Shown: in pieces, positions 1-64,000 of the stretch | How positions within the stretch are numbered: the first letter of the stretch is position 1 | Layout of the letters: each line of letters starts with the position of its first letter | Assembly: GCA_026986575.1 (NCBI GenBank) | Contig: JALSOH010000006.1 | Span: 192,001 to 256,000 of the forward strand | From: Thermoproteota archaeon | Lineage (GTDB): Archaea > Korarchaeota > Korarchaeia > Korarchaeales > Korarchaeaceae | Reading direction: 5' to 3' | DNA: 64,000 nucleotides | Program-made: the position numbers and the translations under genes | Notes under the pieces: generated by a model | Told to the model about the DNA's origin: nothing | What the model saw: the letters and a program-made list of their open reading frames with translations, nothing else | Databases searched by the model: none

Positions 1-1
1 C

Positions 2-142
2 CCTCGATCCTCCCCTCCCGGGAGTCACCCCAGCAACTACTTTAGTTCCGTATTCGAGCATGTATCGGGTGGCGAACTCTCCTGTCCTCCCGGTTATCCT
101 CTGAACCAGAACTCTTGTATTCTCGTCGATCAATATGACCAT
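2..142 (-). CDS. sucD: Succinyl-CoA synthetase alpha-subunit-like protein, N-terminal part (runs off the window edge; not in the ORF track)
   Basis: Manual translation from ATG at 142 gives [45 protein letters not shown], the CoA-binding N-terminus of SucD. The start overlaps the ferredoxin stop (TGATG). Substrate is uncertain. Confidence 0.85.
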
Positions 143-399
143 CAGACCACCTCCATCGGCACCCTTACCTCGATCACGCCGCTCCCATACCACTGGCAGT
201 AGATCTCGCAGGCGAGGCACTCATTATCTATCCTCACGGCTTCCTGAGGGGAAACAGCTAACGCTGGCTTACCGTCCTCTATCTTCAGTATGTTCCGGCC
301 GTATAGTCTGCAGGCCTTCACGCAGGCGAAACCGCAGTCCGGGGCCACACATCCATCTAAATTTATTATCACTTCGGCCGTTCTAGTCCTGAACCTCAT
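142..399 (-). CDS. Small 4Fe-4S ferredoxin-like protein
   Basis: CX4CX3CX3C and DxxCxxCxxxC motifs. Likely start is ATG at 399 after a GGAGGGAG RBS. Lies between the sucC-like and sucD-like genes. Confidence 0.8.
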
Positions 400-1642
400 T
401 TCTCTCCCTCCTATATTCCTCAACAAGCTCCAGGACCCTATCCGCTATGTAATCGGTCTCATAGATGTAGTCCCTGCCGTAGAGCTCGAACCTTATCGGG
501 AGGTCTCTAACCCCTCTCCTGATTATCTCGTGGCTCTCCTCCTCCTTGTTTCCAGCAAGCAGGATTACTGCCGGGAATCCCGGCCTATCCCTCAGCATCT
601 CGTTGAATGCCTTCACAATGGCGTGAGCGTGGTGCCACTGCTCCTGACTCGCCAGAACGCTCCCCATCATCACGTACCCCTCTATCCCCGGAATGGAGAG
701 GATCGTCCTGATCACCCTGTAGACCTTAGATGCCGGTGGGTCACCGCTTGTATCAGAGTAATTGGCTAGTTTAAGCCCCCTCCTTATCAGCGCATCCGCT
801 GCCAGCATCGCGCCTCCTCCGCCTATCCCGTGGAATCCTATGTAACCCTCGGACGCCTCTGTTGTCAGCTGGATGAAGTACCCCGTCCCCCTCGGATCGG
901 CATCGTCCCAGTACCACATCCTCCTCTCCAGATCGGTCGGCTCTCTGTTCAGGTCCTTGGGGACCTCCACCTCGACATCGGGGTGCCTGAAGAGCGCGTG
1001 ATCATCGAGGTCTATCCTCGCATCCAGTGCCACCAAGCCCTCGTCCGTAAGGGCGAGGGGATTCACCTCTACACTCCTAGCGTCATATTCCACGAAAATG
1101 TCGTAGAGCTTCAGTGCGACGTCTACCGCCTCGCTTGGCATCCCCACTTGAGAGAACTCCTCCTCTACTATCTCCCTTCCCAATCCGTCCAGGTAGTCCA
1201 CAGGTATTCTGGCCACACCCTCCGACCTCTCCTCGATGCCCGTACCGCCGAAGGGGCTGGCCAGCAGCATGGGAGATCTGAACCTCATTGAATCGTTTAT
1301 AACGACGCTGAGGAACAGCTCAGCCCTCACATCTATCCTTCTCTCGACGAGGACTTTCTTGGGCCTGAATCCCCTGAAGTAGGAGGAAAGCATCTCCTCA
1401 GCAGCCAGGCGAGCCTCTTCCGGCGATGATGCAAACCTGACGCCGCCCACATCGTGCCTTCCAGTGAAGGGAAGCTGTGCTTTCACTACAACACTGCCCT
1501 CCAGCTTTCTAGCTATTGCCTCGGCTTCTTTCGGATCAGAGGCTATTTCTCCATCCGGTACAACTATTCCGTGATCCCTCAATATCCTCTTGGACTGATA
1601 CTCGAGGAGCTTGGCCCTAGTATCACCCAGCGATCCCTTCAC
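383..1642 (-). CDS. sucC: Succinyl-CoA synthetase beta-subunit-like ATP-grasp ligase (divergent C-terminal domain)
   Basis: LLEYQSK, VVKAQ..GR..GGV, EVNPL and LDAR..DD.ALFRH ATP-grasp motifs. The C-terminal motifs GGGGAML and ANYSDTSGDP differ from canonical SucC. Confidence 0.8.
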   Translation of the reverse strand: MKGSLGDTRAKLLEYQSKRILRDHGIVVPDGEIASDPKEAEAIARKLEGSVVVKAQLPFTGRHDVGGVRFASSPEEARLAAEEMLSSYFRGFRPKKVLVERRIDVRAELFLSVVINDSMRFRSPMLLASPFGGTGIEERSEGVARIPVDYLDGLGREIVEEEFSQVGMPSEAVDVALKLYDIFVEYDARSVEVNPLALTDEGLVALDARIDLDDHALFRHPDVEVEVPKDLNREPTDLERRMWYWDDADPRGTGYFIQLTTEASEGYIGFHGIGGGGAMLAADALIRRGLKLANYSDTSGDPPASKVYRVIRTILSIPGIEGYVMMGSVLASQEQWHHAHAIVKAFNEMLRDRPGFPAVILLAGNKEEESHEIIRRGVRDLPIRFELYGRDYIYETDYIADRVLELVEEYRRERNEVQD

Positions 1643-1746
1643 CGATACGATAAATTGTTTCCTCTCTTCCTCCGTTGGAGACGCTGGGGATCCTTAGTAT
1701 TACATCGTCAGCTCACTTTAATTTTGGGTACCCGTCCTTCTATCCG

Positions 1747-2157
1747 ATGGATGAAAGCAGGCTTGCTAGATACAGAGAAAAAATGGAATACGTTATAGAT
1801 GCATTGGAATCTATCAGGGAACCGAGAACTCAACTTGAGCTGTCTGGTGTGTTCTATAACCTCATAACCTCTATAGAGGCTTCTATGGATCTAATAGCGA
1901 TGCTTCTAAGGGATTTGGGGGAAAGGATAGAAGATGACTACACAAATGTGGATAAGCTTGTGAAATTGGGTATCTTAAGTGATGAATTGGGAGAGAGTCT
2001 GAAAAAGTGCAACGGGCTGAGAAACTGGTTGGTTCACAGGTATAACAGAGTAGATCCTGAACTGGTGATGGAGTCTGTGGAGGAGGTGAAAGAGACGCTG
2101 TACTCCCTGCTGAGGAGACTGGAGGAGGTGCTAAATGAGATCGCTGGATCAGATTAG
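1747..2157 (+). CDS. hepT: HEPN (DUF86) ribonuclease toxin
   Basis: RNWLVHRY matches the RX4HXY motif. Likely start is ATG at 1747. Overlaps the downstream MNT gene. Confidence 0.9.
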   Translation: MDESRLARYREKMEYVIDALESIREPRTQLELSGVFYNLITSIEASMDLIAMLLRDLGERIEDDYTNVDKLVKLGILSDELGESLKKCNGLRNWLVHRYNRVDPELVMESVEEVKETLYSLLRRLEEVLNEIAGSD

Positions 2158-2557
2158 GAGAGATCTGAGGTTTCTCTCTTCGTACGAAGTGGTCTTATAC
2201 GGCTCCTATGTTACAGGAGAGTACACAAGGGAGTCCGACATAGATGTGGCAGTCATCACGCGAGAGAAGGACAGGAACAGGAACTTCAAGATCCAGCTCG
2301 ATATCTGGGGAAAGGTGCCCTCGCCCATATATGATGTGAGGGTGTTCGAACTGTTACCGATAAGGGTCAAGGCCTCGGTGATCGGCGGGTACTTGGTCCT
2401 CTTCGGAAGTGAGCCCGATATTTCGGAGTACTTCTACAGCTGGAGGAAGACATGGGAAGAGGTTAGAAGGAGAATAGAGCCCATGTCCATAGAGGAGAAG
2501 ATTAAGGCGGTTAGGAGAAGGAAGAAGATCCTGAAAACTATCACTAGACCCGAGTAG
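2135..2557 (+). CDS. mntA: Minimal nucleotidyltransferase (MNT) antitoxin
   Basis: YGSYVTGEYTRESDIDVAV matches the GSX10DXD motif; adjacent to the HEPN gene. Confidence 0.9.
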   Translation: MRSLDQIRRDLRFLSSYEVVLYGSYVTGEYTRESDIDVAVITREKDRNRNFKIQLDIWGKVPSPIYDVRVFELLPIRVKASVIGGYLVLFGSEPDISEYFYSWRKTWEEVRRRIEPMSIEEKIKAVRRRKKILKTITRPE

Positions 2558-2585
2558 ATGTCCTCACTTCTGGATGATGTTCCAG

Positions 2586-3275
2586 TCATCTGAAGAGGGA
2601 GAGCGCGGGGAACATGCCGTATACTAGGAGGTTGTTCACGAGATGATAGTAAAAGCTGGCATAGGTGCCCCTCCTCAAGAACAGCCATGTGTCCAATATG
2701 GCCCATCCCAGTATGCAAAGCATTATTCTAGGCCCGAAGTATATGTGTAGGAGCGTGAAGAACGCAATAGAGATTGCAGCCGAAAGAATAAGGTTGCCAG
2801 TCAGAGAGTAAAGCCTAGTTATCGAATATCCCCTGTAAAACGTCTCCTCGAAGAAAGCGGCAGAGACACCCCAAGTAAGGAAGGCCACAATCTCGGAGGG
2901 ATGGCTCAGGCCCCTCCTAGTCATCTCTTCAAGATATCCAGTTCCAAGACCTAGCTGGCTCCCGATCCAGTAAAGGAACCCCCAGAGGGCCCATGCCGCA
3001 ATCAAGAAGATCATGGACTCGGCGAATGCCCTTAATCCCTTCTCACCGAACCAGATGCTGCTCCACTCGGATCCCTCCCATCTCATCACGAGTAGCAGGA
3101 TCACGAAGCCCGTCACCTGGGCAAGGGTATAGGACAGGACGGTCCACACGCCCCTCAATCCCGTTGAGATCATCAGCTCCCTATATAGGGGGGTGATCAT
3201 CCAGAAGCCGATCAGGGAGATGGCTAATCCCACGGCTGCGGGACCCTTGGGATATTCCCTCCGCTCCATTCCCAT
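2586..3275 (-). CDS. CPBP/Abi (CAAX-protease-like) intramembrane metalloprotease
   Basis: Multiple TM segments with EETFYRG, F..LH and H..NN motifs. Confidence 0.85.
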   Translation of the reverse strand: MGMERREYPKGPAAVGLAISLIGFWMITPLYRELMISTGLRGVWTVLSYTLAQVTGFVILLLVMRWEGSEWSSIWFGEKGLRAFAESMIFLIAAWALWGFLYWIGSQLGLGTGYLEEMTRRGLSHPSEIVAFLTWGVSAAFFEETFYRGYSITRLYSLTGNLILSAAISIAFFTLLHIYFGPRIMLCILGWAILDTWLFLRRGTYASFYYHLVNNLLVYGMFPALSLFR

Positions 3276-3370
3276 CCCCCATCCAGGAGGTTATGGGAGG
3301 GAGTTAAAAGGTATCCCTCAGTCCGAAAAACAGACATGGACAGGGAAATAACTAGGAATATGGAAGGCAC

Positions 3371-4273
3371 TCACCAAGGAACCTTCCCGTCAAGTATGTC
3401 CTTCAGGGGTCTCTTCCACAGGAGGTGGAATACCCTCCTCTCCTTCCTATCGTACACCGCCTCGAAATCAACATATCCCTTAGTCATGTAGTAGAGCATG
3501 GCCTCAGCCGTGTGCTCCCTCCACTTTCCTACCGTACCTCTCTCCCTAGCCTCTGAGACGCTGTAAGGCACCTCTATAAGCACAAGCTCGCTCTCGACTC
3601 TCTTGAATCCCTTAGGAACCTCTGAATCCAATACCACTACCTCCTCGGCCCCAGCCTCCAAGGCCTCCTTGAGGGAAGGAGAACTCAGCTCACCCTTGGC
3701 CTTTCTTTTCACTCTCTCGCTATCCAAGAACCACCATACCTTCAGCCTATCAGTTCTTAATCCCCTGTTTATCTCATCGTTTATCTCACCGTAGTAGTTC
3801 ACTACGTACTCCCAGCTCACGACACCTAGCTTACCTAGGTTGAACCTCGTGTTCAACCCTTGGAGGGGATCAAAGGTCCACCTCGCTCTAGTGAGCCCCT
3901 GCTCAAGCGCCAGCTCTCTTTGAGCCTGTTTTATCCTGAAGCCCAGTCCTGAATACTTAAGCTCCTCGACAACTGCACTTTGGTGGGAATAATGGTATAA
4001 GCCCTTCTCGTCCCTAGCTAGAAAGCCCCAAGCGAACCCCACGGCTCTACCGGTCTCCAAGTCGAAAGCGGCTACCACTATACCAGAGTTATCGGCGGCG
4101 GCCTTGAGCACATGAGACGGGGTGGCTTCGGTCCGGTCCTTACCCATCCTCCAAGCTGATGCCTGAACCTCCACCAGCTCTCTAAACTCCTCCGGCCTTT
4201 TAACAGGCCTTATCTCGACCCTGAGGGTTCTACCACTCCTATCCTTGAGTTCGACGATCCCTAAGTGGGTCAT
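3371..4273 (-). CDS. GNAT-family acyltransferase (COG3375-like)
   Basis: YSHQSAV...GLGFRIKQAQR, WTFDPLQ..N.RFNL.KLG and TDRL...W motifs. Confidence 0.8.
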   Translation of the reverse strand: MTHLGIVELKDRSGRTLRVEIRPVKRPEEFRELVEVQASAWRMGKDRTEATPSHVLKAAADNSGIVVAAFDLETGRAVGFAWGFLARDEKGLYHYSHQSAVVEELKYSGLGFRIKQAQRELALEQGLTRARWTFDPLQGLNTRFNLGKLGVVSWEYVVNYYGEINDEINRGLRTDRLKVWWFLDSERVKRKAKGELSSPSLKEALEAGAEEVVVLDSEVPKGFKRVESELVLIEVPYSVSEARERGTVGKWREHTAEAMLYYMTKGYVDFEAVYDRKERRVFHLLWKRPLKDILDGKVPW

Positions 4274-4277
4274 CTCT

Positions 4278-4940
4278 CTAAACTCGGGAGGCTTCTTTAT
4301 CCCCTTTACGGGTCCTTCTCTTCACTAATATGTAGCCTGCTATCCCAAATACCATGATTATCGCAACTGCCGTCTCGGCCGTATCCAATACAGATACCAG
4401 CTCCTTGTAGGCGATCCCTAACAAGTACCCAGCTATACCTAGGACGAAATATCGTGGAAACGCTCCCAATAAGGTAAAGAGGGAGAAGCGGTAAGGGTCC
4501 ATACGGATTATCCCTGCTCCAATCGACACGGGGGAGAGAGGAATTATCGGCAATGCCCTAGAGAAGAAGAGGCCCAACCACTTCCTCTCATTTCTTATCC
4601 TGTCCGAGAAACTCTCTATCTCCTCCCAGCTTATCCCTAGGTACTTACCGAACCTCTCGACTAGCGGCTTACCGCCGTAGTAACCCAGAGCGTAATGAGC
4701 TAGGGAGCCGAGCGTAGCCGCCATGCTCCCAACTAATCCAATGGTGAATGTGGCCACGTAGAGCACGTACATGGGGGAAGAATTAGGAGGGATGAGGGAG
4801 AATCCAGCAGCCATTGGAACGAGGGGAGAAGGGATTAAAGTGATGGCGGTTTCCACCATCACACCACCGAAGACCCCAAGCCAGCCAAGCTCCCTTATCC
4901 AAGCACTGACCGTCTCTATCAGGATTTCCGTCAGGGACAT
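4278..4940 (-). CDS. DedA/VTT family membrane protein
   Basis: E....PIPS-like motif, GS...Y.LGYYGG, and FFSRALP. Confidence 0.9.
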   Translation of the reverse strand: MSLTEILIETVSAWIRELGWLGVFGGVMVETAITLIPSPLVPMAAGFSLIPPNSSPMYVLYVATFTIGLVGSMAATLGSLAHYALGYYGGKPLVERFGKYLGISWEEIESFSDRIRNERKWLGLFFSRALPIIPLSPVSIGAGIIRMDPYRFSLFTLLGAFPRYFVLGIAGYLLGIAYKELVSVLDTAETAVAIIMVFGIAGYILVKRRTRKGDKEASRV

Positions 4941-4986
4941 TTCCTGCGTGACCGCATTTTACCCAATTTAAGTTTGATTTGGGGGG

Positions 4987-5619
4987 TCAGGCCAGCCTCT
5001 TGACCCTGCCGGCCTTGACCTCCACCATCCCCTCCTCGTTCAGCAGCTCCACTGCCTTGGATACCCACCACCTATCGATGTTCAACTCCTTTGTGAGCTC
5101 GACGGTGGTCTTCTCCCCATTTAGGTGCTCCATCACTCTATCCGCTATGGCCTCTATCAGTGGCCTCGGATCTGATGAGAGCCTCTCGGCCACCACAGCG
5201 GCAACTGCTCTGCTCACGCCCAACGTATCCATAACATCCCTAATGGTCACCTTTCTCAATCCGCCCTCCCTCACTTTCTTCCTCACGTATTCGTTGACCA
5301 ACTCCTCCAAACTCTCCTCATCTGGGAGCTCCAGCAATACCTCCAGATCTATCTCCAACGTGATTCTCTTCCTAGTTAACGCATAAAGCTTGGCTGGCCT
5401 CCCTCTTCCCCTCCTCTTCTCTATTATCCTGATGAGTCCAGCCTCCTCCAAGTCCCTCAGATGAGAGGTTATGGCCGGCAAGGTGAGTCCGAACTCGTTG
5501 GCCAGATCGGTGGCCGAGGCCGGACTCCTGAGCAGCCTCTTGAGTATTCTGAGCTTGCTGTCGCTGCTCAGAGCGTCCAAGATCTTCTTAGCTCTATATA
5601 TCCTTGATCTGACGTACAA
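4987..5619 (-). CDS. ArsR-family HTH transcriptional regulator with an additional C-terminal wHTH
   Basis: ALSSDSKLRILKRL...ATDLA...ITSHLRDLEEAGLI...GRPAKLY. Confidence 0.85.
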   Translation of the reverse strand: MYVRSRIYRAKKILDALSSDSKLRILKRLLRSPASATDLANEFGLTLPAITSHLRDLEEAGLIRIIEKRRGRGRPAKLYALTRKRITLEIDLEVLLELPDEESLEELVNEYVRKKVREGGLRKVTIRDVMDTLGVSRAVAAVVAERLSSDPRPLIEAIADRVMEHLNGEKTTVELTKELNIDRWWVSKAVELLNEEGMVEVKAGRVKRLA

Positions 5620-5637
5620 GGAAAGTCCCTCCTCTGA

Positions 5638-6309
5638 TCATCTCCTAACGCGCCTCAGATCAAGCTGAACGCTGTAAGAATCGATCTCCACCTCGACTAC
5701 CTTCTCTCCCTGTCCGAAGGTCTTCTCTATGACCCCTCCCTCGGTCCTCTGCCCATCGTAGTAGACCGAACCCTCTAGGGCCCTGACCTTCACGTGAACC
5801 TTAGCATCTTCGGGAACGTAGAGGGTCAGCTTCACACTTCCCTTGTCGATCTCAACGGAGACTTTCTCTTCAGCCTCGAGGGATCCTTCAACGCTTCCCA
5901 TACCCATTTCCACGCTCAGGGTTCTTACTGATGCATCCCTCACGGTCAATGCTCCCATACCCATCTTCACTTTTAGCTCACCATTCCATCCGTCTGGCAG
6001 GTGCAGAGCCAACCTCCCCGCCACCATCCTCCCAGTTCCTTCCTCCACAACTGGAGATACTCCCTCCATGACTATGCTGGGCTCCCGAATCGCTGGATCC
6101 GCAGTTACGTCCACCTGCCCCATGTCCACGATCAGCGATATGGTATCGGAGGAGATCCCGCCCGAGTATGAGCCCCTGCCGGTCACCCAGGGAAGTGGGA
6201 TCGGGCCAGCCTCGTACTTGTACTTTATGGTGGTGGGCACTAGGGAGACGGCCACGGAGAACAGCAGCAGCCCCAGTATGAGAGCACCTACCCTCTCTTC
6301 ATTGCCCAT
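5638..6309 (-). CDS. Membrane-anchored beta-repeat protein (DUF4097/LiaG-like)
   Basis: N-terminal TM helix followed by repeated V.MG.G.V beta motifs. Confidence 0.55.
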   Translation of the reverse strand: MGNEERVGALILGLLLFSVAVSLVPTTIKYKYEAGPIPLPWVTGRGSYSGGISSDTISLIVDMGQVDVTADPAIREPSIVMEGVSPVVEEGTGRMVAGRLALHLPDGWNGELKVKMGMGALTVRDASVRTLSVEMGMGSVEGSLEAEEKVSVEIDKGSVKLTLYVPEDAKVHVKVRALEGSVYYDGQRTEGGVIEKTFGQGEKVVEVEIDSYSVQLDLRRVRR

Positions 6310-6313
6310 AAGA

Positions 6314-6982
6314 TCACCTCCTCCCCTCTAGATAAATCAGGGCTATACCAACGACAGTTATCACCAGCCCTACAGCCCCCAATTTCGATGTCAGTGCTAT
6401 GGCCACTATGACAGCCACGAGGGGACCGACGATGGATGCCACTATCGCGTTCCCCAAGCTCATCTCGTAGTTCACCGAGGTGGCTACCACTATCAGGTAG
6501 AGGGACCAGAGGCTGAACGGGATGACCAGCACGATGGACACGATCAGGAGTATGTGGGAGAACAGATAGCCGATAGCAGCGAGAGCCGTGGGGAACACAA
6601 GAGGAGCGCTGGAGAAAGCGACGAGTCCTACGATGTCGTCCCACCTACCCTCTTCATGTCTCATCAACCTAGCGGTTATGTGTATAAGGGATGAGTAGAT
6701 CAGGAGGTCTATTAGCCCGCCAGCCACCCCTATCACGCCAGCTAGATTGGCTGCTAGCTCCAATAGCCAGCCTATGTTGTAAAGCGGTATCCGACCCAGC
6801 AGACCCACGAACCCCTTCACCGTGAGTGCTGTGAGAGCGAAGCTCACCCCGACGTAGAGGGCCAAGGGTAGGGCAGATGAATACCTCTCCACTATATGGG
6901 TGTCGAATGCCTCCCTCGGCGCCAGCAATACCTTCCCCAATCTGTAGAGGACATCCTCCAGCTCTCTCATCTCATCACCCAA
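6314..6982 (-). CDS. Yip1-domain membrane protein
   Basis: LLAPREAF, H.TARL, AFSSAP and WSLYL pattern with about 6 TM helices. Confidence 0.8.
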   Translation of the reverse strand: MGDEMRELEDVLYRLGKVLLAPREAFDTHIVERYSSALPLALYVGVSFALTALTVKGFVGLLGRIPLYNIGWLLELAANLAGVIGVAGGLIDLLIYSSLIHITARLMRHEEGRWDDIVGLVAFSSAPLVFPTALAAIGYLFSHILLIVSIVLVIPFSLWSLYLIVVATSVNYEMSLGNAIVASIVGPLVAVIVAIALTSKLGAVGLVITVVGIALIYLEGRR

Positions 6983-6996
6983 CTTTCTAAACTTAC

Positions 6997-7017
6997 TTAC
7001 TTAAGTAAATTATAAAT
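6997..7017 (-). promoter_or_regulatory. TATA box with an adjacent perfect 12-bp palindrome (putative operator)
   Basis: TTACTTAAGTAA at 6997-7008 lies directly downstream of TTTATAA (minus strand, ~7010-7016), before the Yip1 start. Confidence 0.6.
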
Positions 7018-7146
7018 GTTTCCGATGTGCCGGGTCGAACCTCCCTCCAAACTGGAAATTATTTTGACCTCTTCGGGCCGAGATACGCCCTCTTGCCAGT
7101 TAACTTTTTAAATAGGAAGGTCTTAGGCCCCCTCAACGGGAGGTTG

Positions 7147-7188
7147 AGGTGATGTCCCGCCAATTTCAGGTGATGTCCCGCCAATATC
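7147..7188 (+). repeat. 21-bp tandem duplication
   Basis: AGGTGATGTCCCGCCAATTTC followed by AGGTGATGTCCCGCCAATATC (1 mismatch). Confidence 0.95.
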
Positions 7189-7189
7189 G

Positions 7190-7489
7190 ATGAGTGATTC
7201 CTCCCTGAGGGAATCTCTGGTTTTGTTCGGACTTTTCAAGTTGACCTCTCGCCAGAAGGCGGTCCTCACCCTGACGCTTCGATTCAACGGAAAGATATCC
7301 GCCAGTTCCATGGCCAAGATAGCGAGGGACGAGTTCAACATACCGGTCTCGTCATTCTGGTTCGCTTTGAGGGATCTTAGGAAGCTGAGACTCGTAGAAT
7401 TCGGCAATGGAGAGCCTATACGTCTCACACCAGCTGGAGAGGTAGTGGCGGAGGCCCTGAAGGGGGTGGCATGGTGGGAAAGAGAGTAG
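7190..7489 (+). CDS. Small winged-helix DNA-binding protein leading the lysC-asd operon
   Basis: LTSRQK...SASSMAK...IPVSSFWFALRDLRKLRLV...LTPAG wHTH pattern; overlaps lysC. Confidence 0.7.
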   Translation: MSDSSLRESLVLFGLFKLTSRQKAVLTLTLRFNGKISASSMAKIARDEFNIPVSSFWFALRDLRKLRLVEFGNGEPIRLTPAGEVVAEALKGVAWWERE

Positions 7490-8640
7490 TAGTGAAGCTG
7501 GGAGGCTCCGTTCTCAAGGGACCGGAGGACTTCAAGAGTATAGCTGAGATAACTAAGAGGGAGTTCGAGCAGGGGCACGAGCTGCTACTGGTAGTTTCAG
7601 CCATGAAGGGGCACACAGACCAGTTGATAGACATGGCTGAAAGGGTCGGTGCTAGCGACGAGCTTCTAGACTCTATCGCTGGCATGGGGGAAGTGCTGTC
7701 CGCTAGGCTGATGGCAGCAGCGCTGAACTCGGAGGGCGTTCCCTCGGTGGCCATAGATCCGAGCTCACCTAAGTGGCCGGTGATAACTAACGATAGATTC
7801 GGCGACGCTGATCCCGACCTTCCTAGGACCTGCGGAGCTGCAATATCACACATAGAGCCTCTCCTAGGAAGCGTAGTTCCGGTCATATGCGGCTACATAG
7901 GAAAGACCAAGGATGGCAAGCTCACTACACTAGGCAGGGGTGGTAGCGACACAACTGCCGTGACCCTAGCTAGGTGCCTTAACGCAGACGAGGTCGTCCT
8001 AGTCAAGGACTCCAAGGGAATAATGACCGCCGATCCTAAGGTGGTGGAAAATGCCCATCAGATAAGTGAGCTGAAGGCTGAAGAGGCGCTGATGATGTCC
8101 TTGGGAGGGGCTAGGGTACTGCACCACAAAGCGATCCGCTACCTGGCACCGACCGTGAGGATGAGGGTGGTCTCCATAGGCGAGGGGAGATTCACTGGCG
8201 GCGGTACCGTGGTACACGGCCACATCCCCGATTTACATGTGGAGATACACGAAAAGCCCGTCAGTATGGTGACCTTGCTCATGAATGGTCACGGACTCAA
8301 CTTGAGTGGGATGGAGGGCATACTCTCCATAAGCACGCTCGACAAGGCCACTATAATGTATGTCGATGGAGATTCAGAGGGCACGGTGAGGAACCTGCAT
8401 TCCTTGGTAGAGAGGGGAGATGCGAAGGCGGTAACGGTCAGGAGGGATGTGGCGATGATAAGGGTGTGGGGAGCGGCCATAGAGGAGGTCCCTGGGGTGA
8501 TCCACAAGATATCCGAACCCTTGGCTGCGATGGGTATAAACATACTGGGCCTCCAGACGGTTCACAACAGGATCGCTGTTTTTGTTGACTGGAAGGACAG
8601 GGAGAGGGCCGCTGAGGAACTCAGAGTGATCTTGGGGTGA
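7471..8640 (+). CDS. lysC: Aspartate kinase
   Basis: VVKLGGS, VVSAM, TTLGRGGSDTTA and TADP motifs; C-terminal ACT domains. Confidence 0.95.
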   Translation: MVGKRVVVKLGGSVLKGPEDFKSIAEITKREFEQGHELLLVVSAMKGHTDQLIDMAERVGASDELLDSIAGMGEVLSARLMAAALNSEGVPSVAIDPSSPKWPVITNDRFGDADPDLPRTCGAAISHIEPLLGSVVPVICGYIGKTKDGKLTTLGRGGSDTTAVTLARCLNADEVVLVKDSKGIMTADPKVVENAHQISELKAEEALMMSLGGARVLHHKAIRYLAPTVRMRVVSIGEGRFTGGGTVVHGHIPDLHVEIHEKPVSMVTLLMNGHGLNLSGMEGILSISTLDKATIMYVDGDSEGTVRNLHSLVERGDAKAVTVRRDVAMIRVWGAAIEEVPGVIHKISEPLAAMGINILGLQTVHNRIAVFVDWKDRERAAEELRVILG

Positions 8641-8644
8641 TGTG

Positions 8645-9679
8645 ATGAAGGTAGCCCTGCTGGGTGGCACTGGGGCCGTAGGGCAGCGGTTCGTCAAGAT
8701 GCTATCGGGCCACCCTTGGTTCGAGCTGGCTGTGATAACCGGGAAGACCAGCGTCGGGAAGAGGTACGGGGAGGTGAATTGGGTCTTGGAGGGAGAGGTG
8801 CCGGAGGAGTTCAGGGACATAGTGGTGAGCGAGAACTCGCTAGGTAGCCTGAGGGAAGTGGATCTAGTGTTCTCCGCCCTGCCGTCTAGGGAGGCGAGAG
8901 TGTTTGAGAGGGAGCTGATGGACCATGGGATACCCCTAGTGAGCAACGCGAGTGCCCTGAGGATGGACCCATTGGTCCCCCTAATCATACCGGAGGTGAA
9001 TCCAGACCACCTCTCGCTGATCGAGAGGCAGGAGGAACTTGGAGTCGGGCCTGCTGCCACAGACCCCAACTGCACGACTACAGTGCTCACCCTGCCCCTG
9101 AAACCCCTGCACGACGCCTATACACTCAAAAGACTTGACATAGCTAGCTACCAGGCCCTCTCAGGAGCAGGCTACCCGGGAGTTCCATCCTACGATATAA
9201 TCGATAATCTGATCCCCTTCATCTCGGGAGAGGAGGAAAAGGTTCATAATGAGACTAAGAAGCTGCTAGGTGAGGTGGATGGAGGAGAGGTGAGATTTGC
9301 GTCCTTCGATGTCCAAGCCACGTGCGTTAGGGTCCCCATCTTGGATGGCCACACGGTAGCAGTACATGCCGAGTTCGAAGAGGAAGTGGATCCCGAGGAG
9401 GCAGCCAAACTCCTCCGAAGTTTTAGCTCTGAGCCTCAGCGCCTGAAACTACCCACCGCCCCAGCAAGGCCCATTCATGTGAGGAATGAGGAGGACAGGC
9501 CCCAACCTAGATATGACAGGAATGTGGAAGGCGGTATGAGCGTCGTGGTTGGCAGGATCAGAAAGGGGGCCAATAATAATTCGCTTCTCTTTGTGGTGGT
9601 GGGACATAACACGGTGAGAGGAGCAGCGGGACAGGCCATCCTCTTAGCTGAACTGATGAGAGCTAAGAGCATTATCTAA
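8645..9679 (+). CDS. asd: Aspartate-semialdehyde dehydrogenase
   Basis: GGTGAVGQ, PNCTT, QALSGAG, CVRVP..DGH and HNTVRGAAG. Confidence 0.97.
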   Translation: MKVALLGGTGAVGQRFVKMLSGHPWFELAVITGKTSVGKRYGEVNWVLEGEVPEEFRDIVVSENSLGSLREVDLVFSALPSREARVFERELMDHGIPLVSNASALRMDPLVPLIIPEVNPDHLSLIERQEELGVGPAATDPNCTTTVLTLPLKPLHDAYTLKRLDIASYQALSGAGYPGVPSYDIIDNLIPFISGEEEKVHNETKKLLGEVDGGEVRFASFDVQATCVRVPILDGHTVAVHAEFEEEVDPEEAAKLLRSFSSEPQRLKLPTAPARPIHVRNEEDRPQPRYDRNVEGGMSVVVGRIRKGANNNSLLFVVVGHNTVRGAAGQAILLAELMRAKSII

Positions 9680-9747
9680 CTAATTTTCCACTGTTTTTGA
9701 ACCGGAGAAAGCTTAAGCTTATGTAATTGACTTCACTTGCAACTCCT

Positions 9748-10302
9748 ATGATACTGTCTGACAGCAGCATACGCTCCCTTATAGAATCGGGTGAGCTTTC
9801 CATAGATCCCCTGTACAACGATACGATCAGAGAGAACGGGGTCGACATGAGGATAGGACCCGAGATTGCCTTCCCGATAGTCACAGGAGAGGTAATAGAC
9901 CCGATCAGGGACAATCCCGCCAAGCACTTCTCGGTGAGGGAGATCCCCGATGAGGGGATAATAATACCGGGAAACACCTCTATCCTTCTAGTCACCGAGG
10001 AGTACGTGAGAATGCCCAAAGATGTCGCCGCCCTATGCGGACTCCGCTCCTCTATAGCCAGGTGGGGTTTCGTCGCCCCTCCCACGCTGATAGATGCTGG
10101 CTTCGAGGGTCAACTGACGATAGAGGTCATGTGGACCAGACCGGCGCCCGTGAAGCTGTATAAGGGCATAAGATTCCTTCATGTGGTGTTCTTCAGGGTG
10201 GAAGGTGAAGTGGAGAGGCCGTACAGCGGGAGCTACCAGGGGCAGAGGGGAGTTACACTCCCCAAGAAGCTCGAGAGCATCCGGTCGAGCAAAAAGGTTT
10301 AA
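9748..10302 (+). CDS. dcd: dCTP deaminase
   Basis: MILSD, RSSIARWG, IDAGFEGQLTIE and Y.G.YQGQRG. Confidence 0.95.
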   Translation: MILSDSSIRSLIESGELSIDPLYNDTIRENGVDMRIGPEIAFPIVTGEVIDPIRDNPAKHFSVREIPDEGIIIPGNTSILLVTEEYVRMPKDVAALCGLRSSIARWGFVAPPTLIDAGFEGQLTIEVMWTRPAPVKLYKGIRFLHVVFFRVEGEVERPYSGSYQGQRGVTLPKKLESIRSSKKV

Positions 10303-10598
10303 CTCATAACTCATATATGAGAATCAAAGTTAGGACTCAGCCGCATTTAGGGTATATTAAATTCGATACATCTGTCTTCGAAAAAAGTTTTCAACCTCTT
10401 AGACTAAAGTTTATTAGTTGAGGGGACCGATCTCTGTGGGATCGTCGGTAAGGGAGCTTCATCCTAAGTTAATTTTTGATGTAATATCTAATTTATCATA
10501 AATCTATATTCGTATAAGACGATAAACCGTAAAAATGGAGTGGAAAGAGTCTAGGTAGAGTTCTTATAGATCGATCCCTTGATGGAATTGATAGGGGT

Positions 10599-13235
10599 AT
10601 GCCAGTCACTAAGGTGGTTAAGAGGGACGGTAGAATCGTCCCATTCGATGCATCTCGCATAAAGAGGGCCATAGAGGGGGCTATGCGAGAGGTAGGGCAT
10701 TATGATGAAGCTAAACTTGATAAGGTAGTTAAATATGTGCTTAGAGTTATAAACAGGACTTTCAGCGACGAGAATCCACCCCATGTGGAGGAGATCCAAG
10801 ACATAGTAGAGCTAGCCCTGATGAAGTACGACCTCTTCGATGTTGCCAAGGCTTACATCCTCTACAGGAAGGAAAGGGAGAAGATAAGAAAGGAGAAGAT
10901 GGCAATTCTCGGTAAAGATTACGTGGATGATGTGGATAAGAGGCTCTCCCTCAACGCCATAAGGCTGCTAGCAGCCAGATACCTGCAGAAGGACCCGGAT
11001 GGGAAGCTGAAGGAGGACCCGAAGGGCATGTTCATAAGGGTCGCCTCCTTGGTGGTGATCCCCGACGTGCTACACGACCCCAAGGTGTTTGATAAGGACG
11101 GTGGTCAGCCAGTTCACCCAAAGGAGGATTTCTCGCCGGAGGAGTGGGAAGGGAAAGTAGGACTTAAGAACGGCCATCCGGAGGATCACCTAGCTCCGAC
11201 GTTCACTTGGAACCGCTACCACTTGGAGAGGATGAAGGCGCTCTACGATGGACTGAATGAGCAGGGGAAGATGAAGGTGAGCTGGTCTCAGTTCTGGGAG
11301 ATGCTCCTTCGCGGAGAGTTCGATCACCACTACCAAGACTTCCTTAACTACTACAGGCTGATGGTCGATCTGAGGTTCCTGCCCAACTCCCCGACGCTGT
11401 TCAACGCTGGCACCAGGTTAGGTCAGCTCTCGGCTTGCTTCGTCTTGGACATAAACGATAGCCTAGAGTCGATAATGAAGGCCGCCACAGATGCGGCAAT
11501 GATATTCAAGTCCGGCGGAGGAGTGGGGATCAATTACTCCAAACTCAGGCCGCAGGGCGACATAGTCAGGTCAACCGGAGGTCAGGCATCTGGTCCAGTC
11601 AGTTTCATGAGGATAATAGATGTGATCACGGATGTGGTGAAGCAGGGCGGGCGCAGAAGAGGAGCCAACATGGGCATACTGGAGGTCTGGCATCCCGATA
11701 TATGGAAGTTCGTGGAGGCCAAAGCTAAGCCCGGTCAGTTCGAGAACTTCAACATCTCGGTGATGATAACGGGGGACTTCTGGCCCAAATTCGAGTCCGG
11801 AGAGGAGTACACCCTCATCAATCCCAGAAATGGCGAAGTTTGGGATACCCTGAACCCTAGAGAGTTCTTCAGGAAGATAGCCGAGATGGCCTGGCGTACC
11901 GGAGATCCGGGTGTGTTGTTCTCTGATAATATAAATAAAAGAAATATAATGAAAGAGGCATTAGGTGAAATAAAATCAACTAATCCTTGCGGTGAGGAGC
12001 CTTTATATCCATATGAGTCATGTAACCTAGGGAGCATTAATTTATACGCTTATATAAGGAGAGAGAACGGACTTATATCTTTCGATTGGGACTCTTACTC
12101 TGAGGACGTAAGACTGGCCCTTCGTTTCCTCGACAACGTCATCGATGTGAACAAGTTCCCCATTCCGGAAATAGAGAGGAACACCAAGGCCACGAGAAAG
12201 GTCGGCCTCGGTTTGATGGGGTTGGCTGACGTCCTCTTCGCGCTGGGAATACCGTACAATAGCGAGGAGGGCTTCGATTTCATGAGGAAGGTGGCCGAGT
12301 ACCTCACATACTTCTCCATGAAGGAGAGCGTTGAAATGGCCAAGGAGAGAGGAACCTTCCCACTTTATGGGAGATCAGGATACGTCAAAGGGGAAATGCC
12401 GTTTGAGGGCTTCTACCATCCGGAGTGGTGGCACCTAGACTGGGACGCCCTTAAGGAAGAGGTCATGAGGTACGGGATCAGGAACGCCGAAGTAACGACG
12501 ATAGCGCCGACTGGTTCCATCTCCATGATAGCCGACGTTTCTTCGGGAATAGAGCCTCAATTCGCGCTGGTGTATGAGAAGAGGGTATCCGTTGGCTCTT
12601 TCTTCTACGTGGATAGGGAGCTGGAGAGGCAGCTCAAGGAGAACGGCCTCTACCACGAGAAGCTTCTTAAGGAGATTGCCGATAATGGGGGTTCGCTTCA
12701 GGGGATAGAGCCTCCCGAGGGAAAGGAGGAGCTCTTCAAGAGGATGCAGCAGGTGTTCCTCGTGGCCTACGACATACCGTGGTGGGATCACGTCAGGGCC
12801 CAAGCGGAGATAGCCAAGTGGATATGCGCGGCGGTGAGCAAGACGATAAACATGCCCAACTGGGTGTCCGTCTCGGATGTTGAGAAGGCCTACCTGTTCG
12901 CCTACAAGCTCGGATTGAAGGGCATCACCGTCTACAGGGACGGCTCGAAGGCGGCCCAAGTTCTCGTGACCCCCTCCCAGAGGAAGGGCGAGTATGTGGT
13001 GAAAACAGAGAACCAGACGCTGAAGATGATGGAGATGCTAGGGATAGAGCTCCCCCAGCTCAAGAAGGCTCCTGTCGAGGAGAAGGCTCTAGCTCAGCCA
13101 GTCTTCAAACCTCCGTCACCACAGCCAGCGAATCATGTGGAGAGGTGTCCCGAGTGCGGCAGCACTCGGCTGGTTTACAAGGAGGACTGCGTCACCTGCC
13201 TGGACTGCGGGTGGTCGGCCTGCGTGGTCTCGTGA
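10599..13235 (+). CDS. nrdJ: Class II (adenosylcobalamin-dependent) ribonucleotide reductase with ATP cone; no intein
   Basis: VVKRDG ATP cone, PNSPTLFNAG, SACF, TNPCGE, CNLGS, TIAPTGSIS and SKTIN motifs; C-terminal Cys cluster. Confidence 0.97.
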   Translation: MPVTKVVKRDGRIVPFDASRIKRAIEGAMREVGHYDEAKLDKVVKYVLRVINRTFSDENPPHVEEIQDIVELALMKYDLFDVAKAYILYRKEREKIRKEKMAILGKDYVDDVDKRLSLNAIRLLAARYLQKDPDGKLKEDPKGMFIRVASLVVIPDVLHDPKVFDKDGGQPVHPKEDFSPEEWEGKVGLKNGHPEDHLAPTFTWNRYHLERMKALYDGLNEQGKMKVSWSQFWEMLLRGEFDHHYQDFLNYYRLMVDLRFLPNSPTLFNAGTRLGQLSACFVLDINDSLESIMKAATDAAMIFKSGGGVGINYSKLRPQGDIVRSTGGQASGPVSFMRIIDVITDVVKQGGRRRGANMGILEVWHPDIWKFVEAKAKPGQFENFNISVMITGDFWPKFESGEEYTLINPRNGEVWDTLNPREFFRKIAEMAWRTGDPGVLFSDNINKRNIMKEALGEIKSTNPCGEEPLYPYESCNLGSINLYAYIRRENGLISFDWDSYSEDVRLALRFLDNVIDVNKFPIPEIERNTKATRKVGLGLMGLADVLFALGIPYNSEEGFDFMRKVAEYLTYFSMKESVEMAKERGTFPLYGRSGYVKGEMPFEGFYHPEWWHLDWDALKEEVMRYGIRNAEVTTIAPTGSISMIADVSSGIEPQFALVYEKRVSVGSFFYVDRELERQLKENGLYHEKLLKEIADNGGSLQGIEPPEGKEELFKRMQQVFLVAYDIPWWDHVRAQAEIAKWICAAVSKTINMPNWVSVSDVEKAYLFAYKLGLKGITVYRDGSKAAQVLVTPSQRKGEYVVKTENQTLKMMEMLGIELPQLKKAPVEEKALAQPVFKPPSPQPANHVERCPECGSTRLVYKEDCVTCLDCGWSACVVS

Positions 13236-13245
13236 GGGAGCTTAG

Positions 13246-13764
13246 GTGAGCGAGGGGCTGGTACACCTCTATACAGGAAACGGCAAGGGGAAGACCACGG
13301 CGGCTTTTGGCTTGGCGTTGAGGGTAGCGGGAAGAGGAGGTAAATCCCTCATAGTTCAGTTCCTGAAGGGACTACCGACGGGGGAGGTCATGGCGGTCAG
13401 AAAAATACCCGAGATAGAGGTAAGGAGGTTCGGCAGCGAGAGATTCGTAGATCCAAAAAGGCCAACAGAGGAGGATGTAGCCATGGCCAAGAGAGGTCTC
13501 AAAGAGGCCGCAGAAGCCATGTCCTCCGGCAACTACAGGTTGGTGGTCTTGGACGAGGTGAATGTGGCCGTGGCCTTCAATCTAATCGACGAGAGGGAGG
13601 TAATCTCTGCTGTCAAGTCGAGGCACCCACGCACAGAGGTCGTCCTCACTGGAAGGTACGCTCCTCCCTCTTTTTATGAATTGGCTGACTATGTGACCGA
13701 GTTCAAGGAGGTGAAGCATCCCTTCTCCTCCGGGATCCCTGCAAGGGAAGGTATAGAATTTTAA
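13246..13764 (+). CDS. cobO: Cob(I)alamin adenosyltransferase (CobA/CobO/BtuR type)
   Basis: YTGNGKGKTTAAFG, QFLKG, LDE, LTGR and KHPF. Confidence 0.95.
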   Translation: MSEGLVHLYTGNGKGKTTAAFGLALRVAGRGGKSLIVQFLKGLPTGEVMAVRKIPEIEVRRFGSERFVDPKRPTEEDVAMAKRGLKEAAEAMSSGNYRLVVLDEVNVAVAFNLIDEREVISAVKSRHPRTEVVLTGRYAPPSFYELADYVTEFKEVKHPFSSGIPAREGIEF

Positions 13765-13879
13765 CAAAATTATGTTCACTCTTTTTACAAGATTTTGGCA
13801 TTATAGGGGTTCGGGACTCCCACTAAGGGATCCCTCCTACTTTAAAGGGAAAGCCTCCCCTATAGTGGGGTGATCTAAC

Positions 13880-14173
13880 ATGCTGGCTGAGAACCCGGTA
13901 TCCCTCTCAAAAGGAAGGAAAATGACCCGTGAGGAGCTCTCCCAAGCCCTGAGGTATGCCATTATAGCCGAACTAGATGCTATAAACCTATACGTACAAT
14001 TTGCCAATGCGACAGACGATGAAAAGGCCAGAAAAGTATTCTTAGACGTGGCAAAGGAGGAAAAGACTCATGTAGGAGAGTTTCTAGAACTCCTCCTCTC
14101 TCTGGACCCTGAGCAGGTGAAGGAGCTAGAAGAGGGAAGAAAAGAAGTGAAAGAACTACTAGAAGGTCACTAA
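13880..14173 (+). CDS. Encapsulin-cargo-type ferritin-like protein (Flp/EncFtn-like)
   Basis: AIIAELDAINLY and EEKTHVGEF..LL..LDPEQ closely resemble the Pyrococcus encapsulin-associated Flp. Confidence 0.85.
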   Translation: MLAENPVSLSKGRKMTREELSQALRYAIIAELDAINLYVQFANATDDEKARKVFLDVAKEEKTHVGEFLELLLSLDPEQVKELEEGRKEVKELLEGH

Positions 14174-14377
14174 CACCTCTAATTTTTAATGACAAGCTCG
14201 AGTCTCTTTGATCACGCCACATTAAGGATGCATCGGACCTGTCCCGCGTTACTCACTCCGAACTACTCACGTACTCCGGCGATAGACGAAAAAATCCCAA
14301 TATATTTTATGCTAGGGCTAAAACATAAAAATAAATTTTTCTTTTAGACATCTTCCAAAATATATTTCGACAATATC

Positions 14378-14418
14378 TGTGATTAAATTCACAATAATCA
14401 ACTAGGAAAGCTTTTAAC
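14378..14418 (+). promoter_or_regulatory. TGTGA-N6-TCACA palindrome upstream of the BRE/TATA of the nuo operon
   Basis: TGTGATTAAATTCACA at 14378-14393; GGAAAGCTTTTAA at 14405-14417. Confidence 0.55.
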
Positions 14419-14451
14419 TATTATTTCGAATCTCGAACGGGGCAAGGAATC

Positions 14452-14838
14452 ATGGAAGGTCTCGGTTTGACAAATGAGGTTCTCGTGACATTTTCCTTAG
14501 GCGTTGCGATAGGCATAGGACTTGGGATAATCGGTTTTATCCTCGGTAAGATACTATCTCCGGCCAAGGAGTATCCCAGAAAGAGAGAGAGGTATGAGTG
14601 CGCTAACCCACCGCGAGGAAGGGCGAGAGGCCTCTTCATGATGCAGTACTATCCCTTCCTGATTCTCTTCCTGACCTTGGAGCCGATCATGATCTACTCC
14701 TTCCTATTCCTAATGGAAGCCCATAGATACATCCTCAACACCACTCTCCTTTTCGGTGCCATGGTGGCGATCCTCGCGTCCCCTCTCGTGTTCGGGATAT
14801 ACTACGTTAGGAGGCTGGAACTATGGTCTGCGCATTAG
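14452..14838 (+). CDS. nuoA: Complex I-like subunit A
   Basis: RYEC loop, YY..LILFL..E and 3 TM helices. Confidence 0.92.
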   Translation: MEGLGLTNEVLVTFSLGVAIGIGLGIIGFILGKILSPAKEYPRKRERYECANPPRGRARGLFMMQYYPFLILFLTLEPIMIYSFLFLMEAHRYILNTTLLFGAMVAILASPLVFGIYYVRRLELWSAH

Positions 14839-15347
14839 AGGGAAGCATGTGGGTTGGTAACTTGGAGAAAGCCGCCAGGAAGGCGGCCGCCTGGCTGGTG
14901 AACAAAACTCCCATCAGGAGCCTGAGGGACTGGGGGATAGCATTCTCCCTCTGGCCGGTTCACTTCACCACCGCTTGCTGCGGAGCTGAATTCGGAGCCT
15001 CCGCCGCTCCCAAGTTCGACACCGAGAGGTTTGGGTTTCTTCCATTCATAGCGTCTAGGCAGTGCAATGTCCTCTTCATAGAGGGAACCCTCAGCAAGAA
15101 GATGGCCGAGGCCGCAATATGGGTCTACGAGCAGATGCCTGACCCCAAGTTCGTGGTTGCTATGGGGGCTTGCGGTATAGATGGTGGCATATTCTGGAAC
15201 AGCTACAACATAGTGAGACCGAAGGACATCCTTCCAGTTCATGTCTACATCCCTGGATGCCCGCCCAGACCTGAGGCAGTTGCTCAGGCGATAATCATGC
15301 TGCAGAGGAAGATAAGGAAGGGGGAGCTGGTGACTTATGAAGTTTGA
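14823..15347 (+). CDS. nuoB: Complex I-like subunit B
   Basis: ACCGAE, MGAC..GG and YIPGCPPRPE. Confidence 0.95.
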   Translation: MVCALEGSMWVGNLEKAARKAAAWLVNKTPIRSLRDWGIAFSLWPVHFTTACCGAEFGASAAPKFDTERFGFLPFIASRQCNVLFIEGTLSKKMAEAAIWVYEQMPDPKFVVAMGACGIDGGIFWNSYNIVRPKDILPVHVYIPGCPPRPEAVAQAIIMLQRKIRKGELVTYEV

Positions 15348-15813
15348 GGAGCTGAAGAGTCAAATAGAGGAGATGATGAAGGACTTAGGCGCTGAAGTCT
15401 CTGGGAAGGAGCCGAATGTGGTGGATGTGAAGGTCACTCGGGAGAAGATAGTGGAAGCAGCGAAGAGACTTAAGGAGATGGGCTTCGATCATGTAAAGGC
15501 TGTCACGGCCATAGATTACCCGAACGAAAGGTTCGAGGTGGTATATGTCTCCTCTTCGTACTCCAACTTGGATCTGGCCTATTTCATAGTTAACCTGAGG
15601 ACCGACCTGCCCTACGACGATCCCAAGATGCCCTCCTTGCTGGAGGTATGGCCGAGCGTCCTCTACCAGGAGCACGAGGAGCACGACCTTATGGGCATAG
15701 TTTTCGAGGGCCATCCGAGAATGGGTGAGAGGCTCCTCCTTCCTGAGAGCTACGAAGGCATACCACCGCTCAGGAAGGAGTTCAAGGTGAAGACGGAGGG
15801 GATAAACGCATGA
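15337..15813 (+). CDS. nuoC: Complex I-like subunit C
   Basis: E.E.HDLMGIVFEGHP and PLRK. Confidence 0.93.
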   Translation: MKFEELKSQIEEMMKDLGAEVSGKEPNVVDVKVTREKIVEAAKRLKEMGFDHVKAVTAIDYPNERFEVVYVSSSYSNLDLAYFIVNLRTDLPYDDPKMPSLLEVWPSVLYQEHEEHDLMGIVFEGHPRMGERLLLPESYEGIPPLRKEFKVKTEGINA

Positions 15814-16979
15814 GTCTAGAGGAGAGGGAGCTAGAGGTACTGATAGGTCCACAACACCCGGCTTCAGGACACATGAGGCTCGTAGCCAAGATAGATGGGG
15901 ATATAGTGGTGGAGCTGAGGCCTAACATAGGGTACGTGCACCGCTCGGTGGAGAAGCTGGCGGAGGTCAAGAAGTACCTGCAGATAATACCACTGGTGGA
16001 GAGGCCTTCCTTGGCTGATACCACGGCCAACAACTTGGCCTACGTCATGGCCGTGGAGAAGCTGCTGGGAATAGAGCCGCCACCTAGGGCCCAGTACCTG
16101 AGGACCCTCTTGGCGGAGATAAACAGGATACACAGTCACTTCTACGGCATGGGCATCCACGGAGTCATGATAGGGTCATCGACCGCCTACATGTGGTGCT
16201 TCGGAGACAGGGAACCTCTGATCGAGCTGGCGCAGGAGCTGACCGGAGCGAGGCTGACCTACTCCTATATAGTGCCTGGAGGTGTGAGGAGAGACCTGCC
16301 TCAGGGCTTCGAGGACAAGGTGGAGAAGGTGATGAGGTACCTAGAGAACAGGATGCCTGACTACTTCGACATCTACTTCAACAACCCCGTGACTAGGGCT
16401 AGACTCGAGGGAGTGGGAGTGCTGACCAAGGAGGATGCGATAAAGCTTGGCGTGACTGGACCGAACCTGAGGGCCAGTGGTGTCCCCTACGACGTCAGGA
16501 AGGCAGAGCCTTACGCGGCCTATCCCGAACTTGATTTCGACGTAATAACCGAGGAGGCTGGCGATGCATTCGCTAGGGTCATGGTAAGGGTGAGGGAGAT
16601 CCAAGAGAGCATCAAGATAATCAGGCAGGTCCTGAAGAAGATACCTGACGGCCCTATCCTCAACGAGAAGTACATGAAGATGATCCCGCCGAACCTGAGG
16701 AAGCAGGTGGAGGAGACTGGTCACATAAAGTTCCCCGGAGTCTTCGCAAACCTAAGGGTCCCGGCCGGAGAGGCTGTAGCTAGGGTAGAGGGAGGAAGGG
16801 GCGAGGTCGTCTTCCACATAATCAGCGACGGGAAGATGAGCCCTTACAGGATGAGGATGGTCACCCCCTCGTTCAGGAATGTCATACTCTTCGAGCACCT
16901 CACAAAGGGAGCCAGAGTTGCTGACATCCCCGCGATTTACGGTAGTCTGGATTACTTCCCGCCGGAGGCTGATAGGTGA
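15810..16979 (+). CDS. nuoD: Complex I-like subunit D
   Basis: GPQHPASGH, GYVHR and C-terminal SLD...EADR; no NiFe CxxC motifs. Confidence 0.95.
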   Translation: MSLEERELEVLIGPQHPASGHMRLVAKIDGDIVVELRPNIGYVHRSVEKLAEVKKYLQIIPLVERPSLADTTANNLAYVMAVEKLLGIEPPPRAQYLRTLLAEINRIHSHFYGMGIHGVMIGSSTAYMWCFGDREPLIELAQELTGARLTYSYIVPGGVRRDLPQGFEDKVEKVMRYLENRMPDYFDIYFNNPVTRARLEGVGVLTKEDAIKLGVTGPNLRASGVPYDVRKAEPYAAYPELDFDVITEEAGDAFARVMVRVREIQESIKIIRQVLKKIPDGPILNEKYMKMIPPNLRKQVEETGHIKFPGVFANLRVPAGEAVARVEGGRGEVVFHIISDGKMSPYRMRMVTPSFRNVILFEHLTKGARVADIPAIYGSLDYFPPEADR

Positions 16980-17986
16980 TGCAGGACCTGTTGAGTGTAA
17001 TATTCGAGCCTTACGTGTTTGTCCCCCTGATATTTCCGGGGATAACCGTAGCCTTCCTGCTCCTACTTGTGATTATCTGGCTTGAGAGAAAGATAGCAGC
17101 TAAGGTACAGCTGAGGTACGGTCCCCTTTACGTCCTCAAACCATTAGGCGGTGCGATACAGATGGTCGCCGACCTGCTCAGATACTTGTTCCAAGAGCCC
17201 ATCATACCGAAGACCGTCGACAAACTGGCCTTCATAATGACGCCTGCGCTGCTCTTCGGTACCGCCTATCTACCTACCGTGGCCATACCTGTCAGCCCCA
17301 CGTTCTACGCCTTCAGGAGCGATCTAAGCCTCCTCATAGTGCTGGCCCTGTCAACGTTGGCCCCGATATTCACCGTGGTGATGGGATGGGCCAGTAACAA
17401 CAAGTTCTCCCTAATAGGGGGTGTGAGAGAGGGCTACATAGTCGTCTCCTATGAGATACCGATGTTCCTCTCGGCCCTATCCATGGCCATCCTCTACGGT
17501 TCCTTAGACCTCGTGGAGATAGCCGAGGCTCAGAAAGGCATATGGGGAATCTTCTTGAATCCGGTTGCGGCCATAACTATGCTGGTCTTAATGTACATGT
17601 CCACCAGCAAATTCCCGTTCGAGATTCCAGAAGCGGAGAGCGAGATAGTCGCCGGCGCTTACACTGAATACAGCGGCATTCTCTACGGTCTGGTCATGGG
17701 AGCTTCCTATGTAAAGCTCTACGTGCTCAGCTTGGTGTTCGCGATACTCTTCTTGGGAGGATGGAATCCCATACCCGGATTCATGGCCAACGACCCACTC
17801 CTGCCCGGAGTCCTGCTCTTCATCAAGGCCTTCATCATAATAGTGATAGGGGCCTTCCTCAGGGCTGTCTACCCGAGGTTCAGGATAGACCAGGCGATGG
17901 ACTTAGGATGGAAGACGATGCTGCCCCTGTCGATAATCTCCATCTTCATCTCACTGGTTGAGATCATGATAATGGGAGGTGCGTGA
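16976..17986 (+). CDS. nuoH: Complex I-like subunit H
   Basis: ERK..AKVQLRYGP, SYE, PFEIPEAESE and PRFRIDQ. Confidence 0.95.
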   Translation: MMQDLLSVIFEPYVFVPLIFPGITVAFLLLLVIIWLERKIAAKVQLRYGPLYVLKPLGGAIQMVADLLRYLFQEPIIPKTVDKLAFIMTPALLFGTAYLPTVAIPVSPTFYAFRSDLSLLIVLALSTLAPIFTVVMGWASNNKFSLIGGVREGYIVVSYEIPMFLSALSMAILYGSLDLVEIAEAQKGIWGIFLNPVAAITMLVLMYMSTSKFPFEIPEAESEIVAGAYTEYSGILYGLVMGASYVKLYVLSLVFAILFLGGWNPIPGFMANDPLLPGVLLFIKAFIIIVIGAFLRAVYPRFRIDQAMDLGWKTMLPLSIISIFISLVEIMIMGGA

Positions 17987-18479
17987 ATTGGCGGTTGAGA
18001 GGACGATCCGTCACATAAAGGCCCTCGCAACGGGGGCCAAATACATGCTGGGTGGTCATAGGCTCACCCTCATGTATCCTGACGACATACAGGAGTTCCC
18101 CGACGGTTACAGGGGGATGATAGAGTACGACTGGGATACCTGCATTAAGTGCGGTCTCTGTGCCATGGTGTGTCCGGCTGACGCGATGAAAATGTATGTC
18201 TCGAAGGAGGAGTCGGAAGAGGGTAAGAGGCCCGTGAGGAGGCCCGGCATAAACTACACCAGATGCATCTTCTGCGGGTTCTGCGTGGACATATGCCCGA
18301 CCAACTCGCTCAAGTTCACCAAAGTACACGATGTTGCATTCTACACGTTTGAGGAGCAGATCTACCCGCCTGAGAGGTTCAGGGAGGGAATACCCAAACC
18401 CCAGTACGACAAGGAGCCAAGGAAGGTAAGGGCCGTTCTAGATGAGAAGAGGGGGATAAGGTATGAACCCGTTGAGTGA
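17979..18479 (+). CDS. nuoI: Complex I-like subunit I
   Basis: Two CxxCxxCxxxCP motifs. Confidence 0.93.
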   Translation: MRELAVERTIRHIKALATGAKYMLGGHRLTLMYPDDIQEFPDGYRGMIEYDWDTCIKCGLCAMVCPADAMKMYVSKEESEEGKRPVRRPGINYTRCIFCGFCVDICPTNSLKFTKVHDVAFYTFEEQIYPPERFREGIPKPQYDKEPRKVRAVLDEKRGIRYEPVE

Positions 18480-18945
18480 TCCCCTTTCAGTGGTGTTCAT
18501 CCTCTCCTCGCTCATGTCTGTAATAGCGGCAGTGCTCATAGTCCATCACAAGTCCATCGTGTACTCAGCATTCTTCCTCTCCGTCTTGGGAGTGGGCAAC
18601 GCGATCCTCTTCACCCTGCTCGGCTTCCCGATAATAGCACTGTTCCACCTCTCCGTGTACGTTGGAGCAGCCGTAACTTTCATCCTCTTCTCAGTGGTGA
18701 TGCTGAAGGAGGCTCCTGTGGTTGAACCACCGGTGAAGGCCCTTGCGGTGATAGCAGCGGGAGTGCTCGCGCTCATAATGGTAAAGATCTTCTCCGTGTT
18801 CAGCGCGGAGCCCTCCTTCCTCCTGAACTACAGGGATCTGACCGCTCTCCTCGTTACCAAGTACTGGTTCGCCCTGATCGTAGCAGCGATAGCGCTGGTG
18901 ACCACGCTGATAGAAGCCATAACCCTCGCCAGAAGGGAGGTGTGA
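18463..18945 (+). CDS. nuoJ: Complex I-like subunit J
   Basis: VYVGA motif, hydrophobic, expected operon position. Confidence 0.9.
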   Translation: MNPLSDPLSVVFILSSLMSVIAAVLIVHHKSIVYSAFFLSVLGVGNAILFTLLGFPIIALFHLSVYVGAAVTFILFSVVMLKEAPVVEPPVKALAVIAAGVLALIMVKIFSVFSAEPSFLLNYRDLTALLVTKYWFALIVAAIALVTTLIEAITLARREV

Positions 18946-18948
18946 GGA

Positions 18949-19254
18949 ATGGAAACCTCATGTTATCTGTTTGTTTCCTCGATACTCTTTGCCATCGGGA
19001 TTTACGGACTCCTAACGAGAAGGAACATGATCAGGATGCTCCTCTCAGCCGAGATTATTTTTAATGCTGCTCTCTTGGCCTTCCTCTCCTTGGCATCGCT
19101 GGACGCCGGCTACGGGCCAGTAGGGGGAGCTATTGTGGTGATAGCCATCTCCCTATCGGCCGCGGAGGTCGGCGTCATAGTCTCCATAGCGATAATGATG
19201 TTCAGGATGAGGAGGGCCCTCGATGTGTATGAACTGAAGAAATTCAGAGGGTGA
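18949..19254 (+). CDS. nuoK: Complex I-like subunit K
   Basis: RRN.IR.LLSAEI.FNA and AAE. Confidence 0.93.
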   Translation: METSCYLFVSSILFAIGIYGLLTRRNMIRMLLSAEIIFNAALLAFLSLASLDAGYGPVGGAIVVIAISLSAAEVGVIVSIAIMMFRMRRALDVYELKKFRG

Positions 19255-19258
19255 GAGT

Positions 19259-20785
19259 ATGATACTGGAAACCCCCTACATGTTCCTGTCAGTGGTAGTG
19301 CCAATGGTGATATCCCTGATATTCCCGTTCTTGGACTTGGGAAAGAAGGCATTCGCCACCATATCCACCGTACTGCTACTGATACCCCTAGCCGTGGTCT
19401 CATGGCTCAGCTACGTCAGCGGCCTCAGCGAGCCCGTGCTCGACCCCGTATTCTTCGCGCATCCCACACTAGGTAACTTCACAATGCTCCTGGACTCCAT
19501 TAGCGCTCCTCTAGCCATCTCCATAGGCCTAGTGACCTCCATGATCTCCTGGTACTCCCTGAAGTACATGGACCACAGGTTCGAGGAGATGGAGGAGGAG
19601 GGCCATAAGCCAGCTAGCTGGGGCGTCTACTACATGCTCTACATACTATTCTCCGCTGCCATGATGGGGACCGTGCTCTCCACGAACCTCATCGAGTTCT
19701 ACATATTCTTGGAGATATCGCTGCTCCCGAGCTTCCTCCTGATAGCCTTCTACGGGTATGGGAAGAGGGAGAGGATAGCGCTCCTCTACCTGATCTGGAC
19801 TCACGTAGGTGCGCTAGCGTTCTTGGTAGGTACGCTTATACTGGGCCTCAACGTGGGGACCTTCGACTACTTCAACCCCATCAAGGCCGTCGCCAACTTG
19901 GGATTGGGTAACGCGCTCCCCGAGGCGATCAGGTTCCCCGTGTTCATTGCCATACTGATAGGGCTCTTCGTGAAGATGGCTGTGTTCGGTGTCCACATAT
20001 GGCTGCCCTACGCGCACGCTGAGGCCCCTACGCCGGTGTCGGCCCTCTTATCCCCGAACCTGATAGGCATAGCCGCATACGCCATGATAAGGATAGCCTA
20101 CGTTCTCTTCCCGGCCGACTTTCAGGCACTAGCCCCCTACATGCTCGGGCTGGCCCTCCTGACCATAATATACGGCGGATTGATGGCCTTGGCCCAGGAC
20201 GACTTCAAGAGGTTCCTTGCCTACTCCAGTGTCTCCCAGATGGGATACCTCCTGATGGGAATAGCGAGTGTGACCGCCTTGGGCATGGCCGGCGCGATAC
20301 TCCACTACGCCGCCCACGCCGTGGGCAAGGCCCTGCTATTCGCCACAGCTGGAGTCCTCATAACCCAGCTTCACGGCCTCAGGAGCCTGAGCAAGATGGG
20401 AGGGCTCGCTCCCAAGATGCCCCTCACCGCCTCACTGGCCCTCATAGGGTTCATGCACATAACAGGCGTGCCACCTTCGCTGGGCCTGTGGAGCGAGGTT
20501 CTCATACTCGCCGGAGTGGCCAACTTCGCCGTGAAGATGAACCAGTTCGTCCTCGTCACACTCTTCTTGCTGATAGGTATAGGGCTCTCCACCGCATACT
20601 CCTTCATCACTATGAGGAGGATATTCTTCGGCAAACCCTCTGAAGCTGCCGAGCACGCTCAGGAGGCCGGAGGGAACCTACTCATACCCATGATAGTCAT
20701 AGCCGCCGTTGGTCTCATACTCTTCCTCGTGCCTCAGCTGCTCGTCGATCCCATGGTGAAGGCCCTGGCTGGACTGCTAGGGTGA
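19259..20785 (+). CDS. nuoM: Complex I-like antiporter subunit M
   Basis: FYIFLE, HIWLPYAHAEAP and AYSSVSQMG. Confidence 0.9.
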   Translation: MILETPYMFLSVVVPMVISLIFPFLDLGKKAFATISTVLLLIPLAVVSWLSYVSGLSEPVLDPVFFAHPTLGNFTMLLDSISAPLAISIGLVTSMISWYSLKYMDHRFEEMEEEGHKPASWGVYYMLYILFSAAMMGTVLSTNLIEFYIFLEISLLPSFLLIAFYGYGKRERIALLYLIWTHVGALAFLVGTLILGLNVGTFDYFNPIKAVANLGLGNALPEAIRFPVFIAILIGLFVKMAVFGVHIWLPYAHAEAPTPVSALLSPNLIGIAAYAMIRIAYVLFPADFQALAPYMLGLALLTIIYGGLMALAQDDFKRFLAYSSVSQMGYLLMGIASVTALGMAGAILHYAAHAVGKALLFATAGVLITQLHGLRSLSKMGGLAPKMPLTASLALIGFMHITGVPPSLGLWSEVLILAGVANFAVKMNQFVLVTLFLLIGIGLSTAYSFITMRRIFFGKPSEAAEHAQEAGGNLLIPMIVIAAVGLILFLVPQLLVDPMVKALAGLLG

Positions 20786-20791
20786 ACTAGG

Positions 20792-22888
20792 ATGGAGTAC
20801 GCGTTCCTGACTTGGCAGATCCCCTACATCGGGGCGATCTTGGCGCTGCTGCTGAACAGGGCAGGCAAGGTGAGGGACGTAATCGCCGTGCTAGCGATCT
20901 TCGGAGCAGCGGTGGCCTCCACCCTCACCTTGCAGGAGGCTCTAGCCTCAGAGGAGGCCATCCACATCTCCTATCCGTGGATCAAGTCGCTTGGCGTCAC
21001 CTTCGGCGTGTACGTGGACTCTCTAGCCGCGGTGATGGCGTTAATAGTGGCGTGGCTGAGTTTCCTCATAGCCGTTTACAGCCTGAAGTACATGGAGGGG
21101 GATCCAGGCCTCACTAGGTACTGGTTCTTCTTCGACTTCTTCGTGGGGAGCATGCTCCTCCTCGTACTGGCAGATAACCTGATCCTGATGTTCTTGGGAT
21201 GGGAGGGCACTGGACTGGCTTCGTACGCACTCATAGGCCACTGGTATACTGATGAGGATGAGAAGTGCGTCGGTGACATAGGGAGGAAGGCTTTAGGCGT
21301 GCCTATGTGGTTCCCACCCAGTCACAGCGGCCTGAGGGCCATAGTCTTCACTAGGCTGGGCGATGTGGGATTCATCGCCGGCATAGGCGCCATCTACTAC
21401 TTCACTCACACGTTCTCCATACCGGAGATAGCCCACATGGTCGGGGAGTGGGCTGGTCCCCTCGCCCACGCTGGACTGCTCTTTCCGTTCCTCCTGATTT
21501 TCTCACTAGGCGCGTTCGCCAAGTCGGCGCAGTTCCCGTTTCACGAGTGGCTCGTCACTGCAATGACCGGTCCCACGTCGGTCAGTGCCTTGATACATGC
21601 CGCCACCATGGTCAAGGCGGGAGTTTACTTCCTGCTAAGGTTCTCCCCTATATTCGTGCTCGCCGCTCACGAGATACCCGCAGCTGAGCCTCAAGTGCAC
21701 GCATTCTTCACGGCTGTAGCGCTAATAGGTGGGTTCACGGCCTTCTTCATGGCGACCCAGGCCCTCGTCTCCAGGGAGCTCAAGCTAATACTCGCGTTCT
21801 CTACCGCCTCCCAGCTGGGATACATGTTCCTAGCCTTGGGCGCGGCTGGGCTCATCGCTGAGTTCCCGATGGGCTTTCTTGCGGGCTTCTCTCACCTGAT
21901 GAGCCACGCGATATTCAAGGCTTCCCTCTTCCTCGTGGCCGGAGCCGTGATACATGTGGTGCACTCTAGATTCATCGACGACATGGGAGGCCTCTGGAAG
22001 GCCATGAAGTGGTCCTTCCTGGCCATGAGCTTGGCAGCTCTGAGCCTGATGGGAGTGCCACCCTTCATGGGCTTCTGGACAAAGGACACCATAATAGAAG
22101 TGGCGAAAGAATCGGGAGTCTTCTTGGCTTACCTGTTCGGAGTCGTGACCGCTGGCTTAACGGCCTTCTACTCCACTAGGATGGTGATAAGGACCTTCCT
22201 CTACGAGATGTCCGAGAACGTGAGGCACGCTGAAGAACATCACCATCTCCACGAGGCCCACCCGCTGATGCTCATCCCCTACCTAGCTCTAGCCCTAGTA
22301 TCGTTCATAGTGGGTCTGTCCTGGCCTGTCTACGGTCCCGAGATACTCGGAGCCATGGTGAGTAATGTGCTGGGGATACACGAGGAGTTCCACCCACACG
22401 TACACTTGGACATAGGGCTGCTCGCGACCTCGCTCACCATGGTGTTCGGAGGTATGTTAGTAGCTATAGGGTTGTACATGACCTCCAGCGGCAGGGTGAC
22501 CGTGCGCTCCCTCAGGGAGAACCCTGCGGGGAAGGTAATACACGATTTCCTCTACGACAGGTGGTACATCAACTCCATCTACTACATAGTGATCGTTGGT
22601 GGCTTCGCTTGGCTCTCCCGCACGATCTTCAAGTACTTCGACTCCCTGATAGTGGACGGCTTCTATCACCGCTTCATACCTTGGCTGACGGACAGGCTGA
22701 GCGTACTAGGGTTCAAGTACTTCGAGACCGAGGTGGTGGACGAGACCTACCACGACAGGATAGTGAGGATGTTCAAGGCCTTCGGATCCTACGTGAGGAG
22801 GCTCCAGACCGGTCTGGTGAACCAGTACCTCGTGGCCTTCTTCATAGGACTGCTCGTGGTGTTATTCCTCCTGCTATGGGTGGGATGA
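20792..22888 (+). CDS. nuoL: Complex I-like antiporter subunit L
   Basis: WEG.G, KSAQFPFH.WL..AM.GPT.VSALIHAATMV and a long C-terminal helix region. Confidence 0.95.
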   Translation: MEYAFLTWQIPYIGAILALLLNRAGKVRDVIAVLAIFGAAVASTLTLQEALASEEAIHISYPWIKSLGVTFGVYVDSLAAVMALIVAWLSFLIAVYSLKYMEGDPGLTRYWFFFDFFVGSMLLLVLADNLILMFLGWEGTGLASYALIGHWYTDEDEKCVGDIGRKALGVPMWFPPSHSGLRAIVFTRLGDVGFIAGIGAIYYFTHTFSIPEIAHMVGEWAGPLAHAGLLFPFLLIFSLGAFAKSAQFPFHEWLVTAMTGPTSVSALIHAATMVKAGVYFLLRFSPIFVLAAHEIPAAEPQVHAFFTAVALIGGFTAFFMATQALVSRELKLILAFSTASQLGYMFLALGAAGLIAEFPMGFLAGFSHLMSHAIFKASLFLVAGAVIHVVHSRFIDDMGGLWKAMKWSFLAMSLAALSLMGVPPFMGFWTKDTIIEVAKESGVFLAYLFGVVTAGLTAFYSTRMVIRTFLYEMSENVRHAEEHHHLHEAHPLMLIPYLALALVSFIVGLSWPVYGPEILGAMVSNVLGIHEEFHPHVHLDIGLLATSLTMVFGGMLVAIGLYMTSSGRVTVRSLRENPAGKVIHDFLYDRWYINSIYYIVIVGGFAWLSRTIFKYFDSLIVDGFYHRFIPWLTDRLSVLGFKYFETEVVDETYHDRIVRMFKAFGSYVRRLQTGLVNQYLVAFFIGLLVVLFLLLWVG

Positions 22889-22891
22889 GAT

Positions 22892-24292
22892 ATGGAAATG
22901 GTGATCTGGTCACTGATGGTCCTGCTCGGTGGCATAGGCCTAGTGGTACCCACGCTCGACTACCTCAAGGGAACCAAGGTGAGCCCCTATCTAGCCCTCA
23001 TAGCTACAGCCCTAGCTGCGGTGCTCATCGGGCTCCTTATAGGGAAGAGCGGTACTCTCTTCGATGGGACCATAAGAGTGGATCCGCTTGCCACCTACTT
23101 GGCGCTGATAGCAACGGTGGGAGCGTTCCTCGTCACCTTCGCCTCTCTGGTCCAGGTGAAGGAGTGGAACACCTCCCCGAGCCTCTACTCCCTCCTCCTC
23201 TTGGCTCTCTTGGGAGTGTACTTCGTGCTATACGTGAATGACGCGTCAGTACTTGTCGCTGCATGGGCCCTAGTGGCTGTCGCCTCATACGTGCTGGTGG
23301 GTATAAAGAAGGACGAGGACTCCTTGGAGGCGACCGCGAAGTACGCGCTGATGGGCGTCGCCTCTTCATCCCTTCTCATATTCGGCATAGCCTTGGTCTT
23401 GGGAATAGTGAAGACCAGCACATTCCAAGTGTTGAACAGCGTACCCATCGGCCTGAAGACGACCCTCCTCTTGGGCGTACTGATGCTCGTTGCCGCATTC
23501 GGGTTCAAGCTAGGTGTCGTTCCATTCCACGGCTGGCTGCCCGATGTCTACGGCGGGGCTCATCCGATAATAGTGTCCTTCGTGGCGGGCGTGATCAAGC
23601 TGATAAGCATAGGAGCATTCCTGAGAGTCCTCCAGCCCCTCATACCCGCTGTCGCCAATGACTGGTTCCTAATAATGGCCTTTCTCTCGATAATAACCAT
23701 GTTCTATGGTAACTTGGCTGCGTTGGTCCAGAAGAACGTGCAGAGGATGATGGCCTACTCCAGCATAGCGCAGGCAGGATACTTCCTGATAGCCTTCGCC
23801 GCCTTGGCATACTCCGACTCCCAGGCTCTGGCGCTGGAGGGCATAGGGCTGCACGTCACCACCTACGTCTTGGCTAAGGTGGGCATATTCGTCGGCTTGG
23901 CCTACTTCGCTAGGAAGGGATTCGACCTGACGCTGGAGGGTCTGAGCGGCGTAGGAAGGAAGCTGCCCCTCTCAGGGACCTTCATGACCGTGCTGGTACT
24001 CAGTCTAATGGGGATGCCTCCTCTCATAGGATTCTGGAGCAAGTTCATGTACATCTTCTACTCAGTGATGAATGTGGCCCCGTGGCTGGCCTTCCTCGGT
24101 ATAGTGAACAGCGGTATCTCCGTGGGTTACTACGCTCAGGTGATAAGGTACCTGTTCTTCACCGATCCACCGGAGGTGGACGTCAAGGAGGAGGAACCCG
24201 ATCTCGAGGTCTATGTGCTCACCATCACCGCAGTGCTGACCGTCCTCCTAGGACTAGGGCTCGTGGATGTCATAATAGCCCTCCTCTCCTAA
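22892..24292 (+). CDS. nuoN: Complex I-like antiporter subunit N
   Basis: FKLGVVPFHGWLPDVYGGA and RMMAYSSI. Confidence 0.93.
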   Translation: MEMVIWSLMVLLGGIGLVVPTLDYLKGTKVSPYLALIATALAAVLIGLLIGKSGTLFDGTIRVDPLATYLALIATVGAFLVTFASLVQVKEWNTSPSLYSLLLLALLGVYFVLYVNDASVLVAAWALVAVASYVLVGIKKDEDSLEATAKYALMGVASSSLLIFGIALVLGIVKTSTFQVLNSVPIGLKTTLLLGVLMLVAAFGFKLGVVPFHGWLPDVYGGAHPIIVSFVAGVIKLISIGAFLRVLQPLIPAVANDWFLIMAFLSIITMFYGNLAALVQKNVQRMMAYSSIAQAGYFLIAFAALAYSDSQALALEGIGLHVTTYVLAKVGIFVGLAYFARKGFDLTLEGLSGVGRKLPLSGTFMTVLVLSLMGMPPLIGFWSKFMYIFYSVMNVAPWLAFLGIVNSGISVGYYAQVIRYLFFTDPPEVDVKEEEPDLEVYVLTITAVLTVLLGLGLVDVIIALLS

Positions 24293-24326
24293 CTCTTTTT
24301 CTCTAGATCTTCGGAATTGGAAGTAA

Positions 24327-24782
24327 CTACAGCTGACGGAGGAGCCGAGACCAGCTGAGCACCTCCTTAGGTCTCAATTCCAGCTCCAGTTTTAATAGCA
24401 CATCATCCTCGGTGAGGAGTCGGTACCCTCTCACGGCAGCGGTGGCGTATATCATCCTATCGAAGTAATCCCCCACCCCGGCGTCCAGCAAAAGATCCGC
24501 GACCCTCTCAACCTCCGGATCGGTCAGTTCAACTTGGGAGATCCTGTCCTCGGAGAGCAGCGCCTTCAGTCCAGATATGAAGGCTCCCGCTAACTCCTTC
24601 CTCATCTTAGGATATCTTTTCATGAGTTTGAGGGATATCCACTTAGCCTCGATCAGGGAAATAGGATTGTAGAGGACCCTGTAAGCTTCAAGAACCTGTG
24701 GGAACTTGTCGTAGTACTCGAGCCCAACAGCAATCCCAAAAATGGGAAGCAGGTAGGTGGTGTCCAACAGGAGCTCATCCAT
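24327..24782 (-). CDS. vapC: PIN-domain toxin
   Basis: LLDTTYL, SLIEA, DYFDRMIYATA and LLTED. Confidence 0.88.
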   Translation of the reverse strand: MDELLLDTTYLLPIFGIAVGLEYYDKFPQVLEAYRVLYNPISLIEAKWISLKLMKRYPKMRKELAGAFISGLKALLSEDRISQVELTDPEVERVADLLLDAGVGDYFDRMIYATAAVRGYRLLTEDDVLLKLELELRPKEVLSWSRLLRQL

Positions 24783-25017
24783 AGACGCCCTCCTCCCTCT
24801 GAGCCTCCTCGCTCAATCTCTCAGCCTCCTCGGGGGTTATCCTGATCACTGGATTCCTTATCATGTCCTCCAAGGCGGGAACTGGTTCCACTATCAGCTT
24901 TCCATCCTCTATCTTGGCTCTGACCACGCCCCCTTCCCTTATTCCCAATGTCCTCCTGATCTCTTTGGTAGTGTAGATCTCTCCCCTTTTTCCGACCTTT
25001 AGCATAATCTCCGACAT
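24775..25017 (-). CDS. vapB: AbrB/MazE-family antitoxin
   Basis: KVGKRGEIY..KEIRR.LGIREG; overlaps vapC; likely start ATG at 25017. Confidence 0.85.
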   Translation of the reverse strand: MSEIMLKVGKRGEIYTTKEIRRTLGIREGGVVRAKIEDGKLIVEPVPALEDMIRNPVIRITPEEAERLSEEAQREEGVYG

Positions 25018-25214
25018 AACTACTCTCACCGAGATTATCCATAAATTCGGAGAATAAAAATGTATCAGAAGAGTACTCTCTGTATCTCTTTGAGCGATTT
25101 AAGGAAAAAAGCGAGTTCGATGGAAGATCGAAAGTGATTTGAGGAATCTTGCCGGAAGCCGTCGCTTCCCACCTTGGGTAGTGCTCTCTCGTGAATATGG
25201 AGTTAATTTTTTAT

Positions 25215-26361
25215 GTGGTTAAGGCGAAGAGGCGAGGGTCCGCATGTACCTTCGGCATTGACGGATGCAAGCCAGCCACCTTAATCCTCGAGAACGGATC
25301 CGTTTATCGCGGTTGCAGCAGGAGCGGTCCCGGTATTCGCGTTCGGTGAGGTCGTCTTCACCACCGGGATGGTCGGGTACCCTGAGTCCCTGAGCGACCC
25401 TAGCTATAGGGGACAGATTCTGGTGATGACCAACCCGCTTATAGGTAATTACGGCGTACATACGGATCTGCTGGAGTCCGACGGAGTCCAGGTGACCTCG
25501 CTCATAATCCACGAACTTACAGACGCTCCTCACAGATCATCGAAATTATCGCTGCAGGAGTGGTTCGATAAATACGATGTGCCCATAATGGAGTGGGTCG
25601 ACACGAGAGCTCTCACCAAGGAACTGAGGGAAAGGGGGGTAATGAAGGGAGCAATAGGGATTTGGGACTCGGAAGAAGATCTTAACTCGCTGTTGAAGGC
25701 GCTGGAAGGGGCTCCCTCGTACGACGAGCTGGACCTAGTTGACGAGGTCTCCCCAAGGGAGGCAATACACCTGAGCGATTCCAGGCCTCTGGTTGCAGTC
25801 ATCGACTGTGGACTGAAGCTTGGGATAGTGAGGGAACTGTTGAGGAGGGGATTAGGCGTTGTTAGGCTGCCCTGTAGCTCCAGCGCTGACGATGTGTGGG
25901 AGACGGAGCCTGACGCCCTCCTGCTCGGTAATGGACCGGGAAACCCTGAACTGCTCAAGTCTCAGGGGGAGATGGCCGTGGAACTGGCCTACGACGGGTT
26001 AGTCACCCTCGGTATATGCTTGGGACATCAGCTCATATCCCTTGGCTTGGGAGCGGAGACCTATAAGATGAAGTACGGGCATAGGGGCCAGAACAAGCCC
26101 GTCAGAGATCTCAGGACCGGGAGGTGTTATGTCACCAGCCAAAATCACGGGTACGCAGTCAGGAGGGAGAGCCTGAGGGAAGCTAACCTCAGAGAGTGGT
26201 TCATCAATCCAGATGACTCCACCCTAGAGGGGACTTACCACGAGGAACTACCGATAGCCACCACCCAGTTCCATCCTGAATCGTCACCGGGACCGATGGA
26301 CACCTCTTGGGTGTTCGACCTGTTCGCCGAGGCGGTGAGGGAGGGAAGATGGAGACTGTGA
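25215..26361 (+). pseudogene. carA: Carbamoyl-phosphate synthase small subunit with a frameshift near the 5' end (real lesion or sequence error)
   Basis: One frame reads ATLILENGSVYRGCS..GIRV then TGA; the +1 frame continues GEVVFTTGMVGYPESLSDPSY. The rest is intact (GICLGHQ, QFHPE). The start at GTG 25215 is uncertain. Confidence 0.85.
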
Positions 26362-29300
26362 GGAAGGTCCTCCTCATCGGTTCGGGCGCGATAAAGGTTG
26401 CAGAAGCTGCAGAGTTCGACTATAGTGGTAGCCAGGCGATAAAGGCGTTGAAGGAGGAGGGTATAGAGGTAGTTCTGGTGAACCCGAACGTGGCGACAAT
26501 ACAGACCGGAGATATGGCCGACAGGGTGTACCTCCTCCCCATAAGGAAGGAGTTCTTGGAGAGGGTCATAGAGGCGGAGAGACCAGACGGGATAATGCTC
26601 GGGTTCGGGGGCCAGACGGCCTTGGATGCTGGGGTCAGTCTGTGGCGCTCCGGCACCTTGGACAAGTACGGGGTGAGGGTACTCGGGACCCAGCCAGAGG
26701 CCATAGACAGGGCATTGAACAGGGAGAAGTTCAAGGAGGCTTTGGAGAGGAACGGAGTTCCCATGCCCCCTAGCAGGCATGTCTCATCGGTAGAGGAGGC
26801 GGTGGAAGCGGCAGACTCGATAGGCTACCCTGTGATGGTTAGGGTCTCCTACAACTTGGGAGGAAGGGGTTCCTTCATAGCTTGGAGCAGGGAGGAAATG
26901 ATGGCTCTTATCCTGAGGGCTTTGAAGGCGAGCTCCATAGGAAGCGCCCTCGTGGAGAAGTACTTGGGAGGATGGAAGGAGATAGAATTTGAGGTGGTGA
27001 GGGATACTTACGGGAATGTGATCGCTCCGGCCTGCTTGGAAAATGCTGACCCAATGGGTGTGCACACCGGCGAATCCGTCGTGGTTGCGCCCTGTCAGAC
27101 CCTCACCAACCAAGAATACCAGATGTTGAGGAGCGCATCCCTGAGGGTAGCCGAGGCCATGGGGTTGGTGGGCGAGGGTAACGTCCAATTCGCATTGGGA
27201 GACGAGTACTACGCCATAGAGATGAACCCAAGGATGTCCAGATCATCAGCCTTGGCTAGCAAGGCCACGGGTTACCCACTAGCCTACGTGGCGGCCAAGC
27301 TGGCCTTGGGCTACAGGCTCGATGAGATACTGAACAGGGTGACCGGGGCGACTTGCTCCTGCTTCGAGCCCAGCCTCGACTACGTTGTCGTGAAGATACC
27401 TAGGTGGGACTTAGAGAAGTTCGAGGGGGTCGAGAGGAGCATAGGGAGCGAGATGAAGAGTATAGGGGAGGTCATGGCCATAGGCAGGAACTTGGCGGAG
27501 GCTATGCAGAAGGGCCTGAGGATGCTGGGGAGGTTCGACGGGCTGCCAATGGAAGGGGATCCCTCGGAGGCCCTGAAGGCCCTGAGGGAGAGGAGGCCCT
27601 ACTGGCCGGCATGGGCCTCAATAGCTCTGGCTGGAGGGGTGAGCGCCGAGGAGGTAGCCGAGGCCAGCGGTGTGGACATATGGTTCATCAAAGAACTGGA
27701 GAAAGCCGTCAGGGTCTACTCTAGGCTGGATACGAGCCCTTCTTCTCTGTATGCGGCGAAGAGATACGGCTTCTCCGACGCCCAGATAGCAAAGAAGCTG
27801 AGGGTGAGCGAGGATCAGGTCAGGAGGCTCAGGAAATCGCAGGGGATATCTCCAGTATTCAAACAGATAGATACGCTTGCAGCCGAGTGGCCATCAATCA
27901 CCAACTACTTGTACGCCACCTACGGGGGTCAGACCCACGACGTGAGGCCCGGAGCTGATGTGCTGGTGATAGGGGCAGGGGTCTTCAGGATAGGCGTCTC
28001 CGTGGAGTTCGACTGGGGTGTGGTGGAGTTCGCTAGAGCCGCGAAGGAGTACGTGGACACCGTAGCGATAGTGAACTACAACCCGGAGACGGTGTCCACG
28101 GACTGGGACCTGGTGGATAGGCTGTACTTCGAGGAACTCACCCTAGAGAGGCTGCTCGACATATACGAGTTCGAGTCCCCCGTCAAGGTCGTCACATTCC
28201 TCGGAGGGCAGGTGGCCAATGATCTGGCCGAGCCCCTAGAATCCAGAGGGGTCGATGTGCTAGGGACGAGCGGGAGTAATGTGGAGGTGGCCGAGAGCAG
28301 GGACAGGTTTTCTCAACTCTTGGATGAGCTCGGATTGAGGCAACCCCCATGGAAGGAGGTGAACTCTGTGGAGGAGGCGCTGGATTTCGCGATGGAGCAC
28401 GGCTACCCTGTGATGGTGAGGCCGTCACACGTCCTGAGCGGCACCTCCATGTCACTAGCTTGGGACGAGGGATCCCTGAGGCAGGCAGTTCGCTCAGCCC
28501 TCTCCACTGGAAGGAGTGTAGTGGTGTCTAAGTTCTTGAGAGGACCAGAGGCCGAGATAGATGGTGTAGCCGACGGAGATAGCGTGATTGGGGTGGTGAT
28601 AAGGCATATCGAGCCTGCTGGTATTCATTCTGGCGATTCCACTATGGTACTCCCAGCCCGCGGTCTACCAGTGGATGAAATGAAGGAGGCTGCCCTGAAG
28701 CTGATAAGGGCCCTCCAGATAAAGGGGCCCTTTAACTTACAATTCGTGATAAACGGTGGCGGTGTTTACGTACTGGAGCTGAACCTGAGGGCATCAAGAT
28801 CGATGCCCTTCTCCAGCAAGGCCTCGGGCGTCAACCTAGCTAGGGCAGCTGCAAAGGTGGTATTTGAGGGATCTTTGGGAGTTGATGAATTCTACGAGCC
28901 CGCGATGTTACACTATGCGGTGAAGTCACCGCAGTTCTCGTGGTCGCAGCTGAGAGGGGCCTATCCCTATCTGGGGGTTGAAATGAGGTCAACGGGGGAA
29001 GTCGCTTCAATGGACAGGGCTTACGAGGCGGCTCTCCTTAAGTCCTGGCTGGCCGTGAGCCCGAACAGGATGCCAGAGAGGGGAGTGGTAGTGGGATACG
29101 AAGGAGTAAGGGAGGAGCGCGGGAAGATGGAGGCGGCTGCGGATACGCTAGCATCCATGCTGGATGTCTGGTGGATGTCGGAAGTTGGCGAGGAGGAGGC
29201 GATGGAACTGCTGAAGGAGGGGAGAGCTGACATGGTAATCGCTACCGGGTACGCGCCTCAGGTGGACTACGCGGTGAGGAGGTTGGCGGCCGACTTGAAT

Positions 29301-29447
29301 ATCCCTCTGGTCTTGAACGCCGATCTAGCCTTGGAGTTGGCCAGAGCCTTCAATGCAGTCAGCTTGGAGGAGGTGGAGATAAAACCGATGTCCTCATACG
29401 CTAGAGGTTACCGCTCCATGGGACTACTGAGGAAGATCCCCCCTTGA
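26349..29447 (+). CDS. carB: Carbamoyl-phosphate synthase large subunit
   Basis: GSGAIKVAEAAEFDYSG, two ATP-grasp halves, GVHTGES and NPETVSTD; start ATG at 26349. Confidence 0.97.
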   Translation: METVRKVLLIGSGAIKVAEAAEFDYSGSQAIKALKEEGIEVVLVNPNVATIQTGDMADRVYLLPIRKEFLERVIEAERPDGIMLGFGGQTALDAGVSLWRSGTLDKYGVRVLGTQPEAIDRALNREKFKEALERNGVPMPPSRHVSSVEEAVEAADSIGYPVMVRVSYNLGGRGSFIAWSREEMMALILRALKASSIGSALVEKYLGGWKEIEFEVVRDTYGNVIAPACLENADPMGVHTGESVVVAPCQTLTNQEYQMLRSASLRVAEAMGLVGEGNVQFALGDEYYAIEMNPRMSRSSALASKATGYPLAYVAAKLALGYRLDEILNRVTGATCSCFEPSLDYVVVKIPRWDLEKFEGVERSIGSEMKSIGEVMAIGRNLAEAMQKGLRMLGRFDGLPMEGDPSEALKALRERRPYWPAWASIALAGGVSAEEVAEASGVDIWFIKELEKAVRVYSRLDTSPSSLYAAKRYGFSDAQIAKKLRVSEDQVRRLRKSQGISPVFKQIDTLAAEWPSITNYLYATYGGQTHDVRPGADVLVIGAGVFRIGVSVEFDWGVVEFARAAKEYVDTVAIVNYNPETVSTDWDLVDRLYFEELTLERLLDIYEFESPVKVVTFLGGQVANDLAEPLESRGVDVLGTSGSNVEVAESRDRFSQLLDELGLRQPPWKEVNSVEEALDFAMEHGYPVMVRPSHVLSGTSMSLAWDEGSLRQAVRSALSTGRSVVVSKFLRGPEAEIDGVADGDSVIGVVIRHIEPAGIHSGDSTMVLPARGLPVDEMKEAALKLIRALQIKGPFNLQFVINGGGVYVLELNLRASRSMPFSSKASGVNLARAAAKVVFEGSLGVDEFYEPAMLHYAVKSPQFSWSQLRGAYPYLGVEMRSTGEVASMDRAYEAALLKSWLAVSPNRMPERGVVVGYEGVREERGKMEAAADTLASMLDVWWMSEVGEEEAMELLKEGRADMVIATGYAPQVDYAVRRLAADLNIPLVLNADLALELARAFNAVSLEEVEIKPMSSYARGYRSMGLLRKIPP

Positions 29448-29456
29448 TCGAATGTA

Positions 29457-29554
29457 CTGTGGTACCTACCGTAACGCTCTTTTTGTGGTCTAATGGCTTG
29501 CCGGTCTCTCAGGATCAGCTCCCCTGTTGCCCAGTTTTAGCCCTCCGGCACAAT
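29457..29554. repeat. Diverged ~100-bp direct repeat, copy A
   Basis: Shares the ordered blocks CTGTGRTACCT, ACYGTAACGC, TCTAATGG, CGGTCTCT, GATCRGCT and CCCA with 30417-30523. Confidence 0.7.
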
Positions 29555-29659
29555 GGATCCGTCCTACCTAGGTCGTCATTCAAAGTCACATCTAATATTT
29601 CACCCCATTAAGATGAAGATGCTTGAAAAGGATCAGTAACATGGAAGGGACAAGCAAGC

Positions 29660-30031
29660 TCAAGTATTGTACGAATCTCCCCGTCTATCTAGGAGTTCCC
29701 TTGCCCTTTCGAGAAACTTGGTCAACGAAGGATCTGGGAGTGGATATACCCCTCCCTTCACGTGTCTATGGTGAGGGTTCGATCGAACCTCCGGGTGATG
29801 AGGTCTGTTATCCCACCATTCCTCGTAACCGCTAACGCGCAAGTAATAGCCATATGCAACTAATTTTCCACGCCAATATTCGCGGATCACTATCAAAGCC
29901 CCTTTTAAGCTAACGCGAACGCTCAGGTATTCTATCTCGTCTCCTATATTATGTTCAACTATCTCCACTACAGGACTGAACTTACCTATTGTTTTATCGA
30001 TTAGCTTTAGTACTTAACGAATTCTGGTCAA
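29660..30031 (-). pseudogene. DUF6516/TumE-like putative toxin, probably with a nonsense codon near the N-terminus
   Basis: WDNRPHHPEV.SNPHH.H motif. The frame extends to TTG at 30031 behind a GGTGAG RBS but has TAA at 30014-30016. It could alternatively be intact from GTG 29968. Confidence 0.6.
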
Positions 30032-30034
30032 GGC

Positions 30035-30292
30035 TCACCCTCTAAAGCCTTTAGGATCTCTCTTTCGCCTCTCGAGCTCTTCTAGGCGCCCACGTAAGTA
30101 AAGGTACTCGGGCCAGAGCATGTCCAGCTCTGGGTTATCCATGCCCTCCGATGTTAAGAGCTTCTCGATGTCCCTCCAGGTGTTCAAGCCAAGCTTTGAA
30201 GCTATTCCCTGAAGTCTAGCCTCTATGGCGGCGGCCTCCCTATTGATCTCATTCAGCAAAGCTTCCAGAGCCTCCTTGATTATGGGCTTCAC
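30035..30292 (-). CDS. Small helical protein, probable antitoxin partner of the DUF6516 gene
   Basis: Short coiled-coil ORF immediately upstream of the DUF6516 gene, with its own TTATTAA promoter-like box. Confidence 0.6.
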   Translation of the reverse strand: MKPIIKEALEALLNEINREAAAIEARLQGIASKLGLNTWRDIEKLLTSEGMDNPELDMLWPEYLYLRGRLEELERRKRDPKGFRG

Positions 30293-30416
30293 TAATGTAC
30301 CCCAAGCTAAAGGATGAGACGAATTAATAAGTTGCCGTCACTGGCTCATTACCTCTCAGTAGCAGGCCCGAGGACCGCTCCACGGAACTGCTTTTAAGGA
30401 GGCCCTTGCAAACTTG

Positions 30417-30523
30417 CTGTGATACCTGCCTACTGTAACGCCCAATTCTCCTCATATTCTAATGGTCTATCGGTCTCTTCTGATCGGCTTTTCCCTTAAT
30501 ACCCATTATTCAACCTCAGCAAT
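30417..30523. repeat. Diverged ~100-bp direct repeat, copy B
   Basis: Homologous to 29457-29554; abuts the vapC stop codon. Confidence 0.7.
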
Positions 30524-30933
30524 CAGTGAGATAACTCCTCAAACTCGCTTAGCAATTCCTCGCCCCTCTCAATCATCTCGATGATCTCCTGATCTGTTGT
30601 GACGGGCTTGGCCCCCCTAACTAGGCACTGGGCGGCTATGAGGGAGTCGAAGTAGTCGAGTCCCTTGGATGAAAGGAACGCCCCCAACGCAATATCTAAG
30701 GGGGAGAGAGGCTCGAGGGATCTGTCTATAACACTATTCAACAGGTGCCACACCTTGATCCTCTGATCCATGGTAAACCCCCTGCTCTTCATGAGCAAAT
30801 CGAGCTCCAAGAGGGAAGCCTGAGAGACTTTCCTGTCCTCACCGAGTTCCTCTATCATCTCAACGGAATGAGGGTGAAGCGGATCGGAGGGTCGAAGGTA
30901 GGCAATGAGGTAAACTGTGTCAATGATCTCCAC
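30523..30933 (-). CDS. vapC: PIN-domain toxin
   Basis: IIDTVYL, SLLEL, DYFDSLIAA and TTD. Confidence 0.88.
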   Translation of the reverse strand: MEIIDTVYLIAYLRPSDPLHPHSVEMIEELGEDRKVSQASLLELDLLMKSRGFTMDQRIKVWHLLNSVIDRSLEPLSPLDIALGAFLSSKGLDYFDSLIAAQCLVRGAKPVTTDQEIIEMIERGEELLSEFEELSH

Positions 30934-31183
30934 TTAGCATCATCTCCAACATCTTGGAGGCCTCGTGATCCTCCTCCTTCCAGCCCTTGAACTTCTCATC
31001 GAAGATCTTAGAGACTTCCTCATACAGCTTGTCTAAAACTATGATTTCAGCTGAGCTATCACTGGTCACTTTCAGAAGGACTCTGCTCCCCTTCTTGATG
31101 TCCAGTTTGCGCCTTACCTCGGCGGGCAGGACCATTCTCCCACGATCATCAATAATTACCACATAACTCAAATTTCCCACCAC
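30920..31183 (-). CDS. vapB: AbrB/MazE-family antitoxin
   Basis: IDDRGRMVLPAEVRRKLDIKKG. Confidence 0.88.
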   Translation of the reverse strand: MVGNLSYVVIIDDRGRMVLPAEVRRKLDIKKGSRVLLKVTSDSSAEIIVLDKLYEEVSKIFDEKFKGWKEEDHEASKMLEMMLSGDH

Positions 31184-31267
31184 ATACTCAATGTCCCATT
31201 AAAAATAAAGTTTCCCAGATATGTGCTTTGAGAAGGGCATCACTTAAGAACCAGCTCGCTCGGACAT

Positions 31268-31792
31268 ATGGGGAGATCCGAGGAGGTGGGTGAACTGTAC
31301 CTCCCATGGAGCCGGGTCTCCGACTTCACATGTTATGCCTGCGGCCTCTGTTGCTACCGCTTCCGCATCCCCTTGAAGCCCCATGAAGCTATATCCATAG
31401 CTCGCACCTTCGGTCCCCAATATATAGAGTCCATCGCTGGAAAACAGTATATAAGGAAGAGGGAAGGAGAGGCCTGCCCATTTCTCATCGAGGATAATGG
31501 AGTGGGTCTATGCTATCTTCAAAGCTTGGGGATGAAGCCCTCGGCGTGTAAGATATGGCCCTTCAAGATATACAGGAATCCAGAACATGGAAGAGGTGAG
31601 GAGGCCTATTACTCTCATAAACTGGGCGAATTCTACGTTTACGTCGATCAGAGGTGCCCAGGGATCAAGCTAGGCAGACCCACACCTCGCCTCGTGAAAG
31701 CCGTGGAGGAGGCCATAGAGGTCTGGATCGGCGCCAGGAGGGATCAACTATACACTACGGCCCCCCTCTCTTCTTTAATCAAAAAGTTTTAA
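31268..31792 (+). CDS. YkgJ-family cysteine-cluster protein
   Basis: CxxCGxCC, CPFL, C and KPSACKIWPF. Confidence 0.85.
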   Translation: MGRSEEVGELYLPWSRVSDFTCYACGLCCYRFRIPLKPHEAISIARTFGPQYIESIAGKQYIRKREGEACPFLIEDNGVGLCYLQSLGMKPSACKIWPFKIYRNPEHGRGEEAYYSHKLGEFYVYVDQRCPGIKLGRPTPRLVKAVEEAIEVWIGARRDQLYTTAPLSSLIKKF

Positions 31793-31834
31793 CAGGTTTG
31801 TGAAAATATGATACGGAAGGTTTATTAGTTACTG

Positions 31835-32008
31835 CCGGTAAGTAACCCTTGCCGGGAAAGGGGAGGAGTAGGCGGTCGGGGTTAGCCTTGACCGCTGAAA
31901 TTCCGGTCGCCTCGAGAGGGGCGATCGGAGGTAACCCGGTCGGGAGGCCGGGGATCCCCCCCGAAAGCAATTTTCTGCAAGGCTCGCCTACTAACCATAG
32001 CCCTTTTC
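31835..32008 (+). ncRNA. Putative structured non-coding RNA of unknown family
   Basis: Seven complementary segments, two GNRA-capped hairpins with G-U pairs that favour the + strand, and TATA-like boxes upstream. Confidence 0.65.
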
Positions 32009-32096
32009 ATGTTATCCCCTACAATTGCTGAGTCCGTGGGACCTCGGTGATGTTTCGATCCGTCATACAAAATCGTTTTATAATGTATTTCACTGT

Positions 32097-32324
32097 GTGA
32101 TACTGACGAGTTCGGTAGTCACGGTCCGAGTTCCGAAAGAGCTGAAAGAGAAAATGAAGAAGCTAAAAGTTAACTGGAGCAAAGAAATAAGGAAATGCAT
32201 AGAAGAGAAGGTCAAAGACTACGAACTGCTGGAGACCATAGATAGAGTTAGGAAGGAGGCCCGAAAGAGAAAGGTAAAGACGGATTCGGCTCAACTCATT
32301 GGAGAGGACAGGGAGAGCAGATGA
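32097..32324 (+). CDS. vapB: RHH/CopG-type antitoxin; start codon uncertain
   Basis: VVTVRVPKELKEKM...VNWSKEIR. GTG at 32097 is possible; the expected Met position (32106) reads ACG. Confidence 0.7.
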   Translation: MILTSSVVTVRVPKELKEKMKKLKVNWSKEIRKCIEEKVKDYELLETIDRVRKEARKRKVKTDSAQLIGEDRESR

Positions 32325-32743
32325 AGGTTCTGAATGCATCATTTCTCGTCAAGCTAGTGCTGGATGGGGAAGGATCTGAGGAGGCCGAGAGATCCATCAA
32401 GGACTGGATATCAGGCGGTGAAAGGGTATGTACCGTCGATCTCGTGATACCAGAGTCCACTAACGCCATATGGAGGCAAAACGTTCTGGGGGAACTCGAT
32501 AGAGTGGAGTGCTAGGAGGCCGCTGAGGATTTGCTAAGCTTAGTGAGTAGGATGGAAGTGCACCAAGTGGGTGAACTGATCATGGAGGCCCAGGATATAG
32601 CGATGAGGTACGGGATCGCCGTGTATGATTCTCTTTACTTGGCTCTAGCCATCAGGAGGGGAGCGGATCTTGCTACATTCGATCGAAAGCTGAGGGATGT
32701 GGCCTCGAAAATCGGGGTGAAGACGTTCCCCATAACGGACTAG
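32321..32743 (+). pseudogene. vapC: PIN-domain toxin interrupted by an in-frame TAG
   Basis: ORFs 32321-32515 and 32531-32743 share one frame. TAG at 32513-32515, and the first catalytic Asp is replaced (VLNAS). YDSLYLALA and ATFD are retained. Confidence 0.85.
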
Positions 32744-32829
32744 ATATGAGACACTAGGGTACCTCCTCTTTCCTTGGATCAGCTGAACAAGGTGTCGGCT
32801 TCAATTCTAACCTTGATTTCCTTCCTATG

Positions 32830-33459
32830 CTAGATGTACTTGAATAGGTTGAGGTAGGCCTCGGTGCTGAGCTCTATCACCCTGCCTTCGTCCACGTAGG
32901 TCACAAGGATCCCATTAAGCTTGGCCTTCCTCAGTAGCTCCATGGGTATGGGTGGATTTCGATAATACCTGTCCAGCAACTCCTTCCACTTCCTCAGCTC
33001 TATATCCGACCTTGCATGGGGCGGGGTGAGGAGGAAAGGAGGTATCTCCATTAGGTAGGTGGGGGGTGCCGCTAAATAGAATCTATCCGCGTACTGGCTA
33101 TACCTAGCGATCTTGCTGGCTATCCTCGCCCTGCAGAAACTGTCGGGATCCAAGGCATGGTCCGGAGGCACGAAGCCAGTTTCCACCTCTACTATCACCT
33201 TTCCCCCGTTCGTGCCCATTACATCGCATCTGAGGTCGTCCACTTTAACCTCTACATCCACCTGATATCCCTTTATGATCAGGTGAGCCGCTATCACCAG
33301 CTCCATGGCCGAATGATTTATCTTCACGGCCCCAGCTATGTAAAGCTCCGTCAGCCTGTCGATGAGCGGTCTCAGCCTGCCAGCCGGTGGACCCCCTCTC
33401 CCCTCTATCCTCTTGGCCAGCTCCTCTAGGTCGGACCTGAATCTCCGGGTATCCGGCAC
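32830..33459 (-). CDS. Conserved archaeal hypothetical protein with a PD-(D/E)XK-like motif
   Basis: VDVE....CDV......IVEVETG pattern. Confidence 0.65.
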   Translation of the reverse strand: MPDTRRFRSDLEELAKRIEGRGGPPAGRLRPLIDRLTELYIAGAVKINHSAMELVIAAHLIIKGYQVDVEVKVDDLRCDVMGTNGGKVIVEVETGFVPPDHALDPDSFCRARIASKIARYSQYADRFYLAAPPTYLMEIPPFLLTPPHARSDIELRKWKELLDRYYRNPPIPMELLRKAKLNGILVTYVDEGRVIELSTEAYLNLFKYI

Positions 33460-33645
33460 CTGTGATCGACCTCTAAATAGGTATTAAGGCAGCGCGATGA
33501 CACTTTTTAATAAATCAATGACTATCCACTGGCAGGTGATTTCATTGAATGTGATGCAAACCGTTCTCTAAACAAAGAAATTATTTAGGATGCTTCCCAG
33601 AGTGAGGATGAAAATAGAACAAGAAAGCAGGGAGGTCTAAAGGTA

Positions 33646-35634
33646 ATGGCCCATAATGAAGCTCAAGGTGAGGAGAAATGCCTTAGTCTTGTACTGATCA
33701 AAGATATATTGTCGTTGAAAGAAGGCATTTCAAGGGCATTATTTGGAATAGTTGCCATCTATTACGCAAAAGTTTACTTTGAACTCTTAAAGAAAATTGT
33801 TCAAAATGGAATAAGTTTAGATATTATTTCTAAGATAATTATGGAGGTAAGAAATTTAATTTTAATAGTTGTATCAATTATATTTTTAACAGTTTTAATA
33901 AGATGTTTTATGATAAAGATAATAAGAAAGAACTTCATCTACAGAGCGGTAGTAGCAATTTATTTACATTTTTATTATGATTTTAAAATTAAATTATTGA
34001 GTTACCTTATAAACAAAATAAATACTCTAAGTAATGATGTAAGACAGTCTCAGTGGGAATCATTAAGATATTTGAAGATGTTTGTACTAACTTTGCTTGC
34101 GAGATTGATAGGACTTGGCGAATCCGAATTTATTAGAGAAGCTGCTATCTACATAGAAGAAACTAAAAAATTTAAAGAGAAATATTCATCTAATGTAAAA
34201 AAATATCTTCCTACAGTGCCTATGTCGTCAGAAGCCGTGGGAAAACCACTGCTAGTAAAAACTAATCACTTAAAGTATGGCTTCTACTGGAAGCCTTTTG
34301 ATTATACAATTTCACTTCTTTATGATGGGGCTCAACTTTTAAATATGATAAGTAATAAGGATAAGGAGAGAAGAAGAATAATATTAGAAGTGAATTTGTG
34401 TCAAGAAAAGAACGGACTTTTATCAATTTATAATAACGCAGGTAAGGTATTTATTTACGAACATTATGTTAAAAGATGTCTTGAATCGAGGGACTGTAAG
34501 AAAAAATTGGAGAGGCTAGCCAGTGAAATACATAACAGGATCAGAAAACCAATAACGTGGAAAGGAATTTATAAATTCCCTAAGGAATCACTCCCACTTC
34601 CTCTAAGATGGGCTTCAGGAGGAGTACTTCCCATAGCTTATTATAAAGAAAATTTTTGGTTTGTTCTCTTCTACCGGAACTTCTCCCCAATGTGCTGGAA
34701 TTTACCGTTGGGGGCATCAGAGACATTCAGTGAGCAGGAGAAGGTGGATATCATGTCTACCCGTGAAAGTATGGAGGAGATTTTACTAGTAGACAATGAG
34801 CCAGACAGGGGAAGTACACTTACACTAAAACCTATTTTCCCCCGAACGTCTCTGGAATTTAGATACATAAATGAATATATATGGCCAAAAGTTTATTCAT
34901 ATTTAAAAGAATATGCTAAACTCAGGCACCAACAAGACGGTTTTTCTATAAAGATACCTGAGGATCTCGGAGGGATATCAACTCCTGCTGGGGAGATATC
35001 CACTCCATATGATGTCAAAATTAAGTACAGATCCAAAAAAGAATCAATGATCCAAAATGTTTTATTTATAATAAATCCTGAGGAATTAGGAATAGAAATT
35101 ATACGACCCTTTATTTTCCTTATGAACGATGAGGACTATATACTTTGGGGGGAGATATGGAAGGGCGCATCAGCTATACCTAGAACTCCCGTACTACTTC
35201 TATCAGTTGATTATGTGCAAAATATCATCAAAAAGGGGGGAAAGTTTGGTGATAAATTGAAAGGTAACTATAAGAGATGCTCAGGATGTAGGTCGATTAT
35301 TAAAATTCCTAAGGAAAAATATGTATTATTCTACAAGGACATTCTCTTTGCCAAAGAGAGATTAGAGAACCTGAAGAGGCTGCCTAATCCGTCTTACAAA
35401 GAAAAACTTGAGATAAAAAGCCTTCGATGGCATAGTAGTTACTCAAAACAAATAGATTCGCTAATAAATTCAGCTAGAAAAGGCGGAGACCTAACTCTTA
35501 GAGAACATAGTATATTCATGAATTTCTGCCCGACTACTTGGAGATCTTTTGAAATACTTTACACTATCGAACGTTTAGATAAAAACTTTTTAGATAACAT
35601 GCTGAAAATCTGGTTTCTTGAGCGATTTCATTAA
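33646..35634 (+). CDS. AT-rich, horizontally acquired hypothetical protein: N-terminal hydrophobic helices plus a Nudix-like region
   Basis: Long intact ORF in strongly AT-rich DNA; WNLPLGASE...RESMEE resembles a degenerate Nudix box. Confidence 0.7.
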   Translation: MAHNEAQGEEKCLSLVLIKDILSLKEGISRALFGIVAIYYAKVYFELLKKIVQNGISLDIISKIIMEVRNLILIVVSIIFLTVLIRCFMIKIIRKNFIYRAVVAIYLHFYYDFKIKLLSYLINKINTLSNDVRQSQWESLRYLKMFVLTLLARLIGLGESEFIREAAIYIEETKKFKEKYSSNVKKYLPTVPMSSEAVGKPLLVKTNHLKYGFYWKPFDYTISLLYDGAQLLNMISNKDKERRRIILEVNLCQEKNGLLSIYNNAGKVFIYEHYVKRCLESRDCKKKLERLASEIHNRIRKPITWKGIYKFPKESLPLPLRWASGGVLPIAYYKENFWFVLFYRNFSPMCWNLPLGASETFSEQEKVDIMSTRESMEEILLVDNEPDRGSTLTLKPIFPRTSLEFRYINEYIWPKVYSYLKEYAKLRHQQDGFSIKIPEDLGGISTPAGEISTPYDVKIKYRSKKESMIQNVLFIINPEELGIEIIRPFIFLMNDEDYILWGEIWKGASAIPRTPVLLLSVDYVQNIIKKGGKFGDKLKGNYKRCSGCRSIIKIPKEKYVLFYKDILFAKERLENLKRLPNPSYKEKLEIKSLRWHSSYSKQIDSLINSARKGGDLTLREHSIFMNFCPTTWRSFEILYTIERLDKNFLDNMLKIWFLERFH

Positions 35635-35661
35635 AAATTAGACTAGCTAACCAGCAAAGGG

Positions 35662-37098
35662 TTGAATGCGTTGATCCTGACCAAGATAGTAGCGACAATA
35701 GGCCCAGCTTCCTCTACCATGGAAGTGGTAAAGGGGATGATAGCGGAGGGCATGTCCGTTGCTAGAATGAACTTCTCCCACGGCACCCTAACTGAGAAAG
35801 CCAACCATATAGACTTGGTTCGTAGAGCCGCTCACGACCTTGGACTGAGGATAGGACTTATGTCCGACCTTCAAGGACCGGAGGTCAGAACCCACATGGG
35901 GAGGAAGGAACTGAAGGTAGAGGAGGGGGATGTGGTAACGGTCAGCGGGAAGGAGGGCTTGGGAGAGATCAAGATAAAGCCTTCCAGCGTCCTCAGAAAC
36001 TTGGCAGAGGGAGACGAGTTATTCATCGATGAAGGTAGGATCAGGCTCGTAGTGGAGGAAGTCGGAGATGTCCTGAAGTGCCGGGTGGTGCATGGAGGAG
36101 TGATAAGGGACAAGAGGTCGGTACACGCCTCGAAGCCCTTTGACCTCAAGGGGATTACCGAGGAGGACAGGTTAGCCATGAAGCTCTCCGTGGAGAAAGG
36201 AGTGGACTTCATAGCCCTCTCCTTCGTCAAGACGGTGGAGGACATTATAGAAGCTAAAGAGTTCTTGAAATCGCTGACTGACGATCCTCCCTCCCTAATA
36301 GCGAAGATAGAGACAAGAGAGGCAGTTGAGAACGCTAAGGAAATTCTGGAGGAGTCCTATGGGATAATGGTGGCCAGAGGAGATTTAGGCGTTGAGCTCC
36401 CGCTGGAGGAAGTGCCCCAGATCCAGAAGAAGCTGATAAGACTGGCTAACGAGGCCGCCAAGCCCGTGATAACCGCCACCGAGATGCTGGAATCCATGAC
36501 CTCGAGCCCCGTCCCGACTAGGGCGGAGGTAACTGATGTGTACAACGCCATAATGGATGGGAGCGACGCCGTCATGCTGTCAGCGGAGACTGCTGTTGGT
36601 AAGTATCCCGTACTGAGCGTCAGGTGGATGAGGGTCATAGCAGAGAGCGCTGAGCGTTCTCTAACCCCGAGGATGGACTTTCCCCTCACTTCGAAGGCTG
36701 CTTTCATAGGTAAGGCGGCCGTGGAGGCGGCGGAAATGCTGAAGAGCCCCGTCATACTGTGCTTCACCTACACGGGATTCACCGCTAGGCATGTGGTGAG
36801 GCACAGGCCCAAGGCCAGAATACTAGCTCTCCTAAGCAGGGAAAAGACTAGAGGTTTACTGACCCTGAGCTGGGGAGTCGAGAGCCTCCTCGTCTCCCAA
36901 GACTTGGACGAGGCCGTGAGGCAAGCGGTTAACCATTGCTTGGAAAGGGGGGCGTTGAACATTGAGGATACCATAGTTGTGACGTTCGGACATCCTCACG
37001 GAAGGGCCAAGACGAACTCGCTCAGGATACTCGGCGTCGAGGAGGTGCTTCAAGCGGGGGAGCCGAATCCCTCCCCCACCACCGGCCCGCCATCGTAG
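35662..37098 (+). CDS. pyk: Pyruvate kinase
   Basis: TKIVATIGP, RMNFSHG, AKIE, MVARGDLG and PTRAEVTD. Confidence 0.97.
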   Translation: MNALILTKIVATIGPASSTMEVVKGMIAEGMSVARMNFSHGTLTEKANHIDLVRRAAHDLGLRIGLMSDLQGPEVRTHMGRKELKVEEGDVVTVSGKEGLGEIKIKPSSVLRNLAEGDELFIDEGRIRLVVEEVGDVLKCRVVHGGVIRDKRSVHASKPFDLKGITEEDRLAMKLSVEKGVDFIALSFVKTVEDIIEAKEFLKSLTDDPPSLIAKIETREAVENAKEILEESYGIMVARGDLGVELPLEEVPQIQKKLIRLANEAAKPVITATEMLESMTSSPVPTRAEVTDVYNAIMDGSDAVMLSAETAVGKYPVLSVRWMRVIAESAERSLTPRMDFPLTSKAAFIGKAAVEAAEMLKSPVILCFTYTGFTARHVVRHRPKARILALLSREKTRGLLTLSWGVESLLVSQDLDEAVRQAVNHCLERGALNIEDTIVVTFGHPHGRAKTNSLRILGVEEVLQAGEPNPSPTTGPPS

Positions 37099-38270
37099 GC
37101 GAGCTCTCCCCTCAGGTAGACCCTCTCCACCATCCAGCCCATCTCCCTGAACGGAGTGAACCTCGCCTTGGTGTAGAGGTAGTCCTCCCTCACCGTCCAC
37201 AGTTCTTTCCTAAGGACAACTAGATCAGCAGAGCTGCCCGGCGCTATTTTCCCCCTTCTCAGCCCTAGGTGGGCCGCTGGCCTTGAGCTATACATGTCGA
37301 TCACCTCGGCCGGGAGCACCCCCTCCCCCACTAGGGTCATGAGCAGGGGGGCCATCAAGTCGAGCCAGGGGATCCCGGGAGGCATCTCCTCGTAGGGTCT
37401 TGACTTCTCCTCAGGGCTGTGAGGTGCGTGATCCGTGACTAGGAAGTCCGCCATCCCAGCATGGACCATGCGCCTGAGCTCCTCCATCACGGGCTTGGAC
37501 CTGAGCGGTGGATTGACCTTGGCCAAGGACCTTAGAGCAGGTGAGTCCTCGATGCTGTAGAGGATGTGGTGCGGCGTGACCTCGGCGCTCGCATTCACGC
37601 CCCTCACCTTGGCCTCCTGCACCAGCCTCAGGGTTGTAGGAAGGGTGGAATGGGCTATCCTGACCTTGGTGCCGTGCCTCTCGGCCAGCCAGAGGACCCT
37701 CCTCACCGCCACCTCCTCCGCCAGCTCCGGGTGCGCCCTCCAGTGGTCCTCCACCTTCTTAGGTTTTTCCGCCTCCTCGAGGATGAGGGGATCCTCAGCG
37801 TGGACCACCACAACCTTTCCCAGCTTCGAAGCCCTCGAAAACACCTCATTAAGGTCGTTCATCAGATCAGAGGGGAAGAGCTTCATCCCTACCACGTAGC
37901 TCTCATCTGGGAGGAAGGGGTAAGCGGTGTAAAGCATGAAGTCCACGTAGCTCTCCCTGTCAACCTCTTCTAACTTCCTCCTGAGGACTTCCGGATTGTC
38001 CACCCTCGGGACATTGTTCGGCATGTCCACAACGACGGTCACCCCTCCGTGCAATGCGGCGAGAGATTCGGTCCTCCACTCCCCCTTGTGCCTCTGCTCC
38101 AGACCCCTCATATGGACGTGAAGGTCCACGAAACCTGGGAGTATGACTCCAACGCTTGTGCAGGGACTGTCGACCTTTCTGGAGATCCTGAGAATGGTGG
38201 ACTCGAACTCGACACAGACCTCCTCAAATCCCAAGGAGGGCAGATATGCGAGGCCACACAGACATGTCAT
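37050..38270 (-). CDS. pyrC: Dihydroorotase
   Basis: DLHVHMR, DMPN, HAED, KVNPPLR and TDHAPH; located in the pyr operon. Confidence 0.92.
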   Translation of the reverse strand: MTCLCGLAYLPSLGFEEVCVEFESTILRISRKVDSPCTSVGVILPGFVDLHVHMRGLEQRHKGEWRTESLAALHGGVTVVVDMPNNVPRVDNPEVLRRKLEEVDRESYVDFMLYTAYPFLPDESYVVGMKLFPSDLMNDLNEVFSRASKLGKVVVVHAEDPLILEEAEKPKKVEDHWRAHPELAEEVAVRRVLWLAERHGTKVRIAHSTLPTTLRLVQEAKVRGVNASAEVTPHHILYSIEDSPALRSLAKVNPPLRSKPVMEELRRMVHAGMADFLVTDHAPHSPEEKSRPYEEMPPGIPWLDLMAPLLMTLVGEGVLPAEVIDMYSSRPAAHLGLRRGKIAPGSSADLVVLRKELWTVREDYLYTKARFTPFREMGWMVERVYLRGELAYDGGPVVGEGFGSPA

Positions 38271-38289
38271 CTCTTAACACCCCACCAAG

Positions 38290-39096
38290 TCATCTGGAGA
38301 GAGCTCCCAGCGGGACCCTCCTGCCGTCGAAATCCCTCCAGTACTTCCCGAAGTCCTCAGAGGCCATCAATATCGAGCCGTCGAAGACGGGACCGTCCCT
38401 GCACACGAGGAGGCCCTGTGGCTCTAGGACACATGCTCCGCAGAGCCCTACAGCGCATCTGATCAGCCTCTCTAGGGACGCCTCCACCCCTATGCCCCTT
38501 TTCACTGCCTCGGACACCATCTTCACCATCATCGCCTCTGGCCCGGCGGTGTAAACGAAATCCAATCCCTCATAGTCGATGTGTTCCGTGATGAACCCGC
38601 TGAGCCCGTAGGATCCATCGTCCGTGCTCACCACGAGCTTGTTCGAGAGCTCCCTCATGAGGTCCTCAAGCATCACCTCCTCCGCGTTCCTGAATCCAGC
38701 GTAGAACTCGATCCTCACTCCCTCCCTGCTCCTGAGCGCGCCAGCCAAGTTTATGAGGGGGGCTATGCCGTAGCCCCCTCCCACGAGAGCGACCTTTCCT
38801 TCAACTTCTGTGGTGAAGCCCCTACCGTAGGGTCCCCTTATCCAGAGCCTGTCCCCAGCTTCGAGGGAGTGGATGGCCGAGCTCACTCTACCCACTCTGG
38901 CCATCAGCAGCCAGGTCTCCCCGCTCCCCTCTCTGGCCACGCTGACTGGTATCTCTCCTACCTTGGGGACCCAGACCATCACGTACTGACCGGGTCTCGC
39001 CCCTACCTCGCCCTCCAGCACGATCTTCCTCACTCTTGGGGTGAGGGGCTCACTCTCAATTATTGTATGGGGCCTATGTCCCGGCGAGCTGCGCAA
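38290..39096 (-). CDS. pyrK: Dihydroorotate dehydrogenase electron-transfer subunit
   Basis: [19 protein letters not shown] and C..G.CG.C...C.DGPVF. Confidence 0.9.
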
Positions 39097-39547
39097 TGAC
39101 CTCTTCCTCCGTCAGGTACTCGCCGCAGTACTCGCAAACGAGCTTGAGGGGCTTCCTCGATATCACCCTGAACGATGGATGAACCGCCTCTCTCGGAGCG
39201 TTAGTGACGCACTTGGGGTTGACGCATCTCACTATCCCCTCTATCTTATCGGGGAGCTCCACCTTCCTCTTCTCCACCACCTCGTAATCCCTCACTATGT
39301 TGATCGTGGCAGTAGGTGCTACTAGCGCTATCTTGTTCACCTCCTCACTGCTGAGCTCCCTTCCCTCGACCTTCACGATGTCCTTCTTCCCCAGCTTCTT
39401 GCTGTAAACGTTCATCACCATGGAGACCATGTAGCCCTCCTCTCCCGTGATCCCCAAGATGCGTAGGACCTTGAGGGCCCTCCCGGCGGGGATGTGATCT
39501 ATCACGGTCCCGTTGCTTATCCTCCTGACCACCAACTCCTCACTCAT
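39074..39547 (-). CDS. pyrI: Aspartate carbamoyltransferase regulatory chain
   Basis: [19 protein letters not shown] and C.YC. Confidence 0.97.
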
Positions 39548-40434
39548 GGTATCACCTCCCTCAACAGGGCCATCCTGATGGGAACCCCGTAAGCGGCCTG
39601 CTTGAAGTAGCGGGCGTGGGGCGTGGAGTCCACGTCCAGAGCAATCTCATCCACCCTCGGGAGGGGATGCAGGATTATCATATCCTCTTTAGCGTTCTTG
39701 AGCAGGGCGGCATCGATCCTGTAGCTCCCCTTGACCCTCTCGTACTCAGCCGGGTCGGGGAACCTCTCCTTCTGTATCCTAGTCACATAGAGGACATCCA
39801 GTTCCGGTAGCACCTCCTCCAAGTCAGCGAACTCCCAAGGCATCTTCAACGTGTCTAGGAGCTCCTCCTTAGGGCGTAAGCTCTCAGGAGCTATCAGATA
39901 CACCTTCTTAGGTGAGTATAGGTTCAGCACTCTAAGGAAGCTGCCTGAGGCTCTCCCGTACCTAAGATCTCCCAAGATCCCGTACACCAAATTATCTATC
40001 ACCTTTTTCTCCCTCCATACCGTATAAAGGTCTATCATGGCCTGAGTGGGGTGCCTCTTTGACCCGTCCCCAGCGTTTATCACCGGGGCCTCGGCCAGCT
40101 CCGCAGCCAGCTTGGCAGCCCCCTCCAGACTGTGCCTCACGACTATCACATCAGCGTACGCGTCGAGCATCCTTATAGTGTCGGAGAAGGTCTCTCCCTT
40201 AGCTATTGAGGTGCCCTGAACGGCATCGAATCCTATATACCCGCCTCCCAGCCTTAGGGTAGCGGTCTCGAAGCTGAGCCTCGTCCTAGTACTGGGTTCG
40301 AAGAAGGCAAGGGCCACCACCTTCCCCTTCAGCTCGTCCCCCTCGAACTTGGAGGAGGCTATCCTGAACAGCCTCTCCAGCTCATTACGGGTGAAATCTA
40401 GTATGGAAAGAACATCCTTCCCACTAAAACTCAA
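39544..40434 (-). CDS. pyrB: Aspartate carbamoyltransferase catalytic chain
   Basis: [18 protein letters not shown] and HPLPR. Confidence 0.97.
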
Positions 40435-41012
40435 TATCCCACCTCTTCAAGGTAGATCTCCGCGTATTTCCTCTCCTCGGGGGAGAGATCCGGGAGAACA
40501 GACCTGACTATATCGGGGAGGGTCGCGATACTCCTCAACTCTACATCCAACTCTTTCAAGGACTCCCTCGCACCCTGAAGCCTGTCCACCACGACCCAGG
40601 CCTCTTTGACCGCAGCTCCCGCCTCCCTGACCGCCTCAACGGCCCTCCTAAGTGACCCACCCGTGGTGGCCACATCGTCTATCACCACGTACTCCCGCTC
40701 GCTCACCACCCCTTCCATCCTGCTCATCGTCCCGTGTTCCTTCCTCTCCTTCCTGATGTAGATTAGGGGCCTAGAGGTCAGCATGGCCACTGCTGTAGCT
40801 AGAGGTAGGCCCCCGACCGCGACTCCGCATATCCCACCATCCCCTATCCTCCCTGCCAGCTCCTCTGAGATCGCCTTGAACTCTTTCGGGAATGAGGGAA
40901 GGGGCCTCAGATCTACGTAGATGGTGCTCCTCCGGCCGGAGGTTAGCAGAAAGTCTCCGAACTTGAGCATGCCCCTACTCACTAGGATTAGTCCTAACTC
41001 AGCGCTTTCCAT
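40431..41012 (-). CDS. pyrE: Orotate phosphoribosyltransferase
   Basis: [15 protein letters not shown] and [10 protein letters not shown]. Confidence 0.95.
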
Positions 41013-41622
41013 TAAGGATCACCCTCTGAGCCTCCACCACACTCCTTGCGGCCTTAACAGGATTTTCGCTCCTCAGAATGGATCTGCCCACTATCTCGAA
41101 GCTCGCACCGGCCTCCAAGGCAGATCCCGGCTTGGCACCCTGAAAGCCTATACCTGGGGAGAAGATCTGGACGTCGGGAAGCCGTCTCCTCGCCTCTCTG
41201 ATCATCTCCGGTCTAGTAGCCCCGACGACGATGCCCATGACGTTGAGTAGCCTCGCTTCCTCCAGCAGCTTGATGAAGTTCTCCCTGATGAGTTTAGCTT
41301 GGGGATGGCTCATGCCCGCCACTCCGATTAATTCCAATTCAGTCTCGTACCTCCTGTGCCCTGTGAACAGGTGTATTATAGCGGCGTCCATGCCCATCTC
41401 CCTGAACCTGTCTAGGATGTGCTCGACCACGTCAGGTATATCTGCTAGTTTGAAATCTGCGATCCAGTAGTAGTGCTCGTGCCTGCTTGCTAGCTCCTCT
41501 ATTCCCTCCCATCCGATGGTCAGTGCTAGGGGAAAACCCACCTTCACGCCCACCACGTAGTCCCTCAGCCCATTAAGGAGCCCATCCAAGTCTCCAGATG
41601 GGAAGTCTAACGCGAGAATCAA
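40999..41622 (-). CDS. pyrF: Orotidine 5'-phosphate decarboxylase
   Basis: ILALD, DFKLADIP, PGIG.QG and IVGRSI; the true start may lie further upstream. Confidence 0.93.
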   Translation of the reverse strand: MILALDFPSGDLDGLLNGLRDYVVGVKVGFPLALTIGWEGIEELASRHEHYYWIADFKLADIPDVVEHILDRFREMGMDAAIIHLFTGHRRYETELELIGVAGMSHPQAKLIRENFIKLLEEARLLNVMGIVVGATRPEMIREARRRLPDVQIFSPGIGFQGAKPGSALEAGASFEIVGRSILRSENPVKAARSVVEAQRVILNGKR

Positions 41623-41729
41623 CCGGGAGTCCAGAAAAGAGGATCTCTCGACGAGCTTGTTCCCTATTGGAACCCTTCCTTAGGTCCTCCTCCTAACTAT
41701 ATAAGTTGATGGGGGTTATGCCATCTCCG

Positions 41730-43028
41730 TCACAGGGAGAGGAGATCCTCCAAAGCTGGCGTGGGAACGGTCATCTCCCTCTCCGGCCCAACCCCAATCA
41801 TGACGGCCTTCGCATTCACCTCTTTCTCCACGAATTCCACGTAGGCCTTCACCTCCTCGGGGAAGGAGTCCCAGCCCTCTCTGACGAGCTCGCTCCAGTC
41901 CTCCACTCTCCAGCCGTCGAGCTCCTCGTACACTGGCTTCGCCCTTTCAAGGGCTTCCACGTACGGGGGAGCTACTTGGTACTCCTCACCATCTATCTCA
42001 TAAGCCACGGCCACTTTCACCTTGTTGAGACCCGAGAGGACATCCACTTTCCTTATGGCTAGGTAGCCTATCCCGTTGATCAGGGCCGAGTACCTCAGCA
42101 TGGGCAAATCTAGCCAGCCTACCCTGCGGGGCCTTCCTGTGGTGGTGCCGTATTCTCCTCCCTTGTCCCTGATGTACTTAGCTAGGTCTCCAGCCAGCTC
42201 CGTGGGAAAGGGCCCCTTTCCCACCCTGGTGGTGTAGGCCTTGCTGACCCCGACCACGGCATCTATGGCGAGAGGACTGACCCCCACCCCCGTGCACGCC
42301 CCACCAGCGATCGCATTGGAGGAGGTCACAAAGGGGTAGGTACCGTGATCTACATCCAGCATTGTGCCCTGCGCTCCCTCGAAGAGGACGAACTTTCCCT
42401 CGGCTATGGCCGCGTTGACCTCTAAGTGGTCGTCGCCCACAAATGGCTCCAATACCTCCCTCCAGCCTTCAGCCCTTTCGATCAGCTGCTCATAATATTC
42501 GTCTAAATCGCCCATGAGCACCCCAGCTCTCCTCAACTCCTCCTCCTTGATCTCGAGGACCTCCCTCAGCCTCTTGGGGAAGTTAGAGCTGAAGAGATCA
42601 CTGACCTTCAGTCCGGAGACCCTAGCCATCTTGTCTTGGTAGGCCGGACCTATCCCCCTCTTGGTCGTGCCAAGTTTACCTCCAGCCAGCGCGGCGTCAA
42701 GCTCCTTGTGATAGGGAAGGAGAAGCGTGGCCTTCAAGGATATTAGCACATCAATCCCCTTCCCCCTAGATCTGAGGTCCTCGAGCTCCCGTATGAATAC
42801 CTCCGGATCGAAGGCCACTCCGGCGCCGAGGACCCCTCTCTTACTCCTTACGACGCTGGAGGGCATCAAGTGAAGTTTGTACTTCTGCCCCTCAGCCACA
42901 ACCGTGTGTCCCGCGTTGCTACCCCCGTTGTACCTGACGACGAGATCGGCCCACTCCGCTAAGTAATCCACCACGGCACCCTTGCTTTCGTCACCGAACT
43001 GCATGCCCACGACAATCACAGCAGGCAT
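41730..43028 (-). CDS. purA: Adenylosuccinate synthetase
   Basis: QFGDESKG, NAGHT, EGAQG, GTYPFVTSS and GTTTGRPRR. Confidence 0.97.
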   Translation of the reverse strand: MPAVIVVGMQFGDESKGAVVDYLAEWADLVVRYNGGSNAGHTVVAEGQKYKLHLMPSSVVRSKRGVLGAGVAFDPEVFIRELEDLRSRGKGIDVLISLKATLLLPYHKELDAALAGGKLGTTKRGIGPAYQDKMARVSGLKVSDLFSSNFPKRLREVLEIKEEELRRAGVLMGDLDEYYEQLIERAEGWREVLEPFVGDDHLEVNAAIAEGKFVLFEGAQGTMLDVDHGTYPFVTSSNAIAGGACTGVGVSPLAIDAVVGVSKAYTTRVGKGPFPTELAGDLAKYIRDKGGEYGTTTGRPRRVGWLDLPMLRYSALINGIGYLAIRKVDVLSGLNKVKVAVAYEIDGEEYQVAPPYVEALERAKPVYEELDGWRVEDWSELVREGWDSFPEEVKAYVEFVEKEVNAKAVMIGVGPEREMTVPTPALEDLLSL

Positions 43029-43209
43029 CTGCCATTACCTATCCGCGGGACCGAGATTAGATATAACTGTAGGGTCGGTTTAACCTCTACATTACCTTAC
43101 GCCTCAGGGAGAATCCTACGGATAGTCCCTCATAATTTCCCTTCAAGCCCACGGAGGGAGGCTATTTGAGATTGAGCGCAAAGAGGGAAGTATTGTGGGG
43201 AAGGGAAAC

Positions 43210-45078
43210 TCACTCCAAGAGCTCGCTGATCTCCAAGACCTCAAAACCCTCTAAGTTCATCCCTTTGGAAGCGTCGTTGAGCATAGCGTAGCAGAACGGG
43301 CACGCCACAACTACAGCCTTTGCCCCGGCTTCTAGAGCTTCCTTCACCCTCTCCTTAGCCATGGTCCCCTCTCCGGTCTGGTACCAATAGTTAGCGCCTC
43401 CCGCACCACAGCAGAAGGTGTTCACGCCGTGTCTGCCCATCTCTCTGAACCCATCGACCCTACTCAGTATTTCCCTAGGCTCCTCTACTACCGAATTGAA
43501 TCTGGAGAGATTGCACGGATCGTGGAATGTCAGTTCTCCGCTGCGACTTACCTTTAACCGTCCCTCTCTCACCAGCTTAGCCAGCAGCTCCACGTGCGAG
43601 ACCACTTCCACATCCCAGTCCTCGACGACTTTGGGATACTCGTGCCTGAACACGGTGAGGCCGTGCGGGCAGAGAACTAGGAGCCTCTTCACTCCTAGTT
43701 CCTTGAAGAGCTCGGCATTGGTGAGGGCGAACTCTTGGAACATGCCCTCCTCTCCTAACCTCCTAGCAGGCTCGCCGCAGCAAGTCTCCATCTCCCCGAA
43801 GATCGCAATCCTGATGCCCGCCTTCCTCAACAAGTCCACGAGCTTAGAAACAACTCTCTTACCCACGGGATCGAAGGAGTACTGGCAGCCCACCCACAAG
43901 TAGTAGTCGGGATCGTCGTCGCTCTCGATCCAGCTCAGCCTCCCTCTCTGCGGAACGGAGAGGGAGTTGTGGTACCTCCTCAGCCCGTTCAGCAGCTCAC
44001 CCATCTTCTTGTCTATCCTGCCCTCCGCCACGAGAGAGCGCCTCCTCTCCATGAGGAAGGTGAACGGGCTTATATAATTCGGGCAGGCCGTCGAGCAGGC
44101 TCCGCAGGAGACACATGACCAGACAGCATCCTCAGCCAGCTCGTAAGTGCCTCCCAGCAGTGAGACCTTTAACCCCTGAACCACATCCTTTGGTGAGAGG
44201 GGCCTGCCCGTCAGGTTAGCGGGGCAAGAGTCAGTACACCTCCCACACTTCACGCAGGCGGCAAGCATATACTTCTCGTACCACGGAAGTTCAGAGGCCT
44301 CCTCGAAACCCAGCTTAATCTCCTCGACATCCTCCAACTCCTGCAGCCTGAACGGTTCCTTTGGAAATCTGACGATCTCCTCCTCCAAGGAGGAGGTGAG
44401 GAGGGCGGTGAGGGAGTGGAGCAGGTTACTGTAGGGCAGATAGGCCACCATCGAGAAAGCTAGGAGGGCGTGACTCCACCACAGGACAGTGTAGAATGGG
44501 AGTATGAGGGGACCGACAGTTCCAGAGAGCAGGTAGCCTACGAGCGAGTAGTGACTGGCAGCGTTGGGTTGAGCATAGATCCTAGTCGATTCTAGGAAGA
44601 AACCCGTCACTCCTATATAGAGGAGCCCCAGCAGGAGGATCTTTCCCTCTCTATCCCTGGTGGGAAAGAATGAAAGGGCTCCAATTAAGAAGAGGACGCC
44701 GAAACTATCCATTATCAGCTCGAAGGCCGAGTAAGTCCCGTCGAAGAGTATTCTGACACCGAGGTGCTCAAGGATGTCCGTCTCGAGAAACACCGTGAGT
44801 GTGCCTAGAAACAGGACGAGGGTCCCAGCGAAGAGAAGCGCGTGAAAAAACCCTCTATCTATCTCCAGCACTCTCTTCTGGGATAAGACCCTTATCAGGC
44901 CCCTTCGAAGCTTTCTGAGGTCAACCTCCTTCAACGCCCTGACCAGCTCGAATTTCCTCGAGATCCTCCAGAGGCCGTACAGGAAGATTAGCGCAAACGG
45001 TATGAGAATCGAATACATGACTATGGGGGTCCAGCTCGGGAGGAGGGGGAAACTCTCCCTCACGACCAAGGGTAACAC
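43210..45078 (-). CDS. Membrane-bound Fe-S oxidoreductase (NarI-like TM domain + 2x4Fe-4S + two CCG domains; FadF/HdrD-like)
   Basis: TM helices with His residues, CxxCGRCxxxCP, CxxCGACxxxCP, ETCCG, HDPC, FCCGAGG and ACPFC. Confidence 0.88.
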   Translation of the reverse strand: MLPLVVRESFPLLPSWTPIVMYSILIPFALIFLYGLWRISRKFELVRALKEVDLRKLRRGLIRVLSQKRVLEIDRGFFHALLFAGTLVLFLGTLTVFLETDILEHLGVRILFDGTYSAFELIMDSFGVLFLIGALSFFPTRDREGKILLLGLLYIGVTGFFLESTRIYAQPNAASHYSLVGYLLSGTVGPLILPFYTVLWWSHALLAFSMVAYLPYSNLLHSLTALLTSSLEEEIVRFPKEPFRLQELEDVEEIKLGFEEASELPWYEKYMLAACVKCGRCTDSCPANLTGRPLSPKDVVQGLKVSLLGGTYELAEDAVWSCVSCGACSTACPNYISPFTFLMERRRSLVAEGRIDKKMGELLNGLRRYHNSLSVPQRGRLSWIESDDDPDYYLWVGCQYSFDPVGKRVVSKLVDLLRKAGIRIAIFGEMETCCGEPARRLGEEGMFQEFALTNAELFKELGVKRLLVLCPHGLTVFRHEYPKVVEDWDVEVVSHVELLAKLVREGRLKVSRSGELTFHDPCNLSRFNSVVEEPREILSRVDGFREMGRHGVNTFCCGAGGANYWYQTGEGTMAKERVKEALEAGAKAVVVACPFCYAMLNDASKGMNLEGFEVLEISELLE

Positions 45079-45139
45079 CGTTTTACCAAATCAGGATAAC
45101 TTTTTCATTTTTTCCTTCGTGAGAACAGGGTGAAGCTCC

Positions 45140-46411
45140 TTGGAGGCTGATGTGCTCGTTGTAGGGGCCGGTATCCTAGGACTGGCTACCGCTTATCACG
45201 TTTTGAGTAGAGATCCAGAAGCTAACGTTTTAGTTGTCGATAGGATGGGAGATGTGGGCCAGGGAGCTACAGCAAAGAGTGCCGCTGGCTTTAGGGCCGG
45301 ACTCTTCACTTCATCAACTAACAGGCTCCTGTCAGACACATCCGTTGACTTCTATCTCCACATACAGAGGGAGGAAGGTTATGACTTAGGGATGGAGCTA
45401 GTGGGCTATCTCATACTGAGGACCAAGGAACAGTTCGAGGAAATAGCTGACGTGGCCCACGCGCTGGAGAAGAGGGGGACTCTGAAGATCTACAGGAAGG
45501 CCGAGCTGAAGAAGATGCTCGAGATGAACTACGAGTTCGACGGGGACGAGGAGGCCGAGATATTGGGGGTGAAGAACGTGGATTATGGGCTGTTCGGTGT
45601 TAAGTGCGGTTACATAGATGCTGACAAGCTGGCCTACTATTACAGGGACAGGATCAAAGAGATGGGAGGGAACTTCCAGTTCAACACGAAAGTAGAGAGG
45701 ATAATAGTGGAACCGGAGATCAAGCTCGGGATCCCTAGAGAGCCCAGAGCTTGGCAGAAGGTAAGGTTTGCAGGCGTGGAGACGAACAAAGGTACTTTGA
45801 AGGCGGAGAAACTCGTGATAGCTGCTGGCGGTTGGACCCACCTCCTGCTCGATCCCTTAGGCATAGACTGCATCTCCAAACCGAAGAAGAGGCAGATATT
45901 CACCTTCAGGCCTAGGACCGAGGCTCAGAAGGCTCTCCTGAACACTAAGGGGTTCAACGATGAGGGCATACTTCCGTTCACATTCCTCCCGACCGGCCAT
46001 TACATAAGGGCCGATAGAAGAGATGGAACCTTCTGGTTCGGGTTCTCGGACGAGATAAGACCCTTCTCTCCAGACGAGGAGCCCGAGGAGAACTACTACT
46101 ACGACAATATCTACCCGATAATGGTCAAGTACTTCCCGCAGCTGGAGGGAGCTAGGGTGGACAACATGTGGGCCGGTCTCTACATGCTGAACTCCGTCGA
46201 TCACAACCCCGTGGTTTTCAGGAGGTCCAACATGGTCGTGGCCACCGGAGCCAGCGGGAGCGGGATCCTCAAGGGGGACGCGATCGGCAGGATCGCTGCC
46301 GCTCTACTCTACGGAGAGACCTACGCCGATCTATACGGTGGGGAGAAGATACCCACCAACAAGCTGGAAGTGGTTGGAAGGTCCTTGGAGACGGAGAGCT
46401 TCGTCTTCTGA
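45140..46411 (+). CDS. FAD-dependent oxidoreductase, D-amino-acid oxidase/sarcosine-proline dehydrogenase family
   Basis: GAGILG, AT.KSAAG, AAGGW, WAGLY and SGSGI. Confidence 0.88.
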   Translation: MEADVLVVGAGILGLATAYHVLSRDPEANVLVVDRMGDVGQGATAKSAAGFRAGLFTSSTNRLLSDTSVDFYLHIQREEGYDLGMELVGYLILRTKEQFEEIADVAHALEKRGTLKIYRKAELKKMLEMNYEFDGDEEAEILGVKNVDYGLFGVKCGYIDADKLAYYYRDRIKEMGGNFQFNTKVERIIVEPEIKLGIPREPRAWQKVRFAGVETNKGTLKAEKLVIAAGGWTHLLLDPLGIDCISKPKKRQIFTFRPRTEAQKALLNTKGFNDEGILPFTFLPTGHYIRADRRDGTFWFGFSDEIRPFSPDEEPEENYYYDNIYPIMVKYFPQLEGARVDNMWAGLYMLNSVDHNPVVFRRSNMVVATGASGSGILKGDAIGRIAAALLYGETYADLYGGEKIPTNKLEVVGRSLETESFVF

Positions 46412-46536
46412 TCCTTTATCATCCCTTTTTCATTAGAGAGCTCGCCAAAAACCTTCTATTGGTCGATCGTCCGTTCAACCATCTAAGCGTCCAAACTTTT
46501 AAGCTGAGCCGTCGGGCCCCCACGGAGGTGACCCCC

Positions 46537-47808
46537 TTGGTGGATATACTCGAGAGCCCCCCTGAGTTCAAGAAGCTCAGGCTGCCCGAGGAGGGCGAGA
46601 AGGTAACAGTTAAGGACGGCAAGCTGGTCGTCTCTGATGAACCAATTATCGTATATATAGAGGGCGATGGCATCGGTCCCCAGATCGTGAGTCAGGCCCG
46701 AGCCGTGATGGATGCGGCTATAGAGAAGGCTTACGGGGGTAAGAGGAGGATAGTCTGGTGGGAGGCTTACGCCGGAGAGAAGGCCATGGAGCTCTACGGT
46801 GAATTACTGCCCGAAGATACGGTGCTAGCGATAAGGTACACCGTCCTAGCCCTCAAAGGCCCTCTGACCACTCCTGTGGGCACGGGATTCAGGAGCCTTA
46901 ATGTAGCCCTGAGGAAGAAGCTGGACCTCTACGCCAACATAAGGCCCGTCCAGTACTTTGGTCAGCCCGCCCCTCACTGCCATGCGGATAAAGTGGACTT
47001 CGTAATATTCAGGGAGAACACCGAGGATCTCTACGCGGGGATAGAGTGGACATACGATAGTCCGGAGGCTGAAAAGCTCAGAAAGTTCCTGAGGGAGGAA
47101 CTAGGCGTGGAAATAAGGTCTGACGCTGGCATAGGGATAAAGCCCATCTCCATATTCGGCACCAAAAGGCTCATGAGGAAAGCCATGCGGTACGCGATCG
47201 AGAATAAGAGGAGCCCAGTAACCATCATGCACAAGGGTAATATAATGAAGTACACAGAAGGTGCTTTCAGGAACTGGGCCTATGAGGTCGCGACTGAGGA
47301 GTTCAGGGAGTACGTGGTGACTGAGCAGGAGCTCTGGGAGCAGTACAATGGGGAGATGCCCGAAGGCAAGATATTGGTTAACGACAGGATAGCGGATAAC
47401 ATGCTCCAGCAGATAATAACTAGGCCGTGGGACTACGACATCATAGTGGCCCCGAACGTCAACGGCGATTACATAAGCGACGAGGCAAACGCCCTAGTCG
47501 GCGGGATAGGAATGGCCGCTGGCATGAACGCTGGTGACTACATGGCCCTGGCCGAGCCAGTGCATGGGACCGCTCCCAAATACGCTGGTAAAGATGTAGC
47601 CAATCCGACCGCTGAAATACTCAGCGGCTGCCTCCTGCTCGAGTACATGGGATGGAAAGAAGCTAGTGCTCTCATAAAGGACGCGATAAGGAAGGCGATA
47701 GCGGAGAAGAAGGTCACTCAGGACTTGGCTAGGCACATGCCCGGAGTCCAGCCGTTGAAGGCCAGCGAATACACGCAGGTGCTCATAGATCACATAAAGA
47801 GCGCCTAG
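46537..47808 (+). CDS. icd: Isocitrate dehydrogenase (NADP-type)
   Basis: IEGDGIG, KGPLTTPVG..RSLN, HKGNIMK and HGTAPKYAG; start follows the GGAGGTGA RBS at 46524-46531. Confidence 0.96.
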   Translation: MVDILESPPEFKKLRLPEEGEKVTVKDGKLVVSDEPIIVYIEGDGIGPQIVSQARAVMDAAIEKAYGGKRRIVWWEAYAGEKAMELYGELLPEDTVLAIRYTVLALKGPLTTPVGTGFRSLNVALRKKLDLYANIRPVQYFGQPAPHCHADKVDFVIFRENTEDLYAGIEWTYDSPEAEKLRKFLREELGVEIRSDAGIGIKPISIFGTKRLMRKAMRYAIENKRSPVTIMHKGNIMKYTEGAFRNWAYEVATEEFREYVVTEQELWEQYNGEMPEGKILVNDRIADNMLQQIITRPWDYDIIVAPNVNGDYISDEANALVGGIGMAAGMNAGDYMALAEPVHGTAPKYAGKDVANPTAEILSGCLLLEYMGWKEASALIKDAIRKAIAEKKVTQDLARHMPGVQPLKASEYTQVLIDHIKSA

Positions 47809-47870
47809 ACTAACCTCCCCCTACTTTTCAGCTTGAAACGCTTTTTAAGGCCTTCAAGCGATTATTCCAG

Positions 47871-49145
47871 ATGAGGAAATCTCTCGTCACCGTTCTGCTG
47901 GTCACCTCCCTCTTCCTGCCACTCATCCCAGTCGGCGCCTGCATACCCACCGGTGGCGTGGTGGGTGCCATCTACGAGGGCAAACTGAAGCTGGACCGGG
48001 TCTACCACGCCTTCAAAGACATGGGTCTAAAGGTCGTCATCTCCGAGGAGAAGGTCCAAGGTCTCACGCTCAAGAGGGTGGAGGTGAGGCTCGGGGATCT
48101 AACTGGGAGGGGCAGGAAGGTACTCCACGGCTACGTTTATCAGGGATATAAGAAGTCGCTGGTCCTAGCCGAGGCGGATAAGAGTCTCTCCGACTCTCCC
48201 CTAAAATTGATGAAGCTGCTCCTAGCCTCAGCTGGTCTCGTCGACTTGGATAAGTTTTCCAGTCCCATCGAGAGCCACGATAATAAGATACCTCCCACAG
48301 CTCTCGTGAAGTGGTTGAAGGAGGAAAAGGGTCTTGAGGTAAAGCAGGAAATCCTGAGATGCGCGAGTGAAGGCGCGAAGATCTCCGTGGAAGGCAATGA
48401 GGTGGCGGTACTCTCGAACGAGATAGATAGGAACCTCTCCTTCAACTTGATCTCAAAGGCCCTCGAGGAGGTGGGTTTAAGGGCTGTCTGGCTCGATGCT
48501 ACCGACCCCAAGCAGGTTGCTAGGATCCTGAACTATCCAGCGGTCATAGTTCTCGGAGGCCCCCTCAGCCCTGGCTCCGGTTACGTCAGTAAGATCTACA
48601 TGCCGAAGGACGATGTCAGGAAGCTCCTTCTGAGAATGAAGGAGGGAAGAAAGGGAGGTGTGTTAGTAGAGGACGAGCTCCCGCTGGACAGGCCTTTGCT
48701 CGTGATCGCTGGAGTCGATAGGAACGATACGCGTGAGACCGCTAAGGCCTTCGCCTCCTCCGATCTACCCTCTAGGATAAAGGAGACGGTGCTCTCACTT
48801 CAGTCTGAGGGGAAGAAGGGCTTGTTTGAGCTCAGAGTCAGTAGTTCAGCCTCCTGCGGATCGATGGCCGGGAGAGACATCACGGTGGCGGTGGGCTACA
48901 ACGATCTCCTCATCCTTGTCAAGGAGAGTGCGCCCAATCCCTGCTACAGGCATGTAGTGCAGTGGTACGAGCTGGATCTGGACGACAGGGTGCTCAGAAT
49001 CGTGATCGACTTGGAGAGGAGTTCTAAAGCCTGTATACAGTGTCTGGCCGTCGTGGAGACGAGGATAAGTGCTGGCCCACTACCTGAAGGCGAGTGGACC
49101 GTTATAGCTAATGAGTTCACGAGGAGGGTTGTTCTAGGGTCATGA
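47871..49145 (+). CDS. Secreted multidomain hypothetical protein
   Basis: Signal peptide; central VLGGP...IAG.DR..T motif; C-terminal PNPC...CIQC domain. Confidence 0.65.
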   Translation: MRKSLVTVLLVTSLFLPLIPVGACIPTGGVVGAIYEGKLKLDRVYHAFKDMGLKVVISEEKVQGLTLKRVEVRLGDLTGRGRKVLHGYVYQGYKKSLVLAEADKSLSDSPLKLMKLLLASAGLVDLDKFSSPIESHDNKIPPTALVKWLKEEKGLEVKQEILRCASEGAKISVEGNEVAVLSNEIDRNLSFNLISKALEEVGLRAVWLDATDPKQVARILNYPAVIVLGGPLSPGSGYVSKIYMPKDDVRKLLLRMKEGRKGGVLVEDELPLDRPLLVIAGVDRNDTRETAKAFASSDLPSRIKETVLSLQSEGKKGLFELRVSSSASCGSMAGRDITVAVGYNDLLILVKESAPNPCYRHVVQWYELDLDDRVLRIVIDLERSSKACIQCLAVVETRISAGPLPEGEWTVIANEFTRRVVLGS

Positions 49146-50233
49146 CGAAGTGCGAGCTCTGCGGTAGCGCGAGGGTCAGCCAGTCCCTCTCAGTGTGCCT
49201 CGAGTGCCTCAGGAAGAGGCCGGACTCATTGGAGATCGTGAGGAGAAGGAGGGAGAGGTGGCGAACCTCCATGGACCTCCCGCCACATCCTCCGAGGGGA
49301 GGGGCGATCAAATGCCCGCTATGCGTGAACGGCTGCGAGCTGGATGATGGGGAGAGAGGGTATTGCGGGACCGTAATCAACAGGAACGGGCTAAGACCAC
49401 TGACAGAGAGCTGGAACTTGGCGACGGGCCTCTACTACTTGGATCCACTTCCCACCAACTGCGTCGCCACCCCAGTATGTCCTGCAGCTACTTGCCGCGG
49501 TTATCCGGAATTCACAGATACATGCGGCCCGGAAATCGGAAGATACAATCTAGCAGTCTTTTACGGATCGTGCAACCTCGACTGCTTCTTCTGCCAGAAC
49601 GCTGAACACAAGAGGATGGCTGCCATGGGAAGACCCCTCATGTCACTTAACTCCCTGCTCAGAGGAGCTCTGAGGGATGACGTCACCTGCATATGCGCCT
49701 TCGGAGGGGATCCCAGCCCATGGACGCCCCAACTCTTCTCGCTATACAGGAAGGTCAGGGATATGGCGTCTGGGATCAAGAGAATGTGCTGGGAGACTAA
49801 CGGGCTTCAGGATCAGAGGATGTTCCTGAAGATGGCTGAGGCCTCCCTAGAGAGTGGGGGAATAGTTAAAGTGGACTTCAAGGCTTGGACTCCCTCCGTA
49901 TATGAGGCCCTCACCGGGGTGAGGGGAAGGGACAGGGTGCTGGAGAACCTGAAGACGGCGGCGAGGCTCGCCAAAGAGAGGAAAGATCCGCCCCTGCTGG
50001 TCGTGAGCACGTTGATGGTCCCCTATTACGTGGATCTGGAGGAGATCAGGGGGATAGTCGAGTTCTTAGCCTCTTTGGATGCGAATATTCCATACGTGCT
50101 TCTGGCATTTCACCCAGATCACCTCGCCAGCGATCTACCCCTGACTAGGAGGGAGTTTGCTGAGGAGGCCGTCGAGGTCGCTAAGGAGCAGGGATTGGAG
50201 GTTTACTTGGGCAACGAGTGGCTCCTTTCCTAG
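49142..50233 (+). CDS. Radical SAM protein (PFL-activase-like)
   Basis: CNLDCFFCQN, GGDP, ETNG and Cys-rich N-terminus. Confidence 0.88.
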   Translation: MTKCELCGSARVSQSLSVCLECLRKRPDSLEIVRRRRERWRTSMDLPPHPPRGGAIKCPLCVNGCELDDGERGYCGTVINRNGLRPLTESWNLATGLYYLDPLPTNCVATPVCPAATCRGYPEFTDTCGPEIGRYNLAVFYGSCNLDCFFCQNAEHKRMAAMGRPLMSLNSLLRGALRDDVTCICAFGGDPSPWTPQLFSLYRKVRDMASGIKRMCWETNGLQDQRMFLKMAEASLESGGIVKVDFKAWTPSVYEALTGVRGRDRVLENLKTAARLAKERKDPPLLVVSTLMVPYYVDLEEIRGIVEFLASLDANIPYVLLAFHPDHLASDLPLTRREFAEEAVEVAKEQGLEVYLGNEWLLS

Positions 50234-50278
50234 CCCAATAAGAATATATTGGGATAATCGCCTCCACTACCGATAACA

Positions 50279-50956
50279 ATGAACAAACTTCTAGTATCTG
50301 TAGTGGTGATCTTGGCGGTCCTCTTCGTCGTGGGTCTCTATCTCCTAGCTGAAATGGCGGGAGGGACTTCTTTTGAGGAAAGATACGCCTCCATCAACAA
50401 GCTCACCTTCTCTGTGGGTAAGGGGAGCGTCCTGAAACAGGAACTCAGGATAGTAATGAGCTATGGGAACAAGAGCGTAGAGACCCAGAGGGCAGATAGG
50501 ACCGTCAGGGTGGATGACTTCTCTTGGCCAGCTTATCACCTGTGTCCTATGAACGAGACGGGCCCGACAGCGCAATGCTATGACGTGCCATTCAGCTTGG
50601 TGGCCATGCCCAAGGAGCTAATGGGCGTCGATACAATAGGCCTACCCTTCAACTTGGGGAAGGGGAATCAGATCGTCTTGAAGTACAACGGGATAACCAA
50701 TGTGGACACGCCTTGGGGGTCTCACCCAGTGGTCAACTACACAAACTTCACCGCTAGCTACCCTCAGCCCGATGTTAACATGACCACCAAGTTCTACTTC
50801 GATACGACCGAGGGTTACTTAGTGAGGATCGAGGTGTCCATAACGGACGGGAACCTCACCTCAACCGCGATCTTCCAGCTGACCGAGGTACCTCAGCTCA
50901 ACGGTCCTCTCGAGATCAGCAAGCCCGAGACTTGGGAGTGGGAGGGGAAGGACTGA
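50279..50956 (+). CDS. Membrane-anchored surface hypothetical protein
   Basis: N-terminal TM helix and several N-x-S/T sequons. Confidence 0.7.
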   Translation: MNKLLVSVVVILAVLFVVGLYLLAEMAGGTSFEERYASINKLTFSVGKGSVLKQELRIVMSYGNKSVETQRADRTVRVDDFSWPAYHLCPMNETGPTAQCYDVPFSLVAMPKELMGVDTIGLPFNLGKGNQIVLKYNGITNVDTPWGSHPVVNYTNFTASYPQPDVNMTTKFYFDTTEGYLVRIEVSITDGNLTSTAIFQLTEVPQLNGPLEISKPETWEWEGKD

Positions 50957-51053
50957 AGATCAATTTGACCCGTTTCTTCCTCAATTCATAATCAGAATTA
51001 CCCTTACAATGCGATAAACATTTAATTAAAGGCAGAGAGCCTCCGCGTGAGGA

Positions 51054-51638
51054 GTGAACATGATACCAGAGGCCATAGATCTCCTGTGCATCCCCGTGCT
51101 TATGAACGAGGTGCCCCTCAGGCCTCTGAGTGATGAGGAGGCGGTTCGAATAGCCGAGAAGGTACTTAAAGTCCTCCCAACGCTCAAGGATATGAGGGTG
51201 GCGGTGATACCCTCCCTTTACTACGTCAGCGATCTGTTCAGTAGGTCTCTGTTTGACGAGATACCCGTGAACTCGGTCGCCCTAGCGGGACTCTTGGAGA
51301 GGAGGGGAAGGACGAGCAAAATATACGTATTAAATCCCTTCACCTCTAACGGACTTCTCCCGGTTCCCAGCGGGGTTGAAAACGGTAACGGCGGGCTTAC
51401 ATGGGCCACGATTCCTGTCGTTGCCTTCGGTGAGGGTTACGTCGACTTGGATGAGTACTTCCTCGAGAAAGACGATATGGATGGGATGATGAGGGAGCTG
51501 GAAGAGGCACTGGCCGAAGTGTACTCGCTATCCTACGTCAAGGCATTCCCCCCAGTCCTCGTCGAGGAGCTCTTAGAGGAGATAAGCCTGATAGAGGAGG
51601 AGCTGGATCAGGATCTCAAGGGGCTTTCGGCAGGCTAG
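51054..51638 (+). CDS. Hypothetical acidic protein
   Basis: Intact ORF with host-like codon usage, preceded by a TTTAAT box and GAGG RBS; no motif recognised. Confidence 0.65.
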   Translation: MNMIPEAIDLLCIPVLMNEVPLRPLSDEEAVRIAEKVLKVLPTLKDMRVAVIPSLYYVSDLFSRSLFDEIPVNSVALAGLLERRGRTSKIYVLNPFTSNGLLPVPSGVENGNGGLTWATIPVVAFGEGYVDLDEYFLEKDDMDGMMRELEEALAEVYSLSYVKAFPPVLVEELLEEISLIEEELDQDLKGLSAG

Positions 51639-53011
51639 TCCCCCACACCCATGGAAAGGAGGGATCTCTCGGCCTCCACCTTCTCCTCCTCGTAGGATGC
51701 GAGTCTCTCGATATCGTCCCTCAGCAATCTTCTCCTTGACTCTATCTCCTTAGTGAGCAGCTCGGGGTTAGGGGCTCCTCTTCCTCTCTCCCTTAAGACG
51801 TCTTCCACATCTGGGACATCTACCCCCAGCTTATCAGCGGCCTTAAGCAGGTCCCACCCCACCTCCCTAAGGGTCGAGGCCAGCAGCGAGTGGGCCTCCC
51901 TGTAAGTGATCTCTCTTTCCCTAGCGAGCCTTTCGGCGATGTCCTGAGCAAGTGTATCAGGCACGACGATTTCCTTGAACTTTATACCCTTCATCAGGTC
52001 CGCTAATACCCTAGCCGAGGATGTTGCTTCCTCAACCGGTATCAACATATGGAGATTTGCCTCTTGGAGGTCCAGATTGTACCCGCTGGGAATCCCTTTA
52101 GTCACTGTGAGCAGGGAGATTAAGGACCCGATCACTGTTCCGGCCTTCGCCCTTATGAGCTCTAGGGTAACCGCGTTCCTCTTCTGGGGCATGATGCTGC
52201 TGGTCGAGATGTGCTCTTGCGGCAGCTCAACTAGAGAGAACTGGGGTGTCGACCAGATTACCAAGTCCTCCGCGACTCTGCTAAGGACGACCATCAGGCT
52301 CGCCACGGTGCCCACCGAGAGAGACGCAAACGTCCTGCTTCCAGTAGCTAGCAGGGTGTTGCTCTCCACTCCCGAGAATCCCAAAAGTTCCGCAAGCCTA
52401 CCTCTATTAAGTGGGACCGAACTTCCAGCCACTGGGCCGGAGCCCAGCGGACAGAGATCTACCACTTCCCTTAACACGTGCCATATTGTCCTGTAGTGGT
52501 GGAAGACCTCGCCCTCCACGTACAACAGGTAATGTGAGGCTAAGGACGGCTGGGCTGGTTGGAGGTGCGTGAAGAGGGGTATTTTGACGTTGAGGTGTCT
52601 CTCTGCTGAGTCGAGTAGGGATCCCCTCAGCCTGTTGAGCTCCCAGAGCAGACCGATAAGCTTCCACCTGAGAACCAGCCTGAGGGCAGTGGCGACCTGA
52701 TCGTTCCTGCTCTTACCATAGGCCAACCAGCCAGCATTCTTCCCAGCCTTCTCGAGAAGCCAAGCCTCCAAGGCCTCGTGCACATCCTCATACTCCCCCG
52801 AGAGTATCTCCCCCTCCCTCTTAAGGGCCTCCCTCAACCACGTCAGGACGTGATAGGCGTTCTTCGGTACGATCTCCCTTTCCAACAGGTGGAAAAAGTG
52901 AGCGTAGGCAGTGAGCACCACTGCCCTGAATAAGGCCTTATCCGAATCTAGGGATGAAGTGAACTCGGCGAGCCAGTCCGGCTGATCACCCAATCCCGAC
53001 CTTCGATACAC
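51635..53011 (-). CDS. argH: Argininosuccinate lyase
   Basis: EDVHE, SRNDQV, THLQPAQP, SSIMPQKRN and YNLDLQE. Confidence 0.96.
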   Translation of the reverse strand: MYRRSGLGDQPDWLAEFTSSLDSDKALFRAVVLTAYAHFFHLLEREIVPKNAYHVLTWLREALKREGEILSGEYEDVHEALEAWLLEKAGKNAGWLAYGKSRNDQVATALRLVLRWKLIGLLWELNRLRGSLLDSAERHLNVKIPLFTHLQPAQPSLASHYLLYVEGEVFHHYRTIWHVLREVVDLCPLGSGPVAGSSVPLNRGRLAELLGFSGVESNTLLATGSRTFASLSVGTVASLMVVLSRVAEDLVIWSTPQFSLVELPQEHISTSSIMPQKRNAVTLELIRAKAGTVIGSLISLLTVTKGIPSGYNLDLQEANLHMLIPVEEATSSARVLADLMKGIKFKEIVVPDTLAQDIAERLAREREITYREAHSLLASTLREVGWDLLKAADKLGVDVPDVEDVLRERGRGAPNPELLTKEIESRRRLLRDDIERLASYEEEKVEAERSLLSMGVGD

Positions 53012-54203
53012 CCCTCCTCGCCGCCCTCGCCATGAGTGTGTGAAGTCCCCAGGCCTGTATGAAGCCCCTAGCCTCCTCGTCGGTGGGATACCATCCCTCG
53101 TCGTATCCCGCGACCTCCAGGCTGTAGGCAGCGTACTGGGACTTCCTACCCACCACGACCGCGCTTCCCTTATAGAGCTTCAACCTGACCTCCCCTGTGA
53201 CGAACTCGTTCATCCTCCAGATCATCTCTTGGAGGCTTTCCCTCAAGGGGTCGCCCCACAGCCCCTCGTAAACCAGGTTGGTCCATTCCCTATCGGCCAG
53301 CTCCTTGAACTGCAGCTCCCTCCTCGTCAGCACCAGCTTCTCCAAGTCCTTGTGGGCCTTCAGGATGACCACAGCAGCCGGGGCCTCATAGACCTCCCTG
53401 CTCTTGAACCCTATGATCCTACTCTCCATGTGATCTATCCTCCCTATCCCATGCTTTCCGGCTAGGGAGTTCATCTCTACTATAAGTTCGCTCAGACTCA
53501 TCTCCTCCCCGTTGAGGGAACTGGGGAGTCCCTCCTCGAACCCCAGTGTCACGTACTCGGGGGAGTCGGGAGCCTTCTCCAGTGAGACCGTCCACTCGAA
53601 AGCGTCTTCGGGGGGCTCGTTCCAGGGATTCTCAACCGGACCGCCCTCTATGCTCCTGCCCCAGAGGTTCTGATCTATCGAGTACTTGCTGTGGCTTTCC
53701 GGTATCCTTAACCCCCTAGACCTGGCATACTCCATCTCCTGCTGTCTCGTCCAGCGCCATATCCTAGTGGGTGCCACGACCTTAAGATCTGGGTTGAGGG
53801 CCCTTACAGTTATGTCGAACCTCACCTGATCGTTGCCCTTGGAAGTGCAGCCGTGCGCGACCGCATCGGCACCTTCCTTCTCGGCTATCTCGACCAGCTT
53901 GGTAGATATCAGTGGCCTGGAGAGAGCACTGGAGAGGGGATACTCGCCCTCGTACTTGGCGTTGGCCCTTATGGCCGGGGCCACGTAGTCACTGACGAAC
54001 TCATCCACCAAGTTCAAGCCATAGTGCTTGACGGCGCCGGCCTCGTACGCTCTCCTCTCCACATCCTTCAGATCGGTTCCCTGCCCGATCTCAGCTGTAA
54101 ACGTGACTACTTTAATCCCTTGCTCGGTGAACCACTTTATGGCGACAGTGGTATCTAATCCGCCTGAGTAGGCCAAAACTACCTTGGAGATGCTCTCATT
54201 CAA
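52986..54203 (-). CDS. argG: Argininosuccinate synthase
   Basis: LAYSGGLDT, HGCTSKGNDQVRF and KSREVYEAP. Confidence 0.97.
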   Translation of the reverse strand: MNESISKVVLAYSGGLDTTVAIKWFTEQGIKVVTFTAEIGQGTDLKDVERRAYEAGAVKHYGLNLVDEFVSDYVAPAIRANAKYEGEYPLSSALSRPLISTKLVEIAEKEGADAVAHGCTSKGNDQVRFDITVRALNPDLKVVAPTRIWRWTRQQEMEYARSRGLRIPESHSKYSIDQNLWGRSIEGGPVENPWNEPPEDAFEWTVSLEKAPDSPEYVTLGFEEGLPSSLNGEEMSLSELIVEMNSLAGKHGIGRIDHMESRIIGFKSREVYEAPAAVVILKAHKDLEKLVLTRRELQFKELADREWTNLVYEGLWGDPLRESLQEMIWRMNEFVTGEVRLKLYKGSAVVVGRKSQYAAYSLEVAGYDEGWYPTDEEARGFIQAWGLHTLMARAARRGVSKVGIG

Positions 54204-54306
54204 AGGAGGAATCTCCGGTAACGCACACTACTCACCTTGAGGGCTCGGTTCTCAGTCTGATTATAAAGTTACCTGTCTTCAAGCTGTCCACCACTAGTCC
54301 TCGGTA

Positions 54307-54352
54307 GAACTCCCCAAGGTTTCGCACTTCTCCTTCTTAAATTGGGGAGTTC
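54307..54352. repeat. Perfect 11-bp inverted repeat with a 24-nt spacer
   Basis: GAACTCCCCAA (54307-54317) and TTGGGGAGTTC (54342-54352). Confidence 0.8.
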
Positions 54353-54475
54353 CTTCTTGATGAACGCTCGTCAGGCCAACTTCACGACGATCCGATCGGT
54401 AACGTTTCGACCGTTTCCAGCCGTCCCAAACATGGCCCTAATTAGTCTGGCCTGCTAGATAGAAGGGGGATCTGC

Positions 54476-55246
54476 TTGAACTTCGGGGTCTTGTTATCAC
54501 TCGCTGTGATCGTGACACTCATTTTCTCGATAACAGCCTTTCTCTACGTCCAAGGACAGCCTAAGGAGGAGATCAGACGTATGGAACCCGTTATGGACGT
54601 CAAGAATCTTAAAGACATGAGAATAGAGCTGGAAAGAGTGAGAAAGGTCATGTGGATAGGTCCTCATGCCGATGATGAGGTTTACGTGGCTGGTCTCTTG
54701 CATTACGCCAGCTTGAAGGGAAAAGACTGCATTATAGTGGCCTACAGGGCGGGTGGCGAGAGGAGGAAACTGAATCTGATGTCAGCAGAACTTCTGGGGT
54801 GTAATTACACTTACTTGTCCAGTTATCCTGGAAGGAGCGTAAAGGAAAAGATAAGATCGCTCCTTACATCCGAATCTCCAGATCTGATACTGACATTTCA
54901 TCCTGAGACGGGCTTTAGGATGAGCGAAGCTCACGCCAAAGTGGGTGAGCTTGTTACGGGGGTGATTTCAAGCGGGAATTACAGCATTAAGCTGTTTTAC
55001 ATCCTCAACAAGGATCCAACCTTGGAGAAGCTGTTGGGTGGAGCTGATCGCTCGAAACAGACCCATTACCTCGACCTAAATCTGATCGTGGGCAATGAGA
55101 GCTTGTTTGAGGTTAAGATAGCGGACATATGCGTCTACTCGAAGGCAATTCCAGCGGCTAAGGCGATCTGCGAGGACGCAGGAGGAATGCAAGACAGGAT
55201 GTTAAGATACGAGTTTTACGAGGAGTACACTCCTAGCGATTCATGA
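54476..55246 (+). CDS. PIG-L/LmbE-family deacetylase-like protein with an N-terminal membrane anchor
   Basis: GPHADDE motif, PDLILTFHP...H and a hydrophobic N-terminus. Confidence 0.75.
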   Translation: MNFGVLLSLAVIVTLIFSITAFLYVQGQPKEEIRRMEPVMDVKNLKDMRIELERVRKVMWIGPHADDEVYVAGLLHYASLKGKDCIIVAYRAGGERRKLNLMSAELLGCNYTYLSSYPGRSVKEKIRSLLTSESPDLILTFHPETGFRMSEAHAKVGELVTGVISSGNYSIKLFYILNKDPTLEKLLGGADRSKQTHYLDLNLIVGNESLFEVKIADICVYSKAIPAAKAICEDAGGMQDRMLRYEFYEEYTPSDS

Positions 55247-55375
55247 ATGACCTCGGATGAAGAGACTACACTAGGAGGTAATCGTACCGTGTTCTCACCA
55301 AACTCCTCATAGGTGGACGATCTCGATTCTGCAGGAACTCACAAACCGGATGTGACGCGCGAAGCGTGATAGCGC

Positions 55376-55404
55376 CGTTGACCGATAATCAATATCGGAT
55401 AACG
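55376..55404 (+). promoter_or_regulatory. Palindromic operator-like site upstream of tupA
   Basis: CGTT-ga-CCGATA-atcaa-TATCGG-at-AACG immediately before AATATAA. Confidence 0.55.
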
Positions 55405-55430
55405 AATATAAGTAACTGAGTCGGCCCAAT

Positions 55431-56327
55431 GTGGTGCTTCCCGTGAACGCCAAGATCATAGCCGCAATAGCTATCGTGTTGGTCTTTGTCGTCGCTTCTC
55501 TCCTCATGTTGGAGAGTGGGCCTGTCAGGGTCAGGATAACTACTACAACCAGCCTCTACGCCACAGGACTCCTCGACTACCTTGGAGACCAGTTCAAGAA
55601 GGATCATCCCAATGTCGAACTCGACTTCATAGCAGTGGGAAGCGGTGAGGCCCTGAGGAGGGCGAAGCAGGGTGATGCCTGCATGGTCCTCGTGCACGCT
55701 CCCAGCTTGGAGAAACGTTACATGGAGGAAGGGGCCATAACTGAGGGGCACATCTTCGCTTACAATTACTTCATCATAGCTGGCCCTCCCTTGGATCCAG
55801 CCAAGGTGAAGGAGGCCAAGTCGCCGGTGGATGCTTTCAAGAGGATATATGAGGCCGGAGAGAGGGGAGAAGCCAGCTTCGCCAGTAGGGGGGATAACTC
55901 CGGCACCCATGTCAGGGAGCTGAGCGTGTGGAGAACTGCTAGATTGGATCCCAAGGGAAGGCCTTGGTACATGGAGACCGGGAGCGGAATGGGCGCGACC
56001 CTGCTGGTAGCGAACGAGAAAGGAGCATATGTGCTCTCGGACATAGGCACGTTCCTCAAGTACAGCAAGGACGGCAAAGTTCCCGACTTAGCCATCCTTT
56101 TCGAGGGTGGTGATGATCTCCTCAACATATACAGCGTTTACCTCGTTCCCTCCTGCACGGGGAAGGAGGCCAGCTACGCTAAAGCCTTTGCTGATTTCGT
56201 CGTGGGAGGCGCTCAAGATATGATCGCCCACTACGGTGTCTCCGAGTACGGACAGCCCCTCTTCTATCCCGCAAGGGATAAGTTGAATTGGCTTAGGGAG
56301 AGGTGGCAGGCGCTGGCTGGAGGGTGA
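55431..56327 (+). CDS. tupA: Tungstate ABC transporter substrate-binding protein
   Basis: TTTS...GLL, VHAP, SRGDNSGTH.RE and GMG.TL. Confidence 0.93.
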   Translation: MVLPVNAKIIAAIAIVLVFVVASLLMLESGPVRVRITTTTSLYATGLLDYLGDQFKKDHPNVELDFIAVGSGEALRRAKQGDACMVLVHAPSLEKRYMEEGAITEGHIFAYNYFIIAGPPLDPAKVKEAKSPVDAFKRIYEAGERGEASFASRGDNSGTHVRELSVWRTARLDPKGRPWYMETGSGMGATLLVANEKGAYVLSDIGTFLKYSKDGKVPDLAILFEGGDDLLNIYSVYLVPSCTGKEASYAKAFADFVVGGAQDMIAHYGVSEYGQPLFYPARDKLNWLRERWQALAGG

Positions 56328-56331
56328 TCCG

Positions 56332-56967
56332 GTGGGGGAGGTCCTAGAGATCGTACTCAGGAGCTTGGTGGTGTCAGGAACGGCGACGCTACTGGCCTCC
56401 ATTTGGAGTATTGCCCTAGCTTACCTGCTCGTGCGATCTCCTAGGGCCTCCCGACCCCTCATTCCCCTATTAGAGGGCATGGTGGGCATACCCACCGTCT
56501 TGATAGGGCTCCTCCTCTACCTGCTTCTCAGCAGGCAGGGTCCTCTTGGTATGCTGAGGTTACTCTATTCCCCCCAAGCCATAGTAATCGGACAGGCCAT
56601 CTTGATAACCCCCCTAATAACTTCTGTTGCCTACAGGGTCCTCTCCCACTCTTGGAACATTTATGGGGAGCTGACTCTCTCCTTGGGCGCTGCCGAGGGT
56701 CAGGCGGCCAAGATAGTGATATCCGAGTCCCTCCCAGGAGTAGCTGCTGCCGTGGTGATGGGCTTCTCTAGGGCTCTTGGGGAGTTAGGCGTCGCTCTGA
56801 TGGTGGGAGGTAACATAAAGGGCTACACGAGGGTCATGACCACTGCCATAGCGCTTGAGGTGTCAAAGGGGGAGTTCGAGCTAGCCATGTCTCTGGGCAT
56901 CATCCTGCTGCTTATGCTGGCCATGATCTCCCTCACCCTCAGGTTCTTGGGGAGGCTCAGGGAATGA
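56332..56967 (+). CDS. tupB: Tungstate ABC transporter permease
   Basis: PTVLIGL..Y.LLSR.GPLG and GGNI.GYTRVMTTAI. Confidence 0.92.
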   Translation: MGEVLEIVLRSLVVSGTATLLASIWSIALAYLLVRSPRASRPLIPLLEGMVGIPTVLIGLLLYLLLSRQGPLGMLRLLYSPQAIVIGQAILITPLITSVAYRVLSHSWNIYGELTLSLGAAEGQAAKIVISESLPGVAAAVVMGFSRALGELGVALMVGGNIKGYTRVMTTAIALEVSKGEFELAMSLGIILLLMLAMISLTLRFLGRLRE

Positions 56968-57665
56968 ACGGAATAGAATTGAGAGAAGTCTGGTTCAGGT
57001 ATCCAGGATCTAGGGAGTGGACCCTGAGAGGGGTGAGCTTGGAGATCAGGCGGGGTGAGGTGCTCGCCCTAGTGGGCCCAAATGGCTCCGGGAAGACCAC
57101 CATCCTGAAGTTAGCTGGAGGCCTCTACAGACCCTCTAGGGGAAAGGTCAAGTTCTGGAGATCGAACATATGGGAGGTAAATGGATCTAGGAGGCTTGAG
57201 CTCAGGAGAATGGTGGTTTACGTCCACGAGAGGCCTATCCTCCTGAGAGGAACGGCCTTGGATAATATAGCCTTCGCCCCTCTACTGAGAGGCATGCCTA
57301 GGGAGGAGGCGGTTAGGAGGGCGGAAGAACTGCTCAGTGATACGGAATCGGCCTACTTATCGAGGAAGGATAGGAGAGAGATGTCGGCAGGGGAGGCACA
57401 GGTAGTGTCGATTCTCAGGGCAGTGGCTGCTAGCCCTAGGATACTCCTGCTGGATGAACCTACTGCCCATCTGGATAGGGAGAAGAGGGGGGTCATGACG
57501 GGCCTCATAGGGAAGTTGAGGTCAGAGGGGATGGGGATAGCTATTGCCACTCATGATCACTTGCTGGCTCTGAGGACGGCGGACAGGGTTGCAGTCGTTG
57601 AGAATGGGGTGATTGGGTCCATAGGTAGACCCTCAGAGGTCTTAGACTTTTTTAAGATATATTAA
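56964..57665 (+). CDS. tupC: Tungstate ABC transporter ATPase
   Basis: GPNGSGKTT, MSAGE, LLLDEPT and ATHD. Confidence 0.88.
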   Translation: MNGIELREVWFRYPGSREWTLRGVSLEIRRGEVLALVGPNGSGKTTILKLAGGLYRPSRGKVKFWRSNIWEVNGSRRLELRRMVVYVHERPILLRGTALDNIAFAPLLRGMPREEAVRRAEELLSDTESAYLSRKDRREMSAGEAQVVSILRAVAASPRILLLDEPTAHLDREKRGVMTGLIGKLRSEGMGIAIATHDHLLALRTADRVAVVENGVIGSIGRPSEVLDFFKIY

Positions 57666-57802
57666 GCAAGATGGCTCATAATATTTGAGAAACCATTGGA
57701 CCCCACTTCTCAGTAAACCCTCCTCAGATCAAGGTTTGAACGATTTTCGCGGACAGAAATCAATAAATAGTAAATAATTACACAATATTAAGGTTGCTAG
57801 AT

Positions 57803-58120
57803 ATGGGGACCCTAACCGTCGTGATACCTGATGACCTGCTCCGGAGACTAAGGGAGCATCTCAAGGAGAGGGGAGCTGGAAGAGGAGCGCTATCAAAGTT
57901 CGTCTCATCGGCTATAGAGAGGGCCCTGTTAGAATCTGAGTTTAGACGGGTGTTTATAGCTGAAGTGGGGGGAAGAGAGGTAGCTAGGGCACCTTCCCTC
58001 AAGGAGCTCGCTGAGGTCCTGAAATCCAAGGGTATTGATCCCAGCACCGTCACGGTAAGGGCCTTGCCTCCTCCCAAGCCCTTAGCTCGGGCAGGTGCTA
58101 GGGTAATTGAGCGTGGTTGA
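57803..58120 (+). CDS. RHH DNA-binding protein with a DUF5678-like C-terminal domain
   Basis: TLTVVIPDDL...LSKFV..AIE followed by FIAEVGGREVA.A.SL.EL. Confidence 0.6.
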   Translation: MGTLTVVIPDDLLRRLREHLKERGAGRGALSKFVSSAIERALLESEFRRVFIAEVGGREVARAPSLKELAEVLKSKGIDPSTVTVRALPPPKPLARAGARVIERG

Positions 58121-58481
58121 TCAAATTCCTTACATTAGAGTCAAGTTTTACAATCCGCTCAGCGGGAAAGTATATCCAGAATTGGGGGAGGAGTGGGGTG
58201 TCCTCGATACAGGATATGAAGGCTTCGCTCTGGTACCAAGCGAAGTTCTCCACAAGCTAAGTATAAGGCCTTCAACCGAGAGGCACTTGGTTCTACCGGA
58301 TGGCAGAGTCATCAAATCTATGGGAGGGTATTCCACACTTATCTCAGGCGACTACGAGGTTGATGGTCTGCTGGAGAGCTATAAGGGGTTAAACGAGATC
58401 ATAATAGGTGGAGAAGCTCTGGAAAGGGCTAGAGTGGAGATAGACTACTGCATTAAGTCCGTAACAGTGATTAGGTGCTGA
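58107..58481 (+). CDS. Clan AA (retropepsin-like) aspartic protease
   Basis: LDTGYEG catalytic motif and IIIG..AL. Confidence 0.8.
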   Translation: MSVVDQIPYIRVKFYNPLSGKVYPELGEEWGVLDTGYEGFALVPSEVLHKLSIRPSTERHLVLPDGRVIKSMGGYSTLISGDYEVDGLLESYKGLNEIIIGGEALERARVEIDYCIKSVTVIRC

Positions 58482-58519
58482 TTCCCCACCTCATCATAGT
58501 TCATTTCAGCGGATAACTA

Positions 58520-59950
58520 TCAGGAAAGTTCAACTCCCCGCTGCACCACCTTCCCTGTCACTTCGGGGGAGCTGTACACGTATCTTATCCCGAAGAGCTT
58601 CGAGAGGTCCCTGTTAAGGGCGCCTACATCCTCCCTAGATAGCCTGTCCATGTAGTACTTTCCTAGGGCGGAGGTGAGCATCTTGACCTCGTTCTCCACG
58701 CTCTTCAGGTAGTTCACCACACCCTTGGTGCAGCTCTCTCCCCTTACCCCCCATCTCAGGGCCATCTTACCTAGTTCCCTCAGCAATGGATTCCTGAAAA
58801 GTTCCCTCCTTATGAAAGTAGGGGCGAAGGGTATGCTTCCCAAACAGGCGTACACCAAGGGCCTGCCGAACGCCACCGCGCTGGCTCCTAACGCTAGGGA
58901 CTTGACCACATGGGAGCCGTCGTACAGCCTGCCCGAAATTATGAGGCTGGTCTTTACCCTCTTGTCCCTCGCCCTCGCGATGGCCCCTAGGCAGGCCACG
59001 GTGGGGAGGCCTAGGTCCCTCATGCCCGCTATGGGGCTCATCCCAGTCCCTCCCTCCTTCCCATCTATCGTTATGGCGTCCACTCCCTCCCTGCTTGCTA
59101 TCTCTATCACTCTGTCCAAGTCCCTGTAGGGCCCGGTCTTCAGGAACACCTTCACTCGGGGGAAGTTGTTCTTTATCAGCCTGATCTGACTGGCCAGTAT
59201 GTCTTCGGTGAATGTTCCAGGTGCTGAATGCCTCTCGTAGTAGTCCTTGACCTCCTTCTCCGGATCCTCCGGTATGTAGTAATGGTCCTTTATCCTCAAA
59301 GCCACCTCCCTGCTGACCAGTACCTCTCCTCCTAAGCCGGGCTTGGCGCCCTGCCCTGCCTTGATCTCGAAGGCTATCAATCCCTTCTCCACGTACTGAT
59401 CGAAGTCCGGATCCGTGTAGACCTTCTCCCAGAGCTTCATGTTCTCGTCCTCAACGCTCTGCTGTATGACGAGCCCTCCATACCCGTCTTTCAGGTTCTC
59501 CAAGTAGGCTAGGGCCCTCTCCTTGAATGATGGCTGGTCAGTGAGCCTCTCATCGTATCCCCTGATGGCGGCTATGTTCTCCCCCAAAGAGTAGACGACG
59601 CCCATCTCGGCGCATCCCCTAGCTATCTTGGGCCCTATCAGGTTGGCGATGTGCGTGCCCCCCATGGCGGCGCAGACGACGGGCATTCTCACCCTGAACC
59701 CGCCCACGGAAGTCTCTGTACTCACATCCGTGTAGAGGGGTTCCCTGAGTAACTCAATGCCCTTCTCGAGCCTCTCAGGCGTGAACTGAGGAGGAAGCAG
59801 AACTATGTCATCCAGAAGGAGGAACCTCCTCGGCTTCGTATAAACGTCAGCTCCAAATACATTGTAACCGAACTCGTCCTTGGGGGGATATACAGCTTGC
59901 TCACCCAGCTTGGCCCTCCTGAATATCTCATCTATCGGGTAGTCCGTCAT
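58520..59950 (-). CDS. Stand-alone FMN-binding glutamate synthase family protein
   Basis: EIKAGQGAKPGLGG, IDGKEGGTG.SP and VVKSLALGA; no GATase domain and no 3Fe-4S Cys triad. Confidence 0.85.
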   Translation of the reverse strand: MTDYPIDEIFRRAKLGEQAVYPPKDEFGYNVFGADVYTKPRRFLLLDDIVLLPPQFTPERLEKGIELLREPLYTDVSTETSVGGFRVRMPVVCAAMGGTHIANLIGPKIARGCAEMGVVYSLGENIAAIRGYDERLTDQPSFKERALAYLENLKDGYGGLVIQQSVEDENMKLWEKVYTDPDFDQYVEKGLIAFEIKAGQGAKPGLGGEVLVSREVALRIKDHYYIPEDPEKEVKDYYERHSAPGTFTEDILASQIRLIKNNFPRVKVFLKTGPYRDLDRVIEIASREGVDAITIDGKEGGTGMSPIAGMRDLGLPTVACLGAIARARDKRVKTSLIISGRLYDGSHVVKSLALGASAVAFGRPLVYACLGSIPFAPTFIRRELFRNPLLRELGKMALRWGVRGESCTKGVVNYLKSVENEVKMLTSALGKYYMDRLSREDVGALNRDLSKLFGIRYVYSSPEVTGKVVQRGVELS

Positions 59951-61032
59951 GGCGAGTGCACCCCCGGTATCTTGGGAGCCGGTCTGGCGAGGTGCACGGA
60001 CGGGAGATCACAGATGTACTTCACCAACCTCTCCATTCCTATGCCGAATCCAGCCGTTGGCTTCCCGTGATCGCGGAGGAACTGGAGGTACCAGCGGTAA
60101 AGCTCGGGGTTCTCGTTGGTCTCCCTCATCCTAGCGAAAACCCTCGACACCTCGTACTCTCTCGCCGCACCCGAAGAGAGCTCCCCGTGACCTTCCGGAG
60201 CGAGCAGGTCAAAGTCCATCAGTATACCTGGCTTGTCAGGGTACTCGCGGTCGTAGAAGCCCCTCGCCCCCCTCGGGTAATCATGAATGAAGAAGGGTCG
60301 CTTATGTATCTTGGACAGGTACCACTCCCACTCCCAGGGAATCTCGGCCTTGAAACTGAGCCTGTCTTGGGGTCTTCTGACGCCGAACCTTCTCTCCAGA
60401 TCTTTGATGACCTTGTCATCCTTAGCATGCTCCATTAAAAGCTCTACCGCTTCCCTATGGGTCATCCTCTTCAAGGGGAGCTTCACATCTGGTAGGCTCT
60501 TCCTCTCAGAGCCGAAGAACTCCCATATCTTTCGGAGACGGTTCTCGTACTTTTTCATCTCATCGATAACGTGCTTGAGCAGCCTCTCCGCTATCTCCAT
60601 CACTTGGAAGTGGTCCGCATCCCTGACCTCCAAGTCTATCTGGACGAACTCCACGAGGTGGCGCCCGGTCTTGGCAGCGTCTATCGGCTCATGCCTCAGG
60701 TTGGGGTAGAAGAAGTAAATCTTACCCTCCTCCATTGCCGCAGCCAGAAGCTGCTTGTACAGGATACCGCTCCTCATTAACCTGTACTCCCTTCCGTAGT
60801 AGGGGATCCGGAACTCGAACGCGCCTCTCGTGCCGGGATCCGTTACTGGACCGACCATTATTGGATCGAACTCCACGAAACCCTCTCCATCCAAGAAGTC
60901 CCTCATGGCCTTGGCTATGAGGTGCCTGAATCGGTAGACTTCCTGCATGACGGGATGGCTCACTATCCTGAATATGTCTTCGGCGAAAGCCTGGGGTTCG
61001 AGGGGGAGCTCGAGCTTCTGGGACATGATCAT
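59947..61032 (-). CDS. asnA: Archaeal asparagine synthetase A (AsnRS catalytic-core paralog without anticodon-binding domain)
   Basis: PVTDPG, S.ILYKQ, PNLR.E, RHL.EF.Q.D.E, ELSSG..REY and AGFGIG.ER; start ATG at 61032 or 61026. Confidence 0.85.
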   Translation of the reverse strand: MIMSQKLELPLEPQAFAEDIFRIVSHPVMQEVYRFRHLIAKAMRDFLDGEGFVEFDPIMVGPVTDPGTRGAFEFRIPYYGREYRLMRSGILYKQLLAAAMEEGKIYFFYPNLRHEPIDAAKTGRHLVEFVQIDLEVRDADHFQVMEIAERLLKHVIDEMKKYENRLRKIWEFFGSERKSLPDVKLPLKRMTHREAVELLMEHAKDDKVIKDLERRFGVRRPQDRLSFKAEIPWEWEWYLSKIHKRPFFIHDYPRGARGFYDREYPDKPGILMDFDLLAPEGHGELSSGAAREYEVSRVFARMRETNENPELYRWYLQFLRDHGKPTAGFGIGMERLVKYICDLPSVHLARPAPKIPGVHSP

Positions 61033-61235
61033 CTCGCTGTCATCCCAACCGACAATAAAAAAGTTACTATCAGTATGACTTCTACTAATGAAATAATAGG
61101 TATAAAAGACTATAAACTCACAGCTATCAGGTATAATATCCAACTAGATACGATAAATGGGGTCGAACTAACTTTATAAAAGAGAGCTTTCGATATATCG
61201 CTATACTAATATAGGTATAGGGCTATAGAGATCGA

Positions 61236-61469
61236 ATGATGGGTAAAGTAATCTCGGTTAGGGAGGACACTTACAGGAGGCTCAAATCTCTCAAGGAGAG
61301 ATTGAGGGCTAAAAGCCTGGGTGAGACCATAGACAGGCTTATAGACGAATATCTGAAGAGGAAGAGGGAAAGACTGAAGGATCTCGTCAGGAGCTCGAGA
61401 CTGAGTGAGGAAGAGGCCGATAAAGTTGAGGAGATCGTCAAAGAGGTCGAGGCACGTGAGTGGTGGTAA
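61236..61469 (+). CDS. vapB: VapB-type antitoxin (DUF217-like)
   Basis: KVISVREDTYRRLKSLK...SLGETIDRLI. Confidence 0.85.
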   Translation: MMGKVISVREDTYRRLKSLKERLRAKSLGETIDRLIDEYLKRKRERLKDLVRSSRLSEEEADKVEEIVKEVEAREWW

Positions 61470-61848
61470 CGTCGTTTTGGACACATCCTTCCTGATCGAA
61501 CTGCTGGACAGAGGCCGGGAAGAACTCGTTGATCTGATCGCCGAGTATGAAAGGATAATGATCCCTTGGGTGGTGGCCTACGAATATCTCTTCGGCCACT
61601 ATCTGGCTAGAGGACCTGATGCAGCAATGGGTAGGAAGGATCTACTTCACGAAATTGGGATGATCGTGGAACCAGACCAAGACATCCTGGTCAGGGCCTT
61701 AGAACTTGATACCAAGCTGAGGAGGAAGGGAAGACCGATACCCTTCAGCGACATCTTGGTGGCCGCCACCGCGTCCGTTTCAGGATCGGACCTAGCCACC
61801 ATGGATAGGAAGCACTTCGACGGACTCAGGATCAGGTTGATCCCCTGA
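61456..61848 (+). CDS. vapC: PIN-domain toxin
   Basis: VLDTSFLI, YEYL.G, DILVAATA and T.DRKHF; likely start GTG at 61456. Confidence 0.9.
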   Translation: MSGGNVVLDTSFLIELLDRGREELVDLIAEYERIMIPWVVAYEYLFGHYLARGPDAAMGRKDLLHEIGMIVEPDQDILVRALELDTKLRRKGRPIPFSDILVAATASVSGSDLATMDRKHFDGLRIRLIP

Positions 61849-61888
61849 CGATCTCCTGAACTGTCTCGAGATCTACTCAAGGATTGTA

Positions 61889-62305
61889 TTAGAGGCCTAG
61901 TTCTCTGAAGGGTCTCATGCCCCATGATTCAGGAGTCACCACGTAGATGGTCAGCAGCTGCAACAGGCTAGCTATCAATATCAGCAGGAAAGCCCTGACC
62001 CAGCTTGTGTCGTACCAGTACTTAGCAACCAGCGTCCACACCAACAGAACTGAGGCTACTCCGAAGAGGGACGGTAGCGGCAGTGGACGCACCGAGACCA
62101 CTCTCACGACGGTGAGGTAGGCGAGGCCGGACAGGAAGTTGCCCGCGACTACGAGGCCCATCAGGGAGAGAAAGCCCTTCCTCTCCCCCATGACGAATAT
62201 CTGAGCAACCCAGAAGTAGAAGGCTTGGGCGGCTATGGATAGGAGAGCAGCTAGGATGAAACCCATTATCCCAAAGAAGGCTCCGCCTACGGCATGAGGA
62301 ACCAT
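61889..62305 (-). CDS. Hypothetical membrane protein (about 4 TM)
   Basis: Hydrophobic ORF filling the space between vapC and the next operon. Confidence 0.65.
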   Translation of the reverse strand: MVPHAVGGAFFGIMGFILAALLSIAAQAFYFWVAQIFVMGERKGFLSLMGLVVAGNFLSGLAYLTVVRVVSVRPLPLPSLFGVASVLLVWTLVAKYWYDTSWVRAFLLILIASLLQLLTIYVVTPESWGMRPFRELGL

Positions 62306-62437
62306 TTCCGGTCACCATGGTAGAGTCCATACCGTCCATTTAAGGACAGAGGGCGCCCTCACGGCGCCTACCACTCACTCCGAGTGGCGAACCCTCCTGA
62401 GGAAAACTTTAGTAGTCTGACGAAAACACGAATACCT

Positions 62438-62806
62438 ATGGGACATCTGGAACAAATCGAGGAGATACTGAGGGAGGAAGGGATCAACTACAGAAGGGTA
62501 GAGCAGGCCATCATTGCATCTTTCCGGGAGGGCGAGATCTCCTACAACGTCATCGTTCTGGCTGATGAGGACATGACCGTGATCGTGGGGAGGACCGATC
62601 CACCCCTCATCCCCACTGCCGAGATGGCCAAACTGCTGCTGGAGGAGAATTTCAAGATGAACTTCGCTTCCTACCAGCTGAGCGAAGATAATGAGGTCAT
62701 AGTGACATCCTTCCTAAGGAGCGAATGCATAGGGGAGTCCTTTAAGAGGAACTTCTACATAACGCTCACGTTCTTACGAAAATTGGGTGAGAACCTTGCT
62801 TCTTGA
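62438..62806 (+). CDS. YbjN-like (T3SS-chaperone fold) protein
   Basis: IEEILREEGINY...LLEENF.....YQL pattern; ATG at 62438 follows a TTTAGTA box. Confidence 0.55.
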   Translation: MGHLEQIEEILREEGINYRRVEQAIIASFREGEISYNVIVLADEDMTVIVGRTDPPLIPTAEMAKLLLEENFKMNFASYQLSEDNEVIVTSFLRSECIGESFKRNFYITLTFLRKLGENLAS

Positions 62807-63206
62807 TGAGATAGAGTCCATGCTCAGGAGCGCCGGGCTGACCCCCCTCAGGGAGGAGGGCATGCTCGTGCTCATGATAGGGGAGGAAGGGAGGGATGTG
62901 GTCATCTACATAGTTGCCGAGGAGGAGAGGGGTGTCGCTTACGTTCTGGCCACTGCCTACCCACCCCTTAAGGCGGAGGGAAGGGAACTGGATCTCATGA
63001 GAGCCTCTTGGGACCTCGTGGACAAGGGAATACCGTGCAAGGTCGCTGTGGACAGGGGCTCCGCAGTAGTGGAGATGGACTTGGACAGGTGCCACCTGAA
63101 GAAGGACTACCTCCTCGAGAGCATATACTACGTGGCGGAGAGCATGCTGACCCTCTTGGAAAGGATGACCCATGTTGGTGAAGGTTCGAGTGATACCGAG
63201 GGCTAA
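62787..63206 (+). CDS. Second YbjN-like protein
   Basis: IESMLRSAGL...LMRASW.....KVAVD pattern with similar size and layout to the upstream gene. Confidence 0.5.
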   Translation: MRTLLLDEIESMLRSAGLTPLREEGMLVLMIGEEGRDVVIYIVAEEERGVAYVLATAYPPLKAEGRELDLMRASWDLVDKGIPCKVAVDRGSAVVEMDLDRCHLKKDYLLESIYYVAESMLTLLERMTHVGEGSSDTEG

Positions 63207-63390
63207 GAGGGAGGAAGTCATCCCCGAGGGCGACTCCCTCGTGGTCAAGGTCAGGGAGCCTCCCGAAGGGGGAAGGGCCAACGGGAGAGTAATAGAACTT
63301 CTGGCCAAGCATTTCGGCGTGCCCAAGTCCCATGTGGAGATTGTGAGGGGTCACAGGTCTAGGGAGAAGCTGGTGAAGGTGGGCGAGTGA
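63172..63390 (+). CDS. DUF167 (YggU/UPF0235) protein
   Basis: VRVIPRAK, PPEGGRAN and G.RSREK. Confidence 0.9.
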   Translation: MLVKVRVIPRAKREEVIPEGDSLVVKVREPPEGGRANGRVIELLAKHFGVPKSHVEIVRGHRSREKLVKVGE

Positions 63391-64000
63391 ATGAATGCCC
63401 TCGTGGAAGCAGCCTTGGCGGGTTTAGCGCCCTCGAGTAAGAGGAAGTACAGGCCAGTTTTCACCTCCTTCTTAGAGATGGTGCCATTAGAGGAAGCTAA
63501 ACCTATTCATGTGAGGATATGGGCCTCTAAGAGAGAAGAAAAGGTGAGCAGGCGTACCTTGAAGCAGCAGCTCTATATGCTCTCGAGACTCTTCAATGTG
63601 GCAGGGAGAAAGGACTTGAGCGAGGAGGCTAGGGCCCTCGCGAAGGAGATAAGGGTTCCTCCTCCTCTTCCGAAGGTTAACGAGGATCTTCTGAAGACTT
63701 ATGAGGAGATAGATGAAATACTTTTGACGGCTAAACCCCTCCAGAGGGCGGCAATAATGATGCTAGCAGAGACTGGCATGAGGGTGGGCGAACTGGTCTC
63801 GTTAAGATGGGAGGATGTGGACCTAAACGGGAAGAGGGCTAGGGTGAGGGGTAAGGGAGGAAAGTTCAGGTACGTTTACTTCACCGAGCGCACCGCCGAA
63901 CTGTTGAGGGAGCTACCTAGGAATGGGAACGAGAGGATCTTCCCGGTGACGGATCGCACCATAAGGAGGTGGGTCTCCGAGCTGCTGAAGACCCATCCCC
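63391..64000 (+). CDS. Tyrosine recombinase (XerA/integrase family), truncated by the window edge; not in the ORF track
   Basis: Manual translation from ATG 63391 gives ...LAETGMRVGELVSLRWEDVD...VRGKGGKFRYV...KTHP, with catalytic Arg and Lys; it ends just before the expected HxLR. Confidence 0.9.
   Translation, partial: MNALVEAALAGLAPSSKRKYRPVFTSFLEMVPLEEAKPIHVRIWASKREEKVSRRTLKQQLYMLSRLFNVAGRKDLSEEARALAKEIRVPPPLPKVNEDLLKTYEEIDEILLTAKPLQRAAIMMLAETGMRVGELVSLRWEDVDLNGKRARVRGKGGKFRYVYFTERTAELLRELPRNGNERIFPVTDRTIRRWVSELLKTHP

Follow-up and report, generated by a model that had tools for sequence, protein, structure and literature searches.

An A/T-rich codon patch at an empty intein insertion site in a korarchaeal ribonucleotide reductase gene: a probable homing scar

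How does a gene that holds no intein come to carry, centred on a point at which inteins insert, a run of codons whose third positions depart from those of its own genome? This question is raised by nrdJ in a korarchaeal genome (G000), of which we analysed a window of 64,000 nucleotides (contig JALSOH010000006.1, positions 192,001 to 256,000). The gene is present in a single copy in this genome, and close protein relatives are annotated as adenosylcobalamin-dependent ribonucleotide reductases (RNR) from Korarchaeota. Pfam domains for the barrel, the all-alpha part and the ATP-cone are found in its 878-residue open reading frame (ORF, 10599-13235) and no insert interrupts them, just as the first-pass annotation of this DNA had stated. 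nrdJ sits between genes for a dCTP deaminase-like protein (window 9727-10302) and a corrinoid adenosyltransferase (window 13246-13764), a neighbourhood that fits a B12-dependent enzyme. Two origins had been proposed for the patch, either a co-conversion tract that an A/T-rich donor left behind before the intein was precisely lost, or a recoded allele immune to the homing endonuclease. The relevant features are collected in Table 1.

Table 1. Positions of nrdJ, its intein insertion sites and the A/T-third-position tract in the window, and of three further inteins in genome G000 (contig:positions).
Feature	Position	Strand	Remark
Intein-free nrdJ (878 aa), ATP-cone-bearing class II (B12) ribonucleotide reductase	10599..13235	+	
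GGG/V site, internal control	11523..11525	+	Val or Ile at +1 in 25/25 korarchaeal alleles
Left arm of the A/T-third-position tract	11922..11987	+	A/T-ending codons 20/22; left edge sharp
Empty intein insertion point TNP/CGE, before the Cys codon	11987..11988	+	Occupied in 6/18 congeneric nrdJ genomes
Right arm of the tract	11988..12056	+	A/T-ending codons 15/23; G009 and G020 show this pattern 3' of their intein
Right tail of the tract, fading	12057..12125	+	A/T-ending codons 12/23 vs 7.8 expected
Other intein in G000	C9:185422-187977		Flanks without comparable A/T excess
Other intein in G000	C6:417798-420269		Flanks without comparable A/T excess
Other intein in G000	C4:103173-106007		Flanks without comparable A/T excess

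The patch in nrdJ is real. The counts given earlier proved exact: 20 of the 22 codons before and 15 of the 23 codons from Cys464 (TGC at 11988) onwards end in A or T, and genome codon usage with the same amino acids would lead one to expect 7.9 and 8.2, respectively. The comparison stretch at 12720-12785 was recounted with the same outcome (2/22) and is itself unusually G/C-rich, the GC3s of nrdJ being 0.67. The best-scoring segment comprises about 200 bases (11922-12125) and is longer than the span noted before. It had been left open whether the dip falls within the normal variance along the gene; it lies far above chance, and two scans, which used mechanically called ORFs and excluded gene ends, both placed it first among internal anomalies of the genome. 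When 45-codon segments were compared with their flanks, the patch ranked first among 761 ORFs with 300 or more codons (0.50; next 0.35; 99th percentile 0.28), and after correction for amino acids it ranked first among 968 ORFs of at least 250 codons (z 6.5; next 5.25). One contig from run X2, which belongs to a second study, covers the empty, patched allele (11862-12496) with four differences, and the patch is therefore not an assembly artefact. No second copy of it was found in genome G000.

The insertion point lies before CGE in nrdJ, a position which we take to be the RIR1-b site. The allele name RIR1-b is listed without a position in the part of the source consulted (PMC4071816). That inteins insert here had been claimed for archaeal RNR at large, and the site is indeed an active one within the genus of the window itself. 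nrdJ is present in 18 of the 20 congeneric genomes, and the suggested check of sister genomes revealed six in which an intein occupies exactly this point, 11 in which it is empty and one in which the assembly does not extend across it. The inserts are inteins of 393-395 residues at exactly the same codon boundary, with Cys1, a His-Asn end and Cys at +1, and they contain the Pfam domains Intein_splicing and LAGLIDADG_3. Elsewhere in the family, outside this genus, the site is filled in G044 and G045 and empty in G021, G043 and G047. Both aspartates of the LAGLIDADG motifs are intact in six of the nine korarchaeal inteins (G009, G020, G041, G019, G008 and G044), and acidic residues are altered in those from G003, G014 and G045. 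The inteins of G009 and G041 are 90% identical and the exteins of the two genera, with that of G021 used in place of G041, 75%; the intein spreads across species and genera on its own, not with its host gene. Two contig ends of G041 (end of L043, start of L044) carry between them one nrdJ allele that is empty and one with the intein, which suggests a population in mid-invasion. No intein-bearing loose end at the site was present among the contig ends listed alongside the X2 allele, and contigs drop rare variants. Close to the site, the patch-free empty allele of G002 (L006) departs from residues that are otherwise conserved (K to S at -5; downstream, E to Q as well as E to G), and it shares other residues with the intein-bearing G019.

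The same gene offers an internal control. The other common RNR insertion site, GGG, had been said to have Val at +1 and thus to be unable to support splicing; Val was confirmed at 11523, and the site is non-invadable. It has no A/T patch: 17 codons out of 45 end in A/T in the window gene, and the second genus, where four G/C-rich alleles were counted, has 2-5 out of 45. In Thermococcaceae, the residue is Thr in 42 of the 42 loci that cover it. The patch is not a property of every intein either, since the three other inteins of G000, which judging from their motifs sit in HerA-like, KaiC/RadA-like and RtcB hosts, have no such flanks. Nor was a patch detected at other intein host motifs in the genome (seven motif matches).

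Further information came from two sisters at 97% amino-acid identity, G009 and G020, to which G000 is sister on the flanks (support 100/99). Both hold the intein inside the same patch, with 20/22 and 15/23 A/T-ending codons in G009 and 19/22 and 17/23 in G020, and the left arm of the window allele is 95% and 92% identical to the end of their respective N-exteins. The patch is thus not peculiar to the empty allele, and the idea of a recoded, immune allele is not borne out. The intein itself has a GC3 of 0.64, near that of the host, and shows no A/T richness. Between G009 and G020 it differs at only 4 of 1185 bases, compared with 6 of 135 in the patch (p 1.5e-4), and the patch differences reach to within 7 bases to the left and 33 bases to the right of the site; the patch therefore predates the last spread of the intein, and the co-conversion that accompanied this spread was short. 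All three carriers of the G009-type intein lineage have the junction CCC/TGT, whereas the window reads CCT/TGC, and the TGC state is found in 16 of the 17 empty korarchaeal alleles. Composition, age and junction codons alike speak against a tract left by precise loss of the present intein, and that proposal did not hold. Read from these sequences, the simplest explanation would be that the window allele escaped invasion in the present intein round. The tract is shared with element-bearing alleles, those of G009 and G020, and its age and composition differ from those of the resident intein. Flank age and intein age are separable, which calls for caution against taking such patches as proof of intein loss.

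A more general picture emerged when the korarchaeal alleles were viewed as a set. A patch z of at least 3.6 (-22 to +23 codons) was obtained for 10 of the 25, eight of them empty and two occupied, including four of the second genus with a background third-position A/T content (A/T3) of 0.07-0.11; no patch, with or without an intein, was seen in G002, G014, G015, the G017 group, G045 and G047. The patch edges vary among alleles and nest around the insertion point, and in G011 six A/T codons of the window type, together with the same Val-to-Ile change, lie between G/C codons. In 23 alleles, the slope of local A/T3 on host A/T3 is 0.07 at -15 to +15 codons (r 0.06) vs 0.75-1.11 in 11 other segments of nrdJ, z values and slopes being overstated as kin are not independent. 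Rank agreement with gene-wide distances is likewise lowest at the site (0.23-0.27 vs 0.42-0.90 in 45 other segments). Over about 45 bases to the left and to the right of the site, the link to host codon usage and to gene-wide distances is lost.

Tracts that span the site are common to different species even without an intein. The clearest case is provided by G005 and G007 (L152 and L155), both empty, in which 285 bases across the site (-60 to +224) contain a single mismatch; the two identical runs of 149 and 135 bases are the longest in 18,639 aligned bases of 84% identity, the next being 71. A G005-type protein also occurs with a different intein (P0014). A history discordant with that of the flanks, which had been suggested for the window allele, was found for the alleles as a set, which form a mosaic centred on the site, and for the G005/G007 tract, but the G000 patch has the same nearest relatives as its flanks, and the flank clades remained compatible with the 144-base patch in AU tests (p 0.20, 0.37 and 0.12).

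On the stem of G000, G009 and G020, 13 fixed differences fall on 89 patch sites vs 50 on 1402 sites elsewhere, and all 13 run from G/C to A/T, compared with 26 of the 50 far away; terminal changes in the patch are too few for a direction. The stem shows one conservative amino-acid change in the patch, and the protein stays clade-typical. Changes on the left arm affect both strands (C>T and G>A) and hence do not stem from one deamination burst, the strand asymmetry of which is not seen in G000; in the second genus a tendency to G>A on the left and C>T on the right is confounded by amino-acid make-up. Most changed sites are two-fold codons, so any A/T-rich donor would yield the same transitions.

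Such a donor lineage, as postulated in the first-pass annotation, was not found in the viral, metagenome, genome and protein sets searched. Viral contigs gave no match in a pattern scan and one distant match (36%) in a protein scan. A pattern scan of metagenomes returned eight loci, namely five korarchaeal-type alleles, two A/T-rich genes with unlike amino acids and one frameless locus. In the genome collection, the DNA pattern of the left-arm amino-acid signature occurs at only five loci, all of them G/C-rich, from the same clade and 83-92% identical to the window gene. None of 120 protein matches beyond close relatives shares more than 20 of 24 left-arm residues; the best left-arm match in 125 alleles, G009 and G020 aside, is 0.82, and the best left-arm identity in another phylum is 0.76 (top 30 among the 75 matches from 401 genomes). 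The korarchaeal nrdJ genes sampled have an A/T3 of 0.55 at most and the patch one of 0.78; members of the nrdJ subfamily with 0.74-0.80 occur in other archaea.

Other groups differ in how strongly their sites are marked. The 30 empty alleles of the other phylum have no patch (mean z -0.05), and their A/T3 slope at the site is 0.97. In a Thermococcus-type genus, sampled with 20 empty and 20 occupied of 54 matching genomes, z is positive in 35 of 40 alleles (means 1.6 empty, 1.7 occupied), and in the remaining Thermococcus-type genera (20 of 34 matching genomes) it averages 0.6. Among 60 Thermococcaceae, the A/T3 slope is again lowest at the site (0.72). In the first-named Thermococcus-type genus the junction codons track the intein, TGT being found in 10/20 occupied vs 1/20 empty alleles and CCG in 12/20 vs 1/20. 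In four of 133 genomes (L181-L184; G115, G136, G141 and G132) a short A/T-rich tract encoding QSAKNEPI, amino acids found nowhere else in the family, abuts the site on the left; the site is empty in all four genomes and in eight of eight protein clusters; this allele is a candidate for a resistant one, and no donor of the tract was found.

What, then, produced the patch? Import, rewriting in place, selection for immunity and strict loss all link it to homing, and on balance we lean towards import: the patch would be a foreign repair tract at a repeatedly cut homing site, a recombination hotspot at which flanks move between species. The homing endonuclease of the intein would cut empty alleles at 11987/11988, and repair would copy short, nested tracts from any available nrdJ DNA, that of other species included; these tracts would not reach beyond the conserved region around the active site. 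In the common ancestor of G000, G009 and G020, such a tract, A/T-rich and derived from a donor outside the sample, may have gone to fixation, and the present intein would have invaded G009 and G020 later with very short co-conversion. The window allele would be a still-empty target with an older scar, not the product of losing the present intein, and in this sense possibly the ghost of an earlier homing cycle; for this allele, the "ghost" and "immune" readings in the form in which they were first put are not supported by the comparison of sequences. Less probable is the alternative that the clade's own flanks were rewritten in situ towards A/T, either by repeated cutting and error-prone repair of resected strands or by hitchhiking, which would override weak selection for G/C codons. 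It gains from the exclusively A/T-ward stem changes in the patch, the retention of clade-typical amino acids, the fruitless donor searches and the observation that A/T-richer hosts have no clear G/C-rich patch, and Repar and Warnecke (2017, PMC5378118), in the part drawn on here, have two models, of which one is mutagenic repair at homing sites. In the same vein, we regard it as rather doubtful that homing endonucleases rewrite their own target, driving the flanking codons to A/T without a donor while leaving the intein untouched; if true, a codon scan of a single genome would map sites under homing attack, including unknown ones. The near-host composition of the intein counts against rewriting, the G005/G007 tract and the Thermococcus-type tract with foreign amino acids require transfer, and the edges are sharp and nested, as illustrated by the G011 codons. 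Import is favoured over rewriting because the changes affect both strands, because the edges are blocky and because transfer is seen in other alleles.

Selection for nuclease-resistant empty alleles, in which protective synonymous departures spread and the intein adapts later, could account for the empty state of eight of the ten most strongly patched alleles, for the sharing of the G005/G007 tract between empty alleles and for the consistently empty QSAKNEPI alleles. It appears improbable, however, in view of the invasion of the same patch in G009 and G020, of the nearly identical flanks of the empty and occupied alleles in G041 and of the intein in the G005-type protein; moreover, the patch extends 66 bases to the left, and the targets of intron-encoded nucleases are given as 20-30 bases in the relevant part of PMC5378118. 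We consider it quite improbable that the window lineage carried the intein of G009 and G020 together with its co-converted flanks and then lost the intein precisely. The sister relationship and the common patch would agree with such a course, the intein starts with TGC, so that deletion at the junction could leave the TGC of the window, and precise loss belongs to the homing cycle as portrayed in the part of PMC1654191 considered. Yet the patch is older than the spread of an intein that is not A/T-rich, both junction codons of the window differ from those of the carriers, and its TGC is the usual state of empty korarchaeal alleles. Very remote, finally, is a function of the patch as an internal or antisense promoter or as a translation pause at the catalytic domain. 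TATA-like words do occur on both strands in G000, and two sigma-70-type matches were found vs 0.7 expected, a consensus that is not of the archaeal promoter type. The words are not conserved among patch-bearing alleles, though: none occurs in the second genus in the four alleles with strong patches, and the left one is missing from G020, G011, G005 and G007. The same protein motif is encoded without a patch in the 30 alleles of the other phylum and in several congeners.

Import into a cut homing site invites comparison with better-known systems. In fungal mitochondria, exon polymorphism is raised beside mobile self-splicing introns, and, for the part of the paper considered, the cases agree in disturbed synonymous sites at a homing site, in donors that were not found, in variants that do not strictly match the presence of the element and in the pair of mechanisms that come into question, namely co-conversion from a foreign source and mutagenic repair (PMC5378118). 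Here, by contrast, the element is an archaeal intein, and a directional codon shift is visible in a single genome and extends across species and genera. The group I intron in angiosperm cox1 leaves a co-conversion tract that is retained in rare intron-less alleles, according to the portion of PMC3192709 consulted. Common to both cases is a synonymous tract, foreign in cox1 and probably so in nrdJ, that has nested lengths and persists at the homing site of empty alleles. The cox1 tract, as outlined in that portion, lies 3' only and is tied to the presence of the intron, whereas the nrdJ patch is two-sided, strongest on the 5' side, for the most part a feature of empty alleles and of greater age than the resident intein. 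In haloarchaeal MCM genes, which likewise house archaeal LAGLIDADG inteins, a flanking residue is co-converted and invasion-resistant alleles exist, and a splicing-blocking residue at +1 protects the site much as in GGG/V of nrdJ (PMC10643990, in part). Resistance is a block at the protein level there, the nuclease tolerates synonymous changes, and a compositional tract is not described in the part of that paper considered. The RNR intein of Thermococcaceae sits at the same position before CGE, and that of P0207 is 45% identical to the G009 intein; unlike in that system, the window allele is without an intein, and the Thermococcus-type A/T excess is much weaker. Measured against a classical co-conversion tract, the patch abuts the insertion point, has nested lengths and is shared with element-bearing alleles, but differs in that neither an age shared with the resident element nor a known donor goes with it. 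A literature search that covered mostly open-access main texts turned up no work describing tracts of codon composition at intein sites.

In natural archaeal genomes, some 45 bases to either side of an intein site thus appear to form a gene pool common to different species and genera, and a scan of one whole genome can pick it out as the leading codon anomaly. The locus also provides a compact test of a question posed in the part of PMC5378118 covered here, namely whether diversity at homing sites derives from foreign templates or from mutagenic repair, and the Thermococcaceae constitute a cultured, tractable group with the same site and a weaker signal.

Two further compositional features of the window deserve mention. 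Another block of A/T-ending codons lies in the ATP-cone part of nrdJ (window 10692-10769, 18 of 26 codons); it is present in G009 and absent from G011, G005, G021 and G043, and it fell outside the genome scans because gene starts were excluded from them. Farther downstream, an island of low GC content extends over window positions 33001-36000 (0.36-0.42 vs about 0.54).

Follow-up and report, generated by a model that had tools for sequence, protein, structure and literature searches.

Apart from the universal RNAs and the modification guides, uncultured archaea have, to our knowledge, yielded few structured non-coding RNAs. Among the guides, box C/D sRNAs carry a C box (RUGAUGA) and a D box (CUGA), while box H/ACA sRNAs form a hairpin with an internal pseudouridylation pocket and carry an ACA box near the 3' end. 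L7Ae is a general K-turn binder in archaea, and non-standard K-turns with an A·A opposition exist. The four-way-junction form of the twister-sister ribozyme places an internal loop between its terminal stem and a second stem, ahead of a hairpin-bearing junction. Type III toxin-antitoxin RNAs such as ToxI are RNA partners of nucleases or toxins.

Tandem sheared G·A and then A·G pairs are described for K-turns (PMC10573300). In the K-turn they lie beside the bulge. The orphan motifs reported by Weinberg et al. (2010, PMC2864571) from comparative genomics combine conserved sequence with covarying helices, are intergenic, have no assigned function and are restricted to particular lineages. The RNA that we describe resembles those motifs in each of these respects. 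It differs from the motifs in being archaeal, in having its own BRE/TATA promoter and in occurring in two sizes within one genus, and none of those deposited in Rfam 15 matches it. It is new as a family; as a kind, it adds to the orphan structured small RNAs already known.

With the K-turn RNAs that L7Ae binds (box C/D and H/ACA sRNAs and archaeal RNase P RNA), our RNA shares an asymmetric internal loop that has three extra nucleotides on the 5' strand and then purine oppositions of the G·A type between two helices, whereas its second pair would be A·A, not A·G. Unlike box C/D and H/ACA RNAs, it has neither C/D boxes nor an ACA box, nor a pseudouridylation pocket. Its likeness to twister-sister lies in general architecture only, in that a hairpin loop could dock on the internal loop, and no Rfam ribozyme model matches it at E values up to 10. 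As in ToxI-type systems, a small structured RNA gene adjoins a gene for a protein of nuclease fold, here p209, and the RNA is missing where p209 is broken or missing; however, the layout is convergent, not tandem, the RNA is a single structured unit and not a set of tandem repeats, and p209 is inherited vertically, is widespread without the RNA and is not known to be toxic.

Results

Locus and borders of the RNA gene

The window (the whole 64-kb stretch of DNA analysed) contains a GC-rich stretch between a + strand ORF and an antitoxin/PIN pair. Positions 31849-31975 within it are very probably a real conserved structured RNA element. The features of the locus are as follows.

31268-31792, + strand: upstream neighbour, a CxxCxxCC (YkgJ-like) protein of 174 aa (PF03692, E = 7.8e-06)
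31815-31828, + strand: promoter, with a purine-rich BRE-like GGAAGG (31815-31820) and a TATA-like TTTATTAG (31821-31828)
31849-31975, + strand: RNA gene, long form, about 125 nt, with putative ends; a conserved block in eight other genomes
31971-31974, + strand: oligo-T run, the likely end of transcription; T-rich after the conserved block in the long forms
31978-32008, + strand: downstream segment complementary to 31856-31890, with the 3' strands of long-range helices; lineage-specific
32830-33459, - strand: p209, convergent neighbour of 209 aa with a predicted PD-(D/E)xK-like fold

When the long forms are laid side by side, conservation begins at GGAAGG-TTTATTAG (31815-31828) and the block closes at CCCCCCGAAAG and the T-rich run that follows it, past which the sequences diverge. 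Bounded by a promoter and a T-run, the family unit is therefore about 31849-31975, and not the 174 nt from 31835 to 32008 that an earlier note on this DNA had delimited. The gene scores 144.7 bits with our long-form model, R1, and a genome search found one copy in its own 1.91-Mb genome.

The promoter was compared across 21 family members, namely 17 genomes of the genus and four metagenome contigs. All 21 have an octamer, (T/C)TTATTA(G/A), located 23-26 nt ahead of the invariant CGGGA; it is preceded by a purine-rich hexamer, and the spacer between octamer and CGGGA varies in sequence. We take the element at 31815-31828 to be an archaeal BRE/TATA, with a start presumably some 24-27 nt downstream. 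An octamer at a fixed distance across a variable spacer would place the start of the RNA at P0, and this spacing suggests a 5' end at about 31849-31851. Archaeal transcription is terminated by oligo-T, and the 3' end of the RNA probably lies at the T-run. A look for sequencing runs that contain 31600-32200 gave ten, all of DNA contigs and one of them perhaps the source sample, and no RNA run. The earlier note had proposed a free-standing RNA with a TATA-like box at 31821-31827, and the conserved promoter-like element agrees with both points, the box being one nucleotide longer (31821-31828). A further TATA suggested at 31786-31792 shares nucleotides with the upstream ORF's stop codon, and a first hairpin drawn at 31835-31855 falls within the spacer from promoter to start and has no counterpart in G008, G013, G019 or G003.

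Fold and covariation

The long form folds into a terminal stem (P0), a purine-rich internal loop, a G/C stem (P1) and a four-way junction with hairpins P2-P4, all on the + strand.

31849-31852, + strand: P0 5' strand, UUGC, pairing with GCAA at 31967-31970 in the minimum free energy (MFE) folds
31853-31859, + strand: internal loop 5' strand, CGGGAAA; CGGGA(A/G/T)A in the 17 genomes and four metagenome contigs
31860-31867, + strand: P1 5' strand, GGGGAGGA, pairing with 31955-31962 with one A·C mismatch (RNAalifold)
31871-31896, + strand: P2, an 11-bp hairpin with loop UUAG; 100% of cells paired in nine sequences
31901-31930, + strand: P3, a 13-bp hairpin with a GNRA loop (GAGA); GAGA, GGGA or GAAA in nine of nine
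31935-31952, + strand: P4, a 7-bp hairpin with loop GGGA, present in all nine MFE folds
31955-31962, + strand: P1 3' strand, UCCCCCCC, partner of 31860-31867
31963-31970, + strand: internal loop 3' strand, GAAA (31963-31966), and P0 3' strand, GCAA (31967-31970)

P1-P4 of the long form are backed by compensatory changes, and RNAalifold and a hand-written structure counted on the MAFFT alignment concur on all four. The nine long forms provide 341 cells, of which 90.6% are paired; sliding the partners lowers this share to 36.5-58.4%. Both sides change in 10 of 38 pairs (20 cells); the earlier note had named such covariation as a check on its proposal. None of 500 shuffles matched the observed paired share or the covariation score and three matched the pair count, figures to be read with the tested structure having been derived from the same sequences and the relatives not being independent.

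P2 is the best-supported helix, with both sides changing at four of its 11 pairs and one side at five. Its GCGGTC/GACCGC strands had previously been taken for an alternative hairpin, exclusive of the rest, from which a switch between folds was proposed. The hairpin exists but is no alternative, being instead the conserved, fully paired and most strongly covarying helix of the family, and the switch is not supported. Compensatory change also affects four pairs of the lower stem of P3. The two GNRA-capped hairpins noticed earlier are both real: one of 12 bp at 31902-31929, capped by GAGA, corresponds to P3 (12-13 bp, with the GNRA loop kept in all nine long forms), and one of 7 bp, capped by GGGA, is P4, whose pairing is kept in all nine and whose loop is GNRA in six and YAAUG-like in three. 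On the MAFFT alignment, which puts parts of P3 and P4 in the wrong register, pair counts for P4 are lower (67-89% paired) because of these register shifts.

In P1, 95.2% of cells of the long-form alignment are paired, with an A-U to U-A change in G008. The lengths of its C-run and G-run change together, GGGG going with seven C and GGG with six (G013, G019, G003). An alternative register of the closing stem, CGGG/CCCG plus GGGGA/UCCCC, may apply in place of the modelled 8-bp P1, and the run-length covariation fits both. The internal loop is asymmetric and invariant, with 5' CGGGARA facing 3' GAAA, and CCCCGAAA on the 3' side (31963-31970 region) is kept in all members.

Folding energies favour the same strand as the earlier note did. 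The core (31849-31975) has an MFE of -72.7 kcal/mol on the + strand (z = -4.68), with none of 200 shuffles as good, compared with z = -2.29 on the - strand. A longer stretch of 186 nt (31830-32015) gives -91.1 kcal/mol (z = -4.37; again none of 200 shuffles as good) and z = -1.48 on the - strand. Folded separately, 14 of 17 sequences of both forms adopted P0/P1 with three hairpins as their MFE structure; G003 and G014 did so in part, and G004 folded differently.

Short form and distribution

Within one genus of uncultured hot-vent archaea, the RNA is present in 17 of the 21 species genomes. Nine of these 17 have the long form, the window included, and eight a short form (G001, G004, G006, G012, G014, G015, G016 and G017). 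BLAST over 41 related genomes gave clear matches in the same genus only, in eight genomes, at 92-93% identity in G011, G009, G020 and G005 and at 72-74% in G008, G013, G019 and G003. The remaining rows, matches of 15-22 nt with E above 0.05, were discarded, and a match in G023 (L011, E = 0.002) was rejected as a chance match in coding sequence.

The short form, of about 95 nt, was found downstream of the YkgJ homologue in eight of the ten genomes without a BLAST match. It has the promoter of the long form and, likewise in common with it, a CGGGAGAGGGGG...CCCCCGAAAG frame, here around three shorter hairpins, and its P0 is a 5-bp GGGGC/GCCCC stem (97.5% paired). The strands AGUAG and GAAAU, which flank P2 in the long form and may resemble a sarcin-ricin-type bulged-G motif, are both absent from the short form. 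R1 detected seven of the eight short forms (E = 2.7e-4 to 0.054) and scored the eighth, G004, at E = 0.34 in a 57.6-kb filter-free search; the short-form model, R2, recovered all eight. The two forms were analysed apart because the combined R1 alignment was of too low quality in the arms. The short form is 84.6% paired, compared with 35-55% after sliding the partners, and its covariation is weak, three pairs changing on both sides and 34-175 of 500 shuffles doing as well. P0 and P1 hardly vary among the short forms, so their support there comes from conservation and folding alone.

Across the GTDB phylum, R1 was positive in 9 of 43 genomes, and across the class, R2 was positive in 8 of 40, all of them in the one genus. 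R1 found nothing in 22 genomes from nine other genera of the same GTDB phylum, nor R2 in 19 genomes from six other genera of its class, in searches that score only a subset of first-look candidates and so could miss weak members. R1 gave one match per positive genome, plus a weak extra match in G011 (E = 0.076). Two matches in G015 were set aside as chance matches, one within coding sequence (C1:787123, R1, E = 0.0105) and one inside an ORF of more than 1000 aa (C2:586387, R2, E = 0.007). An exact-pattern scan of metagenome contigs at short-form spacing returned 47 matches, of which four are real members (102.6-112.1 bits), near-copies of known short forms with identical neighbours. Viral contigs yielded seven and two pattern matches (eight distinct loci); seven were folded and none was family-like. 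The match in viral contig L106 lies at the same position as that in L102.

Outside the genus, G021 carries the CGGGAGAGGGGG motif downstream of its YkgJ homologue (R2, E = 0.049). It is a weak candidate only, because the interior folds otherwise and may fall in an extended ORF. The corresponding region of three genomes from other genera (G022, G024, G025) contained nothing similar. The family is confined, as far as seen, to one genus of uncultured archaea.

Comparison with known RNA classes

Rfam 15 (4227 models) gave no match at gathering scores across the whole 64-kb window, in keeping with the earlier failure to assign the element to any known family. In E-value mode, the element drew chance matches alone (E = 0.77-8.9), the best being Termite-leu (E = 0.77; 16.4 bits where the threshold is 51), and one short-form and one distant long-form locus gave best E values of 3.6-9.6. 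RNase P RNA, SRP RNA and 5S rRNA were ruled out, the genome having its RNaseP_arch at C4:159381-159668 (179.1 bits), its Archaea_SRP at C6:41755-42069 (162.5 bits) and its 5S at C4:368290-368411 (83.8 bits). ARAGORN found no tRNA genes in the window, intron-bearing ones included, and the element has arms of 7-13 bp with 4-nt loops. As for guide RNAs, 31849-31975 contains no UGAUGA and just one CUGA, at the 3' foot of P2; P2-P4 are uninterrupted, with no pseudouridylation pocket, and the 3' end reads GAAAGCAAUUUU.

The internal loop has the three-nucleotide bulge of a K-turn if it is modelled as CGG plus GARA facing GAAA between P0 and P1. Read from the sequence, its first opposition is compatible with G·A, but all members have A·A at the second, in place of the A·G of the tandem, so we have not filed the loop as a K-turn, and binding by L7Ae would accordingly be a guess only.

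A MITE or other dispersed mobile element, expected in many copies per genome with terminal repeats, is at odds with the single copy in the 1.91-Mb genome and its syntenic flanks. Nor does the placement suit a riboswitch or leader, the ancestral downstream gene, p209, being on the opposite strand. The earlier note had listed a hit to a known Rfam family, dispersed copies and a lack of covariation among the observations that would speak against a new RNA; none of these three was encountered, the gene being single-copy and its helices covarying. The literature on CxxCxxCC/YkgJ proteins, novel archaeal structured RNAs and Korarchaeota non-coding RNA, in the portions of those sources covered, held no description of such an RNA, and this structured small-RNA family is apparently undescribed.

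Neighbouring genes

The order YkgJ (+), RNA (+), p209 (-) holds in all 17 RNA-positive genomes. In four (G000, G011, G009, G020), a 0.8-kb antitoxin/PIN cassette lies between RNA and p209, and the RNA is intact in all four. The YkgJ-like ORF scores 26.9 bits against PF03692 (cut-off 23). Partnership of the RNA with this protein, as suggested in the earlier note, is not supported: homologues occur in 19 of the 21 genomes of the genus, including two without the RNA (G002, G007), and in four of five genomes tried from other genera, and the RNA-positive set is instead the set with uninterrupted p209. Inspection by eye downstream of 22 distant YkgJ loci (35-42% identity, mostly Bathyarchaeia/Bathyarchaeota) showed no look-alike.

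p209 belongs to no Pfam family, and its Atlas clusters are annotated 'hypothetical protein' only. Its AlphaFold2 model (pLDDT 90.6) has restriction-endonuclease-fold proteins as best Foldseek matches, all of them weak (E = 9e-4 and worse, TM 0.25-0.35); the PD-(D/E)xK proteins matched include SfsA, NucS/EndoMS, XisH and Bax1. The genomes with an uninterrupted p209 gene are precisely the 17 RNA-positive ones; contig ends cut two of the copies (G008, G004). In G007, a frameshift splits p209, which also contains a TAG; this genome lacks the RNA gene and its promoter, and about 25 nt separate the two stop codons. Neither a single protein nor a profile found p209 in G002 (99% complete), G010 (94%) or G018 (70%), and these three also lack the RNA. 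The matching losses may reflect decay of one neighbourhood; the G018 genome, as noted, is only 70% complete.

Among 301 sampled genomes of another class, 150 carry a p209 homologue in single copy. R2 gave no match beside 29 of these homologues, and the flanks of 30, searched by eye, held no look-alike. In genus g7, both p209-bearing genomes (G027, G028) are without the RNA, and their p209 flanks show no motif. p209 of the other class thus occurs at loci without the RNA, so the protein does not generally need it. From co-occurrence alone, p209 and not YkgJ would be the most plausible functional partner of the RNA.

Discussion

On balance, we favour an independently transcribed, trans-acting, protein-bound RNA as the best explanation of the whole. 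Transcription would start about 24 nt downstream of the BRE/TATA and end at the oligo-T run. The 5' and 3' ends pair as P0, which the purine-rich loop joins to P1, and P1, as covariation and the independent folds show, closes the four-way junction with the three hairpins. The helices drift by compensation while the internal loop and some apical sequences are fixed, and therefore an RNA that acts in trans, bound by a protein, is the most likely reading of the conservation pattern. The internal loop could then be the main recognition site, with the GNRA loop of P3 perhaps aiding compaction. A role in long antisense pairing or as the leader of a downstream gene is improbable; the latter is disfavoured because the ancestral downstream gene is convergent and the RNA has stayed intact despite insertion of the cassette.

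The RNA might instead be a cis element of the convergent gene pair, either a structured 3' end or insulator, or a source of read-through antisense RNA tuning p209. It invariably lies between YkgJ and p209, it co-occurs with intact p209, and the modelled end of the short form abuts the p209 stop or runs into it, with an overlap of 0-4 nt (in G012, RNA 148620-148720 and p209 148720-149340). We nevertheless think this unlikely: all 21 members have their own promoter at a fixed distance, the RNA is unchanged in the four genomes with the 0.8-kb cassette before p209, gaps of 57-180 nt separate RNA and p209 in long-form genomes, and an insulator alone would need neither a covarying four-way junction nor an invariant loop. 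Rather more doubtful is the structure drawn in the earlier note, a transcript of about 174 nt with three long-range helices, a pseudoknot and a switch involving GCGGTC/GACCGC. In the window those helices pair throughout (8/8, 8/8 and 7/7 pairs), and they form part of the MFE structure of 31830-32015; two of them persist in G011, where one shows a compensatory C>T/G>A change; and, the T-run being only four T, read-through past 31974 is conceivable. Yet their 3' strands (31978-32008) come only after the T-run, beyond the end of family conservation, and the helices are no feature of the family, having decayed to G·U-rich remnants in G009 and G020 (6-7 of 7-8 pairs), matching no better than scattered sequence in G005, G008, G013, G019 and G003, and being absent from all eight short-form genomes. 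The supposed alternative hairpin is the one that covaries most strongly, and two of the six pairs of the pseudoknot (TCGGGG/CCCCGA) are broken in four of nine sequences, at sites in which P2 stays paired (G·U to A-U). The extended helices are at best an add-on of the lineage of the window and G011; they may be a young addition in the lineage that acquired the cassette (G000, G011, G009, G020), or a relic of the insertion.

A ligand-binding, riboswitch-like RNA or a self-cleaving one is very unlikely. Several aptamers share the same general plan of terminal stem, internal loop, multi-hairpin junction and dockable GNRA loop. Such an RNA would also fit helices that drift around an unchanging internal loop and fixed junction purines, and the P3 GNRA loop found in nine of nine long forms. 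Among the short forms, a GNRA tetraloop (GCGA, GCAA) occurs in two of eight, with GCAG in a third. But no riboswitch or ribozyme of Rfam turns up even at E = 10, the ancestral layout has no sense-oriented downstream gene, the sequence gives no sign of a cleavage site or ligand, and the likeness is one of general architecture alone. Least credible of all, and highly improbable, is a non-functional origin as a GC-rich relic or mobile-element end, or a short coding ORF (31849-32031, + strand, 60 aa). ORFs of 60-63 aa do overlap the RNA gene on both strands, the distribution is narrow, and G007 has lost the RNA without obvious consequence. However, the element is single-copy and syntenic, so not dispersed; its helices change in a compensatory manner, which largely refutes a coding or relic reading; indels of 1 nt (G009) and of 4 and 3 nt (G008) would break any frame; the promoter is conserved; and the RNA has been retained while YkgJ diverged to 51-56% identity.

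If the RNA is indeed a trans-acting, protein-bound molecule, one specific version would make it a dedicated subunit or regulator of p209 (a cofactor, a guide-like specificity element or an inhibitor), the two forming a two-part RNA-protein nuclease module. RNA and intact p209 are identical in presence and absence across 21 genomes, and p209 has decayed in the one genome with the RNA gene deleted. Such a module would have arisen within one archaeal genus, on a protein widespread without the RNA, and we regard it as improbable, to about the same degree as the cis element.

The weight of the finding is limited because the range is one genus. Within that range, a promoter, an end resembling a terminator, a junction supported by covariation and two natural size variants define a new RNA family, well enough for a covariance model to be written. 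The two sizes mark the arm lengths and the long-form AGUAG and GAAAU junction strands as dispensable, and the P0-loop-P1 module as the indispensable part. The link to p209 offers a concrete hypothesis for both orphans, the RNA and the nuclease-fold protein.

Arrangement of the RNA gene and p209

The structured RNA gene and the convergent p209 gene are separated by a cassette of about 0.8 kb encoding an antitoxin and a PIN protein in four genomes only, namely G000 (the window's own genome), G011, G009 and G020. In G005 and all remaining genomes the cassette is absent and the RNA gene lies tail-to-tail with p209 (loci L003, L004 and L005 v L006). The segment downstream of the RNA gene that is complementary to the 5′ part of the RNA was found in the same four cassette genomes.

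Features of the window surrounding the RNA gene
30523-31183 (-), second toxin-antitoxin pair, MazE/AbrB-type antitoxin (PF04014) and PIN (PF01850), directly upstream of the YkgJ gene
32097-32743, antitoxin/PIN cassette, between the RNA gene and p209
32321-32743 (+), PIN (VapC-like) gene, stop-interrupted, 3′ of the RHH antitoxin gene
32830-33459 (-), p209, conserved 209-aa protein
33646-35634, Lys/Ile/Asn-rich ORF of 662 aa

The PIN gene of the cassette is split by a stop into two ORFs (32321-32515 and 32531-32743), with the PF01850 match confined to the second; its orthologues in G011 and G020 are undisrupted 140-aa ORFs. GC content falls to 0.21-0.39 across 33450-35634, a stretch that includes the 662-aa ORF and may be a foreign island.

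Loci beside YkgJ homologues in other lineages

A candidate RNA-like stretch lies 3′ of a YkgJ homologue in a genome from another genus (G021, L098:2112-2228). It carries an exact CGGGAGAGGGGG motif together with the 3′ partner CCCCUGAAGA, and the covariance model of the short-form RNA (R2) matched it with an E-value of 0.049, while its interior folds unlike the RNA family. The stretch may fall inside an extended ORF; it is possibly a relative, either distant or decayed.

At L067, in one Bathyarchaeia MAG, a tRNA-like gene was recognised by eye approximately 240-390 nt downstream of the YkgJ homologue; on the same visual reading it seems to carry an insert.

A disrupted p209 locus and the p209 family

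In the congeneric genome G007, the p209 orthologue is disrupted by a frameshift near residue 110 and an in-frame TAG (loci L174, L211 and L212).

G007:C128:4408-5033, p209 orthologue, disrupted

Neither the RNA gene nor its promoter is present at this locus, where p209 is broken and the YkgJ gene is undamaged. An assembly error in the MAG may be the source of this pattern.

No Pfam family matched p209, and its predicted fold is confident (pLDDT 90.6). The predicted structure has weak look-alikes among PD-(D/E)xK nucleases. In another archaeal class, p209 was single-copy in 150 of the 301 genomes sampled. p209 represents an uncharacterised family that merits separate study.
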